This document shows positions 1 to 64,000 of a DNA stretch of 64,000 nucleotides, in pieces. Under the pieces are notes generated by a model. That model ran no database searches. It was not told the DNA's origin and worked only from the letters and a program-made list of their open reading frames with translations. Source of the DNA: Eledone cirrhosa. Its lineage: Eukaryota. Numbering within the stretch: the first letter of the stretch is position 1; every line of letters starts with the position of its first letter. The translations under genes were made by a program, and so were the position numbers. The stretch covers positions 40,982,001 to 41,046,000 of the forward strand of contig OZ024746.1 of NCBI GenBank assembly GCA_964016885.1, in the 5' to 3' direction.

Positions 1-339
1 CCTCATTTGGTCATTCCATGAGAGTATCTTGGTCAGCCTATGAACTTTTCAGCCAATCCTTGTAAGTTTGGGGGGGGGGGGGAGTCGATTAAATCGACCC
101 CAATGTGTTGCTGGTACTTTATTTTATTGACCCCATAAGGATGAAAGGCAAAGATAACTTTGGCAGGATTTGAAATCAGATCATAAAAGGGCATAATCCT
201 ATGCCATAAAGCATGTTGTCTGATGCTCTAACTGATACTGCCAATCCACTGATTAGATTGTAGTGGGTAACAGTAGAGTAGCATTACAGTGGGTCAGAAC
301 AATGATTATACAAAGCAGTCAGTTCATTTATTCTTTGAA

Positions 340-1040
340 TGGCAAAGCATAAATGAACTAAGTGAGAAATTAGGAATAAGAGGGATCAGATGCTGTTTAC
401 TTGAGAGAAGACTACGTTGGTATGGTTACGTGATGCGCATGAAAGACGACAGCTGTATGAAAAAGTGCAGGGTGATCAACATTGAGGGAAGTTACGGAGT
501 AGGTAGATCCAGAAAACCCTGGGACGACATGATAAAGTCCGACCTTGCACCTCTCTAAGACAATGTCACTGGACCGAGATCTTTGGCGCTACGCGGTAAT
601 ACAGAAGACCCGCCTTGCCTATGTACAAAGCGAAACCTACAGTCAGTAGGCACCTCTTAACCAAATATACACCCCAATCCACTACCCCTACTCTATCCTC
701 CCACTCCTACTAACACCACCCTCTCTCTGAACAGTTGATACCACAACATTCAGTCCAAATTAATGAGATAATGAGATCGAGATCGTGTAGGTGTCACGAC
801 AAAAAAAAAACACAGTCCACGCTGTAATGTGGCCATGTAGGTAACACGGTAAAAAGTTCCCAGTTCCACACTGTAAATGTGGTTGGTGTTAGGAAGGGCA
901 TCCAGCCGTAGAAAACCTGCCAGATAGTCCTATATGAGTGAGACATGGTCACCCGACCAACCTTGCCTCAAGTGGGACAACTCCCGTCTAACCCATGCTA
1001 GCGTGGAAGATGGACGTTAAACGAAGATGATGATGATGAG
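340..1040 (+). mobile_element. 5'-truncated 3' fragment of RTE LINE (same family as 10865-14748)
   Basis: Translation SINELSEKLGIRGIRCCLLERRLRWYGYVMRMKDDSC closely matches the C-terminus of the 11045-14230 ORF; shared 3' UTR motif GTTGGTGTTAGGAAGGGCATCCAGC and (GAT)n tail at ~1025-1039. Confidence 0.9.
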
Positions 1041-1199
1041 TCTAATTATAACGTGAGCTGTCTCAGTGGCTGAAAGATACAGTAATACAGTACTAATGAC
1101 CTTATTCTATTTTAGGTCAAAAATAAAACCTATATCAGTGAAATATGAGCTCTGAACAATAAACACACTTCATAATTTGCTATTGTCATGTGCCTGCTT

Positions 1200-1375
1200 T
1201 GAGGCATAGAGTTATGGTCCTTTACATTCTGAGTTCAAATCCCGCCGTGGTTAGCTTTGCCTTTCATCCTTACGGGATCAATAAAATAAGCACTTGTGAG
1301 GACTGGGGTCGATTTAATTGATTTTCCCCTTCCCTTCAAATTGCTGACCTTGTGACTACAGTAGAAACCATTATT
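1200..1375 (+). mobile_element. tRNA-derived SINE, degenerate copy of the main window SINE family
   Basis: B-box GAGTTCAAATCC followed by core GCCTTTCATCCTTACGGG..ATAAAATAAG and 3' end GTAGAAACCATTATT. Confidence 0.75.
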
Positions 1376-2972
1376 ATGTGGTACTCTCTGCTTTTCCTTC
1401 CATAATGCTCATATCCTATGGTTTTCCCCCGAGGATAAAATTTAAAATTTCCATTCCGCTTCCACTAAAATCCCTTATATCACATTTAAATAAATTGTTT
1501 TTGATCATTATAATGTCAAACTTTTTCTTGACTCTACAATAAACAATTAAGGGCATGACAATCTCTCTAGTGTTGGTGACATGATAAAATATGCCTAGTG
1601 TACTCTGTTAAGTGGTTGGTGAAAACTTATGAAACAAAGGGTCAAAGACATAATATCTCACATGCTGGTATCATGATAAAATGCACCCAGTGCACTGTAA
1701 AATGGTTGGTGTTAGGAAGGGCACAAACCAGAGCCTGAGAAGGGTGTCCTGCCATTACTTTGTTCTGTGGCCCAAGAGCTAAGAAGGGCCCACAGCAACC
1801 ATGCATCATCCATTTTGAGAAAAATATTTGCCTGCTTTGTGCCCCAAAGCTTGGAGGCCTTGCATCAAGCTGTTCAAAATTTTCTAAATAAAGGGCAGGA
1901 CTTCTTCAGTTGCATCAAAGACATGACAGCCCCCTTCATGCTGGTGTCACAGTAAAATACATCCAGTGCTCTTTGTAGAATGCAGGAACATATGTAAGTG
2001 AGGTGTGCCACCAACCATGCCAGTAAATATGAGAGGTCAGTAACAACAGCACATACAGCCCTTGTTAGCAGGGAGAATAGATGTTAAATAATGACGACGA
2101 TGATGATGAAACTGAGAGGACATTAATGTTTATCACTTTGAACATAAAATTAACTTCTCTGGTGGCTTCCTCCACCCCCATCATTAATCCTTCTCCAGAA
2201 AAGCCTATAAAAGATATGTATAAAACTCAAAAGATGCAGGCTAGACAGATTAGGTAGCTTATCCTGAATATAAGGACTTATACAGAACTGCAAGGTAACA
2301 CCCCAACATCTTTGTTATACTTTTAACATTTACTGTCCAATTCACTATTTTCTACAGTTTATACAATGCTTCAAGAAAATTAAAACAGACTCTTAAAAAA
2401 CAATGTTTCAGTAAAAAAGTTACAGAGATTACAGGCACAAATTACATATGATTTGTTGGTAGTTGTGCTGTAAGTTGTTTCACTCAGCTTATAATATAGG
2501 TCTAATGTAGTATACTTATTGATTAGTGGGAATCAATTATTTGAGAGAAAAATCAATATACATGCAGCATATCAAATATACCATGCTTCAGTCTGGTATG
2601 TCTTTCATGTTGTGACCATATAGTATTGGCAAAAGGATTGGTAGAGTAGTGATGTGAACACTCCTTCTTTGAGAGAGAAAAAGAGAGAGGGGAGAGAGGG
2701 GGAGGAGAGGGAGAGGGAGGGAGGGAGCAGAAATTAGCTTCAGAATTATCAGACAGGAAACCTCCTAGTCCACATGTTCTTGATTTAGCTAAAGTCACCC
2801 AAGGTCCAGGTGTTGGTGTTCAACTGAACAATAGTAGAGTGTTTATTGAGAGAGATTTAACAGGTGATATCTGGAAAAAGATAAATGCTTCAAGAAGCAA
2901 AAGATAAAGACAGTTGGAAAATGGTGCTGTAGAATCACATACCAACAGAGAGGAATACATTTAAAATATTAA

Positions 2973-3180
2973 CCCTTTAGCAATTAAACCGGCCATATCT
3001 GGCCAGAATTCTCTCACCTCTGTCTGTTCATACTGATCATAACCAACAACTCATACTGATGTTAAGGTATTGTTCTCAAAATAGATAATATCAAAATCTT
3101 GTAGATTCAATATTATGTGAGATAAAGTGTTTACCGTAAAAATACAATACTAAATATTAAGTAATGTAAATGCTAAAGAG
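2973..3180. mobile_element. piggyBac-type MITE (TTAA target)
   Basis: TTAA|CCCTTTAGCAATTA ... TAAATGCTAAAGAG|TTAA imperfect terminal inverted repeats; internal sequence homologous to the copy at 56549-56769 in opposite orientation. Confidence 0.75.
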
Positions 3181-3197
3181 TTAAAGAAGTTCTTTAC

Positions 3198-3338
3198 CTT
3201 TTGTGCCACAGGCATTTTCCAGAGATTTTCTAAATAGTCATTATCAACATCTAACACAGGCAAGCCAAGTTTCAACCCAAGAATTCTACCAACAGTTGTT
3301 TTTCCACAGCCAGGACTTCCAAGTAATATTATATTTTT
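3198..3338 (-). CDS. THNSL1: Threonine synthase-like 1, coding exon 2 (N-terminal shikimate-kinase-like domain)
   Basis: TTTCAG acceptor at 3339-3340, GT donor at 3196-3197, 141 nt phase 0-0; KNIILLGSPGCGKTTVGRILGLKLGLPVLDVDNDYLENLWKMPVAQK has a Walker A motif and closely resembles the animal THNSL1 N-terminus as I recall it. Confidence 0.85.
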
Positions 3339-5062
3339 CTGAAAGAAGTAAAATATATAAATAGAGCAGTAAGTATATGTGGTCAGAATGTCTAAGGAAA
3401 GAATCACTGGACAGCTTTTATGGGCAAAATAAACCAGCCATAGACCCAGGGGTTGACACTGAGCAAGATGGTTGGATAACATCCAATGGCTCAGTTGGTC
3501 TCACTTGGGGATTCAGCTACATCCATTGGAGACGGTTGCTTCTGTCAGGATACGCTGGAAGGCGTGCTTGAGGACTCTGCCCCACGACCCTCCTAGGAAT
3601 AAGTTGCCAAAGAAGAAGTATATGTTCTATTGGTATATGCTCAAATTATAGGTCCAAGATAAAGAAATATTATATAAAAGGATTAGCTCCCTTTATTTCT
3701 TTTATCCTCCTGAAAGAGGAGAGCAATCAAACAACATGGAAGCAAGAGAGAAGGAAGGCATCTAGATGGTTATAGCAGTGGAGTTAGTAGTATTTATGTC
3801 AATTAGACACTGACTGAGGCTTGATCAACCTCAGTTGTCTTACTTGGATACACAACAATTTAGGTCGCTGAAAACTTATGTCATTCACCATACAATTTAA
3901 TTATTATGTTAATATATGAAACACTAAGTTATGAAATATTTCTAAACTGAAACAGCTGGTGAGATGATATAATAGAAAGATATAAATTTACTCTGTTGAA
4001 TAAACCAGCCAAATAAATGTCAATAAAAACATCTGCATGAATCAAATATAATTAAAATGTTTTCTTGCTATAAAGGATTATACACCATAAATAAAACAAT
4101 TAATATTTGGAGACAAACTATAGCATTGCTATTTTTTTTTCAAATTATAAATCAAATTCAATGATATACTGTAGCTGCTGAGTCAGAAGAATCCAGGGAA
4201 AAACCCACGGACAAACTTTAAAAAAACTTATTTAATAGATAATAGTTTGTTTCATTGTTGTATTTAAGATTTTGAATAAAATATGATTAATTTTTCATTA
4301 ATTTTTCATACACATAATATTGCAGCAAATATCACAAGCTTTTTATATTTATGGGATCAACAGTAGATCCTCAAATTGACAGTTTTTGTGAGTTTTTTTT
4401 TGTCAACAACTGTCAAAACAACAGACAAACTAGTAACATCAGCCATAACTATGTCATCACCTTTCTGACCAATAAGTGCATCTACTTTATCAACAGATGT
4501 GCTTATCATATCACCTTTCAGCCAATCAGTGAGCCAGACTGATAATATATTAACGAGTGTCACTAATAAAAGCTTCCATTAATATGCAATTTGACTAGAT
4601 TAGTATGTTAATTACTGTATATACTTGAATATAAGCTGAAGAATATGTCACCAAAAATCCAATGGCAGCTTATATTCAGGGTTACATGCCATGACAATGA
4701 AATTGGGGAGATCAAAATTGTTGGAAGCCCATCAGATGGACAGTACCCATAATTTGAAGGGCCAGTTTTGTCAGACGATGTATGTCATTGAATCTCCCTG
4801 AGAATTATGTTATGGGTACATGAATGCTCAGTCAATTATATGTTAATTTCATGAGCGAGTTATTCTACTGATTGAACGACTGGAACACTCATCATTGAAA
4901 CTGATGGAAGTCCATTCCATAATTTTATCACATTTTTTCTTCTTTGCTATCGACACTACAAGAATCATAGCAATTTCTGCTGCAAATACTTTACTCTTTG
5001 TTTGATCTATACTTCACTCTAAGAAAGAAGGAATGCAATCTGTTCTTTAATCAACCCATATA

Positions 5063-6370
5063 CAGGGTGTGGACGATATTTATTCACAATTTTCAACTGC
5101 TAATTTTATGCAAATTTTTTTTACTTCCATTGTCACTCTTGTCTTCATAAAAACAGTGACTATATTTCCATTATTTATTTTCAGAATAATTGATTATGAA
5201 TAATTTTGAACCTCCAAATTTGTGGAAGAGACACGGAGTTCTTCTTGGAATCTGCTCTGGGAGGACAAATAAGGAAATTTCAGACTTTCTCAGCGTCAGC
5301 AGGAGAATGGTGGAAAAGGTCAGAAATAAATTGGAAGATTCTGGATTCGACTACGTAGCAACATCAGAGAGGAAAACACATGATCGATGATCTGATGCCT
5401 TCAGAATGCCTGAGTTTGTCGCTGAAGTTCAGGATATCATCAACAATGAACCTAGCAAGTCGATGCGTGCCATTGCAAGGGAGAAAGGCGTGGATGAAAA
5501 GCTCATTAGGCTGCTGGTACATGAAGACATTCGCTACGTTTCATACAAGATGAGGGAAGGACAATTTCTGTCAAAGGCGATGCAAGAAAAGCGACTGAAG
5601 CACGCAAAGAAGCTGATCAACAAGTTGAAACACCCACTGGAGCCAGACATGCTATGGTTTTTCTACGATGAGAAAAACTTCTGCCAAGACCAGAAGATCA
5701 ACTCCCAGAACAACAGGTGGCTCGCTGTCTCATCCAAAGACGTGCCCAGAGTCATGCAGACAAAGTTTCCAGCGACAACATTGGTCTTAGGTGTCGTCAG
5801 CAGTCAAGGTGACGTCATGCCACCTCACTTCTTCCCTGAGGGCCTCAAGCTGAACACCGATGGCTACATCCGCGTTCTGAGCGAGGTAGTAAAGCCCTGG
5901 ATTGACCAGGTAGCTGCAGGTAGGCCGTATGTGTGGCAGCAAGACTCAGCGCCCTGCCATACCAGCTGAAAGACCCAAGCCTGGCTGTCAGAGAACTTCG
6001 TCGACCACACTTCACCTGACATCTGGCCTCCCAGCTCGCCTAACTGCAACCCCCTTGACTTCTTTGTGTGGGGCGTAGTGGAACGAGACACCAACAGATC
6101 TAGTTGCAATACGAAAGACGATCTGAAGGCCAGGATCACAAGTGCCTTTAGGGGCCTAAGTCGGGGGGACAGTGACGAAGGCCTGTAGCTGGTTCCGAGG
6201 CCGCCTTGAGGCTGTCATCAAAGCCAATGGCAGGTTTATCGAGTGAGATCGAAAGAACAAGTCATGAAGACAAATTGACCCAAGTTTGATAAATATATCT
6301 TAAAAAATAAAACTACTGTGTTATTTTTTCCTAGACAGTAATCTTGCAAACAAATATCATCCACACCCTG
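5063..6370 (+). mobile_element. Tc1/mariner superfamily DNA transposon, DD37D (maT) type, full length but inactivated
   Basis: TA|CAGGGTGTGGACGATATTT ... AAATATCATCCACACCCTG|TA TIRs with TA duplication; transposase motifs FYDEKNF, QQDSAPCH, WPPSSPNCNPLD with 37 residues between the 2nd and 3rd Asp; in-frame TGA at 5388-5390 and 5967-5969 and a +1 frameshift in the G-run near 6163. Confidence 0.92.
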
Positions 6371-7051
6371 TATAGCATTTCAATAAACATCAAATTGAAA
6401 AAGAGTGCCTCTTGCTTAATATAACATTACCATTCCCCTATGCATATAAATTGCATACTTGAAAAAAAAAAAAAATTATTCTGAGATGCTTGAATTACTT
6501 CACTGCTTATTAAATTATGCTGAATTCTTTACTGTCTGATTATATTCCTGGGAATATATGAATATCTTCTGTCAAGCAGAGTCACATGACTATAAAAAGC
6601 CAAGGCGTATCAGGAGTGTAGTAGTGTGAGGGGGAGTACATCAACATAGTCATCAGCACATCAACTCGCCCACTAGGGTTAGATGAGTTGTCACGCTTTT
6701 TGATTTGGCTGGCCAGACAGGTGACTTAGTATTTAGCAAATGTTGTCAAAGTGATATCAGATATTTGAATGTGTTAATCAATGTTAAGTCTGTTTCTTTC
6801 TCTTTGGTAAAGGTGGTCAATAACTATAGGAGAGGTGATCAATGTCAAATACTATTGATGTAGACACTTCTGATAGCAGTCAGCAGTATAGCTTCCAAAT
6901 CAATTAGATTAAATGTTGATGAGTAATACTGCTATTGTAAACACATTGAGAGATATTGATTTATCATACAGCAAATCTTTGAGTACCATAGTTTCTTCTG
7001 ATATAATGTTCCCTAGTTATGCATTCCTTATTACAAGCACTACCATCTTAA

Positions 7052-7898
7052 CCCTTTAGTATTTACATTACTCTATATTTACTATTGTATTTTTGCGTAA
7101 ACGCTTTACCTCACATAATATTGAATCTATGAGATTTTGATATTATTTATTTTGAGAACAATAACTTAATGTTGGTATGAGGGGCTGGTTGGGGCCAGTT
7201 TGAAAAGAAAGAGATGAGAGAATTCTGGCTGGATACGGCTGTATCATACATTAGAAATATAATTGTTTCTACTTTTGGCACAAGGCCAGCAATTACCCAG
7301 TACATTACTGGTACTTTATTTTATCGACCCCGTAGGGATGAAAGGCAAAGTTGACCTCGGCGGGATTTGAACTCAGAATGGAAAGGGCTGTAATTCTATG
7401 CGTCAAAGCATGACGTCCGACCCTCTACCGATACTGCCAATCCAATAAATAATTGTTTCTACTTTTGGTACAAGGTCAGCAATTATCCCAGTGTATTACT
7501 GGTACTTTATTTTATCGACCCCGTAAGGATGGAAATTTCAACTTCAGACTCACTTTTGGATTATCAAGTATTTTTATTCAGATTCTCAATGTTATAAGAT
7601 AATATAACACTCTCTTTAAATAATGTTCTAAGTGAGAGGATATACAATGTATATCTGCTTTTGGTTGTTTTATGTATCATATATACTTGTGTATATGGTG
7701 ATCTGAATAAAAGCAAGTTTCTCAAATGTATCCGTATGCATCACACCATATATTTTGGTGCCATTTTTATGAGATTTTGATATTATTTATTTTGAGATCA
7801 ATACCTTAGCATAAGTATGAGCAGCTGGTTACATCCAGTTTGAACAGAAAGAGGCAAGAGAATTCTGGACCGATATGGTTGGTTTAAATGTTAAAAGG
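7052..7898. mobile_element. Rearranged piggyBac-type MITE pieces with SINE insertions between them
   Basis: TTAA|CCCTTTAGTATTTA left end at 7052 and TTTAAATGTTAAAAGG|TTAA right end at 7898; internal segments homologous to 56549-56769; SINE copies at 7260-7535. Confidence 0.55.
7260..7445 (-). mobile_element. tRNA-derived SINE (Meta/MESC-like core), full copy; a partial second copy follows to ~7535
   Basis: Reverse complement shows A-box TGGCAGTATCGGTAGAG, B-box GAGTTCAAATCC and core GCCTTTCATCCCTACGGGGTCGATAAAATAAAGTACCAG. Confidence 0.85.
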
Positions 7899-8019
7899 TT
7901 AAATATAAGTTGACTCCCTGTTTTATCTATTTTTTGTCACGTATTTCTTGGCTTATATACAAGTATATATGGTAATCTTGATATGATCTGCTAATACCAT
8001 CCTTGGTTAGTGGTTTATC

Positions 8020-10125
8020 TTTATATACACAAAAGCCTTCCCTAGTGAGGAATGTATATCCCAACATAGCTTAGTTGTCAGCGACCTCACGGTCAGAACT
8101 AGACGAACCCGGAAACAGAGGCCAACCTGGAGAAGAAAGATCTGGAAGCTGAAAGTCCCCTCAACCAGTAACAGATTTAAAGATATTTTACTACAGACAT
8201 TTAATGTAGAAGAGAACTGGGAGTTCCTAAAAAATAATTTACTAGAGGCGACGGATGAGGTCTGTGGCCGGAGTAAGACCTCAAGCAGGAGGAGAGTGAC
8301 TTGGTGGTGGAACAATAAGGTAGATGAAGCAGTTAAGGCCAAGAGACAGGCATGGAAAGAATGGAAGAATGGGGGGAGCAGGGTACATTACATAGAGACC
8401 AAGAGGGAAGCTAGGCGACAAGTATACTTAGCTAGGAGGGAAGCAGAGGATAGAAAATTCAAGCATGTTTTGCAACGTGAGGACCAGAAACAGGAGGTAT
8501 TCAAGATTGCGAGGCAGTGTGTCAGAGATAGTTGTGATGTCATTGGAGAGAAGTGTATCCGGAATGATAAAGGTGAGCTTGCCCTCACAAGTGCTGAGAA
8601 GAAAGATGCATGGAAGAGCCATTATGAAAGATTACTAAATGAGGAGAATGCATGGGAAGAAGAGACCCTACCCCAAGTAGACCCTATAGAGGGACCAGCA
8701 GTACAAGTCAGCAGCAGCGTAGTAAGTAAGGCAATCAAAGATATGAAGATGGGGAAGGCAACCGGTCCATCGGGTATAGCTGCCGAGATGCTGAAGGCAT
8801 CTGGGTCTGTAGGTCACACTATAACCACACATATCGTTAACCAGGTAATACTAGAAGGTGCCATACCAAAAGATTGGTGCAGTAGCATCATTGTCAACTG
8901 CTACAAAGGTAAAGGCGATGCACTAGATAGAGGAAACTATAGAGGTATAAAGTTGATGGACCAGGTCATGAAAGTAACAGAAAGAGTTATAGCACAGCTG
9001 ATTAGGGACCGGGTGAAAATAGACGAGATGCAATTTGGGTTTGTACCAGGAAGAGGCACCACTGATGCCCTCTTCCTTGTGAGGCAATTACAGGAAAAGT
9101 ACCTAGCTAAAAGTAAGCCACTCTACTTGGCATTTGTCGACCTTGAGAAAGCCTTTGACAGAGTTCCACACGCTGTAATCTGGTGGGCTCTTAGAAAACT
9201 AGGAGTAGATGAATGGCTTGTGAAAGTGGTACAAGCCATGTATAGAGGAGCAGCCAGCAAAGTTAGGATTAGCAATGAGTATAGCGAGGAATTTAGCGTA
9301 CAGGTTGGGGTCCACCAGGGCTCTGTTCTTAGCCCTCTCCCGTTCATCATAGTCCTGCAGGCAATAACGGAGGAGTTTAAGACCGGATGCCCATGGGAAC
9401 TCCTGTATGCTGATGACCTTGCACTCATAGCTGAATCTATGGTAGAACTAGAGAATAAATTCCAAACTTGGAAGCAGGGACTAGAAAGAAAGGGTCTCAA
9501 AGTCAACATGACAAAGACTAAGGTCCTTGTAAGTAGATGAGAAAACAGAACCCAGATCCCCTCAGGGAAATGGCCTTGCTCAGTATGTAGGAAAGGTGTA
9601 GGTAGGAACTCCATTCTCTGCCCCAAATGCAAACAATGGGTACACAAGAGATGTAGCGGGATCTCAGGAAGCTTAATTAAGAATATAGGATTCACATGCA
9701 GCAGCTGTGCTGAGACAGCAAGCAGCAAACAGCCACAGGAAACAAGTACCACCAATCTCTGGGAGGGCCCTGTAGAAACAGTAGACAGCTTCTGCTACCT
9801 AGGTGACCGAATTAACAGCGGAGGTGGGTATTCAGAAAGTACAATAACTAGGGTAAGAACGGGATGGAAGAAGTTTAGGGAACTACTACCACTGCTAGCT
9901 GCAAAAGGCTTCTCCCTCAGAATGAAAGGCAGATTGTATGATGTGTGTATCCGAACAGCGATGTTGCATGGTAGTGAGACCTGGGCGCTGAAGGTGGAAA
10001 ACTTACGTAGATTAGAGAGAAACAAAGCCTGCATGCTCCGATGGATGTGCAACAGTAATATACGTGAACGACAAAGCATAAATGAATTGAGAGAGAGACT
10101 GAGCATAAGAGGAATCAAATGCAAA
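8020..10125 (+). mobile_element. Truncated, decayed RTE LINE (related to 10865-14748)
   Basis: ORF 8296-9540 contains RT motifs (FVDLEKAFD, QGSVLSP, YADD); premature TGA at 9538-9540, then the Cys/His finger and ETWAL..RWMC segments; lacks most of the endonuclease and the tail. Confidence 0.92.
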
Positions 10126-10864
10126 CGTGGAGAAACAGATGTGCAAATTAACATGATGATGAATTTCTCTTAATCATCCATTGATTTTGGCTATGACTGT
10201 TCCAGTTATATGATCAATGAAACAGCTTGCTCATGAAATTAACATCTAAGTGGATGTATATACCACAGGCACATGTACTTTTAATGTAGTTCTCAGGGAA
10301 ATTCAACATGACAGTGCATGACAAGGCTGGCCTGTTGAATTACAGGTACACTCTATTCGAAGGATTTCTAAACAGTTTCCATCTACCCAATTTCAAACAA
10401 GGCATGGGTCAACCTAAAGCTATGATAAATGGTAATTGCCAAAGATACCAAGCAGTGGGATCGAACCTGGGACCATTTAGCCATGCTGCCTCTACTGATG
10501 ATGATGATGATAAATTAATGAGATTAGCTTTACAACTACAGCTAACTTTTACATTATTCAGGTCGATGAATGATGTTGTTGTTGATTAGTTTAGTTCAAC
10601 TCTGATCAAGCAGACCTATGATCAAAAGTTATTTAAGCTGTGACCATTCCATCTTTGTGGTTTTTTTAGATAGAGTATCTAAGAGTGCATCATCCAATGC
10701 ATCCTCATGTTAAGATGCTATGGTGTAATTTAAAGATTTTGTAGCTATTTCTAGTAGCTCAATCAACAACATAGAAGCTCCTTCATTGGTTTGAAAATCT
10801 TTTGCTTGTTGTGGTTTAGTTGAAGGTCAACTCTGACCATACAAACCTATTACGAAAGACATTC

Positions 10865-13800
10865 AAATAATTCTGCTCCTCGCAAACTACCCCATACCCC
10901 TCCCTCCCGCCCCCACTCTCCACCTTATTATTTGGACCAATCACAAGTAAACGACCTATGCTAGCTCTTCTGGTTGCTTTTTCGATATGATGGATGAACT
11001 AGGGAATTTCTGGAGAGTCAGAAGAATCTGGACACCCAAAGACAATGCAAAAGATAACGACAAATTCACCTCATGCTGCCGGACGAAAGGGCAAAGCCCT
11101 ACCCTCTTTGTTGCGGCCGCGGATGGCCAACCTAACCCCAACCCCATCAACCACACCCCTCCCTGCACCCCACCCACCAAATGCAATCCAAAACTTCAGA
11201 GTTGGTACCATGAATGTAGGGACCTTAAAAGGCCGCTCAAACGAGGTTGTAGAAATGCTTGAACGTAAGGAGGTTGATGTCTGCTGCATCCAAGAGACCA
11301 GGTGGAGGGGCGGGTCTGCTAGATTCATTGTGGGTAAAAAACGATGCTATAAGCTTTTCTGGGTGGGAAATGACAATGGGCTGGGTGGGGTAGGAATCAT
11401 GTTAGCAGAAAAGTGGGCAGATAAGATAATAGACGTAAATAGAGTGAACGACAGAATAATTAAAATAAGACTTGTCCTCAATAAAACTACGGTGACAGTA
11501 ATATCTGCGTACGCACCCCAATCCGGACTGCCCGGCGCTATAAAAGACAGATTCTACGAGACACTGATGCTCGCTACCTCCCAAATAACCGACAGTGACT
11601 ATATAGTTATTGCAGGCGACCTAAATGGTCACGTTGGACAACATTGTGACGGCTATGACGGAATCCATGGAGGCTACGGGTTCGGTACTAGAAATGAGGA
11701 AGGCTCCAGAATCCTGGAATTCTGCGACGCAAATAACTTAACTATCTGTAACACTAACTTCAAAAAACGAGACAATCACTTGATCACCTATAGATCGGGG
11801 GAACACACAAGCCAGGTAGATTATATCCTTACCAGAAGACGTGACAGAGTGTCTGTTGTTAACACTAAATCCCTCCCCCATGAAGAATTCACCTCCCAAC
11901 ATAGACTGATGATTAGCGACCTCATAGTCAGGACGAGACGTACTAGACAGCGGAAGAGGACTATCCTCAGGAGAAAAATATGGAAGCTAAAGGACCCCAT
12001 AGCCAGAAATAAATTTCAAAGCATATTACTTGACGCTTTCGATAGTAAGGAAGAGCAATTAGAGTCGTATAATATAGAGGAACAGTGGGAATTCCTGAGA
12101 GCAAACCTGCTGACGGCGGCAGACGAAGTCTGTGGCTGGAGCAGGCCTGTAGGTAGGAGGAGAGTAACATGGTGGTGGAACAGTAAGGTGGAGGGGTCAA
12201 TTAAGGCCAAAAAGCAAGCTTGGAAAGTATGGCGGGATGGGGGAAGTAGAGAAGACTATCAAGTGGCCAGGAGGGAAGCTAGGAGACAAGTGTACTTAGC
12301 AAGAAGGGAAGCTGAGGAAAGAAAGTTCAAGCATGTTCTACAACGTGAGGACCAAAAACGTGAGGTGTTCAGGATTGCCAGGCAATGTGTCAAGGAAAAC
12401 CGTGATATTGTCGGGGAGAAGTGTGTACTTAACGATGATGGCATACTTGCCATCACCGACGCTGATAAGAAGGTAGCTTGGAAGTGTCACTACGAAAGGC
12501 TTCTAAATGAGGAGAACAAATGGGAGAAAGACAGTCTCCCCCACATCGACCCAATAGAGGGACCAGCAGTGTTAGTCCAGGGTAGTACAATAAGCAAGGC
12601 AATCAAAGATATGAAGACGGGTAAGGCGGCTGGTCCTTCGGAAATAGTTGCTGGGATGCTGAAGGCAGCTGGTTCGGTGGGACACACCATGGTCACCCGG
12701 ATAGTTAACCAAGTCGTACAGAATGGGGTTGTTCTGAAGGACTGGCGTAGCAGCATCATCGTTAACTGCTATAAGGGAAAAGGAGATGCCCAAGATAGGA
12801 GTAACTATAGAGGCATTAAATTAATCGACCAGGTCATGAAGGTCACGGAAAAAGTAATAGCGCAACTAATCAGAGAGAGAATTGATCTAGATGAAATGCA
12901 GTTCGGGTTTGTGTCAGGCAAAAGTACCACAGACGCTCTTTTCATTGTACGACAACTACAGGAGAAGTACCTAGCTAAAAGTAAACCCCTATACTTAGCT
13001 TTCGTCGACTTGGAGAAAGCCTTCGACAGAGTCCCCCGTTCCATTATCTGGTGGTCTCTTAGAAAACTAGGTGTTGACGAATGGCTTGTGAGAGCTATAC
13101 AAGCCATGTATAAAGAAACAGTCAGTAAGGTTAGAATTAACAACGAATATAGTGAAGAGTTTAGCGTAAAAGTTGGTGTCCATCAGGGCTCTGTTCTTAG
13201 CCCCCTACTATTTATTATTGCCCTTCAGGCTATAACAGAGGAGTTCAAGACCGGCTGCCCATGGGAACTCCTATACGCAGATGATCTAACGCTCATAGCT
13301 GAATCAATGACCGAACTAGAGAAGAAATTCCAAACATGGAAGCACGGCCTAGAATCAAAAGGCCTTAAAATTAACCTGGCTAAGACTAAAGTTCTAGTTT
13401 GTAGGAAAGAAAATAAGGCGGCGGTCCCATCTGGGAAATGGCCATGCTCAGTGTGTAGGAAAGGCGTAGGTAGAAACTCCATTTTATGTCCCAAATGCAA
13501 AGTATGGGTGCATAAAAGATGTAGTGGGATCACAGGTAAGCTAACTAAGAACATAGATTTTACATGTGGCCGGTGCTCTGGTGCAATAAGTAGCAGCAAG
13601 TGCCCACAAAATACTAGCTCCTTCAACTGCGCAGAGGGTTCTATAGAAATAGTGGACAGCTTCCATTACCTGGGTGACAAAATCAGCAGTGGGAGAGGGT
13701 GCTCTGAAAGTACAGTAGCTAGAGTCAGAACTGGATGGAAAAAGTTCAGAGAGCTTATACCACTATTAGCCGCTAGAGGGTTCTCCCTAAAAATGAAAGG

Positions 13801-14748
13801 CAGGTTATACGATGCCTGCATACGAACAGCAATGCTGCATGGCAGTGAGACCTGGGCATTGTGTGCAGAGGATATACGCAGACTAGAGAGGAACGAAGCT
13901 TGCATGCTCCGCTGGATGTGCAATAGTAATATACGTGAACAGCAAAGCATAAACAAACTAAGGAAAAAATTAGAAATAAGAGGGATCAGATGTTGTTTAC
14001 TCGAGAGAAGGCTACGTTGGTACGGTCACGTGATGTGCATGAAAGACGACAGCTGTATAACAAAGTGCAGGGCAATAAAGATAGACGGTAGCCACGGAGT
14101 AGGCAGACCCAGAAAAACATGGGACGAGCTGATAAATTCCGACCTCACACGCTTACACCTCTCCAAGACAATGTCACTGGACCGAGACCTTTGGCGGTAC
14201 TCAGTAATAGAGAAGACCCGCCTTACCTAAATACAAAGTAAAAACCTACTACAGTCAGTAGGCATCTCTATCAAAACACACCCCCGTCCCACCACCTCCA
14301 CCCCATCCACACCACCCCTTTCAATGTAAAGTTATGTTGGTACCACAACATCCAGGCCGAAACAAATGAGATCGTGTAGGTGTCACGACAAAAAAAAAAA
14401 ACACACAGTCCACGCTGTAAATGTGGCCGTGTAGGCAACACGGTAAAAACCTCCCAGCCCCACACTGTAAATGTGGTTGGTGTTAGGAAGGGCATCCAGC
14501 TGTAGAAAACCCGCCAGACAGTCCACGCTGTAATGTGGCCGTGTAGGCAACACGGTAAAAACCTCCCAGCCCCACACTGTAAATGTGGTTGGTGTTAGGA
14601 AGGGCATCCAACTGTAGAAAACCCGCCAGACAGTCCTATGCGAGCAAGACAACCACTCTTGCCTCAAGTGGGAAAACCCCCGTCCAAACCCATGCAAGCG
14701 TGGAACACGGACGCTAAACCTGATGATGATGATGATGATGATGATGAT
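10865..14748 (+). mobile_element. Apparently full-length RTE-clade non-LTR retrotransposon
   Basis: Single uninterrupted 1061-aa ORF, 3' UTR with ~113-bp tandem duplication (14405-14635) and (GAT)n tail ending ~14748; interrupts a host repeat (..AAAGACATTC | CAGCTATAAC..). Confidence 0.93.
11045..14230 (+). CDS. RTE ORF: APE endonuclease + reverse transcriptase with inserted PHD-type zinc finger
   Basis: APE motifs GTMNVG, IQETR, SAYAP, GDLNGH, VDYIL; RT motifs DLEKAFD, QGSVLSP, YADD; C4HC3 finger CSVC..CPKC..HKRC..CGRC; C-terminal LRWYGHV..GRP. Confidence 0.93.
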   Translation: MQKITTNSPHAAGRKGKALPSLLRPRMANLTPTPSTTPLPAPHPPNAIQNFRVGTMNVGTLKGRSNEVVEMLERKEVDVCCIQETRWRGGSARFIVGKKRCYKLFWVGNDNGLGGVGIMLAEKWADKIIDVNRVNDRIIKIRLVLNKTTVTVISAYAPQSGLPGAIKDRFYETLMLATSQITDSDYIVIAGDLNGHVGQHCDGYDGIHGGYGFGTRNEEGSRILEFCDANNLTICNTNFKKRDNHLITYRSGEHTSQVDYILTRRRDRVSVVNTKSLPHEEFTSQHRLMISDLIVRTRRTRQRKRTILRRKIWKLKDPIARNKFQSILLDAFDSKEEQLESYNIEEQWEFLRANLLTAADEVCGWSRPVGRRRVTWWWNSKVEGSIKAKKQAWKVWRDGGSREDYQVARREARRQVYLARREAEERKFKHVLQREDQKREVFRIARQCVKENRDIVGEKCVLNDDGILAITDADKKVAWKCHYERLLNEENKWEKDSLPHIDPIEGPAVLVQGSTISKAIKDMKTGKAAGPSEIVAGMLKAAGSVGHTMVTRIVNQVVQNGVVLKDWRSSIIVNCYKGKGDAQDRSNYRGIKLIDQVMKVTEKVIAQLIRERIDLDEMQFGFVSGKSTTDALFIVRQLQEKYLAKSKPLYLAFVDLEKAFDRVPRSIIWWSLRKLGVDEWLVRAIQAMYKETVSKVRINNEYSEEFSVKVGVHQGSVLSPLLFIIALQAITEEFKTGCPWELLYADDLTLIAESMTELEKKFQTWKHGLESKGLKINLAKTKVLVCRKENKAAVPSGKWPCSVCRKGVGRNSILCPKCKVWVHKRCSGITGKLTKNIDFTCGRCSGAISSSKCPQNTSSFNCAEGSIEIVDSFHYLGDKISSGRGCSESTVARVRTGWKKFRELIPLLAARGFSLKMKGRLYDACIRTAMLHGSETWALCAEDIRRLERNEACMLRWMCNSNIREQQSINKLRKKLEIRGIRCCLLERRLRWYGHVMCMKDDSCITKCRAIKIDGSHGVGRPRKTWDELINSDLTRLHLSKTMSLDRDLWRYSVIEKTRLT

Positions 14749-15061
14749 TCCAGCTATAACTATCCTGTTGTTTTCAGAGTATGTCTCATATTATAATACC
14801 TAATGTGTCTTTTTCTTATTTAAATCTGTAGAGTGCAATTTAAGAGAGATTTGACTGCTATTTCTAGTAGATAAACCAACTGCATAGAGGCTGCCTCTTG
14901 GTATTCATGGTTGGTGATGAAGTTTAAGCACTACACAAAGAAGGACTAGGTATAGTGGTTAGTGTGAAGCCTGGGGTAGACACAGATGAGAGACAAGAGG
15001 AGGAAAGATGACTTGGAGTGAGGGGAACCAAATTAGCTAGTTCTAAGAAACAGAGGCAACT

Positions 15062-15116
15062 GTAGTAGTAGTAGTAGTAGTAATAGTAGTAGTAGTAGTA
15101 GTAGTAGTAGTAATAG
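15062..15116. repeat. (TAG)n microsatellite
   Basis: Direct reading. Confidence 0.95.
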
Positions 15117-15954
15117 AAATGACAGAGAGAATAGACTGTACATCTATGGGCAAAAGTTTGGAGAGTATTTTTTAACAACTTCATATCAACCAGTCGGTTG
15201 GCTTTTCTTTGAATGTGATCTAAGATATATATGTATGTAGCAGCAATACTGTTTTAGACATGGCAGCATTACTGCATTGTGGGTTTCACTTAAGTCTTGT
15301 GAGTGTTAGTAGTTATCGGGGGCTGAAATATTTTCTGAGTTTAGCACCCAGTCCACTCTGTAAGGTGGTTGGTGTTAAGAAGGGAATCCAGTTGTAGAAA
15401 ACCAAGCCAAAAGATGAGCATATGAACAAGACGTAGTCACCTGACCTGTCTGGCCTCATAATGTGACAGCCATCTAACCCATGCAAGTATGGAGAATAGA
15501 CATTAAACAGTGATGATGATGGGTGCAAAAGTATTTTCAATATGAAGTTTGGTATGCTACTTTAATCAAATTTAGTTTTTAGAAATTGTGTTGCCACTTA
15601 ATATTCATGGAGTATACATTTCAAATTCATACAAATTACTTTTACTTCCGTTGGCATTTTATCAATTTTGTACACTGAACTTCATATTAGTCTCTATAAA
15701 CATATTAAGTAATACAATATTGCCTAAAATACCCAACACTTACTATGTTTTATTTACTAAGTTATGGATAAGAATGAAAACTAGCAATCTAAATAAATAT
15801 TAGATAAAATGCAAGTGGTAGAATAAACTAAACTTGAAGATATTATTGGGATGTGCCAGCAAAAGTTAATTTCTAAACTAAATACAAGATCACATTGATT
15901 AGGGGAGGGAGTACAGCTAGAGCTAACACTAGGAAGGTTATTCAGTACTCTAGG

Positions 15955-16270
15955 CCAACCATACAATATATATTCTCTTCCAGCAACCATACAATATACA
16001 TCATCATCTACCAGCTATACAATATATACCTTCTACCAGCTATACAAAATATATCAGGCATAGGCAACACTTTTTGAGCAGTGGGCTGCATAGGATGTGG
16101 CTCATCATAAGGCAGGCAACACTACTAAAATATTCAAGGCAGTTTTGAAATTAGGCATGCCATTCAGAAAGCCAAATGGGCCGCATTCTGCCCGTGACTG
16201 ATATACATCATCTACCAGCTGTACAATATACACTCTCTTCTACCAACTATACAATATATACCCTCTTTTA
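15955..16270. repeat. Degenerate short tandem repeat (CTACCAGCTATACAATATATA-like) split by an unrelated insert
   Basis: Recurrent motif at ~15960-16050 and ~16200-16270. Confidence 0.55.
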
Positions 16271-18162
16271 CCAGTCTTACTATGTAAATCCCTTCTTCAG
16301 TAATTTTTCTACAACTTCCTCAAACTATTACCCTGTCTTTACACAAGTTAAAAGAAAATATTGTGAACAAGATTTCTATAGTTTTATGATCATGTATATT
16401 ATTAATAAATTAATAAGTTAAACGATGATGATGATGATGAAATTAATTATCTGGAAAAATTTGAAAAGCTTCATGTCAAACCATGCGACACTTTGTCTCC
16501 TTTTCCCCATCCTATTCCTGTCTTTTATCCTCCTCTGTTGCAAGAGTGACCTAACCTGCACTCTATTACCAGGTTTTTTGTACTTTTAGTAGTTGGATTG
16601 TTCAGAATTTGCGAGGCATCCCCAAATTTTAAGCAATCGCCTAATTTGCATAGAGTATAGTGTTGATACTGAATACAGTAAACTAGTTCAACTGTAGTAC
16701 ATAAGAGCTATTTATTCTAACAACCTCATAATTCTATTGAAATATTACTGTCCGATTCACTTCAGTGATATTGTTAGGTTGCTTTTGATTAACCCCCAGG
16801 TTGGCTCTGACCGAATACACCTATGATCAATGGCATTCCAACCATGACCATCTCCAGGACTACATTATCCAACCCTTTTCAATCGGTAATATGTACTTTA
16901 CCCGAGGTAATGCTGCGAGTGTGCTGGCTTGTCTAAAAAATTATTAGTGAAGTTTCTCAGTGCTCTTCGCGATATGTTATCTTTTGCTCTGGTAGGGGTT
17001 CGTTTGTCCACCCCTTTTGCCTGCCTTTTGTTGTATGTGGTCATAGATGTGTGTTTTTCTTTCTTTTCCTTTCCTTTGTATATATTATATCTGTTTGTGC
17101 TTTCGTTCTGTAAGCATTATTTTTTTTTTATACAACAGGTAAATCTCACTGCTATTTCAAGCAGATCAGTCGAACTGGTTAAGGCTCTTGATTAGACTGC
17201 TATTTCTAGCTGTCTAATCTCCCACGACATAATGGCTTTGTTGGCTCAGTAACCAGTACTAGGTAAAACTGTTACACATGTTACAGATCGATCTTCTCTT
17301 CACCCATTAACAAGGGTGTTCGTGTCGCTAGAAATAGCACCCTAATAACTCTCAAAATAGACCCTGCTATAGTATTTTCCCATCAAATTACACCCAGCCA
17401 CTTAAAAAATAATCCATTGGCTAGCCCTATCGAAGGTACACCATGCCTAAAATGGCCATGGTTGGAATGCCGTTGATCATAGAATTACCCTACCAAGGGA
17501 CGACATAGATAGGACACGAGCCAATGAAGAAGCCTCTACATGGTGGTCTAGCCTGCTAGAAATAGTAGCAAAATCTCTTCAAACCTACACTATCATTTAA
17601 AAAATGACATATTGGATAATGTAGTCTTGGATAAACAGTGCCTGCTAGAATGATTTTGGTCATGCCTGCTCAATGGGTGCTAAATAACATCAAAACAAAA
17701 ACAAAGCAACCACAGTTTGTTTATATCGAAAAGCATTTTCTTTTTCTTTTTTTTCTGTATAAAACCGGTTTTAATGTGTACGTGTTTATTTGTATGTTCA
17801 ATTTTTAAATTATATAGATAATAAGTTAAAGAAATTTTAAGTTTAAAAAAACCCTGCAAAACTAGAAAATTATTGAAATACAAATTAAAGATAAATGCAG
17901 CTGTGGAGAAAGGAAAAGAAACTAAAATTAGGAAACGACTATTTGGCTTGTTATAGATGAAATATGAATATGTAAAAGTTTAAAAGACAATTCAAATCTT
18001 GCGTTTCCTCGAATCAAAATAATTATAAATAAACCGTATTATCAAGGAATAACCAAATTAACGAAGGCAAAACCACCAGAATTAAAAGGGATAAATAACA
18101 TTATTTGATTCAAATTGAAGACGCATTTAGAACAGATTAAACTAAAGAAAACACAAGAGTAC

Positions 18163-18252
18163 CTGATTAGTGTATAATCTTCGCTTGTAGTAGGCCCCAT
18201 TCTGTAAAAAGCTCCTAATTAATAACTTTTGCAAAGGTTTCAGTCGAATCAT
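18163..18252 (-). CDS. THNSL1: Putative THNSL1 first coding exon (mitochondrial targeting peptide-like)
   Basis: ATG at 18252-18250; MIRLKPLQKLLIRSFLQNGAYYKRRLYTNQ is basic with no acidic residues; CAG|GT donor at 18162-18161; 90 nt phase 0 joins in frame to the 3338 exon. Confidence 0.65.
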
Positions 18253-18299
18253 AGTTTGTGATAAGTTAGGTCACTTGCACTACAGCATCTGATAATTTC

Positions 18300-18900
18300 A
18301 GCTAATGTTTGAGGCGTCCACCACTTGTATCACACAGTCTGTTAGTTGACAAGCAGGCACATGGCTTTCATGCACTGAGCTGGAACGAATAAAAGCAACC
18401 CATCCCCGCACAATACACAGAGGAAGAAACACAGAGGAGAGGCAGAGAAAGAGGATGAGAGAAACAAAATTTAAAAGCGGAATTACCATATCACTATATA
18501 AATATTTACTCGTTGTAACCCAACATTTTAAATATAACTTTCCATATATATATATATAAAGCACAAATTAACAAGAAAGTTTCTTTGCTATAATACAAGT
18601 TATTAAATAGTAGTTGCGACAACAACCACCGCAAAGAAATACAACGCTACGACGTCAGGAGTTGTATGCAAAGAGTTGACTGGAGAGTCACGCGTTCGTA
18701 TCCAAGGGCCTCTAAGAGCAATTTTTATTAAAGAGTATAAAGTTTCTTCCACGTCGTCTCCCCTTCGTATGAAAACTAGTCTTCAATATATGCTAACGTT
18801 TTCTGAGATACGATGAAATATCCAGAACGGATTGCCATGTACACGTCGTAACTTTTTCAAAAGGCCTCTTCGTATCTCATAAGTAATGTTGTCATCTAAT
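18300..18900 (-). promoter_or_regulatory. Candidate THNSL1 promoter/5' UTR region
   Basis: Immediately upstream of the candidate ATG, locally CpG-enriched, with a CRE-like GACGTCA at 18651; position-based inference only. Confidence 0.3.
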
Positions 18901-19339
18901 CATATTAGAACCTCAAGCCCACTCATCACAGAAATGATCTTCTCCCCACCGTTCTCTCGCTCTCTCACACACACACATATACCCACACACTCACATACAC
19001 AATCTGCACCCATCTCACTCACACAACACCTGACGTGCCAACCTCTAAAAACCCAAACGGGGAGTACCATGAACAAAAGTGCCCCAAAACGCTATATCCA
19101 TCTCTCACCCACCCCAAAGTGGGTGGGAGATCTCCCCGTCCGACGGGGAGAGTTGATAGGTCTTCAACACACACATTCTTCCCCTCCCTCCGTCTCTGTC
19201 ACATACACACTGCACCCCCTCTCTCCTTAATTGATCAGATGTAGTAACTAGGGAGTGTAACTGGAGAATTGGACAGGAATGTGCTCACTAGAGGCTCCTG
19301 TATTCCTCCAATAAGTCATCAAAGATGAGAAGAAATTAC

Positions 19340-19675
19340 AATGGATCTCCGCCGGCTTCAACGATCAACAGAACAGCCTGCTCATGAAATCAATATGTAA
19401 GTGGCTGAGCATTCCATAGACACATGTACCTTTAACATAATTCTTAAAGAGTTTCAGTGTGACACAGCGTATGACAAGGCTAGCCCTTCAAATTACAGGT
19501 AAGTCCATGGGAAAGGCTTATGAACAGTTTATTTCTACACAATTTCATTCACAAGGCATAAGTCAACCCAAAGCTACAGTAAATAACACTTTCTCAAGAT
19601 GTCATACAGTGTGGTTGAACCCGAGACCTAATGAGTGGGAAGCAAACTCCTTAACCAATCAGTCGTGCTGTGTCC
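19340..19675 (-). mobile_element. Second SINE-like family (homologous pieces at ~4720-4920 and ~10200-10490)
   Basis: Shared block AACAGC(C/T)TGCTCATGAAAT..AAGTGG..CACATGTAC..; B-box-like GGGTTCAACC on the minus strand near 19615-19625. Confidence 0.5.
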
Positions 19676-21464
19676 ACTCCACAAAATTATGTATTTCTTG
19701 AAGGTAGCATTATTCTTTTACTGGTTTCAATCATTAGATTGTAGTTTTGCTAGGGCACTGCTTTGAAGGGATTCAGTTGACAATATTGGCCCCAGGACTT
19801 TTTTCCCATGTCTGGTACTTATTTTATTGATCTCTTATTGTCAAACAACTAAGTTACAGTTTACAAAGAAATAATGTAAACAGTGACCCCACCCCTCACC
19901 TACCTACATATGTAGCGAATGCAATCAGCCTGATTTGAACTTGTATTCCCAGGCTGGCTAAGTATGTCAGTGCGACCACATATGCCTTATGGCCACATAG
20001 ATATTCAGTTCCTTTGTTTGGGATTAGTTGCTATGTTATCTAAGATGTATGACCAACAAGAGGTCATCTGCAAATTGTCAGGAGATAACTAGCTTTAAAA
20101 AAAAATCAGTTTGCCTTCAATTGCAGGGGTAGGCAGTCGATTAGTTTATTCCTTGGACGAGAACAATGTAGTCAACAGAGCCTCACACTTCAGCCCTTTC
20201 AACTAATGGCAGCTATACTCCCATTTGAGTTTAACAAAGGTTAGTCTCATGCATCTTTTCAGCATGCGCACACACTCATACACATCACACAATTCAACTG
20301 TGAATATCTTTATTTTTCCTATATTGTCACAATAATATCCAAGCAAGTTATTAAGTAATAAATATTTAAAGTAGTGTATTTTGTTTATCGTTTATTCACT
20401 ACAGCATTTCACACAAAACTTTATATGGGACTGATCAACATTATACATTCACCCATCAAGCCAAGCTTTATTACTGCAAAAATTCCTGCCATGCCACAAT
20501 GAACCATGGACCAATTACAACCATCAACACAACTAACCTCTAAATCCTTATACCCATTACATACATGCATGATGAGCTTCTACAATTTCTGTCTACCAAA
20601 TTTCACTCAAAGGGCATTAGTCAACCCAAGAAGATACTTGTCCAAGGTACTACACAGTTTAATGCTTATATTTATAATTCTATAAAAGACCCATTTTTAA
20701 TGCATTGACAATCCCTATACATTCTCAATTCTGCTCCAATGAAAAAATGATATCGATGGTGGTGGAGACTTCCAGTGCTCTTAGCCCCCAATCCACTTCC
20801 TTACTCACGACTATTGGGGTGAAGTTGGCTACCCGTAGGAGTGAGCCTCATGTTTTTGGATGGCTATTTCAACACATCTCTCTTGCTATCCTCCAGGTAA
20901 AAACTTTCTCTATTCTGTCCACTGGGATGATGAGGTGGTAGTGTTGGTGACATAATGTTAAATAGTGCTGACAAAATTTCTCACTCAACTTGTACTTAGT
21001 CACTTAGCATGAAACAAGGATAAACTCTGGTCTGATGAGTAAGAAGTACTTTTTTGAAGCTGCATTCTATCTATCTTTATATGTATTGATCCCTCTTAAT
21101 CTTGCCAACTCAGTAGAATATACATCACTGATGAGTTCTAATAAAACAGAAACATGTCTTATTATTACCAGTTCAAATCCTGCTGAGGTTAACTGTTCAA
21201 ATCCAACCGAGGTTAACTTTGCCTTTCATCCTTACGGGGTCGATAACATAAAGTACCAGTAATGCACTAGGTAATTGCTGGCCTTGTGCCAAAAGTAGAA
21301 ACAATTATTATTACCAGTTGGTTTTAAAGACCAGAAATACTCCAATACGTATTGGGTATATTGTCCAAAATTTTCAGTTAACAGTGATGTTGGAGTTATC
21401 TTCCTTGCCTCTTTTTTTTTTTTTTTTTTAGTTTTACTACCCTTAGAGAGTTTTTGATTGTGAA

Positions 21465-21757
21465 CAATAAAGAATGGATGAACTGAGAGAAAAACTGGAA
21501 ATAAGGGGAATCAGATGTAATGTGCAAGAGAGAAGATTGTGTTGTGTAGACATGTGGTGTGTATGGATGATGAATATTGATTAAAGGGCCAAGAAATCCC
21601 AGTGGAAGGTAGCTGCAGTAGAGGAAAACCTGGACAGTGGTGGTGAGAGCTGATCTCAAATTGACAAAACTCACAGCGGAGATGATGAAGGAAGGGATGC
21701 TGTGCTGCAAATGACCCATCCAAACATGGAAAAATGAACATAAAATGATGATGATGA
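21465..21757 (+). mobile_element. Old RTE 3' fragment
   Basis: GAACTGAGAGAAAAACTGGAAATAAGGGGAATCAGATG matches the RTE C-terminal coding region; ends in CATGGAAAAATGAACATAAAATGATGATG tail. Confidence 0.65.
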
Positions 21758-22156
21758 CTTTGTTTCACTTTTCTATATTACACTAAATCAATACATAAAT
21801 AAGTCAGGGTAGCTGAGCAAGCAGAACATCAGATTTTATTATTTATAGCAAAAGTTCTCTGCTATTAATAATAAATTAATGGATGACCATTGTTTGAAAG
21901 TAAATGACAGAAAATACATGATGTTTACTATATCCAAAGTTCATTATTTATTATTGAAAGCAATTTTCCTGGATAGTCCTGTCCCATCATGAAATGAAAG
22001 ATCTTGCTCAAGAACACAATGTGCTACCTAGTCCAGGAATTAAACTTACAACCTTATGATCATGAGGCCAACGCCGTACCCATTAGACCATGCACCATCA
22101 TACCAGTCATGTACTTGGGACAATTTAATCAATGATACCTCTTCTTTAAAATGTAT

Positions 22157-22499
22157 TTGTTTCTACTTTAGGCACAAGGCCAGCAAATACCCAGTGCATT
22201 ACTGGTACTTTATTTTATCGACCCCGTAAGGATGAAAGGCAAAGTCAACCTCGGCGGGATTTGAAAGCATGGCGTCCGACCCTCTACCAATACTGCCTCT
22301 GTTAGGAATCATTATTTCTGGTTGGATTGGCAGTATAGGTAGAGAGTCGGGCGCCATGCTTTCCAGCATAGTTACGTCCCTTTAGGATCTGAGTTCAAAT
22401 CCCGCCGAGGTTAACTTTGCTTTCATCCTTACGGGGTCGATAAAATAAAGTACCAGTAATGTACTGGGTATAGCTGGCCTTGTGCCAAATGTAGAAACA
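22157..22499. mobile_element. Head-to-head SINE pair (minus copy 22157-22297 with internal deletion; plus copy 22321-22499 flanked by ATTATTTCTG duplication)
   Basis: Both copies show A/B boxes or core; 10-bp direct repeat at 22311-22320 and 22500-22509. Confidence 0.85.
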
Positions 22500-22679
22500 A
22501 TTATTTCTGACAAGAAAAAAGTTTTAGTATTTAGTGTTAGTAACTTCACGATGATCGGCCCTCTCCAGTTCAAACACCAGCAAGTCAACAGCTGAAAAAA
22601 AAATCCATCCCTGTGAGTAAACGTGAGGTGTGGCGGTTTGAATGTTTGTATTAGTATCACGTTACAAAATCTTGTTAAT

Positions 22680-22887
22680 AATTGTTTCTACTTTAGACAC
22701 AAGGCCATCAATTTGAAGGGGAGGGGAAAGTCGATTAAATTGACCCCAGTGCAGTACTGATGCTTTATTTATCGGCCCCATAAAGATGAAAGGCAAAGCT
22801 AACCTTGGTGGGATTTGAACCCAGAACGTAAAGGGCCGTAACTATGTCGCGAAGCATAGTGTCCGACGCTCTACCAATACTGCCAAT
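22680..22887 (-). mobile_element. tRNA-derived SINE (longer subfamily with GGGGAGGGGAAAGTCGATT segment)
   Basis: Same core as other copies; subfamily relatives at ~60-250, ~37535-37710 and ~47400-47605. Confidence 0.8.
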
Positions 22888-23246
22888 AATAATATCATAA
22901 TTTTTAAAGCTAACCATTAATATATTTTGACAATACATAAGATCAATCTATTTAGAAATAGATATAGTTAAATGAATGAGCTAGTCTATTTAATCTAAAC
23001 ACAGCATGACCAAATGATTAAGAAGTTTGCTTCGAAATTGTGATGTTCTGGGTTTGAGTTGATTGCTTGACATCTCGGATAGGTGTCATTTTACACGGCC
23101 TTGACACCCCGGGTTTGCTTTCACTGAGCTCTTCTCTCCCTATATATAAATAATCTATTTTTAATGGCTTGCTATTATTAAATATCTTTGCTATGAATAT
23201 GGTCACAGATAAATCCATGGCAATGTATGGCACAAAATAGTGCTAA

Positions 23247-23564
23247 TCTATATATCTAAAACAGAGAATATCTGTCTGACTCCCTAAAACCCGAGAACCT
23301 CCCAACCGATTATTTTCAAATTTTACACATGTAATACTTATGGTCCTGTGAGTATTTTGAGCAAAAGATATTTCAAATTTTCAATGCCTTTGGGACCGCA
23401 TCAGGCGATTTAGCGATCTCTCTCTGTCTTTCTTAGTCTGTCTTTTTAGATAGATACATAGATATAACGTCGCACCCTTATAATATCTGTCTGTATGTCT
23501 GACTGGGTGTCTGTCTGCATTACGACATTATGACACTATCTGTGTGTGTATATATGTATATATG

Positions 23565-23612
<48 letters not shown>

Positions 23613-23920
23613 TGTTATTTTAATATATATATATATATATTCGTGTACAGATATTTTTGCATACACAATAACAAAATATAAACAAATGTATTTATTTCAC
23701 GAGGCTCGACAGCAGCAAAAACAACAACAAAGAAGAGAGGGAACGCAATTACACGCAAATCTTAATGGAAAATTATTTGCTTATTCACCCAAGACGACTT
23801 CACTTTTTATTAGGACTTCTGCATCAATTGGTGAACATACAACGAAACTGTTTCAGAAAGGGGGGATAAACATGCCAATCTATGTTTAGAATCCCGAGCA
23901 ACGCCGAGCCATTCTGCTAG
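23247..23920 (+). mobile_element. Non-autonomous Helitron
   Basis: A|TCTATATATCTAAAA 5' end; subterminal hairpin-like CCCGAGCAACGCCGAG followed by CTAG|T 3' end; no TSD; internal (TA)n/(TG)n tracts. Confidence 0.7.
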
Positions 23921-24708
23921 TACATATCTAAAGTTTTTCTCTCATTATGCCTATTGTATTTAACTCCACCAAATCCCCTACTAAATATTTTCTCTAATAA
24001 TTCACAATCCAGGGTTGAAATCATGATATCCCCCCTTGTGTTTATTTTATTCCTGGCGACATAAATCTAAAGATCAAGTCGAACGTCAACCGAATTAATT
24101 TCATGAGTCTGGCAAGATCTCTACCCAACCCGCTAGAAACAACAGCCAAATCTATTGTCTTTAAAAAAGGGAAATATATATTAGACCGAAGGCTAAACAA
24201 TATCTACATTTATTTTATTTATCACCTTTTGTGAAAAATAGTATTGTTTGTTACAAGTTTCCAAAGGGCAAATTACGACGGCGCGAGTCACAATGAGTTG
24301 AGCGAAACAAATATCACAAGGCATCTTTGTTTTGACATTTTTCATCGAATAAACAGGCGGATAGATATACTACGAGCTTCCTTCCACATACTAAATTCTA
24401 TCCACAGTAAATTGGTTAACCGGAGGTTATGGTAAGAGATATTTGCTCAAAGTTCCGCACATTACGATCGAACCCAGAATTCCGTAGTTGCGAAACAAAC
24501 GTCTTAACCACGCAATCATGTCAGCCATTTCCTCTCCTTCCTCCACGTAATTAGCCGCATGCAGCATGTACTGGAAGCTATAGCAACTGTCATGGTTAGA
24601 ATAGCTTGTTTTCAAATTGTTTTGTCTTGTCATCTTTTATAATTTCATTCACATCTCAGATGAATTATAATAGGAATAAATCGACCTCGTATTGCTACTA
24701 AGGAAGTT

Positions 24709-25035
24709 TATTCATAATTCTTACAGAATGAAAATAATATATGCAACATTCAGTTACATAAATATTTCACATAAAAATATAAAATCAAAACGAAAGAAAA
24801 TATTAATTTAACACTGAGTAATGTGTGTCAATTGGTCACACACTACTTGAGGTGCCGTCCAAAGTCCTCACCATTGTAATTGTATAAATAACATTACAAA
24901 TTATTTATAATTCTTACAGAATGAAAATATACAGACAAATAATATATACAATACTTAATTACATATTTCACATAAAACTATAAAATGAAAACGAAAGAAA
25001 ATATTAATTCAACACTAATGTGTGTGACAATCGGT
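24709..25035. repeat. Local imperfect direct duplication (~190-bp period)
   Basis: ATAATTCTTACAGAATGAAAAT..AAAACGAAAGAAAATATTAATT..TGTGT occurs at ~24715-24840 and ~24908-25038. Confidence 0.75.
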
Positions 25036-26427
25036 CACATCATAAAGGGGCGCTGGAGTTTCCCTCATAGTCTTTTAGGCAGGCCAACATACTCGCAACA
25101 TTACCGAGGATGATAGCGAGGCCAAGGTGCTGGGGCAACCAAGCACACGCACGAGTCCCATTTCTTTTGTAAATTGTTACTATTTTAATGATGAGTTATT
25201 TTTTAAAATACGAATATCATAGCATATCAAAATAGACATATAGATGGTATGATGCTTGGGGTCCTAAGAAAAAACGAAACCGACTCTGAAGTACTCGCTA
25301 GCTTGTCCAGCTGGCCCTAACTTAAATGGTCATTTATTACAACCCCATTTACATCTATGATGTTTTAAAGGAATATTAAATCTGGCTTTAGTAATATTTA
25401 TTTAAATCGTGACGAAAGGGAAGGATAGCACAGTGAACCATAATGGGATTAGAAATCAGAACTTAACGGTCTGTAAATAAACATCGCAGGTATTTTGTTT
25501 GACGTTCTTACGATTCTACCTGTCCCGTATTTATCTAGTTCTTTTCTGCTTAATATTTTTCTAATTCCAAATCAAACTTGGCAGTGGAAGGAGTGTGAAG
25601 TTCACTTTCGTTAAATAACAGCGAGTAATATGTCAAAACATGCTGCTTTCATATGAAAAAAGCGCTGCCTACCGTGTAGAAAACACGAGCCTATATACTA
25701 AAGTCAAGTTGAACATAAAAAATGCAATCAGAAATAATTATACAGTGTAGAAACTTTACTCAATAAATTCATTCAATCATTTCGTGAAGTACGGGAGACA
25801 ACTCTGAACTCCCTCGCAAAACAAATTTCACGGTTTTTGACGATGAAAGAATTGTGAAATGAATGCCAAAATATTGTACACATGAAAGCGTGAATAATTA
25901 GCCTGTTTTTTTGCTAAAAAGTGTTTCGAAATATTATAAATTAGTATAAATTTATATATTTAGTATAATCTATACTAAAAATTTACATCGAGCAAATGTT
26001 AATTTTTCTTCACTTCTAATATTATATTTATATTTTTGATATTCACTACATTAAATATGTTAATACGCATTTTTTTAGTTATAAACACATAAACATGACG
26101 ATGATGATAATAGAAGCGCTAAAAATACACACACACATACATATGGGTATACCCGAGGAAAGCACCCCTAATTAGCATTTCGCACACTAAATAGAAACAC
26201 GGTAGGTTTCACATATGAAATATAGAAAGACTTCCGTTAACTGACGCTATCTATGTAATTTCCAAATTACAAAGATCTCAAATATAAAAAACAACAGAGA
26301 AGGGACAAAATTCCAATGAAAACTAATGATAGAAAGTTTGAATAATGTAGACAATGCGGTATTAGAAAGTATCTGGTCTTTAAGTAAACTGGAGAAACAA
26401 CCGATGTTCTCGTTTTATTAGATTTCA

Positions 26428-26627
26428 NNNNNNNNNNNNNNNNNNNNNNNNNNNNNNNNNNNNNNNNNNNNNNNNNNNNNNNNNNNNNNNNNNNNNNNNN
26501 NNNNNNNNNNNNNNNNNNNNNNNNNNNNNNNNNNNNNNNNNNNNNNNNNNNNNNNNNNNNNNNNNNNNNNNNNNNNNNNNNNNNNNNNNNNNNNNNNNNN
26601 NNNNNNNNNNNNNNNNNNNNNNNNNNN
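26428..26627. other. Assembly gap (200 N) with near-identical ~220-bp sequence on both sides
   Basis: 26205-26427 matches 26628-26849 except for a 1-bp indel. Confidence 0.97.
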
Positions 26628-27177
26628 GGTTTCACATATGAAATATAGAAAGACTTCCGTAACTGACGCTATCTATGTAATTTCCAAATTACAAAGATCT
26701 CAAATATAAAAAACAACAGAGAAGGGACAAAATTCCAATGAAAACTAATGATAGAAAGTTTGAATAATGTAGACAATGCGGTATTAGAAAGTATCTGGTC
26801 TTTAAGTAAACTGGAGAAACAACCGATGTTCTCGTTTTATTAGATTTCAACCGAGAAGCATATTAACTTAGCTGGCAAAACTTAGAGATGATCTGCTTTT
26901 CGTTCATATTTCAGTCTCTTTCCTCCTCCTCCTTTCTCTCTCTCTCGAGAGAGGCTATAGCAGTGTATGTGAGAGAGATAGATTATAGCAGAATGTGTGC
27001 GCGAGAGAGAGAGAATATAACAGCATGTGTGTAAGAAGGAAGACAGAGAGGTAGGCAGTCACGTTTTTGACCGGTCGTTCTGACAGATAAATTGGCTGTC
27101 GGGAATGATTCTTAATCTTAGAGTTGTCTACCTTGTCCGCTGTTTTTTTAAATTTAAATTTAATTTAAATTTTGAAC

Positions 27178-27312
27178 GTCCGATTCCCACACTGAATGGT
27201 TTCGATTTAACACCATTTATCCGAACACAAATACTTGAGCATTCGTATAGACACATCAGGGCATTAAGGAGCTGACTATCGATCCCATACTCCTGCAGAA
27301 CTTTCCGCCAAG
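27178..27312 (-). mobile_element. Short LINE reverse-transcriptase fragment
   Basis: WRKVLQEYGIDSQLLNALMCLYECSSICVRINGVKSKPFSVGIG resembles non-LTR RT subdomains 3-4. Confidence 0.7.
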
Positions 27313-27339
27313 GGTGCGTACCTCTCCTGTTCATTATTT

Positions 27340-27620
27340 AAAATAAAGTACCAGTAATGTACTGGGTAATTACTGGCCTTGTGCCAATAGTAGAAACAAT
27401 TATTTACATGAACAGGAGGGCGCGAATTGGCAGTATCGGTAGAGGGTTGGACGCCATGCTTTCTAGCATAGTTACGTCCCTTTACAGTCTGAGTTCAAAT
27501 CCCGCCGAGGTTAACTCTGCCTTTCATCCTTACGGGGTCAATAAAATAAAGTACCAGTAATGTATTGGGTAATTGCTGGCCTTGTGCCTAAAGTAGAAAC
27601 AATTATTTACATGAACAGGA
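27340..27620 (+). mobile_element. SINE 3' fragment plus complete SINE flanked by TACATGAACAGGA duplication
   Basis: A-box TGGCAGTATCGGTAGAG, B-box and core; direct repeat at ~27405-27417 and ~27608-27620. Confidence 0.8.
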
Positions 27621-27827
27621 TTGACATGCGCAGCCGAGTTGTAAGTGGTATCATGACTGGCGGGTGTAAAATCAATCGACAAGAATTTGCAGACGACATG
27701 CTGTTACTTAACTGAAGGTGATCTCCGACATGCACTTGATAGGGCGGTTTTTCTGCTAGTGAGATTATTTTTTCAACATAGTCCCTGGAAAGAAACAAAG
27801 CATTTATTAATGAGAAGAGTTGAAATT

Positions 27828-28020
27828 AATTGTTTCTACTATTGGCACAAGGCCAGCAATAATCCTAATGCATTACTGGTACTTTATTTTATCGACCCCA
27901 TAGGGATGAAAGGCAAAGTTTAACCTCGGCGGGATTTGAACTGAGACTGTAATGAGTCGTAACTCTATGCTGCAAACCATAACGTCCGACTCTCTACTCG
28001 TACTGCCAATCCACCGCCCT
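27828..28020 (-). mobile_element. tRNA-derived SINE
   Basis: Full reverse-complement copy ending in CCAATCCACCGCC (5' end GGCGGTGGATTGG). Confidence 0.85.
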
Positions 28021-28390
28021 TAAGTGTTGAAATTAATGGATGCAAGATTTCACAGCACCAGCATCAATCCTTCATAATCAACCGCAAGATTTGAACTTTC
28101 CATCCGACCCTCGTACACACACACACATATATATATATTATCTTACTTGTTTCAGACATTAGACTGTGCCCATGCTGGGGCACCACGATTAAAGGATTTT
28201 CTTGACCTCAATTCCAGTACATATATTTTAAAATCTCGTATTTATTTTATCGATCTCTTCTATTCTCTTTGAAACGTGTATGTGTCTGTGTTCATATGTA
28301 TGACAGTACCCTATCGCTTGCGACGAGGATTCTTCCAGTTAAGTTTCTCAAATGGAACTGCCTGAAATTAACGACATATGTATCGATCTA

Positions 28391-28460
28391 TCTACCTACC
28401 TACCTACCTACCTACCTACCTACCTACCTACCTACCTACCTACCTACCTACCTACCTACC
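28391..28460. repeat. (CTAC)n tetranucleotide microsatellite
   Basis: Direct reading. Confidence 0.95.
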
Positions 28461-28929
28461 TGTCTATCTACCTGCCAATTTACCTGTCTGCCTACAGATC
28501 TGTCTACATATTTGTCTCCCTCTCTAATATATACATATGTCTACGTATGAATAGATATATTTGTGTGTGTGGCCGTCAGATGTATAAGTGCATTTCAAGA
28601 ACTACGAAGAATTACAAGTTACTTAATCCGGGGAGGATTCACAATAGCTTCAGTAACTTCGGGAGACGATTTGTGTGTGGTGTGTGTGTGTGTGTGTGTG
28701 TGAGTGTGTGTATATATATGTATATATAGCTTAGTAAAATCGAAGCTTTGGCTGTGGCCAAGCAAAGTCGACCTACAATAAGGAATGTGTAGCAAAGCAC
28801 TCAATAAGAGTAGGTCCTTAGAATAATAACATACGTTTAAATAGCTTGACAAATTGAAAATTGCGGTAGGCAAAACCCAACCATACAATGCCAAAACAAC
28901 GAAAGAACTAATCAGGTTAAAACAGACCT

Positions 28930-31350
28930 ACAGTCCAGCATTCGCGCATGCGCAGTACGGTCCAGCCTTCGCGCATGCGCAGTGCTGTCCAAACTTGGCG
29001 CGTGCGCAGTGCGGTCCAACCTTCACGCATGCGCAGTGGTATCCAACCTTCGCGCATGCGCAGTACGGCCCAACCTTCGCGCATGCGCACTACGGTCAAC
29101 CATCGCGCATGCGCAGTGCTGTCCAACCTTAGCGCATGCGCAGTGCTGCCCAAATTTGGCGCATGCGCAGTGCGGTCCAGCCTTCACGCATGCGCAGTGG
29201 AATCCATCCTTCGCGCATGTGCAGTACGGTCCAACTGTCGCGCATGCGCACTACGGTCTGACCTTAGCGCATGCGCAGTGCGGTTCAACCTACGCGCATG
29301 CGCTGTACGGTCCAACCTTCGCGCATTCGCTGTACGGCCCAACCTTCGCGCATGCGCACTGCGGTTAAACATACGCACATGCGCAGTACGGTCAGACCTT
29401 CGCGCATGCGCAATAAAGTCTAACCTTCGCGCATGCGCACTACGGTCCAACCTACACGCCAGCGCAGTGCTGTCCAACCTACGCGCATGCGCAGTCCAGC
29501 CTTCACGCATACGCAGTGGGATCCAACCTTCGCGCAAGTGCAGTGCGCATGCGCGATGGTTCCACCGTACTGCGCATGCGCGAAGGTTGGACCGTACAGC
29601 GCATGCGCTAAGATTGGACCGTAGTGCGCATGCGCGACGGTGGGACCGTACTGCGCATGCGCGAAGTTTGGATCCCACTGCGCATGCGTGAAGGCTGGAC
29701 CGCAGTCCGCATGCGGTAAGGTTGGCCAGCACTGCGCATGCGCTAAGGTTGGACCGTAGTGCGCATGCGCGAAGGTTGTGATGTAGTGCGCATGCGCGAT
29801 GGTTGGACTATAGTGCGCATGCGCGACCGCTGGACCGTAGTGCGCATGCGTGACGATTGGATCCCACTGCGCATGCGTGAAGGCTGGACCGCACTGCGCA
29901 TGCGCCATGGTTGGACAGCACTGCGCATGCGCTAATGTTGGACCGTAGTGCGCATGCGCGAAATTCAACCGTACCGCGCATGCGCGAAGGTCGGACCCTA
30001 CTGCGCAAGCGCGAAGGTTGGACTGTACTGCGCATGCGCGATGGTTGGACCGTACTGCGCATGCGCGATGGTTGGACCGTAATGCACATGCGCGGGGGCC
30101 GGACCTTACTGCGCATGCGCGAAGGTCGGACCGTACTGCGCATGCGCGTAGGTTGAACCGCAGTGCGCATGCGCGAAGGTTGGACCGTGCTGCGCATGCG
30201 CGAAAGTTGGACCGTACTGCGCATGCGCTAAGGGTGGACCGTACAGCGCATGCGCGTAGGTTGAACCGCACTGCGCATGCGCAGTACGGTCGACCTTCGC
30301 GCATGCGCACTACGGTCCAACCTTAGCGCATGAGCAGTGCTGTACAACCTTGGCGCATGCGCAAAGCGGTCCAGCCTTCACGCATGCGCAGTGGGATCCA
30401 ACCTTCGCGCATGCGCAGTACGGTCCAACCGTCGCGCATGCACACTACGGTCCAGCCTTCGTGTATGCGCACTACGGTCCAACCTTAACGCATGCACAGT
30501 GCTGTCCAAACTTGGCGCATGCCACGTGCGGTCCAGCCTTCACGCATGCGCAGTGGGATCCAACCTTCGCGCATGCGCAGTGCGGTCCATCCTTGGCGCA
30601 TGCGCAGTACAGTCCGACTCTCGTGCATGCGCAGTGGGATCGAACCTTCGCGCATGCGCAGTACGGTGCAATCTTCGCGCATACACACTGCGGCCCAACC
30701 TTCGCGCATGCGCACTGCGGTCCAACCTTGGCGCATGCGCAGTACAGTCCGACTCTCGTGCATGCGCAGTGGGATCGAACCTTCGCGCATGCGCAGTACG
30801 GTGCAATCTTCGCGCATACACACTGCGGCCCAACCTTCGCGCATGCGCACTGCGGTCCAACCTTCGCGCATGCGCACTGCGGTCCAACCTTCGCGCATGC
30901 GCACTGCGGTCCAACCTTGGCGCATGCGCAGTACAGTCCGACTCTCGTGCATGCGCAGTACGGTGCAATCTTCGCGCATGCGCAGTGCGGTCCATCCTTC
31001 GCGCATGCGCAGTACGGTACAACCTTCGCGCATGCGCACTGCGGTACAACCTTAGCGCATGCGCACTACGATCCAATCTTGGCGCATGTGCAGTGCGGCC
31101 CTACCTTGGCGCATGCGCAGTGCGGTCCAATCTTGGCGCATGCGCTGTGCGGTTCAGCCTTCGCGCATGCGCAGTGCGGTCCAACATTCGCGCATGCGCA
31201 CTGCGGTCCAACCTTAGCGCATGTACACTGCTGTCCAACCTTCTCGTACGCGCAGTGCGTTTCAACCTTCGCGCATGCGCACTGCGGTCCAACCTTAGCG
31301 CATGTACACTGTGGTCCAACCTTCGCGTATGCGCAGTGCGGTTCAACCTT
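28930..31350. repeat. 27-bp GC-rich satellite, about 90 units, consensus approx. CGGTCCAACCTTCGCGCATGCGCAGTA; central block ~29543-30277 inverted
   Basis: 9-aa periodicity in the overlapping ORFs (e.g. TFAHAQYGP); palindromic core GCGCATGCGC in most units; orientation switches near 29543 and 30277. Confidence 0.97.
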
Positions 31351-31486
31351 AATTTAGAAAATTAATATTAGTTTTGATTATCAAATATTATTAGCATGCT
31401 TTCCAGCATAGTTACGTCCCTTTACGATAATAATTGTTTCTACATTTGGCACAAGGCCAGCTATTACCCAGTACATTACTGGTACT

Positions 31487-34412
31487 GGATGATGGATCAG
31501 CTGTCTCTGAGACAAATATAAAGAATGCAGTTTTGTCCTGCAGAAGAGCCATCAAAATGGGCACTTTGAATGTGAGGACTATTCGAACGCTGGAGAAGAG
31601 AGAGGAGTTGGGACATCTGTTCGAGGAGAGTGGTATACAGATACTTGCGATCCAAGAACACAGGATTCTACACGATGAGCCCGTGAGGAGTGTGATGATC
31701 GGGAGGAAGAGCCAGCTCATCACTACATCGGCAGTGAAGAACACAACAAATGCTGCAGTGGGAGGAGTGGGTTTTGTGTTCAGTGCAAAAACCAATCTGT
31801 TGGTGAGGGAAATAATGCCTATCTCCCCGCGAGTGTTGAGGGTGACCTTCAATGGAAACCCAAGACTGACAGTCATCTCAGCCTATAGTCCAACCGAGGG
31901 GGACAGTGATGTGAATGCGGAGGAGTTCCATGAGGAGGTGTGTAGAGCTGTCAACACCACTCAGGCACACAATATCCTGCTTGTTTTGGGGGACTTCAAT
32001 GCACACCTGAGTAAGGAGGGCAGTGAAGATCCTTGCTGGTACTTCCATAACAACACCAACCGAAATGGAAGACTACTGAGAGACACCCTGCTGGAGGCGA
32101 ACTTGATGGCGACCAACCTAAGGTTTAGGAAGAATCTGGGGAAGATGTGGACCTACATCTCAGATATGCACCTGTCCAAGTCCCAGATTGATTTCATTCT
32201 GGTGAGGAAAAAGTGGCGGAATAGTGTTCTGAACACGGAACCATACATCTATTTCAGTACACTGGGTAGTGACCACCGGCTTGTTATGAGTGAGGTCCGC
32301 GTGAGCTTAAGAAAGAGCAAGGCTCAGCCCCGGAGAACAATCTATGACTGGGGAGCTTTCAAGGAAGATGATAAGCTACAGGAGAGGTTCACAGTGGAAG
32401 TGAGAAACAGGTTTAGTGCTCTGTGTGGAGAGATTGGATGGACTGAGGAGAGTGTGACGAGGAGGTACGGGCACTTCTCCAATGCAGTGGCGAAAGCAAG
32501 TGAAACCCTGGTGCCGAGGAAAAAGAACAAAGGGAAGCACGTCAGCTCTGCAAACCCAAAAGTGTGTGCAGCCAGAGAACACCTGAAAGCTGCCAGGGAC
32601 CAATTCTATGCTGATCCTACGGAGGAGAGGATGGAGACTGTGGAGGTGATGAGGGAAGAGCTCTGTACCGCTTACACTGAGGTCAGAGAGGAGGCACTGA
32701 TAGAGAAGATCAGAAGTGTGGAGAGAGCGGTTGACAGATCTGGATGTAAGGAGAGCTGGATGATCATCAACGAGATCACAGGGAGGAAGAAAAGGTGTTC
32801 GAGTCAGATCCAGGGAACGGGGCCCGAGGATAGGAAGAGGAAATGGCTAGACCATTTTAGGACCCTACTAGGAGAGCCACCCTCCACAGCCCAGAGCACT
32901 GGGGAGATCAGGCGGCTGTTTGAGGAACTGGATGTTGAGACAGAGCCCTTCACCAGAGAGGAGCTTCAGAGAGCCAAGAAGAAGATCAAGGAGGGCAAGG
33001 CTCATGGAGAAGATGGAGTGGCATCAGAGGTGATGAAGAGGTGGAGAAAGGAGTTGCCCCGAATCAGTGGAGGATCAGTAACATCGTCCCAGTGCCAAAG
33101 AAGGGAGATCTCTCTAACACCAACAACTACCGGGGGATCTCACTGACGTCACTTGTGGCAAAGACCCTCAACAGGATGATTCTTAACAGGATCCAGCCTG
33201 AGATGGAGAAGAAGCTCAGGGACAACCAGAACGGCTTCAGAGAGGGTAGATCAACCACCAGTCACATCCTGATGCCGAGGAGGATATTAGAGGGAGCTAG
33301 AGCAAAATGCCTTCCTGCGGTCATGGTTTTCATTGACTTTAGGAAGGCCTTTGATTCTGTGGACCGTTACTGCCTGATGAAGATCTTACAGGCTTATGGA
33401 ATCCCCAAGAGGATAGTGGACCTGATATCACTGCTCTACACCAACATCACAAGTCATTACACCTGATGGGATGACAGAGTTCTTTGAGATACTGGCTGGA
33501 GTGCTCCAGGGAGATACATTGGCTCCCTACCTTTTTATCATCGTAGTGGACTATTGTATGCGCCTTGCACTGGAGAAACACCAGGACTCTGGCTTTACTG
33601 TAGCACCGGCTCAGAGCAGGAGAGTTGGGGCGAAAAAGGTATCGGATGCTGAATTTGCCGACGACATAGTTTTGGTGACAAATACAGTGAAGGAGGCAAA
33701 GGATTTGATGCGGGAGGTTGAGACTGTGTCAATGAGTGTGGGGCTGAGAATGAATGAGACTAAAACAAAATATCTGGTAGAGAATGTTGAGAAGCCAGAG
33801 GGGATCACTAATGTAGGCGGGAAGCCGCTGGAATTGGTTGAGGACTTCCTGTATTTGGGAGCAAAGATTGGGAATACGGAGAATGATGTGGTTGAGAGGA
33901 AGAGCAAGGCCTGGGCGGCGTGCCACAGCTTGAGATCGGTGTGGAAGTCGGACCTTCGTAGAGACCTGAAAATCCGCCTCTTCATTGCTGTAGTGGAGTC
34001 TGTGCTGCTGTATGGGTCTGAGATTTGGACACTGACCAAGAAACTCACTCAGATGGTGGATGGGTGCTACACGAGAATGCTGAGGATGGCTCTGAACATT
34101 AATCAGTATACACTGAAGATGAAAAACTCAGAGCTGTATGGGAGCATCCCAAAAGTCAGCTCAAAAGTGACACATAGGAGACTGAGGTTGGCTGGACATG
34201 CTCACCGACATCCAGAGTTGACATTGCACTCAGTGCTCCTTTGGGAGCCCCTACATGGACACACTAGAAGAGGAAGACCAAGGTTAACATATGTTGATGC
34301 CCTAAGGACAGACACTGGTCTGTTGGAGATGCAGGATATGGCAGCGATAATGAGGGACAGAGACCGCTGGAGAGAACTCGTCCATGGATCTCGGGAATTT
34401 TACCCGCCTTAG
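31487..34412 (+). mobile_element. RTE-like non-LTR retrotransposon (second family), decayed, inserted in a SINE
   Basis: APE motifs (GTLNVRT, IQEHR, SAYSPT, GDFNAH, SDHRLV) and RT motifs (DFRKAFD, QGDTLAP, FADD) spread over three frames (31434-33146, 33041-33466, 33471-34412); 12-bp TSD ATTACTGGTACT at 31475-31486 and 34413-34424. Confidence 0.93.
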
Positions 34413-34700
34413 ATTACTGGTACTTTATTTTATCGACCCCGTAAGGATGAAAGGCAAAGTTAACCTCGGCGGGATTTGAACTCAGATCCTAAAGGGACGT
34501 AACTATGCTGGAAAGCATGGCGCCCGACTCTCTACCTATACTGCCAATCCAACCAGAAATAATGATTCCTAACAGAGGCAGTATCGGTAGAGGGTCGGAC
34601 GCCATGCTTTCAAATCCCGCCGAGGTTGACTTTGCCTTTCATCCTTACGGGGTCGATAAAATAAAGTACCAGTAATGCACTGGGTAATTGCTGGCCTTGT
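34413..34700. mobile_element. Remainder of the RTE-split SINE plus its head-to-head partner; inverted copy of 22174-22460
   Basis: Reverse complement of 22174-22460, including the spacer CAGAAATAATGATTCCTAACAGAG and the same internal deletion. Confidence 0.88.
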
Positions 34701-35952
34701 TTCGAAACAGGTGGATCTTTTCAACGAAGCAGCTAATTCGTGGCAAGATTAGATAAATAGAGGCTTCACTTCCAAGTTGAATTTATATTGTTGCAATGGA
34801 CGAAAAGATTGTTTTGCATATTCATATTTCGCAAAATCTAACGCCATAAATCATTTTGTTACTATCTTAGTATGCTTGAACAAATTTATGTTTTAAAATG
34901 TCAGAACAGTTCAATTTTTGGATTAGTTCATTACGGTATCGAAAGAGTTAATTCCTTCTATACATATATCAAAATGTTGAACTAAGTTCAAATCTTAGTT
35001 GAGCTAAAAGATGTTTTAAACATATTTATGTAAAAGGAATTAAGCAATAAGACAAGTTGTCTGGCTATGTAGTTGCCAGCATTAAATTGTTTTTATTGTT
35101 TTTTTTTTGATGTAATTAAGTAAGAAAGTTATTATTAATTAAATTTTAAATTATTTAATTTTTTTGTGTGGTCATCTTGTGATAATAAAGCTTCCCTGTT
35201 ATATGGCTAATACTTGTTTTCTATTGATGTAGATTTTGTAAATAAATAATCATTGGAAAAGGTTCAATGAACTCGTTTGTTCCTTCCCACACCCTGGGTG
35301 ATACGGCGAATGTGCGGACCACTGGATAAGTTTTATTATTATTATTATTTTTTTTTAGTTAATTATTTTATTTTTCCAAATATAATTCATTAGTAGAGAA
35401 AAGCAGTGAAGAATGACATGATGCTGAATGAAAACAAAAGCGATATATACAAACGCACACACGCCGACCACAACTAAATATGGAATGATACGCGATGGGG
35501 CTTCGCCACAGCCCGGCGGTCAGAATGGAGAAGGCGTTTCCCCTGGAATTAGATTATAAAATACCAGGAATGATCGTTAAGTTATTTACTTTCAGTCTGT
35601 GACATAAGAGGCGTTTTGGGGAGCTGGACTGTTGACAATGAGGTTCTTGTCATTGTTGGTGGCTAGCTTCACCGACGTAGCAGGTGATGCACGCGAGGGT
35701 GGTTGGTTATTCCAGTAATATGTTCTCGGTATCACCCGTGGCAATATTGCCAGTGTGTTGGCTCGCATAAAAAATTATTAGATGTTAACTCCAGCGCCCT
35801 TTGTTATGGTGTGTGATTGAGTGTGCGGGTCTTCTTCCACTTTACCTCTCTTTCTAATAATAATACAATTTTTATTCACAGTTGTATAAATAACACTACA
35901 AATTGTTCACGATTCTTTCAGAATGAAAATATAAACATAAATATAAACACAT

Positions 35953-36317
35953 ATAATTGTTTCTACTTTTGGCACAAGGCCAGCAATTACCCAGTGCATT
36001 ACTGGTACTTTATTTTATCGACCCCGTAAGGATGAAAGGCAAAGTTAACCTCGGCGGGATTTGAACTCAGATTATAAAGGGCCGTAACTCTTTGATGCAA
36101 AGCATGGCGTCCGACTCTCTACCGATACTGCCAATCCACCAAAACACATATAATAAATACAATTAACTATTGCTCGAATTATTTTGTAATTTACGTTATT
36201 AATAATTGTTTCTACTTTAGGCACAAGGCCAGCAATTACTCAGTGCATTACTGGTACTTTATTTTATCGACGCCGTAAGGATGAAAGGCAAAGTCAACCT
36301 CGGCAGGATTTGAACTT
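35953..36317 (-). mobile_element. Two tandem tRNA-derived SINE copies (35953-36140 complete; 36203-36317 partial)
   Basis: Core ACTGGTACTTTATTTTATCGAC..GGATGAAAGGCAAAG..GATTTGAACT. Confidence 0.85.
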
Positions 36318-36322
36318 ACATA

Positions 36323-37320
36323 AAATAATAATAATGAAATTATTGTGTACAGTGCTCAGGTGCACTACAACTCATCAAAGGTGCATGTATAGTACATAGA
36401 ATAATGTACAAATGTCAGGAAAATGAACAGTGTATGAGTCATGATATAATAATAATAACAATAATGAAATATTGTGTACAGTGCCCAGGTGCACCACAAC
36501 TCATCAAAAAAAGTGCATGTACAGTACATAGGGCAATGCACAAACATCAGTAAAATGAACAGTGCACGAGTCATGATACACACATGTGTGCATGTGTATG
36601 GAAGGGGTACATCAAGTGTAGTTTTGGCGTATTTCGGGAAGCATGAGTGTCTTAAAGGATGCAGTGTCTCGGCAGCTAACAATTGACGCAGGCAGTTTGT
36701 TCCATGCTTCAGCAACTCTGAGCGTGAAAAAATGTCTACGAAAGTCATGGGAGATGTGCTGTTTTCTGATCTTGTAGGCATGTCCACGTGTGTTAGACAC
36801 ATGAAGATCAAAGAGGCGCTCAGGGTTGCAATTGGCGAGATGGTTAAAAACTTTGTGGGTATTCACCAAGTCCATTGCCAGACGTCGGAGCTTCAATGAA
36901 TCCATGCCCAGGGAAGCAAGGCATTCAGAGTATGGTAGGTGTCTGATGGAGGGTATGCGCTTGGTTGCACGTCTCTGAACAGTTTCCAGGAGGTCAATGT
37001 TCTGAGCAAGATAGGGGTTCCAGACTGATGATGCGAATTCCAAGTGTGGTCGCACCATAGCTGTATACAGTTTTAAATAGATGGCTGGAGAGCGGCTAAC
37101 AAAGGTCTTGCTGAGTGATGCCAAGACACCCTCGGCCTTCTTGACAATCTTAGAGACATGCTTTGTCCAACGCAAATCGTTGCTGACAGTAATGCCCAGG
37201 TCACGTTCACAAGAAGACTTTTTGATATCAGTGTTGTGGAGGGAGTATGTGGACGCTGGATTTTTATTTCCAAAATGCATGGTGGTACACTTGTCCACAG
37301 CCAGCTTCAGTTGCCAGTCT
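36323..37320 (-). mobile_element. 5'-truncated CR1-type LINE with a doubled 3' end
   Basis: ORF 36612-37367 WQLKLAVDKC..ERDLGI..RPHLEFASSVWNP..RGH..FFTLRVAEAWNKLP; two 3' terminal segments with (ATT)n tails (36323-36440 and 36447 onward). Confidence 0.88.
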
Positions 37321-37534
37321 GTTATTAATAATAAAATCAGTTGCCAGTCTGTTATTAATAATAACATTAATTAATAATAAAATAATTAATTAATAATAAA
37401 ATCAGTTATTAATTAGCCGATTAAAGTGCGTTCTCTGTAGTGTATTTCTTAAATTATGTTGTTAAAACTATTTCTAACACAAATTTAAAGTGGGTTTGCT
37501 ATTTTGTGGACACGAAACTAAGAAAACACATCGT

Positions 37535-38085
37535 CGTTTCCACTTTTGACACAAGGCCATCAATTCAAGTGGAAGGAAAAAGTTGATTAAATCGACCCCA
37601 GTGCGTTACTGACATTTTATTCAATCGACTCCATGAAGATGAAAGGCAACGCTAACCTCGACAGTATTTGAACTCAAAATATAAAGGGCCGTAACTCTAT
37701 GTCGCAAAATCAACATCACGCTCTAGTCATAATTGTTTCTACTTTTGGCACAAGGCCAGCAATTAACCAGTGTATTACTGATACTTTATTTTATCGACCT
37801 TGTAAGGATGAAAGGCAAAGTTAACCTCGGCGGGATTTGAACTCAGATCGTAAAGGGACGTAACTCTGTGCTGCAAAGCATGGCGTCCGACCCTCTACCG
37901 ATACTGCCAATCCACCGCCTAGTCATAATTGTTTCTACTTTAGGCACAAGGCCAGCAATTACCCAGTTCATTACTGGTACTTTATTTTATCGACCCCGTA
38001 AGGATGAAAGGCAAAGTCAACCTCGGCGGGATTTGAACTCAGATCGTAAAGGGACGTAACTATGCTGGAGAGCATGGCGTCCGAA
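37535..38085 (-). mobile_element. Cluster of three tRNA-derived SINE copies
   Basis: Copies at ~37535-37710, 37730-37920 and 37927-38085; CTAGTCATAATTG repeated at 37722 and 37919. Confidence 0.85.
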
Positions 38086-40859
38086 TAATCATTCATCATG
38101 GTCATGGTTATTATAGTCGTAATAAATTCATTTTCATTTTCCGCGTACCTATAATGAAGAATTACCCTTCATGAAATTTTAGATGTACCGAATTCATCAG
38201 CAAATGACTATTTCCTAGGAATAAAGTGATGAAACAAACCTCATGCATTAAATGAAAGAAGGTAACGCTTGTTTATATCGGCACCAGTGCTTGACTGGTA
38301 CTTTATTTTATTGATCCCCGCAATGAATACACTAAAATCATTTATTAAATAATATTGTTGAATAAAAAGACAACTAAGTTATGTATGAAATGACTTAATA
38401 AATACTAGAACAATTTTAGGCAAGATTGTGAATACAATTCATTGTAAAGAAAAGTCGTAATTTACAAAGCTCTCTCTTGTAAAATTGTAAACCAAGCTTC
38501 TGAATCTATTTTTGGCTGATGCCCGCGATGGTGTATGGTTATTCCAGAGCCTTACCCTCGCAATAACCAGGGTAATGCTGCGAATGTATTGGCTTGCCTA
38601 AAATATTATTCGAAGGCGGCTCCAGCACTCCATGTGGGTATGATTGCGTGTGCGGGTTTTCTCTACCACACTTTTTTATTTGGCAATTGTCGTTTTCTGT
38701 CTTGTTTATATTTCTATGGCAGTTTTTATTATTTGTTGAAAATATTATATTAACCTTCTAGAGACGATAATACTAGTGTCATTTTAAGTAATTTAATTCA
38801 TCGTTACAGTATAGACACGAATGACTCGCTGATATCATATCTAGGCAGAAAAACAAAACAAAACAAAAACGAAGACATATGTATATTTTTGTCGGACAAT
38901 GATACATTGTTTTTAAAGGCCAGAAATAAAATATTAATCCAGTAAGGAAGAAGCAAGATCCATAAAATTTGAGTTGTTTAACCCTAGGTCAAGCTTGGTC
39001 GAGTAGACTTATAATCAAAAGCATTCTGGTTGTGACGATCCGTGTTTTTGTGGACACAGTGAACGTAGGACCACATTACCTAAGGCAGTGGGTGTAATTT
39101 AGAGGGTAATCGACTCCTATTTCTAGCAAGTCATACGTAAGGTTGGCTAGAGGTTCAATTTTATGAGCGAGAACATAATAGCGTAGGTAAACATTACTGA
39201 AATATACGTGTTTTCCAAGTGGTAAGCTGAACAAGAGAAAGAAAAAAGTGAGTGAGTGAGTGGGAGAGAGAGAATGAAGGCACCTTTCTACCGCTGTCGG
39301 GAGGGTGAACAATATTCGGTGACACTTTATAGTACCATTTACCATACTTCCACAGTTATTGATCATGTCTATTTACACTTGAGAAGACATTAGTCTTGTA
39401 TTCTTACTATTAAGTATCTGGTAAGTGTAATTGTTTGTCTTCTTTTCTGTTATTCAATGAACAAGCGTATATGTTTCTTGTTACATATATACAAAACAGA
39501 AGGCACCTTGAGACACCGTTCTGTTTGTTCTTGCAAGTTTATTACGAACTTTTACCTTACAACCTATTCTATTCAACCTACACTAATCTTGTTCCTGACT
39601 GCTATATGGTCGGGCAGTAGAATTAATCACAAATACCATGTTGAGTTAATGTTATCGACCTTCAGAATTTGTTAATTCTTCTCGTTTATCTTAATATTTA
39701 GTTATAATTAAAACTGTTTATTATTTCGAAGAGTTTGTAAATATGAAATAACAAACCAATACTGAAGCCGTTGTTACTAAAGTGTGTAGTCGCTGAATAT
39801 TAAAGTTATAGAAATACTATTAATTTAAAGATGATAAATTGTTGTTTCGTATCTAGTGTATGTTTTAAATAAACACTTGTTACTTTTACACCGATGTAAT
39901 AGTCATTTCTCATAAATAGAAGACTACATATTTTATGGAAGGGTACATTATTTTATTGACTCCGGAAGAATGAAAGACAAAGTTGATCTCGTCGAGATTT
40001 GAACATAACAAACACTCCTAACTAAATACAACAGGGTATTTTGTTCGATGTTCTAAAAATTTTGCCAATCCATCACTCTCCCATATAATATTGATTTTAA
40101 ATTTTTTTATTACATGAGCATAATGCCTCAAATTCAGAGGAAAGGAACTGTCGATTATATTGATCACAGTATGCGACTGGTACTTTATTTTATCGACTCC
40201 CGAAGGATAAAAGGCAAAATTGATCTTGTTGAATGATTCTTTCTAGAGTATGTTATGTCTATTTTTTTCTTCTTTTAATTTCTACTCGTGTTAGAACACC
40301 GCCGAGATCACCCTGATCTTCCATCCTTCTGGAATAACCTGATCTTTGTATCAATCACTTTCATCCCTCCCAAATTATAGTCTTGTGTTAATGTTAAAAA
40401 TCATTATTATTGTTGGTGGCATTGTTGCAGTGGATAAATTGCTTTGCAGTATTAAGATATGATCCGAGTTGAAAATATACATTGATAAAACACTACTACT
40501 ACTAATAATGTATTTATATGGTGCCATAAATCGACCAAATCGTAAAAAATGTTGATTGTTCGTTCATATAAACATATGAACATTTGAAAGGTAAGTTCAC
40601 TGATGGCATTTTCTGAAAAGATACGTCTTCATATTTATCTGAAAGATGGTACAATTCATGAAGACAAAGGAAGCTCATTCCAGAGCTGACGCTGGCTTAC
40701 AAAAACACTCCGATCACAACAGTTCTTCAGTCTAGTGCTAGATATCATGACGTATTTTGGAAGGATCAGAAGTGGGACCAGAAACATAAAAGGTATTAAG
40801 TATCACTGTAACAAGTCCTTTTTGTGAAAACCACAAAAGACCATGGATAGATTTGAAAT

Positions 40860-40992
40860 AGCATAACAACATTGTTTACATGTTTTAAATAGCACCTTGT
40901 TTACATATTGTAAATAACATCTTGTTTACATATTGTAGATAGCCTCACATCTTGTTTACATATTATAGGTAGCATCATAACATCTTGTTTAG
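40860..40992. repeat. Short degenerate minisatellite (CATCTTGTTTACATATT..)
   Basis: About five copies of TTGTTTA(C). Confidence 0.7.
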
Positions 40993-40999
40993 GGAGCTA

Positions 41000-41822
41000 G
41001 TATCTCTGTTGACAGCAAAGGCTTCTCTCTCAGAGTGAAGGTAGACTGTATGATGCCTGTATATATACTGCAATGTTACATGGCAGTGAGACATGGGCAT
41101 TGTCAGCAGAAGGCCTGCAATGGCTTGAAAGAAAGGTAACAGGCATGCTACGAAAGATGTGTAACATAAGTGTGCATAAATGACGTAGTATAAGTGAACT
41201 GAGAAAAACTTGGTACATTAGAAAATGGATGTAGTGTGCAAGAGAGAAGACTGCATTTAATGGTTATATGTTGTATGTGGAAGATGTCAGTTGCTTAAAG
41301 TTATGCAGAGAAATCTCAGTGGCTTTGACCCATGGAAGAGGCAGACCCAGTAAGATTTGGGATGAGGTAGTGAAGATCGATCTTAAAAAGTTGAACCTCA
41401 CAACATCCATACAGAGCAGGCTCTGACAATCTGAGAATAACTGATAACCTCTCTAGTGCCACAAAAATGCACCTGATACTCTCTGTAAGGTGATAGGATG
41501 TGTCAGTGACACAACAATTTCTCTAGTGTTGGTGATCTACTCGATAAATGCACCCAGCACATTATGTAAAGTGGCTGGTGATAGGAAGGGCATCTAGCCA
41601 TAGAAAACTTCCAAACTAAGTGTTGGGAGGCCCCTTCAGTTGTGTCAAAGACATGACAAGTTGAGTGCGGGATCATATCTAAGCAAGATGCAGCCCCCCC
41701 CCCCCCCAGCCTATCTGAGAGACCAGTAAACTCCCTTGAGTACTGACACAATCTGTAAAGGCCCCGCCAACCCACTCTAGCAGGGAAAATGGATGTTAAA
41801 TGATGATAATGATGATGATGAT
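41000..41822 (+). mobile_element. Old RTE 3' fragment with 3' UTR derivatives and (GAT)n tail
   Basis: KGFSLRVKGRLYDACIYTAMLHGSETWAL on the plus strand near 41017-41100; GGAAGGGCATC motif; tail at ~41800-41822. Confidence 0.8.
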
Positions 41823-42095
41823 AAATATACATATATCGTTTTTATGTGAGCTTTTCCATGTAGCCATGTGTTGGACTGAACTTTTTGAGGCTGAAGTTTT
41901 ATGGCTTAATGACCTTGCTGATGCCAACTGTTTCAGTTGCCTCTTATGACACACACACATCTACAAATTGTTTTTGTATTTACAGATCTGAAGTAAAAGC
42001 CCTAGTTTCAAATGTATGTTAACCAATTTCCAATGAACTGATGGCTCATTTCCAATGAATTGGCAATTTGAAGTTTCCCAACCAACTCCATAACA

Positions 42096-42302
42096 ATGCA
42101 TCTTAAGTTTTCCATGCTGCAGTGCATCAGAAGTGCACTTAAAACAAAAAGATTGGGTCCAGCATCTAAATCTTTCTGGGATCAAATTCAAGAATATTCA
42201 TCAAATAGATTGGTGCATACAACTCCACAGACCTCGTTGACTGCTGCCTTCAACACTAAACCTCGTCAAAAACTTTCCTTTAATTTGAGAAAGGAGGATT
42301 TT
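42096..42302 (+). CDS. MIPEP: Mitochondrial intermediate peptidase, coding exon 1 (targeting-peptide-like)
   Basis: MHLKFSMLQCIRSALKTKRLG..SLTAAFNTKP..; GTAAGT donor at 42303; upstream acceptor TTACAG at 41985 suggests the exon starts in the 5' UTR. Confidence 0.8.
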
Positions 42303-42555
42303 GTAAGTTGTTTTATCTTTTATCTTTTACCTGTTCCATAGTCATCCTTCCTTTTTTTTTAATTAACTGAAATACAGTGTATTTTATAAAAAATACATCC
42401 ATGAGAGGGTTTAAACTATTTAAAATAATCAGTAACATGCATTGGAATTTTGCTTACTTAGGCATTTGCAGAAGACACCTGTATTTACATTATATCAAAT
42501 TATTTTATTCAAAGCAATGAAAGTGAAAATAAAAATGCATTTATATTTTTTGTAG

Positions 42556-42729
42556 GGTCTTTTTTGTATTCCTGAGTTAAAAAATCAAAATGGGTTTTAT
42601 CTTCTGAAAGAAAATGTGGAAAATTCTATCAATGATTTGGTAAATGAGGCACTCAGCCCAAATCGGAAACGGAAAATGGTTGAAATTTTTGACAGTCTTT
42701 CAGATTCTCTGTGTCGTGTTGCTGATATG
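42556..42729 (+). CDS. MIPEP: MIPEP coding exon 2
   Basis: AG/GT bounded, phase 0-0; GLFCIPEL..IFDSLSDSLCRVADM, a conserved MIP motif. Confidence 0.93.
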
Positions 42730-43727
42730 GTAAGTTTTTACTGTGTATTTTGGAAACCATTTGACTAAAGAAACAACGGTGGATTGGCAGCATTGGTGGA
42801 GCATCAGAGAAAATGCGTTGCATCATTTAGTAAGGACATTTTATGTTCTGAGTTCAAATCCAGCAGGGATTAATTTCACCTTTCATCCTTCTGGGGTTGA
42901 TAAAATAAAGTACCAGTAATGCACTGTAGTTGCTTGAATCTAATGCATAATTTTGCCTTTGTAGTAGTTCATGATGATTAGGTCTGACACCTTTCCTGTA
43001 TTACCTGGTTAAGAATGTAGTGACTAGCCTGTACCCTACTCCACCAGATGTTTCAAATATCCCACCTTATATTCCTTGTGGGCCAGTTGCCTTTGTTGTC
43101 TTCATATCCTTAATTTTTTGAAAGATCATATTGCTGTTGATTTTAATGGTAGGTCACTCTGGTGGGCTTACCTGGGGTAGACTCTCTCTCATGCATTCTC
43201 CAGATTTAACAATCTCTCAGAATAGCACATCCATGCCTCTTTCTTTTAAGTTTCAGTAAGAGCAAGTGTACCATTATCACTCTCTATATACTTCTCCCCA
43301 ATGACATCTTGATTTTCTGAGTAGCAAAATTTGATTACATGACATATATATGTCCTATATCACAATTACTATTTGTATTAGTGAAGGCATGAGGCTTAAT
43401 ATTTAGAGAATTGGATTCGCAATCGTGATGTTGCGAGTTTGATTCCTGGAATGAGCAATGCGTTATGTTCTTGAGCAAGACACATTTCATGCTGCTCTTT
43501 CTGCCAGGAGTTGTGACTGGTAGATAGTATCAGCAATGGAAAGACCAATGGAAACATTGTTTCCTTGGTCTGATTTGATGAGTTCCAACCAACTCAGTAA
43601 GCAAGGGAGGTCTGGGATCTTGTTGATCGATTTGATCAATCTTAGTATAATGTGGGTTATGTGAACTATAAGTATGGATTAAAATTACCAATTATTAGTC
43701 AAGCATACATACATACATATATGTTCA

Positions 43728-46700
43728 GACTCAGACTCAGAAGCTCCCGCATCTTGCGACGCATGAGGCAATCATAGTGTTCCATTGCGTTCGGTCAGCA
43801 GCCAGTTGCACAGCGTCCCGCCATTGTCTGTTTGTCGCTCGAAGGTCCCTCTCAACTGTCTGGCACCAGTTCATTTTGGGTCGCCCTCTCCGTCTGCTTC
43901 CCTGCGGGCTCCATTTAAGTACTTGGTTCGCCAGTCTCTCCGGGGGAAGTCTCAAAGCGTGTCCAAACCAGCCCAGGCGTCGCTTGCAGATGGTAGAAGA
44001 GACTAGCTGCTGGTTGGTGTGGTTCCTGACTTCCTGGTTTGTTACATGGTCACTCCATTTAATCCCCAGGATCTTTCGCAGACATCTGGAATCGAATGCG
44101 TCCAACTTCTTCTCTTGGCTGGTCTTAAGGTGCCATGTTTCACTTCCGTACAAGAGTGTGGACAGCACGTTACTGTTGTAGAATCTCATCTTTGTTTTGA
44201 GGGTGAACTTCCTGCTCTTCCAGATCTTGTCAAGCTGGTTAAATGCTGCTGAAGCCTTTCCCATTCTACATTGCAGTTCACTGTCCAAGGTGCCCTCATT
44301 GTTAATGGAGCTTCCTAGGTAGGTGAAGTTGTCCACTATCTCCACCTCCCCCCCGTTCAATGAAGACACTGGTTGGTGGTGGGCGTGTCCCAGATAACAT
44401 GCTTTTGGTCTTCTTGGCACTGATATTGAGACCTAAGCTTCCTGCTTCGACATTGATATTGTTCACAAGGATTTGCAGGTCAGCTGTGCTCTCTGAAAGT
44501 GCAGCAATATCGTCCGCAAAGTCCAGGTCAGACAACTTTTGCTCTCCCACCCAAGATATACCCTGGTCTTTAGATGCTCTTCTTAGTACGCAGTCAATGG
44601 CTATGGCAAAGATAATTGGAGAGAGCGAGCAACCTTGACGCACGCCAGTAACCACCTCAAACCAGTTACTGTAACCATCCTCTGTCCGTATGCAGCACTT
44701 GGAGTTTGCGTAAATCTGTTTGATTGCTGAAATGACTTTCTGGGGCAGACCATACTCATGCATGATGCTCCAGAGCGACGGTCGATGAATGCTATTGAAT
44801 GCTTTGGAGAAATCGATGAAGCTGATGGTGAGGGGTCTCTGGAATTCGTTGTACCTCTCAATGATGCGGCGTAGCGTAAAGATCTGCTCTGCACAGGAAC
44901 GTTTTGGTTGGAACCCTGCCTGTTGTTCTCGCAGTTCCCGGTCTACCATGCCACGCATACGGTTCAGGATCACCAGACAATAGACATTCCCTGGTATGGA
45001 GAGAAGTGTCACTCCCCTCCAGTTGTCACAATCGGCAAGGTTGCTCTTCTTGGGGATACAGACAACTGCTCCGTTCCGCCAGTCTTCTGGGACTTCACCG
45101 ATGTTCCACACAAGATTACATAAGTGGCCCATCCACTTGACCATGCTTTCGCCTCCTGACTTCAGCATTTCAGCAGAAATGCCATCTATACCTGGTGACT
45201 TGTTATTCTTAAGGGTTTTGATGGCCATGCGGACTTCCTTCTCGGTGAAGTCATCAGTATTGATAGGTAACAAACTAGTAGGTTCCTTAGTGTCTGCTGG
45301 CATACGTGGCTCCGGTCGGTTGAGGACTTCCTTGAAATGTTCAGCCCATCTGACTAACTTTTCTTCACCCTTGGAAAGCAGCGTACCATCTTTCGCTTTC
45401 ACCGGGCCTGAGTTTGCTCTAGAGCTGCTGGTGATTTTCTTGGCAATTTGGTACACAGAGCGCATGTCATTGCGTGTCGCAGCTGCTTCTGCCTTACTCT
45501 CAAGCCACATTCGTTTGTCCTTTTGGGCGCTGCGTTTCACCTCCTTGTCCTTCTCAACACACTGCTGATATACATTGATGGCCTCTGGGGTAGTGGCATG
45601 CCTCTGCTGGTGTAGGGCTTTCCTTTCATTAATCAGCTGCCAGGTGTTGTCGCTGACCCAAGCTTCTCTGAGGGACTTCCTGTAGCCCAGGTTTTCTTCC
45701 CCTGCAGCTTCCATGGTCTTCTTCATTTCCTCCCACCAATTGACCGAGCCTGGTGCTGACTCCTTAAGGACAGCAAATCTGTTCCTCAAAGCAGCCTCGA
45801 ACTGTGCTTCTGTGTTACCGTTCTTCAGCTTGGTAATGTCAAAACGCCTTGTAGTGGGTGCTTTCTTCTTCTGCTTCTTCAGTCTGATTTTAAGTTTGGT
45901 AACAGACAAATAGTGGTCACTGCAGACATCTGCACCTCGGTAGACTCGGACGTCCTGCAGGCAAGGAGTTCTCCATCTTGGGCCAATTGCAATGTGGTCT
46001 ATTTGCGTCTTGGTCCTGTGGTCGTTCGAAGCCCATGTGACCTTTTGGATGTTCTTGTGGTCAAATAGTGACGAGCCGATTTTCATATTGTTCATGGTAC
46101 AGAAATGGACAAACCTGTTGTCCGTGCGGTTTCCATAAGCATGGGGGCCAAGGACATGTTCAAAGCCAACCCTGCTTCCCCCGATCTGTGCGTTCATGTC
46201 TCCCATGATGATCAGGATGTCATGACGTGGGGTTTTGTTGACAACATCTTGTAGTTGCTGGTAGAAAGCGTTCTTGTCATTGTCGTTATGTTCGTTGGTT
46301 GGAGCATAGCACTGAGCTATGGTGACCTTTGCATGTGATGTGGTGAATCTTGTTGTCATTAGGCGTTCGTTGATAGGAGTCCACTCCTCAAGGGCACCAC
46401 TGGCAGCCCTGTCCATGATGATTGCAACTCCATCTCGGTGGGTCCCGTTCGACGGCCTGAGAACAGGATGGTCTTGTTTTCATGGACAAACTTCCCAGAG
46501 TCAGTCCAGTGGACCTCGCTGAGGCCCAGGATGTTAATTTTGTAGGCCTCCATTTCTCCGACAACTTGCGCAAGTTTGGATGGTTGGTACAGAGTTCTTA
46601 TGTTCCAATATCCAATACGTGTGGTTGTTTTTGCAGACAGAATTCTGGTCCTCAGGATGTCGGCTTCCTCATCGAGACTTTCGCCGACACCCGTCACACA

Positions 46701-47170
46701 ATCTCCGGTTAGAGATAAGCGTTCTCCTGACTGCTTGGAATTTGAATCTGATGCAGTATGAATTGTTTTCGTAGCAGGAGAGTTTTTCCGGGAACAGGTC
46801 GCTGACCTGAAGCCCAACCACTGACATTTAGTAAAGAGACAGTAAGTGGAGTAGTCTCTGGTAGAACTGCAAACCGATGGCCACGGAATATGGTGTGGGT
46901 CGCCTTCAGTCCTGGACCGGTGCCGAGGGAGGATTTCTTTCTGCTTTAACCAGTGGCTTCCTTGTTGAAGCTCATACGCCTAGTGGTGCCGTGTCAACAC
47001 CACCCCCTCGCGTGGTTCAGTCCACCAGCTGAAGCGGTGTGCCGGGGCATGGCGCTTGCAGCCACACGTGACAGATTTAGGGGATGGTTGGGGGCCGGTG
47101 ATGACTGACCACCCTACCAGTTAGGGTGCAGCTGTCAACCATCAAGGGTACTACCTCTGCCCAAGCCCCC
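43728..47170 (-). mobile_element. Full-length but frameshifted RTE LINE (third family) in a MIPEP intron
   Basis: APE (YWNIRTL, LSEVHW, CYAPT, GDMNAQ, SDHYL) and RT (DFSKAFN, RQGCSLSP, FADD) over ORFs 46359-46817, 44302-46416 and 43737-44420; (CTGAGT)n tail; 8-bp TSD TATGTTCA at 43720-43727 and 47171-47178. Confidence 0.92.
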
Positions 47171-47227
47171 TATGTTCACCCATATATTTATTTGATAAGT
47201 TAATTGTAAATTTTATATTCTTTTCAG

Positions 47228-47316
47228 TCTGAATTTATTCGGCTTGCACACCCTCTTGAAGCCTATACAAAATGTGCTGAAGACTGCTGCATAGCTCTGT
47301 CTGGACTTGTTGAATG
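47228..47316 (+). CDS. MIPEP: MIPEP coding exon 3
   Basis: TTTCAG/GTAAGA; SEFIRLAHPLEAYTKCAEDCCIALSGLVE; phase 0-2. Confidence 0.9.
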
Positions 47317-49160
47317 GTAAGATGGTGGCTAGTTACTTTTATTTATGTCGCATTGAACTGTTTCCTTAAATTAAATACAGTGTTAGTAAACTATAATGAT
47401 AATAGTTTCTCATTTAGGCACAAGGCCAACAATTTTTGGGGGAGGGAAAAGTTGATTAAATCAACTCAAGTGCATTACTGGTATTTTATTGACCCTGTAA
47501 AGATGAAAGGCAAAGCTAATCTCGGGAGGATTTGAACTTAGAACATAAAGGGACGTAACTATATGCCACAGAGCATGTTGTCCGATGCTCTACCAATACT
47601 GCCATTCTATTACTCGCAAATAATAATAATAATAATTTGTCTGTGTGTATTCGCATATCCCAGAGCATGGTTGCTTTGTCATTCATGCTCTGATACCATT
47701 TCCGATATGTGTCTATACCATCTTTTTTCTGTTGGTATTAGTGTTGGCATATCTTGCTGTGTAATGATAATAATAGTAATATCATCACCACCATTTAACG
47801 TCCATTTTTCCAGCTAGCAAGGTTTAGAAGGGTTGTCACAGCACAAGTCAGGACACAAGTGAAGCTACTGACCTCTCAGATGAGCCAGGAGACTGCATCC
47901 CATTTACATCCATGCCTATACTCTACTGAGTGCATTTTATCATGGTATCAGCACTAGAGTGGTTGTCAGGTCTTTGACACAGCTAAAGAGTTCTCAACCC
48001 TTTATTTGGTAGATTTTCTATGGTTGGATTCCCTTTCTATTATCAACTACTTACCTAACATACACCTTGGTTGGAGTAAAATAAGAAGTTTATAACTTGT
48101 TACTGTTTCATACATTTTTAGTATTACTGATATACATGATAAATGCATCAGGTGCACACAGTAAAGTGTTTGGTGACAGAAAGGGCACCCAACTGTAGAA
48201 AGCTTGTCAATCAGGATGACCCTTCGGTTGTGTCAAAGACATGACAATCTCTAAAGTGTTGGTAATCTAATGATAAACACCCAGTATCTGCTGTAAAGTG
48301 GTTGATGATAAGAAGGGCATCCAACTATAGAAAGCTTGTTAAACAACTGGTTGGAGAACTCTTCAGTTGTGATAAAGATATAACAATGTACCTAGTGCTG
48401 GTGTCATGATAAAATGAACTTGTAGAGTTTGGGACCATATGTAAGAACGATGCAGGTTCCCAGCCCATCTGAATGGTCAGTAGCCCAGTACCAGTACTGA
48501 CTCGATCTGTGAAGACCTGTCCAACCCTTGCCAGCAAGGAAAATGAATGTTAAATGATGATGAGAGGCAGCCGTTCATGACTTTTTGTAGGCTTCTGAGA
48601 CTAATGAAGATCAATGTAATTAGTGCTCAGCATGAACTTCTATAGGTCGATGATTGTAGGAAATTTATGTTGGGTTTGCTTGTATGATGGCTAAAAGGAG
48701 GCAAAGTGGGAACATCAGGTGCGTTTTTATACACATCTCCTTTCTGAAGAAAAATATATTAAAATGTTTACTGAAACTGATTTTGTAAGATTTGTTTCAG
48801 AAAATTAATCCTTTCATATTTGTTAAAAAAAAAAAGAATATTCTTCTGTGCGCCAGTGCACTTCTTGTCAATCTTTTCTTTCAATCTTTTCTATATTTCA
48901 TCTGCCTGTCACCTACCTTGTGGATTGTCTCTCTGTTGACCACTAGCTGCTGGTCTTTGTCCTCTGAGGCATTTTTGCCCATTGCTGTCTTTGACAGCAT
49001 ATAGTTGTTTTAATGGCTGTTCTAGTGATGAGTTTTCTCATTTTTATATGTATTCAATCAGATTTCAAAATGTTTTATTTTGTTTCTTAGTATATCTGAA
49101 TATCCAGTGTTTCTAATAACAAATCTCTTAATTTCCCAACAATGTTCTTCTATTCAACAG

Positions 49161-49308
49161 TTTGAATACAAATGTGGAGCTTTACCAGGCACTGAAGAAT
49201 GTTTTGGAAAATGGTGATATTGTTCCAATGGATAGTGTTGATGAGAGAGTTGGGAAACTTTTCTTGTTTGACTTTGAACAAAGTGGAATTCATTTAGATG
49301 ATGGGAAA
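49161..49308 (+). CDS. MIPEP: MIPEP coding exon 4
   Basis: LNTNVELYQAL..LFLFDFEQSGIHLD; phase 2-0; GTAAGT donor. Confidence 0.93.
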
Positions 49309-49459
49309 GTAAGTTGACTTTTTTTAAGGATGAAAGAAATATTTATATTATGATATTATATAAATTTTGGTGTTTTATAACTATTCTCTTTTATTTTCTT
49401 TGGAATATTACTTTCAAATAATTCTTTTACAGTGAATTGATTAAGTTTTTGCTTTTCAG

Positions 49460-49578
49460 AGAAAACATTTTGTACAATTGAATGAAAGTATTTTGATGTT
49501 GGGAACATATTTCTCCCAAGGTTGTCAGAAACCTTCCTCCATTTTGAAGAATCAGTTGCCAGACAAACTACAACATTG
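49460..49578 (+). CDS. MIPEP: MIPEP coding exon 5
   Basis: RKHFVQLNESILMLG..QLPDKLQH; phase 0-2; canonical splice sites. Confidence 0.88.
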
Positions 49579-50824
49579 GTAAGTGGAATCAGATTTTATT
49601 GATTTTTTAAAGTTAATTATTGCTGTGGTTTTTCTCAAGTCTGTACACTTATGTTTGGGGGGTGGGGGGTTTAATGAATGTCATTTTCTTCAGTGATCCC
49701 ACTTTGTAAAGCGGTAATATTGGGTCAATAATAAAGTACACATAGCTGACTTTGTAAAGTGGTAATGTTGGTGCAATAATAAAATACATCCAGCCCTCTT
49801 TGGTAATTTATATAAAATGGAGGAGTGTGGTTTGAGAGATATTTGGCTGATATTTCTAGCAGGCCTAGTGACTACATAGCTGCTATCTGTTTGCCTTGTG
49901 TTTTGTATGTATTTAACATGGGTGGAGACTATTTCAACTATTGATAGAGACTATAACAAACTATTGATAGAGTTATTTGAAATGTCTTTCATTGTTTCAT
50001 TAAGAAATTATTGTATAGTTGACCTATTTATTATAGGCTCTTTTGTCACTGCAAATAACAAGGCAATGGCATGACTGTGTGATTAAGGCACTATTTTCAT
50101 TGATAAACATATCAGTTACGAATATGAAATTTTGCCACATTCCATCTAACTTGATGTTAAATATCTTTGTGATTACTGGCTTAATTCCACCAAATGTCAC
50201 AATAATATTTTCTATAGGTCATACTTTATAATATTTATCAATATGAACAAATTTACACTTTTGAAATGTGTGAAATTTTACAATTTTTTCTATATGTATG
50301 GGCCTATCAAATTAATAAAATTTTGGGCATTTCCATTCAACTTAAAATATGTTACAAATCTTAAGAATTATTCACTTTTGATTGAGCAGCTATGATCAAA
50401 ACCATTCCCATTTTTTTTTAGTGTTACATAGAATTGTGATATCTAATACCATGTGTATCCTGGTTTTAGAATAAATACATCATATCCTTGCATGTCATAA
50501 GAGGTGACTAAAAGGGTTGGTGTCAAGAAGGGCATCTGGCTGTAAAACATTGCCTGTCTTCATCACGTCCAACCCATGCCAACGTGGAAGAGTGGATGTA
50601 ATAAATGAACTAAAGCAAAACTGAACCAGTTTCCATGCTTGCATGGGTTAAATGGGTTTTCACATTATGAGGCAAGTCGGGTCCAGTGACAACATCTTGC
50701 TCATACGGATCTGTATTATGGCTGGGTTTCTTTGGCTGGATGTCTTTCCTAACACCAACCACATTAATAAATAAATAGATTACATGAATGTTTCAAATGT
50801 TTAATTTTGATTTGTTAATTATAG

Positions 50825-50888
50825 TTTCAGTGTAAGTGGAGACAATGTGACAGTAGGAGGACTTTTCTCTGATCACTATAGTGATGTG
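50825..50888 (+). CDS. MIPEP: MIPEP coding exon 6
   Basis: FSVSGDNVTVGGLFSDHYSDV; phase 2-0; GTAAGT donor; an alternative in-frame acceptor gives start 50831. Confidence 0.8.
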
Positions 50889-52179
50889 GTAAGTTATCTT
50901 TACTTTGCTTCTATTCTGCCTCTCAGCCCTCATTAAAAAAAAAAAAAAAAAATATTTGTTTATTTCTACATTTATTTATTATTGTTGTTGAGAGCTATTT
51001 TAAGGGTACATGTCTGTGGTTGTGCTAGTGACACAACAAAATAAGCACCCAGTCCACCCTGTAGATGGTCATGCTGATACCAAGATAAAAAAAAAGCACC
51101 CAGCCCTCCCTGTTAGATGGTTGTTTTGGTGCCACAATAAAGAGCACCCAGTCTACACTGTAATGTGGCTGGTGTTAGGAAGTGCATCCAGCTGTAAAAA
51201 CCAAGCTAGAAACATCATCATAATTTTTACATCCACTTTTCCATGCTGGCAAAAGTTGGATGGATGAATTGGCAGTTTCGTTGTTAAAACAACTGGAAAA
51301 CTCATCAGAACTGACTGGTTCAACAAACAAACAAACAACATACCTATGTTATCACTGTATCACAATACTATCAGTACATGAGATACTAGTACTATATTAT
51401 CATTATATGATAACAGTATTTATATGTCTAGTAGATTCTAATTATCAACAGTATATCTCAGATGATATGATATTGGATTAGCTATGGAGAAAATATAATG
51501 TATATACCTTATCTACACAAGGGTACAACAATAGGATATACACTAAGCTTATGTGTCTTACAAATTTATTTTTCATTATATATATTTAAATATAAGGGCA
51601 ATGGATCGGCAGTATTTGTAGAGTGTCAGACAAATACTTTTCAGTATTTAGTTATGACTTTGTACATTCTGAGTTCAAATCCTGACAAGATCAACTTTGC
51701 CTTTTATCTTTCCAAGGTTGATAAAATAAAGTACCAGTTAAGTACCGGGGTCAATATCGATTAATTGAATCAATCGACAATATCCCAGATCTCATTTGCT
51801 TACCGAATGGGGTGGAACTCATCAAATCCATTCAAGGAAACAATGCTTCCATTGGTCTTTTCCATTGCTGATACTATTTACTGGTTGCAACTCCTGGCAG
51901 AAAGAGCACCATGAAATAAAGTGTCTAGCTCAAAAACATAATGCAACCCAGTCCAGTAATCGAATTTGCAACTACATGATTACAAATCCCTAACCACTAA
52001 ACCATGTGCCATTAATGTAATAGACACAAATTGCTGACCTTGTGCCAATGTAACAAAGAAGAAGTATATTTTAAAATATAATGTATTATTTCAAGTATAT
52101 GTTTAGACTGGCCCAAGATAATAACTGCTGTTGTAATTGTGGTAAATACTCCTTTTAATCTTGTATTTTGTTGTTACAG

Positions 52180-52336
52180 GTCCGAGAAGCTGCTTACAAA
52201 ATCTTTTTGCAAACCAATAAGCACCAAAAGGAACTGCTGGATGCATTGCTAAATGCTCGATATGCATTGGCTCAATTAGTTGGATTTCCAACATATGCTC
52301 ACCGATCACTGAAAGGCACCTTGGCAGACAATCCTA
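52180..52336 (+). CDS. MIPEP: MIPEP coding exon 7
   Basis: VREAAYKIFL..LAQLVGFPTYAHRSLKGTLADNP; phase 0-1. Confidence 0.92.
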
Positions 52337-52732
52337 GTAATAACAAGTTATAACCTTTTTGATACACAGCCAGAGAAAACTGGCTCTGGTTCTATGAAAC
52401 AAAACCACCAATTTTAACGGGTTCCTATTTAAATTAAAGACTTCAAACAGAATTTTACATAAGAACCATATTTTAAGTTACTAATTTTGTAATGAAATAA
52501 TAATTTTAGTAAATCCCTCAAAATTTTTTATTAATTCATTGAAATAGAGTATTTTTCATTAGAAATATGGTTATGGAAAGATTTTTAAAATGTTTTTATT
52601 TTTCCTGGTTGGCAGTATTGGTAGTACGTTTAGCAACATGCTTTGCGGCATATAATAACGTCCCTTTATGTTCTGAGTTCAAATCCCGCCGAGGTTAGTT
52701 TTGCCTTTCATCCCTCCTAGTGCCAAGCTCAT

Positions 52733-53072
52733 TTACAGTGGGAACTAGGTGCTTTTTGTCATGATGCCTACACAACTACTTTACAGTGTGGACTGGGTGC
52801 TTTTTGCCATGACACCTACACGACCACTGTACAGTGTGGGCTAGGTGCGCTTTGCCGTGGCACCTATACGACCACTTTACAGTGTGGGCTGGGTGCTTTT
52901 TGCTGTGACACCTACATGACCCCTTTACAGTGTGGGCTGGGTGTTTTTTGCCGTAACACCTATATGACCACTTTACAGTGTGGGCTGGGTGCTTTTTGCC
53001 GTAACACCTACATGACTACTTTACAGTGAGGGCTGGATGCTTTTTGTCGTGATACCTACACGACCACTTTAC
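52733..53072 (-). repeat. 48-bp tandem repeat (~7 copies) derived from the RTE 3' UTR module
   Basis: TTACAGTG recurs every 48 bp; reverse complement matches GTGGTCGTG..GGTGCCACGGCAAAAAAGCACCCAGCCCACACTGTAAA at 63445-63493. Confidence 0.85.
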
Positions 53073-53530
53073 ATTTAGGGAAGAGGAAAGGAAAAGACTC
53101 TTAACTCCTGATGGAGTTGTTAGAAGTACTTGTAACTTAGTTTAACTATTCTACTTATTAAATTGTATTCATTTAATTACAATTTTAGTTTTTCTATGCA
53201 TCACATATAATTTGTTTTTTTTTATCATGAGAGTATGTATTAGATCATCAACATCATCGTTTAACATCCATCGTCTACGCTAGCATGGGTTGAACAGTAG
53301 ATAGTTTTATAAATGTAGATAATTGTATCTGATTTCTTGTGCATCAACATTGAAGTTTAGTTTAGCAACATTCAACTAATCAAATTGAAATAAATAGAGT
53401 AATGTACTTGAGACCAGTATATACTGTCTGTAAATGCGGTTTTAACTGCTCAATAAATCAGAGATTTTGTGTAATTATCATAATGTTTGTTTAATCTAAT
53501 CAGAAATGCATTTTTGCTTATCTGTTTCAG

Positions 53531-53579
53531 CTAATGTGATGAACTTTCTGGAAACTCTTGGCAAAGAAGTTTCAAAAAA
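53531..53579 (+). CDS. MIPEP: MIPEP coding exon 8
   Basis: TTTCAG acceptor; NVMNFLETLGKEVSK; phase 1-2; GTTAGT donor. Confidence 0.85.
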
Positions 53580-54230
53580 GTTAGTCTTTTCCTTATTTAT
53601 TGATCATACAATTATATAATATTTCCCTTTTCTCTCATTTATAGTCTTTTGCATTGCTACTTTCTTTTTCTTTGATTAATTTCTATTGATTTGTTTCATA
53701 TTCATTATATATTTCACCTATTTTTTTTTTACACAATATTGATGGCTATTGACTCACCTAAGTTCTTCTGCCCTTTGACAGGATTTGCTTTGCATCCCAC
53801 TGGTTGTCAAAAAACCACTCTCCTCAGGTTGTACTGAATTACATATTACCACTAGCACTAGAGAGCAACCTGGCAATATCAAACATAATATCAACAAGAA
53901 TAGCATAACTGATTTAAGATTACATTTTCACACCACATGCTAGCGTGGAAGATGGACATTAAACGATGATGATGACCACACATTAAACATACTAAATGTA
54001 AAAATTGAACCTTAATTCAGTTATGCTGTTTGTGTTACTGATGATTATAATGAAATGTTTATCCATAAACAATGAACAAATCTAAATTTTAGGGTAGTTA
54101 TATATTTGCAATCTTCACTGTTATCTTATCTGTAAAGTAACAATCCTGAATCTAACATTTTAAAGATAAGATTGTAGTTAAGAATTCAGAATTGATCTTA
54201 TCACCTATAAACTGGACAAGTTGCCTGTAT

Positions 54231-54340
54231 AAAAATAATAAAAATTATTATGTACAGTGTTCAGGTGCACTACAACTCATCAAAGGTGCATGTATAGTAG
54301 ATAGAAAAATGTACAAATGTCAGGAAAGGGAACAGTGTAT
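54231..54340 (-). mobile_element. Very short CR1-type 3' end fragment
   Basis: Matches 36323-36435 (TCAGGTGCACTACAACTCATCAAAGGTGCATG). Confidence 0.8.
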
Positions 54341-54419
54341 CTCAGATACTCTGTTACAGATGTTAAGTTAGCAGGAAACAAATAAATATATAAATACTAA
54401 CCATCAGTGTTATTGTTGT

Positions 54420-54630
54420 TGTCTAGCCCTAGATCAGTTATGATCTAACAGACATATGATCAAAGACATCCTAGCCACAATTATCTCATTATTTAGCTTT
54501 TCTTTTTGCCTGGGTGTATTGAGTATTTTGTTATTCATTGTTTCTTTCCATTTTAAGATGGCAGGGTGTGATTTGAGAGATTTAGTTGCTATTTCTAACA
54601 GATTAATCGACCAGTTAGAGGCTTCCTTAC
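54420..54630. repeat. Unclassified ~200-bp interspersed repeat (other copies ~10590-10790, 10810-10864/14749-14900, 16780-16870, 38980-39150)
   Basis: Shared motifs AGAC(C/A)TATGATCAAAG and GATTT..GCTATTTCTA. Confidence 0.55.
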
Positions 54631-55076
54631 TGTTTTGACTATTAGAGAGAAGGTTGCCTAATCAGAAGTAGGTGAGGAAGAAAAGTAGCTGATTATAAAT
54701 GTGTACATATTTTTTGTCTTTTTTCAAAACTAGAATTTGTTTCCATACGCTGATGCGTATGTGTATATGTGTGTGTGTGTATGCTCATACATTTATATGT
54801 ATGAGTATAAAAATATAAACGTGCAAACACAGACATGCTTCCCCTTCCTTCCTTTTACACACACACACATTCACGCAGGCAGCAGATGTAAAGAGAGAGT
54901 AGTGTGAGGTAGTCAAACTATTCCTCTCTCTTTACGTGTTGTGACAGAATTGCAGAAATTTATATATAGATGCCTAACAATTGTATGAAAAGAGCTTTAT
55001 ATTTTAGAGGAATCTTTTAAAAGTAGGAATGGACATTTTCAGGCTGTAAATTAATGATGCTGTTGTTTTATTCAAG

Positions 55077-55140
55077 GGCTGATGAAGATTACAGTGCTAT
55101 ATTAAAGTTGAAAATGCAATACTCTTCTAATCCTCAGTCA
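55077..55140 (+). CDS. MIPEP: MIPEP coding exon 9
   Basis: ADEDYSAILKLKMQYSSNPQS; phase 2-0; GTAAGT donor. Confidence 0.82.
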
Positions 55141-56117
55141 GTAAGTATTTTCCTTTTGTTGATAAAACACTTTCAGTTCAATCTTGTGAGGTGCTTGTGC
55201 TGGTGTCACAATGAAAAATATCCTGTTCACCATGTAAGGTGGTAGTGCTGGAGTCATGATAAAATACTCCCAGTACACACTGTAAAGTGGTTGGTGTTAA
55301 GAAGGGCATCTAGCTGTAGAAACCATGCTCCCAGAACACATTGTAAAATGGTTGGTGTTAGGAACAGCATTTAGCTCTAGAAACCATGCTCCTAGTATAT
55401 GCTGGCCACCATATCTGTATTATGGAAGATGCTGTTTTTAAACTTAAGACTTGTTTTTAAAAAAAATAGTGAGTTTGTTGAGGGAAATTTAGTTGCCACA
55501 TTATGCAGGCAGAATGGTCTATGTAGAAGTACATTCTCTGACTTATCCTAGAAAAGATTGATGTCATAAGATGGCTTTGATATCATTCCAAGTATTACTA
55601 TTTCACTATTATCATTATGGCTAAGGCAGAAAAACGGAAAAGTCATTGGAACATCAGATAGAATGCTTTGTGGTATTATTTGTCTCAGCTTTCTGTACTC
55701 TTGAGTTTAAATCCCAACTTTGCCTTTCACCCTTTTAAGATAAAAAACCAAGTGCCCGTCGAATACTGGGGTTGATTCTTCCTTTATATCTATTTCTCAC
55801 TTCCTCTCTACCATTCTCTCCTTTTCTAGAAAGAAAATTGGCTGTGATCAGACCTGGAGAGGAGATGGGCTCCTTCAGGTTTAAAATGCTAAAAAAATAT
55901 CATGTCACATCAGCACCCTTACAACTCCACCAGGCATTATGAGTCTATACTTACATACATCCATACATATCACCATCAATACTCTACTGTTGCCATTCCT
56001 ACATGCCATTCCTACATGGAAGAGCCCATCTCTCTCCAGGCCTGAGTACAGCAGATTTCTCCCAGAGAAAGATAGAAAGTGAGAGAGAGGAAATGAGAAA
56101 GATATAAAGGCAGAATC

Positions 56118-56272
56118 GATCCCAGTACTAGACTGGTACTTTTTTTTATCGACCTCGAAAGGATGAAAGGCAAAGTTGACCTCGGCGGGATTTGAACTCT
56201 GAGAGCAGAGAGTTGGAACCAATATCATAAAGCATTCTATCCGACTTTCTAATGACTCTGCCAATTCACTGC
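56118..56272 (-). mobile_element. tRNA-derived SINE
   Basis: Core GGATGAAAGGCAAAGTTGACCTCGGCGGGATTTGAACTC. Confidence 0.8.
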
Positions 56273-56343
56273 TTATAGGATGTATTTATATATAATTTTA
56301 TTGAACCTGTCATGGGAATCATAAACATTTTATTTTATTTCAG

Positions 56344-56399
56344 TGTACTGTGAAACCTTGGGATCCACCTTATTATACAGCACTTAGTAGACAAGATAG
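56344..56399 (+). CDS. MIPEP: MIPEP coding exon 10
   Basis: CTVKPWDPPYYTALSRQD, the conserved M3-peptidase PWD..YY motif; phase 0-2. Confidence 0.92.
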
Positions 56400-56548
56400 G
56401 TAAGAAATCTTGTTTAGATTGTTTACTGCTTCTTTGATGCTTAACAATAATCTATTTTTGCTGGCTTGAAACCAATCTAAGAGCGTTTTTTTTCTGATGA
56501 CTAAAATAGGTGTTTGAACTTATTTATTCTGTATTTTGTCAGTTTTAA

Positions 56549-56769
56549 CCCTTTAGCATTTACATTACTCTATATTTCCTATTGTATTTTTGTGGTAAAG
56601 GCTTTACTTTACCTAATTATGTCACATAATATTAAAGCTACAATATTTTGATGTTATTTATTTTGAGAACAGTACCTTAACATCAGTATGAGCAGTCAGT
56701 TATGGCTAGTTTAAACAGAAAGAGGTGAGAAAATTCTGGCTGGATACGGCCAGTTTAAATGCTAAAGGG
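56549..56769. mobile_element. piggyBac-type MITE, complete
   Basis: TTAA|CCCTTTAGCATTTA ... TAAATGCTAAAGGG|TTAA: perfect 14-bp TIRs and TTAA TSD. Confidence 0.88.
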
Positions 56770-57066
56770 TTAAACTATATGTCTTCATTAAAAATACATT
56801 TTCATTAAATTTTTCTAATTTTCAATTAACTTTTAAAAATTGATCCAATCATCAATAATTCTATATTATATGTACATTACATGCTTCATATTGTACATTT
56901 TTTTGTAAAGTTTCATTAGATTTTCTTAGGTAGGACATCCAGTCTATGAACTTTTCAGCCTACCCTCGTATTGTATTTGTCATATAGTTCTCTAAAAACC
57001 ACTTCTTTATCTTCACCAGTCTAGTAGAATGAACAACTGAGATATATTTCTATATCATTATTTCAG

Positions 57067-57220
57067 GTGTAATGTAAACAACTCTGAACTCTTTGCTTAC
57101 TTCTCTGTTGGATGCTGTATGGAAGGACTTAATAATTTATTTAAATGTTTATATGATGTTCATCTTCAGCCTGTTGAAGTAGAACATGGAGAAGTGTGGT
57201 CATATGATGTTTGTAAATTA
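57067..57220 (+). CDS. MIPEP: MIPEP coding exon 11
   Basis: YFSVGCCMEGLNNLF..GEVWSYDVCKL; phase 2-0. Confidence 0.93.
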
Positions 57221-57556
57221 GTAAGTATATATATATATAAATTTGAGTGACTTCTCTTCCTCACACAATGTGTGTGTGTATATGTTTGTGTGACTGTCTG
57301 TGTGTGTAAAAGGAAGGAAGGGGATGGTGAAAAAACTATAGCAAAACAGCGACTGGCATTCCATTTGCTATGCTGTGTGTGTATATGTATGTGTGTGTTT
57401 GTGTTATTGTATGTGTGTGTTTGTGTTATTGTATGTGTGTGTTTGTGTTATTGTATGTGTGTGTTTGTGTGAATGTATGTGTATTTGTGTGAATGTGTGT
57501 CTGTGAGTGTATTTTTGTAATTGTGTCTGTGTTTGCATGATTATAGTTCACTATGA

Positions 57557-57818
57557 GGTTCAGTGTTCTGACATCACCACTCACCACTTCTAAGTCCGTT
57601 TGATTCTAGGTTCAGTGTTATGATATCAGCTCTCACCAGTTTTAAGTCCCTTTGATTCTAGGTTTAGTGTTCTGATATCAGCTCTCACCACTTCTAAGTC
57701 CCTTTGATTCTAGGTTCAGTGTTCTGATATCAGCTCTCATCACTTCTAAGTCCCTTTGATTCTAGGTTCAGTGTTCTGATATCAGCTCTCACCAGTTCTA
57801 AGTTCCTTTGATTTTAGG
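57557..57818. repeat. 52-bp minisatellite, 5 copies
   Basis: GGTTCAGTGTTCTGATATCAGCTCTCACCACTTCTAAGTCCCTTTGATTCTA at 57557, 57609, 57661, 57713, 57765. Confidence 0.92.
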
Positions 57819-57909
57819 CTGTTTCTTCAGTTGAAATTTCTTCTATAGATCTACTGATTCAACTATAAGAACTAAATCTGTTATATAATCCACATTCCAT
57901 TTCTTCTAG

Positions 57910-57987
57910 GCTGTGGTGCATGGAACAGAAGGTGTGTTAGGTTACATATACTGTGATTTCTATGAAAGAATAGGAAAGCCAATTCAG
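57910..57987 (+). CDS. MIPEP: MIPEP coding exon 12
   Basis: AVVHGTEGVLGYIYCDFYERIGKPIQ; phase 0-0. Confidence 0.93.
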
Positions 57988-58176
57988 GTAAGTTAACGTT
58001 TTCATACAATTGTTTCTGATATCTTTGAACAGCATAATTTGGTCTTCTGCTTTTATCTATAAATCTGGAGCTTCATATCTAGAAAAATGGTTTGCTTATT
58101 CTCTGTTCTTTTTATTACATTAGTTGATAATTAATGCTTGATCTTTTATGTACATATAGATATATTTCATTTAATA

Positions 58177-58614
58177 CTAGCATAGTACCTGTCAAAAATG
58201 ACGGTTTATAGCAAAAAAAATGAATTCAATAATTCCTTGATTACAGCATTCTATGTAAAGATGCTTGAATCCTTGATTATCCTTGACTTTCTTCCTCTTG
58301 CCACTCTAGCTATTGTCCTATTTCATTTTACATTCATTTAAACCAAGTACAACAATTTTCTTCCTTATTTTCTTTAATCATTATCAAACATATATCCACT
58401 AAATTCTGATGACTTTCTTCTGTCTCTCTATCTATCTATCTATCTATCTGCTGTATGTAGACCTGGAGAGGAGATGGGCCCTGCCAGGTTTAAAAAAGGC
58501 CCTACAAATGCGGAATATCAATACAGCACCCCTACAACTCTTTTGGAAGTGACATAATTGTCCATAAACCCCAGGAAAATTTGAGCTTTTATAGTTAAGT
58601 TAGAAATCATTAGA
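58177..58614 (-). mobile_element. Possible non-autonomous Helitron
   Basis: CTAG|T end on the minus strand at 58176-58180 next to hairpin TGTCA-AAAA-TGACG; internal (ATCT)n; 5' TC end uncertain. Confidence 0.35.
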
Positions 58615-58698
58615 TCATTATTTTCCTTCCATGTCTGCACATGTTGCATTGCTTTCCAAATCCTCTCTTATTCTGACACTATTGTTTTCTATATTTAG

Positions 58699-58903
58699 GA
58701 TTGTCACTTTACTATACAAGGGGGCCGTTTAAAAGAAGATGGGACATACCAGCTGCCGATAGTTGTTCTACAGTTGAATTTCCCTCCCCCTCAAACAAGT
58801 GTTCCATCTCTGTTGAGTCCTGGTATGATGGAGAATTTATTCCATGAATTTGGTCATGCAATGCATTCAATGCTTGGTCGTACGAAATACCAGCATGTCA
58901 CTG
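58699..58903 (+). CDS. MIPEP: MIPEP coding exon 13 (catalytic HEXXH); gene continues beyond the window
   Basis: [42 protein letters not shown]; phase 0-1; GTAAGT donor. Confidence 0.95.
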
Positions 58904-58950
58904 GTAAGTTCTTTTGACAATTAAAAAAAAATCAATGAAGTATGTTATAT

Positions 58951-59876
58951 AAAAATAATAATAATAATAATGAAATTATTGTGTAAAGTGCTCAGGTGCA
59001 CTACAACGCGTCAAAGGTGCATGTATAGTACATAGAATAATACACAAATGTCAGGGAACTCAATAGTGTATGAGTTATGATATACATGTGTGTATGTGTA
59101 TGGAGGGGGAACGTTAGGTGTAGTGTTGGCGAATCTCAGGAAGCATGGAGGTTTTAAAGGATGTAGTGTCTCGACAGCTAACAACTGATGCAGGTAGTTT
59201 GTTCCATGCTTCAGCAACTCTGAGCGTGAAAAAATGTTTCCGAAAGTCATGGGAACTGTACTGTTGTCTGACTTTGTGGGCATGCCCACGTGTGTTAGAC
59301 ACATGTAAATCAAAAAGGTACTCAGGGTTGTTGTTGGCAAGATGGTTAACAATTTTGTGGGTGTTTACCAAGTCAGTTGCCAGGCGTCGGAGCTTCAATG
59401 TATCCATGCCCAGGGAAGCAAGGCGTTCAGAGTATGGTAGATGCCTGATGGAGGGTATTCGCTTGGTTACACGTATCTGAACAGTTTCCAGGCGGTCAAT
59501 GTTCTGAGCAAGATAGGGGTTCCAGACTGGTGATGCAAATTCTAAGTGTGGCCGCACCATAGCCATGTACAGCCTTAAATAGATAGCTGGAGAGCAGCTG
59601 ACAAAGGTCTTGCTGAGTGATGCTAAGACACACTCGGCTCTCTTGACAATTTTAGAGACGTGCTTCGTCCAACGCAAATCGCTGCTGACCGTAATGCCCA
59701 GGTCACGTTCACAAGAGGACTTCTTGATATTAGTGCTGTGGAGGGAGTATGTGGACGCTGGGTTTTTACTCCCAAAATGCATGGTGGTGCACTTGTCCAC
59801 AGCTAGCTTGAGTTGCCAGTCTGAGATCCATTGTTGCATTGTGTCCAGGTCAGACTGCAAGCAAGATCTATAGTGT
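58951..59876 (-). mobile_element. 5'-truncated CR1-type LINE
   Basis: ORF 59114-59884 is nearly identical to the C-terminus of 60088-62772; 3' UTR and (ATT)n tail. Confidence 0.92.
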
Positions 59877-59984
59877 GAGTTCATATCATTTGCATGTTAA
59901 AAATATAGTTTACCATCATCATTTAACATCTATCTTCCACGCTAGCATGGGTTTTACATTTGTATTTATTGATAGTTACAGTAT

Positions 59985-62775
59985 AAAATAATGAAATTAT
60001 TGTGTAAAGTGCTCAGGTGCACTACAACTCGTCAATATAGTACATAGAATAATACACAAATGCCAGGGAAGTACATGTTTGTATGTGTTAGCTGTAGTGT
60101 TGGCGGATCTCGGGAAGCATGGAGGCCTTAAAGGATGCAGTGTCTCGACAGCTAACAACTGATGCAGGTAGTTTGTTCCATGCTTCAGCAACTCTGAGCG
60201 TGAAAAAATGTTTCCGAAAGTCATGGGAACTGTGCTGTTTTCTTACTTTGTGGGCATGTCCACGTGTGTTAGACACATGGAAATCGAAAAGGCACTCAGG
60301 GTTGTTGTTGGCAACATGGTTAACAATTTTGTGGGTGTTTACCAAGTCAGTTGCCAGGCGTCGGAGCTTCAATGAATCCATGCCCAGGGAAGCAAGGCGC
60401 TCAGAGTATGGTAGATGCCTGATGCAGGGTATTCGCTTGGTTGCACGTCTCTGAACAGTTTCCAGGCGGTCAATGTCCTGAGCAAGATAGGGGTTCCAGA
60501 CTGGTGATGCAAATTCTAAGTGTGGTCGCACCATAGCTGTATACAGCCTTAAATAGATATCTGGAGAGCGGCTGACAAAGGTCTTGCTGAGTGATGCTAA
60601 GACACCCTCGGCCCTCTTGACAATTTTAGAGACGTGCCTCGTCCAACGCAAATCGCTGCTGACCGTAATGCCCAGGTCACGTTCACAGGAAGACTTCTTG
60701 ATATTAGTGCTGTGGAGGGAGTATGTGGACGCTGGGTTTTTACTCCCAAAATGCATGGTGGTGCACTTGTCCACAGCTAGCTTGAGTTGCCAGTTTGAGA
60801 TCCACTGTTGCATTGTGTCCAGGTCAGACTGCAAGCAAGATCTATAGTGTTCAGGATCTGTCCTTTTTATCTCAAGGTACAGCTTGATGTCGTCTGCGTA
60901 CTTTAGTACTGTGGCATTCCTTAAGTTGGCATCTATGTCATTAATATATGCCACAAACAAAAGGGGGCCAAGAACAGATCCCTGAGGTACACCAGATGAC
61001 ATCTCATATGGTGAGGAATGCTGTGCCAGAACCGTGACTACCTCTCTTCGACTGAGAATGAAGGACTTCAACCAGTTAAAAAGATCATCCTTCACACCCA
61101 TTGCAGAGAGTTTTGCCATAAGCCTTTTGTGTGGCACAGAATTGAAGGCCTTCGCAAAGTCAAGGTAAACAACATCCACCCATGAGCCGCCATCAGTGAT
61201 CCGGGTGATGTCCTCAAGAAACTCTATAAGTTGATCACAGCAGCTGGAGTTGGGGATAAATCCAAATTGCGAGGGCCGGATAAGACTGTGAGAGCTCCAG
61301 AAGTTCCAAAGTGTTTCTCTGACACAGGATTCCATCAGTTTGGCGATGCAACTAGTAAGACTGACTGGACGATAGTTCACAGGTGATGTGCGGTCACCCT
61401 TTTTGAACAGAGGAATTACACTGGCAGTTTTCCACTGTTCTGGAGTAGCACTGTTGTTCAGACAGAATTGGAAGAAGCGTGATAACTGGTGTAGAAGGAA
61501 GTACCCTCCACGTTTTGCAGGTGTAAATTCCATGGTTGTAATAGAGTCCGGTGTCATAGGTGGTGGAGATGGTACATTCTGGTCTTCAAAGGTGAAAATG
61601 CCTGCATAGCATTCAGCAATGAGCTCTGCGCATTCCTTGGGGTCGTCAGTAACCTGGCTTGTGTGGGGATTGCGAAGAGGACCAACTGGAGAGTGAGGCC
61701 TCTGCTTTGAGTGAACATACTTCCAGAACACCTTACTGTCAGGGCTGGTTGCTATGCGCTGCTCAAATTGAAGCACTGCCTTTTTTGTCACCTGTTTGAG
61801 GTGGTTGGACGATCTATTTCGCCTCTTCCCATTGATGTCTGATTTGTGCAGTTTGTACTCACGTTCAGCATTGCGCCGTTCTTTTCTGGCAAGACGGACT
61901 GCTGCAGTCTCCCAAATTGCACTTTTAGGATGTTTTTTCCGCTTACGTGGCACCGATGCTGCACATGCTGTCCATATTGAGCTCAGGATGTTCTGGAGTA
62001 CAGTGTTGACATCTCCAGAGTCATAGAACTCAAGCCAGTTTGGCCGTTGCAACTCGGTGCAGTAACAGTTCCAGTCTGCTTTATTCCAGTCAAAGTGAGC
62101 AGTTTGGAGATGGTTGTGGTTCTTGTTACTGCCCATGAGGGATAGATTGGCAATGATCATAGCATGATCAGAGTCACCTAAAGGTTCCTCAGCAGTAACA
62201 CTAATGACCGTTTCAGGAGTAGTGGTGAAGAGTAGGTCCAAAGTGTTGTCACCTCTCGTTGGGGAGGTGACCACCTGGGACCAACTCAAGTCCAGCACCA
62301 GCTCAAGGAAGTCATTTGCACTTGGCGGCCAACGAAAGGTCTCCCAGTCAATCTCAGGGTGATTGAAGTCACCTGCAATGAAAACATAAGTGGCTGTCTT
62401 CCTGGCAGCAGCTCTGAGGATATCACAAAGTTGAGTGTCCTGATGGTAATTTGGGGGACGGTAAACGACTCCAAGTAGCAGTGTTGACATGGTCATACGT
62501 ATATCGCAGAAAAAAACTTCCTGCTGTGATTGGTTCAAATCAGCACAAGGAATTGCCGACAGATTTGACCGAACGTAGACCATTACACCACCACCACGAC
62601 GATTAATACGGTCTTTACGAAACAGGTTGTAGCCAGTCATGCTGAAAACCCCATCACAGAGTAAGGGATGTGCCCAAGTTTCCGTGACTGTAATGAAGTC
62701 CGGGTTGATACTTTTGACGTAGGAGTCAAAAAGATGAATCTTATTGCATAGACTACGTGCATTCAAGGACAACAG
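59985..62775 (-). mobile_element. CR1-type LINE ORF2 (APE + RT), lacking ORF1, with an apparent internal in-frame deletion
   Basis: 894-aa ORF: NARSL, VTETW, GGGV, YRPP, GDFNHP, SDH; RT LDFAKAF, QGSVLGP, YADD; the usual K(S/A)PGPDG segment is absent near 61500-61530. Confidence 0.92.
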
Positions 62776-63173
62776 TTATGAAATATATCATCATATTCAT
62801 CCTCATTTAATCTTCCCCTGCTAGCAGAGGTTGGACCAAAATTAAAATTCACAGACTGAATCAGTACTGAAGTGGGGCGACTGACCTCCCAGACAGACTG
62901 GATGTTCACATCACACATATGGTTCCACATTCTACTGAGTGTATTTTATCGTGGCACCAGCACTAAAAAGGTTGTCATGTCTTTGACACAACTGAAGGGT
63001 CTTCCCAACCCTTTGTTTAGCAAGCTTGCTATGGTGGGATGCCCTTCTTATCACCAACCACTTTACAATGTGTACTGGGTGCATTTATCATGTAGATCAC
63101 CAACACTAGAGAGGTTGTCATGCCCTTGACACAACTGAAGAGTTATCCCAACCATTGAAATATATATATATAT

Positions 63174-63709
63174 ATGCGCTGGTATGGACATGTGATGCGT
63201 ATGAAGGATGACAGCTGCATAAAAAGGTGCAGAGCACTAGAAGTTGATGGAAACCGCGGAGTGGGGAGACCTAAGATGACCTGGGATGAGGTGATAAAAG
63301 CCGACCATACCCAATTACACCTCTCAAAAGCAATGACACACGACCGTGACTTCTGGCGTCACGCAGTAATACAGAGTACCCGACCTCCCATGGGTACAAG
63401 CTGAAGCATATAGACAATATGCCCCCACACCCCCCCACCGCAAGGTGGTCGTGGAGGTGCCACGGCAAAAAAGCACCCAGCCCACACTGTAAAGTGGACG
63501 TGTAGGCGCCACGAAAAAGCACCCAGCACTCACTGTAAATGAGGTTGGTGTTAGGAAGGGCATCCAACTGTAGAAATCAAGCCAAATCAGTTCCTGTATG
63601 AGCAAGGCATGGTCAGCCGACCAGACACTGCCCACAACAGGACAACCCGTCTAACCCATGCTAGCGTGGAAGAACGGACGTAAAACGGTGATGATGATGA
63701 TGATGATGA
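63174..63709 (+). mobile_element. RTE 3' fragment with 3' UTR and (GAT)n tail, next to a (TA)n tract
   Basis: RWYGHVMRMKDDSCIKRC..GRPKMTWDEVIK; GGAAGGGCATCC motif; tail ~63690-63709. Confidence 0.9.
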
Positions 63710-63832
63710 TATACATACATATATAAGGTGACTAAAAATACTGGCCTCATTTTTATTTTCATCTGCATTCATTTTTTGACAAAAACTGGTCAAACTCTGA
63801 ATATATTTAGTTCAAACCATTAAAAACAACAC

Positions 63833-63866
<34 letters not shown>

Positions 63867-64000
63867 TTATTTATATACACACTAATATATTCCTTCTATA
63901 TACTGTATCATTTAACGTCTATTTTCCATGGTTGCATGGGTTAGACGGATTGTCACGTTATAAAGCCAAACAGGTCAGTTGATCACTTCTTTCTCATGCA

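What the first reader, a model, noticed from the sequence alone, without database searches (positions are those of the whole stretch)
28930..31350. Array of about 90 palindromic NRF1/EWG-type sites in a 27-bp satellite
Seen: a GC- and CpG-rich 27-bp unit in AT-rich surroundings. Its core (T/C)GCGCATGCGCA is visibly better conserved than the ~15-bp spacer. Established: YGCGCATGCGCR is the consensus of nuclear respiratory factor 1 (NRF1; Drosophila EWG, sea urchin P3A2), a homodimer whose binding is blocked by CpG methylation. Inference: a conserved core with drifting spacers suggests a protein-binding array (homotypic enhancer, factor sink or methylation-sensitive switch) rather than a neutral satellite. 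A 27-bp period is about 2.5 helical turns, so neighbouring sites would fall on alternating DNA faces.
Basis: partly seen in the sequence, partly recalled or inferred. Interest (0 to 1): 0.75.

Follow-up and report, generated by a model that had tools for sequence, protein, structure and literature searches.

The report
Helitron-borne NRF1-site minisatellite, internally inverted
This block of about 90 perfect or near-perfect NRF1 transcription-factor sites is one copy of a small repeat family that also rides inside a rolling-circle transposon and borders mid-chromosome telomere-repeat blocks; the protein-binding core was likely preserved in the family's source arrays, while this copy is probably a drifting relic rather than a gene enhancer.

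Summary
The array is real: 90 cores at a 27-bp period, 58 exactly GCGCATGCGC, core 5.1% versus spacer 17.3% mismatch. The unit has two forms in this 3.0-Gb genome. Type 1 lies in the 5' non-coding part of a canonical Helitron of roughly 200 copies. Type 2, the window's form, occurs at about 20 sites. Ten of these are fold-back composites, nine near mid-chromosome and seven beside large telomere-repeat blocks; none lay inward of eight true telomeres. The window array follows a diverged piece of that Helitron, on the same side and in the same orientation as type-1 arrays (chance about 1e-4). Common transversions avoid the core (0/20 versus 13/34), but rare changes do not clearly do so (p=0.13), which fits old family-level constraint more than local selection. 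The genome encodes NRF1 with its base-reading residues intact. Binding, methylation and transcription are untested; no host gene was recognised in the window. It parallels Helitron heat-shock-element arrays and the human TERRA-promoter repeats.

The parts
28929..29541 (+). Array block 1: 23 cores of the 27-bp type-2 unit in + orientation (the last one, at 29532, degenerate)
29532..29554 (.). +/- inversion junction at a 5-bp AGTGC microhomology; cores only 13 bp apart. No such junction among 55 orientation switches at other type-2 sites
   Evidence: microhomology read from the sequence
29545..30272 (-). Array block 2: 27 cores in inverted orientation (junction unit plus 26); a true inversion, best match to flanking blocks about 80%, so not a mirror copy
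30266..30289 (.). -/+ junction: crossover inside the palindromic core, giving a 24-bp palindrome (22/24) at the tip of a long fold-back (300 nt, -156.9 kcal/mol, z -23.6; non-inverted control z -2.3)
30290..31350 (+). Array block 3: 39 units in + orientation, with a recent 135-bp (5-unit) duplication, units 62-66 = 67-71
28145..28371 (-). Non-coding piece of the array-bearing Helitron family (element on the - strand); 5.3% from the family majority, against 2.1% mean and 3.9% maximum for 27 other copies
28530..28727 (-). Single copy of the ~200-bp Helitron segment that flanks type-1 arrays as a direct repeat; 3 of 4 diagnostic sites A-like, leader and tail B-like; ends in a TG/TA tract
28711..28929 (+). 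Truncated fragment of a young high-copy repeat that begins at (TA)n tracts (3183 first-look candidates, 95-98% identical), between the TA tract and the array
31434..34412 (+). Broken LINE (endonuclease and reverse transcriptase), right neighbour, not part of the array

Best explanation
The array is a locally expanded, internally inverted copy of a 27-bp minisatellite whose core is the NRF1 site, and it is likely a relic of the Helitron lineage that captured this repeat. Steps: (1, shown) the same unit exists as type 2 in satellite/telomere-repeat composites and as type 1, two bases different, inside a Helitron. (2, inferred) An early copy of the Helitron took up a type-2 tract at a TA microsatellite by template switching; one descendant duplicated the flanking 200 bp and spread as type 1, while this sister copy kept type-2 sequence, lost the element's ends, grew to 90 units and inverted by switching strands at the palindromic core and at a 5-bp microhomology. 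(3, inferred) The core was held constant in the source arrays most likely because NRF1 dimers bind it and keep it open or transcribed, which helped those arrays or the Helitron (whose Rep/helicase remnant starts about 1 kb downstream) to be copied. (4, inferred) Here the array would still bind NRF1 if unmethylated, but it drifts almost neutrally and regulates no gene that could be seen.
For: Helitron: Rep and PIF1 domains (PF14214 E 1.6e-33, PF05970 E 3.3e-10) beside 12 of 16 type-1 arrays; 5' A|TC in 10 of 16 plus one A|CC, and 3' hairpin with CTAG|T in 4 of 4 printed. 15 of 20 copies picked by the flank alone carry type-1 units and none has a type-2 majority. The flank piece has 235 first-look candidates, so the same-side, same-orientation adjacency has a chance of about 8e-5; the window's Helitron pieces are an outgroup. 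Family-level constraint: common transversion alleles core 0/20 versus spacer 13/34 (p=0.0009) in the window and 0/20 versus 12/34 (p=0.002) in type 1; nearly all common core alleles are CpG transitions. Recent changes are equal in core and spacer at other type-2 sites (0.033 versus 0.033). NRF1 orthologue present with base-reading residues.
Against: No binding, chromatin, methylation or RNA data. The transversion test was chosen after seeing the data, and over all common alleles the contrast is weaker (p 0.04 to 0.52 by threshold and type). Shared variants are few independent events, and some are shared by both types. In the window the nearest-neighbour test still shows fewer recent changes in the core (0.028 versus 0.049, p=0.012), so some local constraint is not excluded. 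Position 0 often departs from the NRF1 pyrimidine (23 of 87 are G or A) and 10 units carry G1A, which lowers human NRF1 affinity about 4-fold. The direction type 2 to type 1 is not rooted. A 200-bp foreign fragment separates the Helitron piece from the array, so independent capture at a TA tract remains possible.
Confidence: 0.55

Rival explanations
1. Purely mechanical conservation: the palindromic core is the strand-switch and conversion point (it is its own donor in both orientations), so units with intact cores are copied and repaired more often; the NRF1 match is incidental.
For: 55 of 55 orientation switches at other type-2 sites are -/+, the kind that in the window crosses inside the core (the junctions of L043 were read); inverted blocks fold strongly; a symmetric double change CCGCATGCGG occurs.
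Against: Type-1 arrays are single-orientation yet show the same core sparing. Symmetric double changes are rare: 1 of 9, 2 of 59 and 4 of 72 distinct multi-changed cores. A non-inverted stretch folds little better than shuffles (z -2.3).
Confidence: 0.22
2. The array is a co-opted, methylation-sensitive homotypic NRF1 enhancer or sink that is selected at this locus.
For: Largest array seen (90 cores; next 60, 56 and 52), lowest core mismatch of the classes (5.1%), CpG o/e 1.29, recent core changes lower than spacer (p=0.012). Helitron-borne site clusters do recruit their factor in C. elegans (PMC6927752, passages).
Against: No host gene recognised in 64 kb (no spliced-gene prediction was run). 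Rare-allele test not significant (19/26 versus 32/28, p=0.13). Position and inversion are explained by element history. CpG transitions (6.0%) exceed other C/G transitions (2.3%) in the core.
Confidence: 0.13
3. Independent capture: an orphan type-2 tract from a satellite block landed by repair-associated template switching at a fragile TA tract that merely happened to belong to a Helitron relic.
For: Three other orphan type-2 arrays lie directly in (TA)n tracts and a fourth ends in a TA-rich tract; a TA-targeting fragment is joined directly to the array; the array has type-2 diagnostics (77 T at -9, 72 A at -5).
Against: It needs a landing on one of about 235 relics, on the right side and in the right orientation (about 1e-4 by position; larger if TA tracts are the real target).
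Confidence: 0.1

Closest known systems
Helitron-acquired heat-shock-element clusters of Caenorhabditis (Garrigues et al. 2019, PMC6927752; passages read)
   Same: Dense, repetitive clusters of one transcription-factor site inside Helitrons and their remnants, possibly first serving the element's own promoter.
   Different: Other factor (NRF1) and an animal that is probably an octopod; binding and gene regulation are shown there and untested here; a second form here borders telomere-repeat blocks.
Helentron/HINE central tandem repeats related to satellite DNA in the oyster (PMC7492417; abstract read)
   Same: Rolling-circle element with an internal tandem array that is related to stand-alone satellite arrays.
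   Different: Here a canonical A|TC...CTAG|T Helitron with a RepHel remnant, a 27-bp unit, and a conserved factor-site core.
Human subtelomeric 61-29-37 repeats, the TERRA promoter (PMC6600276, PMC5087959; passages read)
   Same: Short CpG-rich tandem unit carrying NRF1 sites next to TTAGGG arrays; at C1, C3 and C4 the G-rich strand points away from the composite, as at a chromosome end.
   Different: Here the sites are perfect palindromes, arranged as fold-backs among AT-rich tracts, at interstitial blocks, and were absent inward of 8 of 8 true telomeres examined; the window's own copy has no TTAGGG array; sequence homology to the human unit was not tested.
Heterochromatic interstitial telomeric sequences (PMC6410037; passages read)
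   Same: Large degenerate TTAGGG blocks in mid-chromosome, flanked by satellites and mobile elements, read as pericentromeric blocks or fusion scars.
   Different: A shared NRF1-site composite at their borders is not mentioned in the passages read; centromere position is unknown here.

Membership tests
NRF1 binding-site array | Core equals the GCGCATGCGC consensus | tested here: met
   58 of 90 exact, 20 with one mismatch; consensus from PMC10810270
NRF1 binding-site array | Host encodes NRF1 with R206, N242, R244 | tested here: met
   PF10491 in five exon-like matches on C15; alignment to 8k3d/8k4l shows the three residues, numbering mapped by hand from the residues named in the paper
NRF1 binding-site array | Core conserved beyond spacer | tested here: met
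   family-level, post hoc transversion test
NRF1 binding-site array | Selection on the core at this locus | tested here: inconclusive
   rare alleles p=0.13; nearest-neighbour p=0.012
NRF1 binding-site array | In vivo occupancy, open and unmethylated chromatin | not testable with these tools
   no chromatin data
Helitron internal tandem repeat | Sister arrays (type 1) lie between A|TC and hairpin-CTRR|T ends with Rep/PIF1 coding sequence | tested here: met
Helitron internal tandem repeat | This array lies inside a Helitron with both ends | tested here: not met
   only a 590-bp internal piece on the left; no RepHel match in the window; the first 38 bases of the right flank have no other match among scored hits
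Helitron internal tandem repeat | This array occupies the element's array position and orientation | tested here: met
   with a 200-bp foreign insertion between
TERRA-promoter subtelomeric repeat | Located just inside true telomeres | tested here: not met
   0 cores in 8-19 kb inward of 8 telomere-capped ends; none of 75 exact 26-mer matches is at a chromosome end
TERRA-promoter subtelomeric repeat | Adjacent to TTAGGG-type arrays | tested here: inconclusive
   7 of 10 composite sites yes (C1 at about 105 kb; C2:229.95 highly degenerate), window no
TERRA-promoter subtelomeric repeat | Drives UUAGGG-containing transcripts | not testable with these tools
Centromeric satellite | CENP-A occupancy, one block per chromosome | not testable with these tools
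   9 of 10 composite sites at 40-57% of chromosome length, but two each on C2 and C3 and none found on most chromosomes

The most novel reading that the evidence does not exclude
The type-2 composites are fossil subtelomeres: an NRF1-driven promoter for telomeric-repeat RNA that evolved convergently with the human 29-bp TERRA-promoter repeat, now preserved at chromosome-fusion scars or pericentromeric TTAGGG blocks, and a Helitron hijacked this promoter module and spread about 200 NRF1-responsive arrays; the window array is the missing link between the two forms.
Probability: 0.12. Interest if true: 0.82.

Novelty: new variant of a known kind. Interest (0 to 1): 0.5.

Why it matters
Helitrons that carry factor-site arrays and Helitron-linked satellites are known kinds. 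This case adds an NRF1 version, a likely intermediate between a satellite and its transposon-borne form, and a repeated pairing of NRF1 arrays with interstitial telomere-repeat blocks. If NRF1 binds these arrays, they would be a testable invertebrate parallel to the human TERRA promoter, a marker for fusion scars or centromeres in a lineage where these are unmapped, and a source of hundreds of methylation-sensitive sites. If not, it is a clean example of a palindrome steering satellite inversion.

Tried and rejected
Subtelomeric location: rejected for 8 of 8 telomere-capped ends followed inward; two more capped ends (C5R, C18R) were not followed. A hidden satellite block at the assembly gap 26429-26628: rejected, the gap is flanked by the same 222 bases on both sides. 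Protein-coding repeat: all six frames of the unit lack stops, so the long ORFs are expected, and the one scanned has no Pfam hit. Intron reading of the type-1 position: dropped, the element ends 0.8-2.0 kb beyond the array and no upstream exon was recognised. Other hosts: 0 matches in metagenome and viral contigs. Sequencing runs: three holders, one sample, no RNA holder listed. Singleton counts were set aside as biased by saturation. L025 was left out of type-1 variant counts because its units were extracted out of register. Literature: searches (octopus/interstitial telomeric/satellite; NRF1/tandem repeat/satellite/invertebrate; octopus/centromere/Helitron; NRF1/Helitron) listed no paper describing this family; only listings were seen, subscription papers are missing, and supplements were not opened. 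Earlier-findings look-ups by sequence and by words returned nothing.

Full report
Observation. The array spans 28929-31350 with a 27-bp period. It holds 90 cores, 58 of them exactly GCGCATGCGC, and 84 of 89 spacings are 27 bp; shuffles give 0.01 matches. It is GC- and CpG-rich against its surroundings (61.6% GC, CpG o/e 1.29 versus 39.2% and 0.49). In 87 aligned units the 10-bp core differs from consensus at 5.1% of sites and the 17-bp spacer at 17.3%.

Anatomy that was missed. The middle of the array is inverted. The right junction is a crossover inside the core that makes a 24-bp palindrome; the left junction sits on a 5-bp AGTGC microhomology with cores 13 bp apart. The inverted block is about 80% like its neighbours, so it is a rearrangement and not a mirror copy. 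300 nt around the right junction fold at z -23.6, a non-inverted stretch at z -2.3. The junctions were not checked with reads.

The family. The window is G000:C6:40,982,001-41,046,000 in a 3.0-Gb genome. That it is probably an octopod is my recollection of its short repeats and agrees with an earlier unchecked note; no call tested it. A DNA search gave 723 candidates, 40 scored. Two forms differ at two spacer positions. Type 1 gave 151 exact 26-mer matches; type 2, the window's form, gave 75, all listed, and about 20 sites. These are lower bounds.

Type 1 is a Helitron passenger. Rep or helicase sequence lies beside 12 of 16 fetched type-1 arrays (Pfam PF14214, PF05970, PF21530). The ends are canonical: A|TC in 10 of 16 (one more reads A|CC) and a hairpin with CTAG|T in the 4 printed. 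The array lies in the 5' non-coding part, about 1 kb before a 5'-truncated RepHel, between two copies of a 200-bp segment. Of 20 further copies chosen only by a flank piece (from 39 other scored hits), 15 carry type-1 units and none a type-2 majority.

The window array sits on a relic of that element. Bases 28145-28727 match the Helitron's non-coding segment, on the side and in the orientation where type-1 arrays lie. The piece has 235 first-look candidates genome-wide, so chance adjacency is about 8e-5. The window's pieces are more diverged than the other copies (5.3% versus 2.1% mean, 3.9% maximum; the 200-bp segment 10-12% versus 3-4%) and there is one segment, not two. This fits a sister copy that split before the family spread. 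A 200-bp fragment of a TA-inserting high-copy repeat lies between the TA tract and the array, which keeps independent capture possible. No RepHel or element end survives in the window.

Type 2 elsewhere. Ten sites are composites of short (-)n(+)m fold-back clusters with AATT, TAAAA, CCGGAAAT and 32-bp tracts; 55 of 55 orientation switches there are -/+. Nine of the ten lie at 40-57% of chromosome length (seven of eight chromosomes, p about 2e-4 against uniform, with the interval chosen after seeing the data). Seven border telomere-repeat-derived blocks: about 165 kb on C3, at least 85 kb on C4 and at least 250 kb on C1, with the G-rich strand pointing away from the composite, and G-rich/composite/C-rich arrangements on C8, C13 and C14. 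Against a present-day subtelomeric role, no core was found inward of 8 of 8 telomere-capped ends. The rest are orphans in TA tracts or among CCGGAAAT repeats.

Is the core under constraint? It is spared in every class (core/spacer 0.29-0.54). Variants shared between loci avoid it strongly (window 0.014 versus 0.109 per site). Common transversions number 0/20 in the core against 13/34 in the spacer (p=0.0009), and 0/20 against 12/34 in type 1; this test is post hoc, and over all common alleles p ranges from 0.04 to 0.52. Recent changes are equal at other type-2 sites (0.033 versus 0.033), lower in the window's core by one test (p=0.012) and not by another (p=0.13). CpG transitions exceed other C/G transitions (window 6.0% versus 2.3%, type 1 10.0% versus 3.0%), which suggests some germline methylation; in Octopus bimaculoides satellites are relatively more methylated than transposons (PMC9476566, passages). 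The pattern fits constraint in the source arrays followed by near-neutral decay of copies.

The factor. PF10491 matches five exon-like pieces on C15. One aligns to the human NRF1 DNA-binding domain (E 9e-28) and keeps R206, N242 and R244, the residues that read GCGCATGCGC in the crystal structure (PMC10810270, passages). Binding is therefore plausible but unshown. That methylation blocks NRF1 is stated in PMC6600276 (passages).

Local function. Five of seven non-array long ORFs scanned are LINE-type, two have no Pfam hit; no spliced-gene prediction was possible. No evidence points to a target gene.

Comparison. It works most like the Helitron-borne heat-shock-element clusters of Caenorhabditis (PMC6927752, passages) and the Helentron central repeats of oyster (PMC7492417, abstract). 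The composites resemble the human 29-bp TERRA-promoter repeats, each with two putative NRF1 sites (PMC6600276 and PMC5087959, passages), but fail the true-subtelomere test. They lie in what look like heterochromatic interstitial telomere blocks (PMC6410037, passages). Four searches found no listing that describes this family.

Verdict. Real, non-random and better explained by family history than by a local enhancer: best explanation 0.55, palindrome mechanics 0.22, local enhancer or sink 0.13, independent capture 0.10. New variant of a known kind, interest 0.5; the convergent TERRA-promoter reading has probability about 0.12.

Noticed in passing
G000:C8:30.88-31.05 Mb, C13:26.35-26.43 Mb, C14:23.85-23.93 Mb (L043, L047, L048, L051, L052, L062-L065, L131-L136): A 32-bp satellite derived from TTAGGG alternates with degenerate TTAGGG tracts in both orientations over 75-230 kb near mid-chromosome; candidate centromeric blocks or fusion scars.
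   Followed up: partly
G000:C1:217.75-218.11 Mb, C3:150.93-151.09 Mb, C4:101.49-101.57 Mb (L053, L049, L061, L137-L139, L143, L169-L176): Interstitial TTAGGG blocks of about 55% purity on three of the four giant chromosomes, each with the composite at one edge only.
   Followed up: partly
L058:4562-5010 (C12:19.50 Mb): A 28-bp satellite with a TGACGTC (CRE-like, recalled) core abuts four type-2 NRF1 units directly.
   Followed up: no
L038, L045, L046, L043 (C26:2.06 Mb, C20:34.5-34.75 Mb, C14): 10-bp CCGGAAAT repeats (ETS-site-like, recalled) flank type-2 arrays, and (GCAC)n/GCGTGATT tracts flank those on C4; several CpG-bearing promoter-like motifs cluster in these composites.
   Followed up: no
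   Followed up: no
window 26207-26850: The 200-N assembly gap is flanked on both sides by the same 222 bases, an overlap artefact.
   Followed up: yes
window 28711-28929; L114-L118: A young repeat with thousands of candidates starts at (TA)n tracts and is often truncated at (TA)n; TA tracts in this genome seem to collect fragments of many elements.
   Followed up: partly
L156, L164: Helitron copies with one hybrid 200-bp segment and no array, as expected from recombination between the direct repeats.
   Followed up: partly
window 11003-14230 (+) and 60088-62775 (-): Long LINE reading frames (1075 and 895 aa stop to stop) with endonuclease and reverse-transcriptase domains; the first also has a PHD-finger match.
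   Followed up: partly
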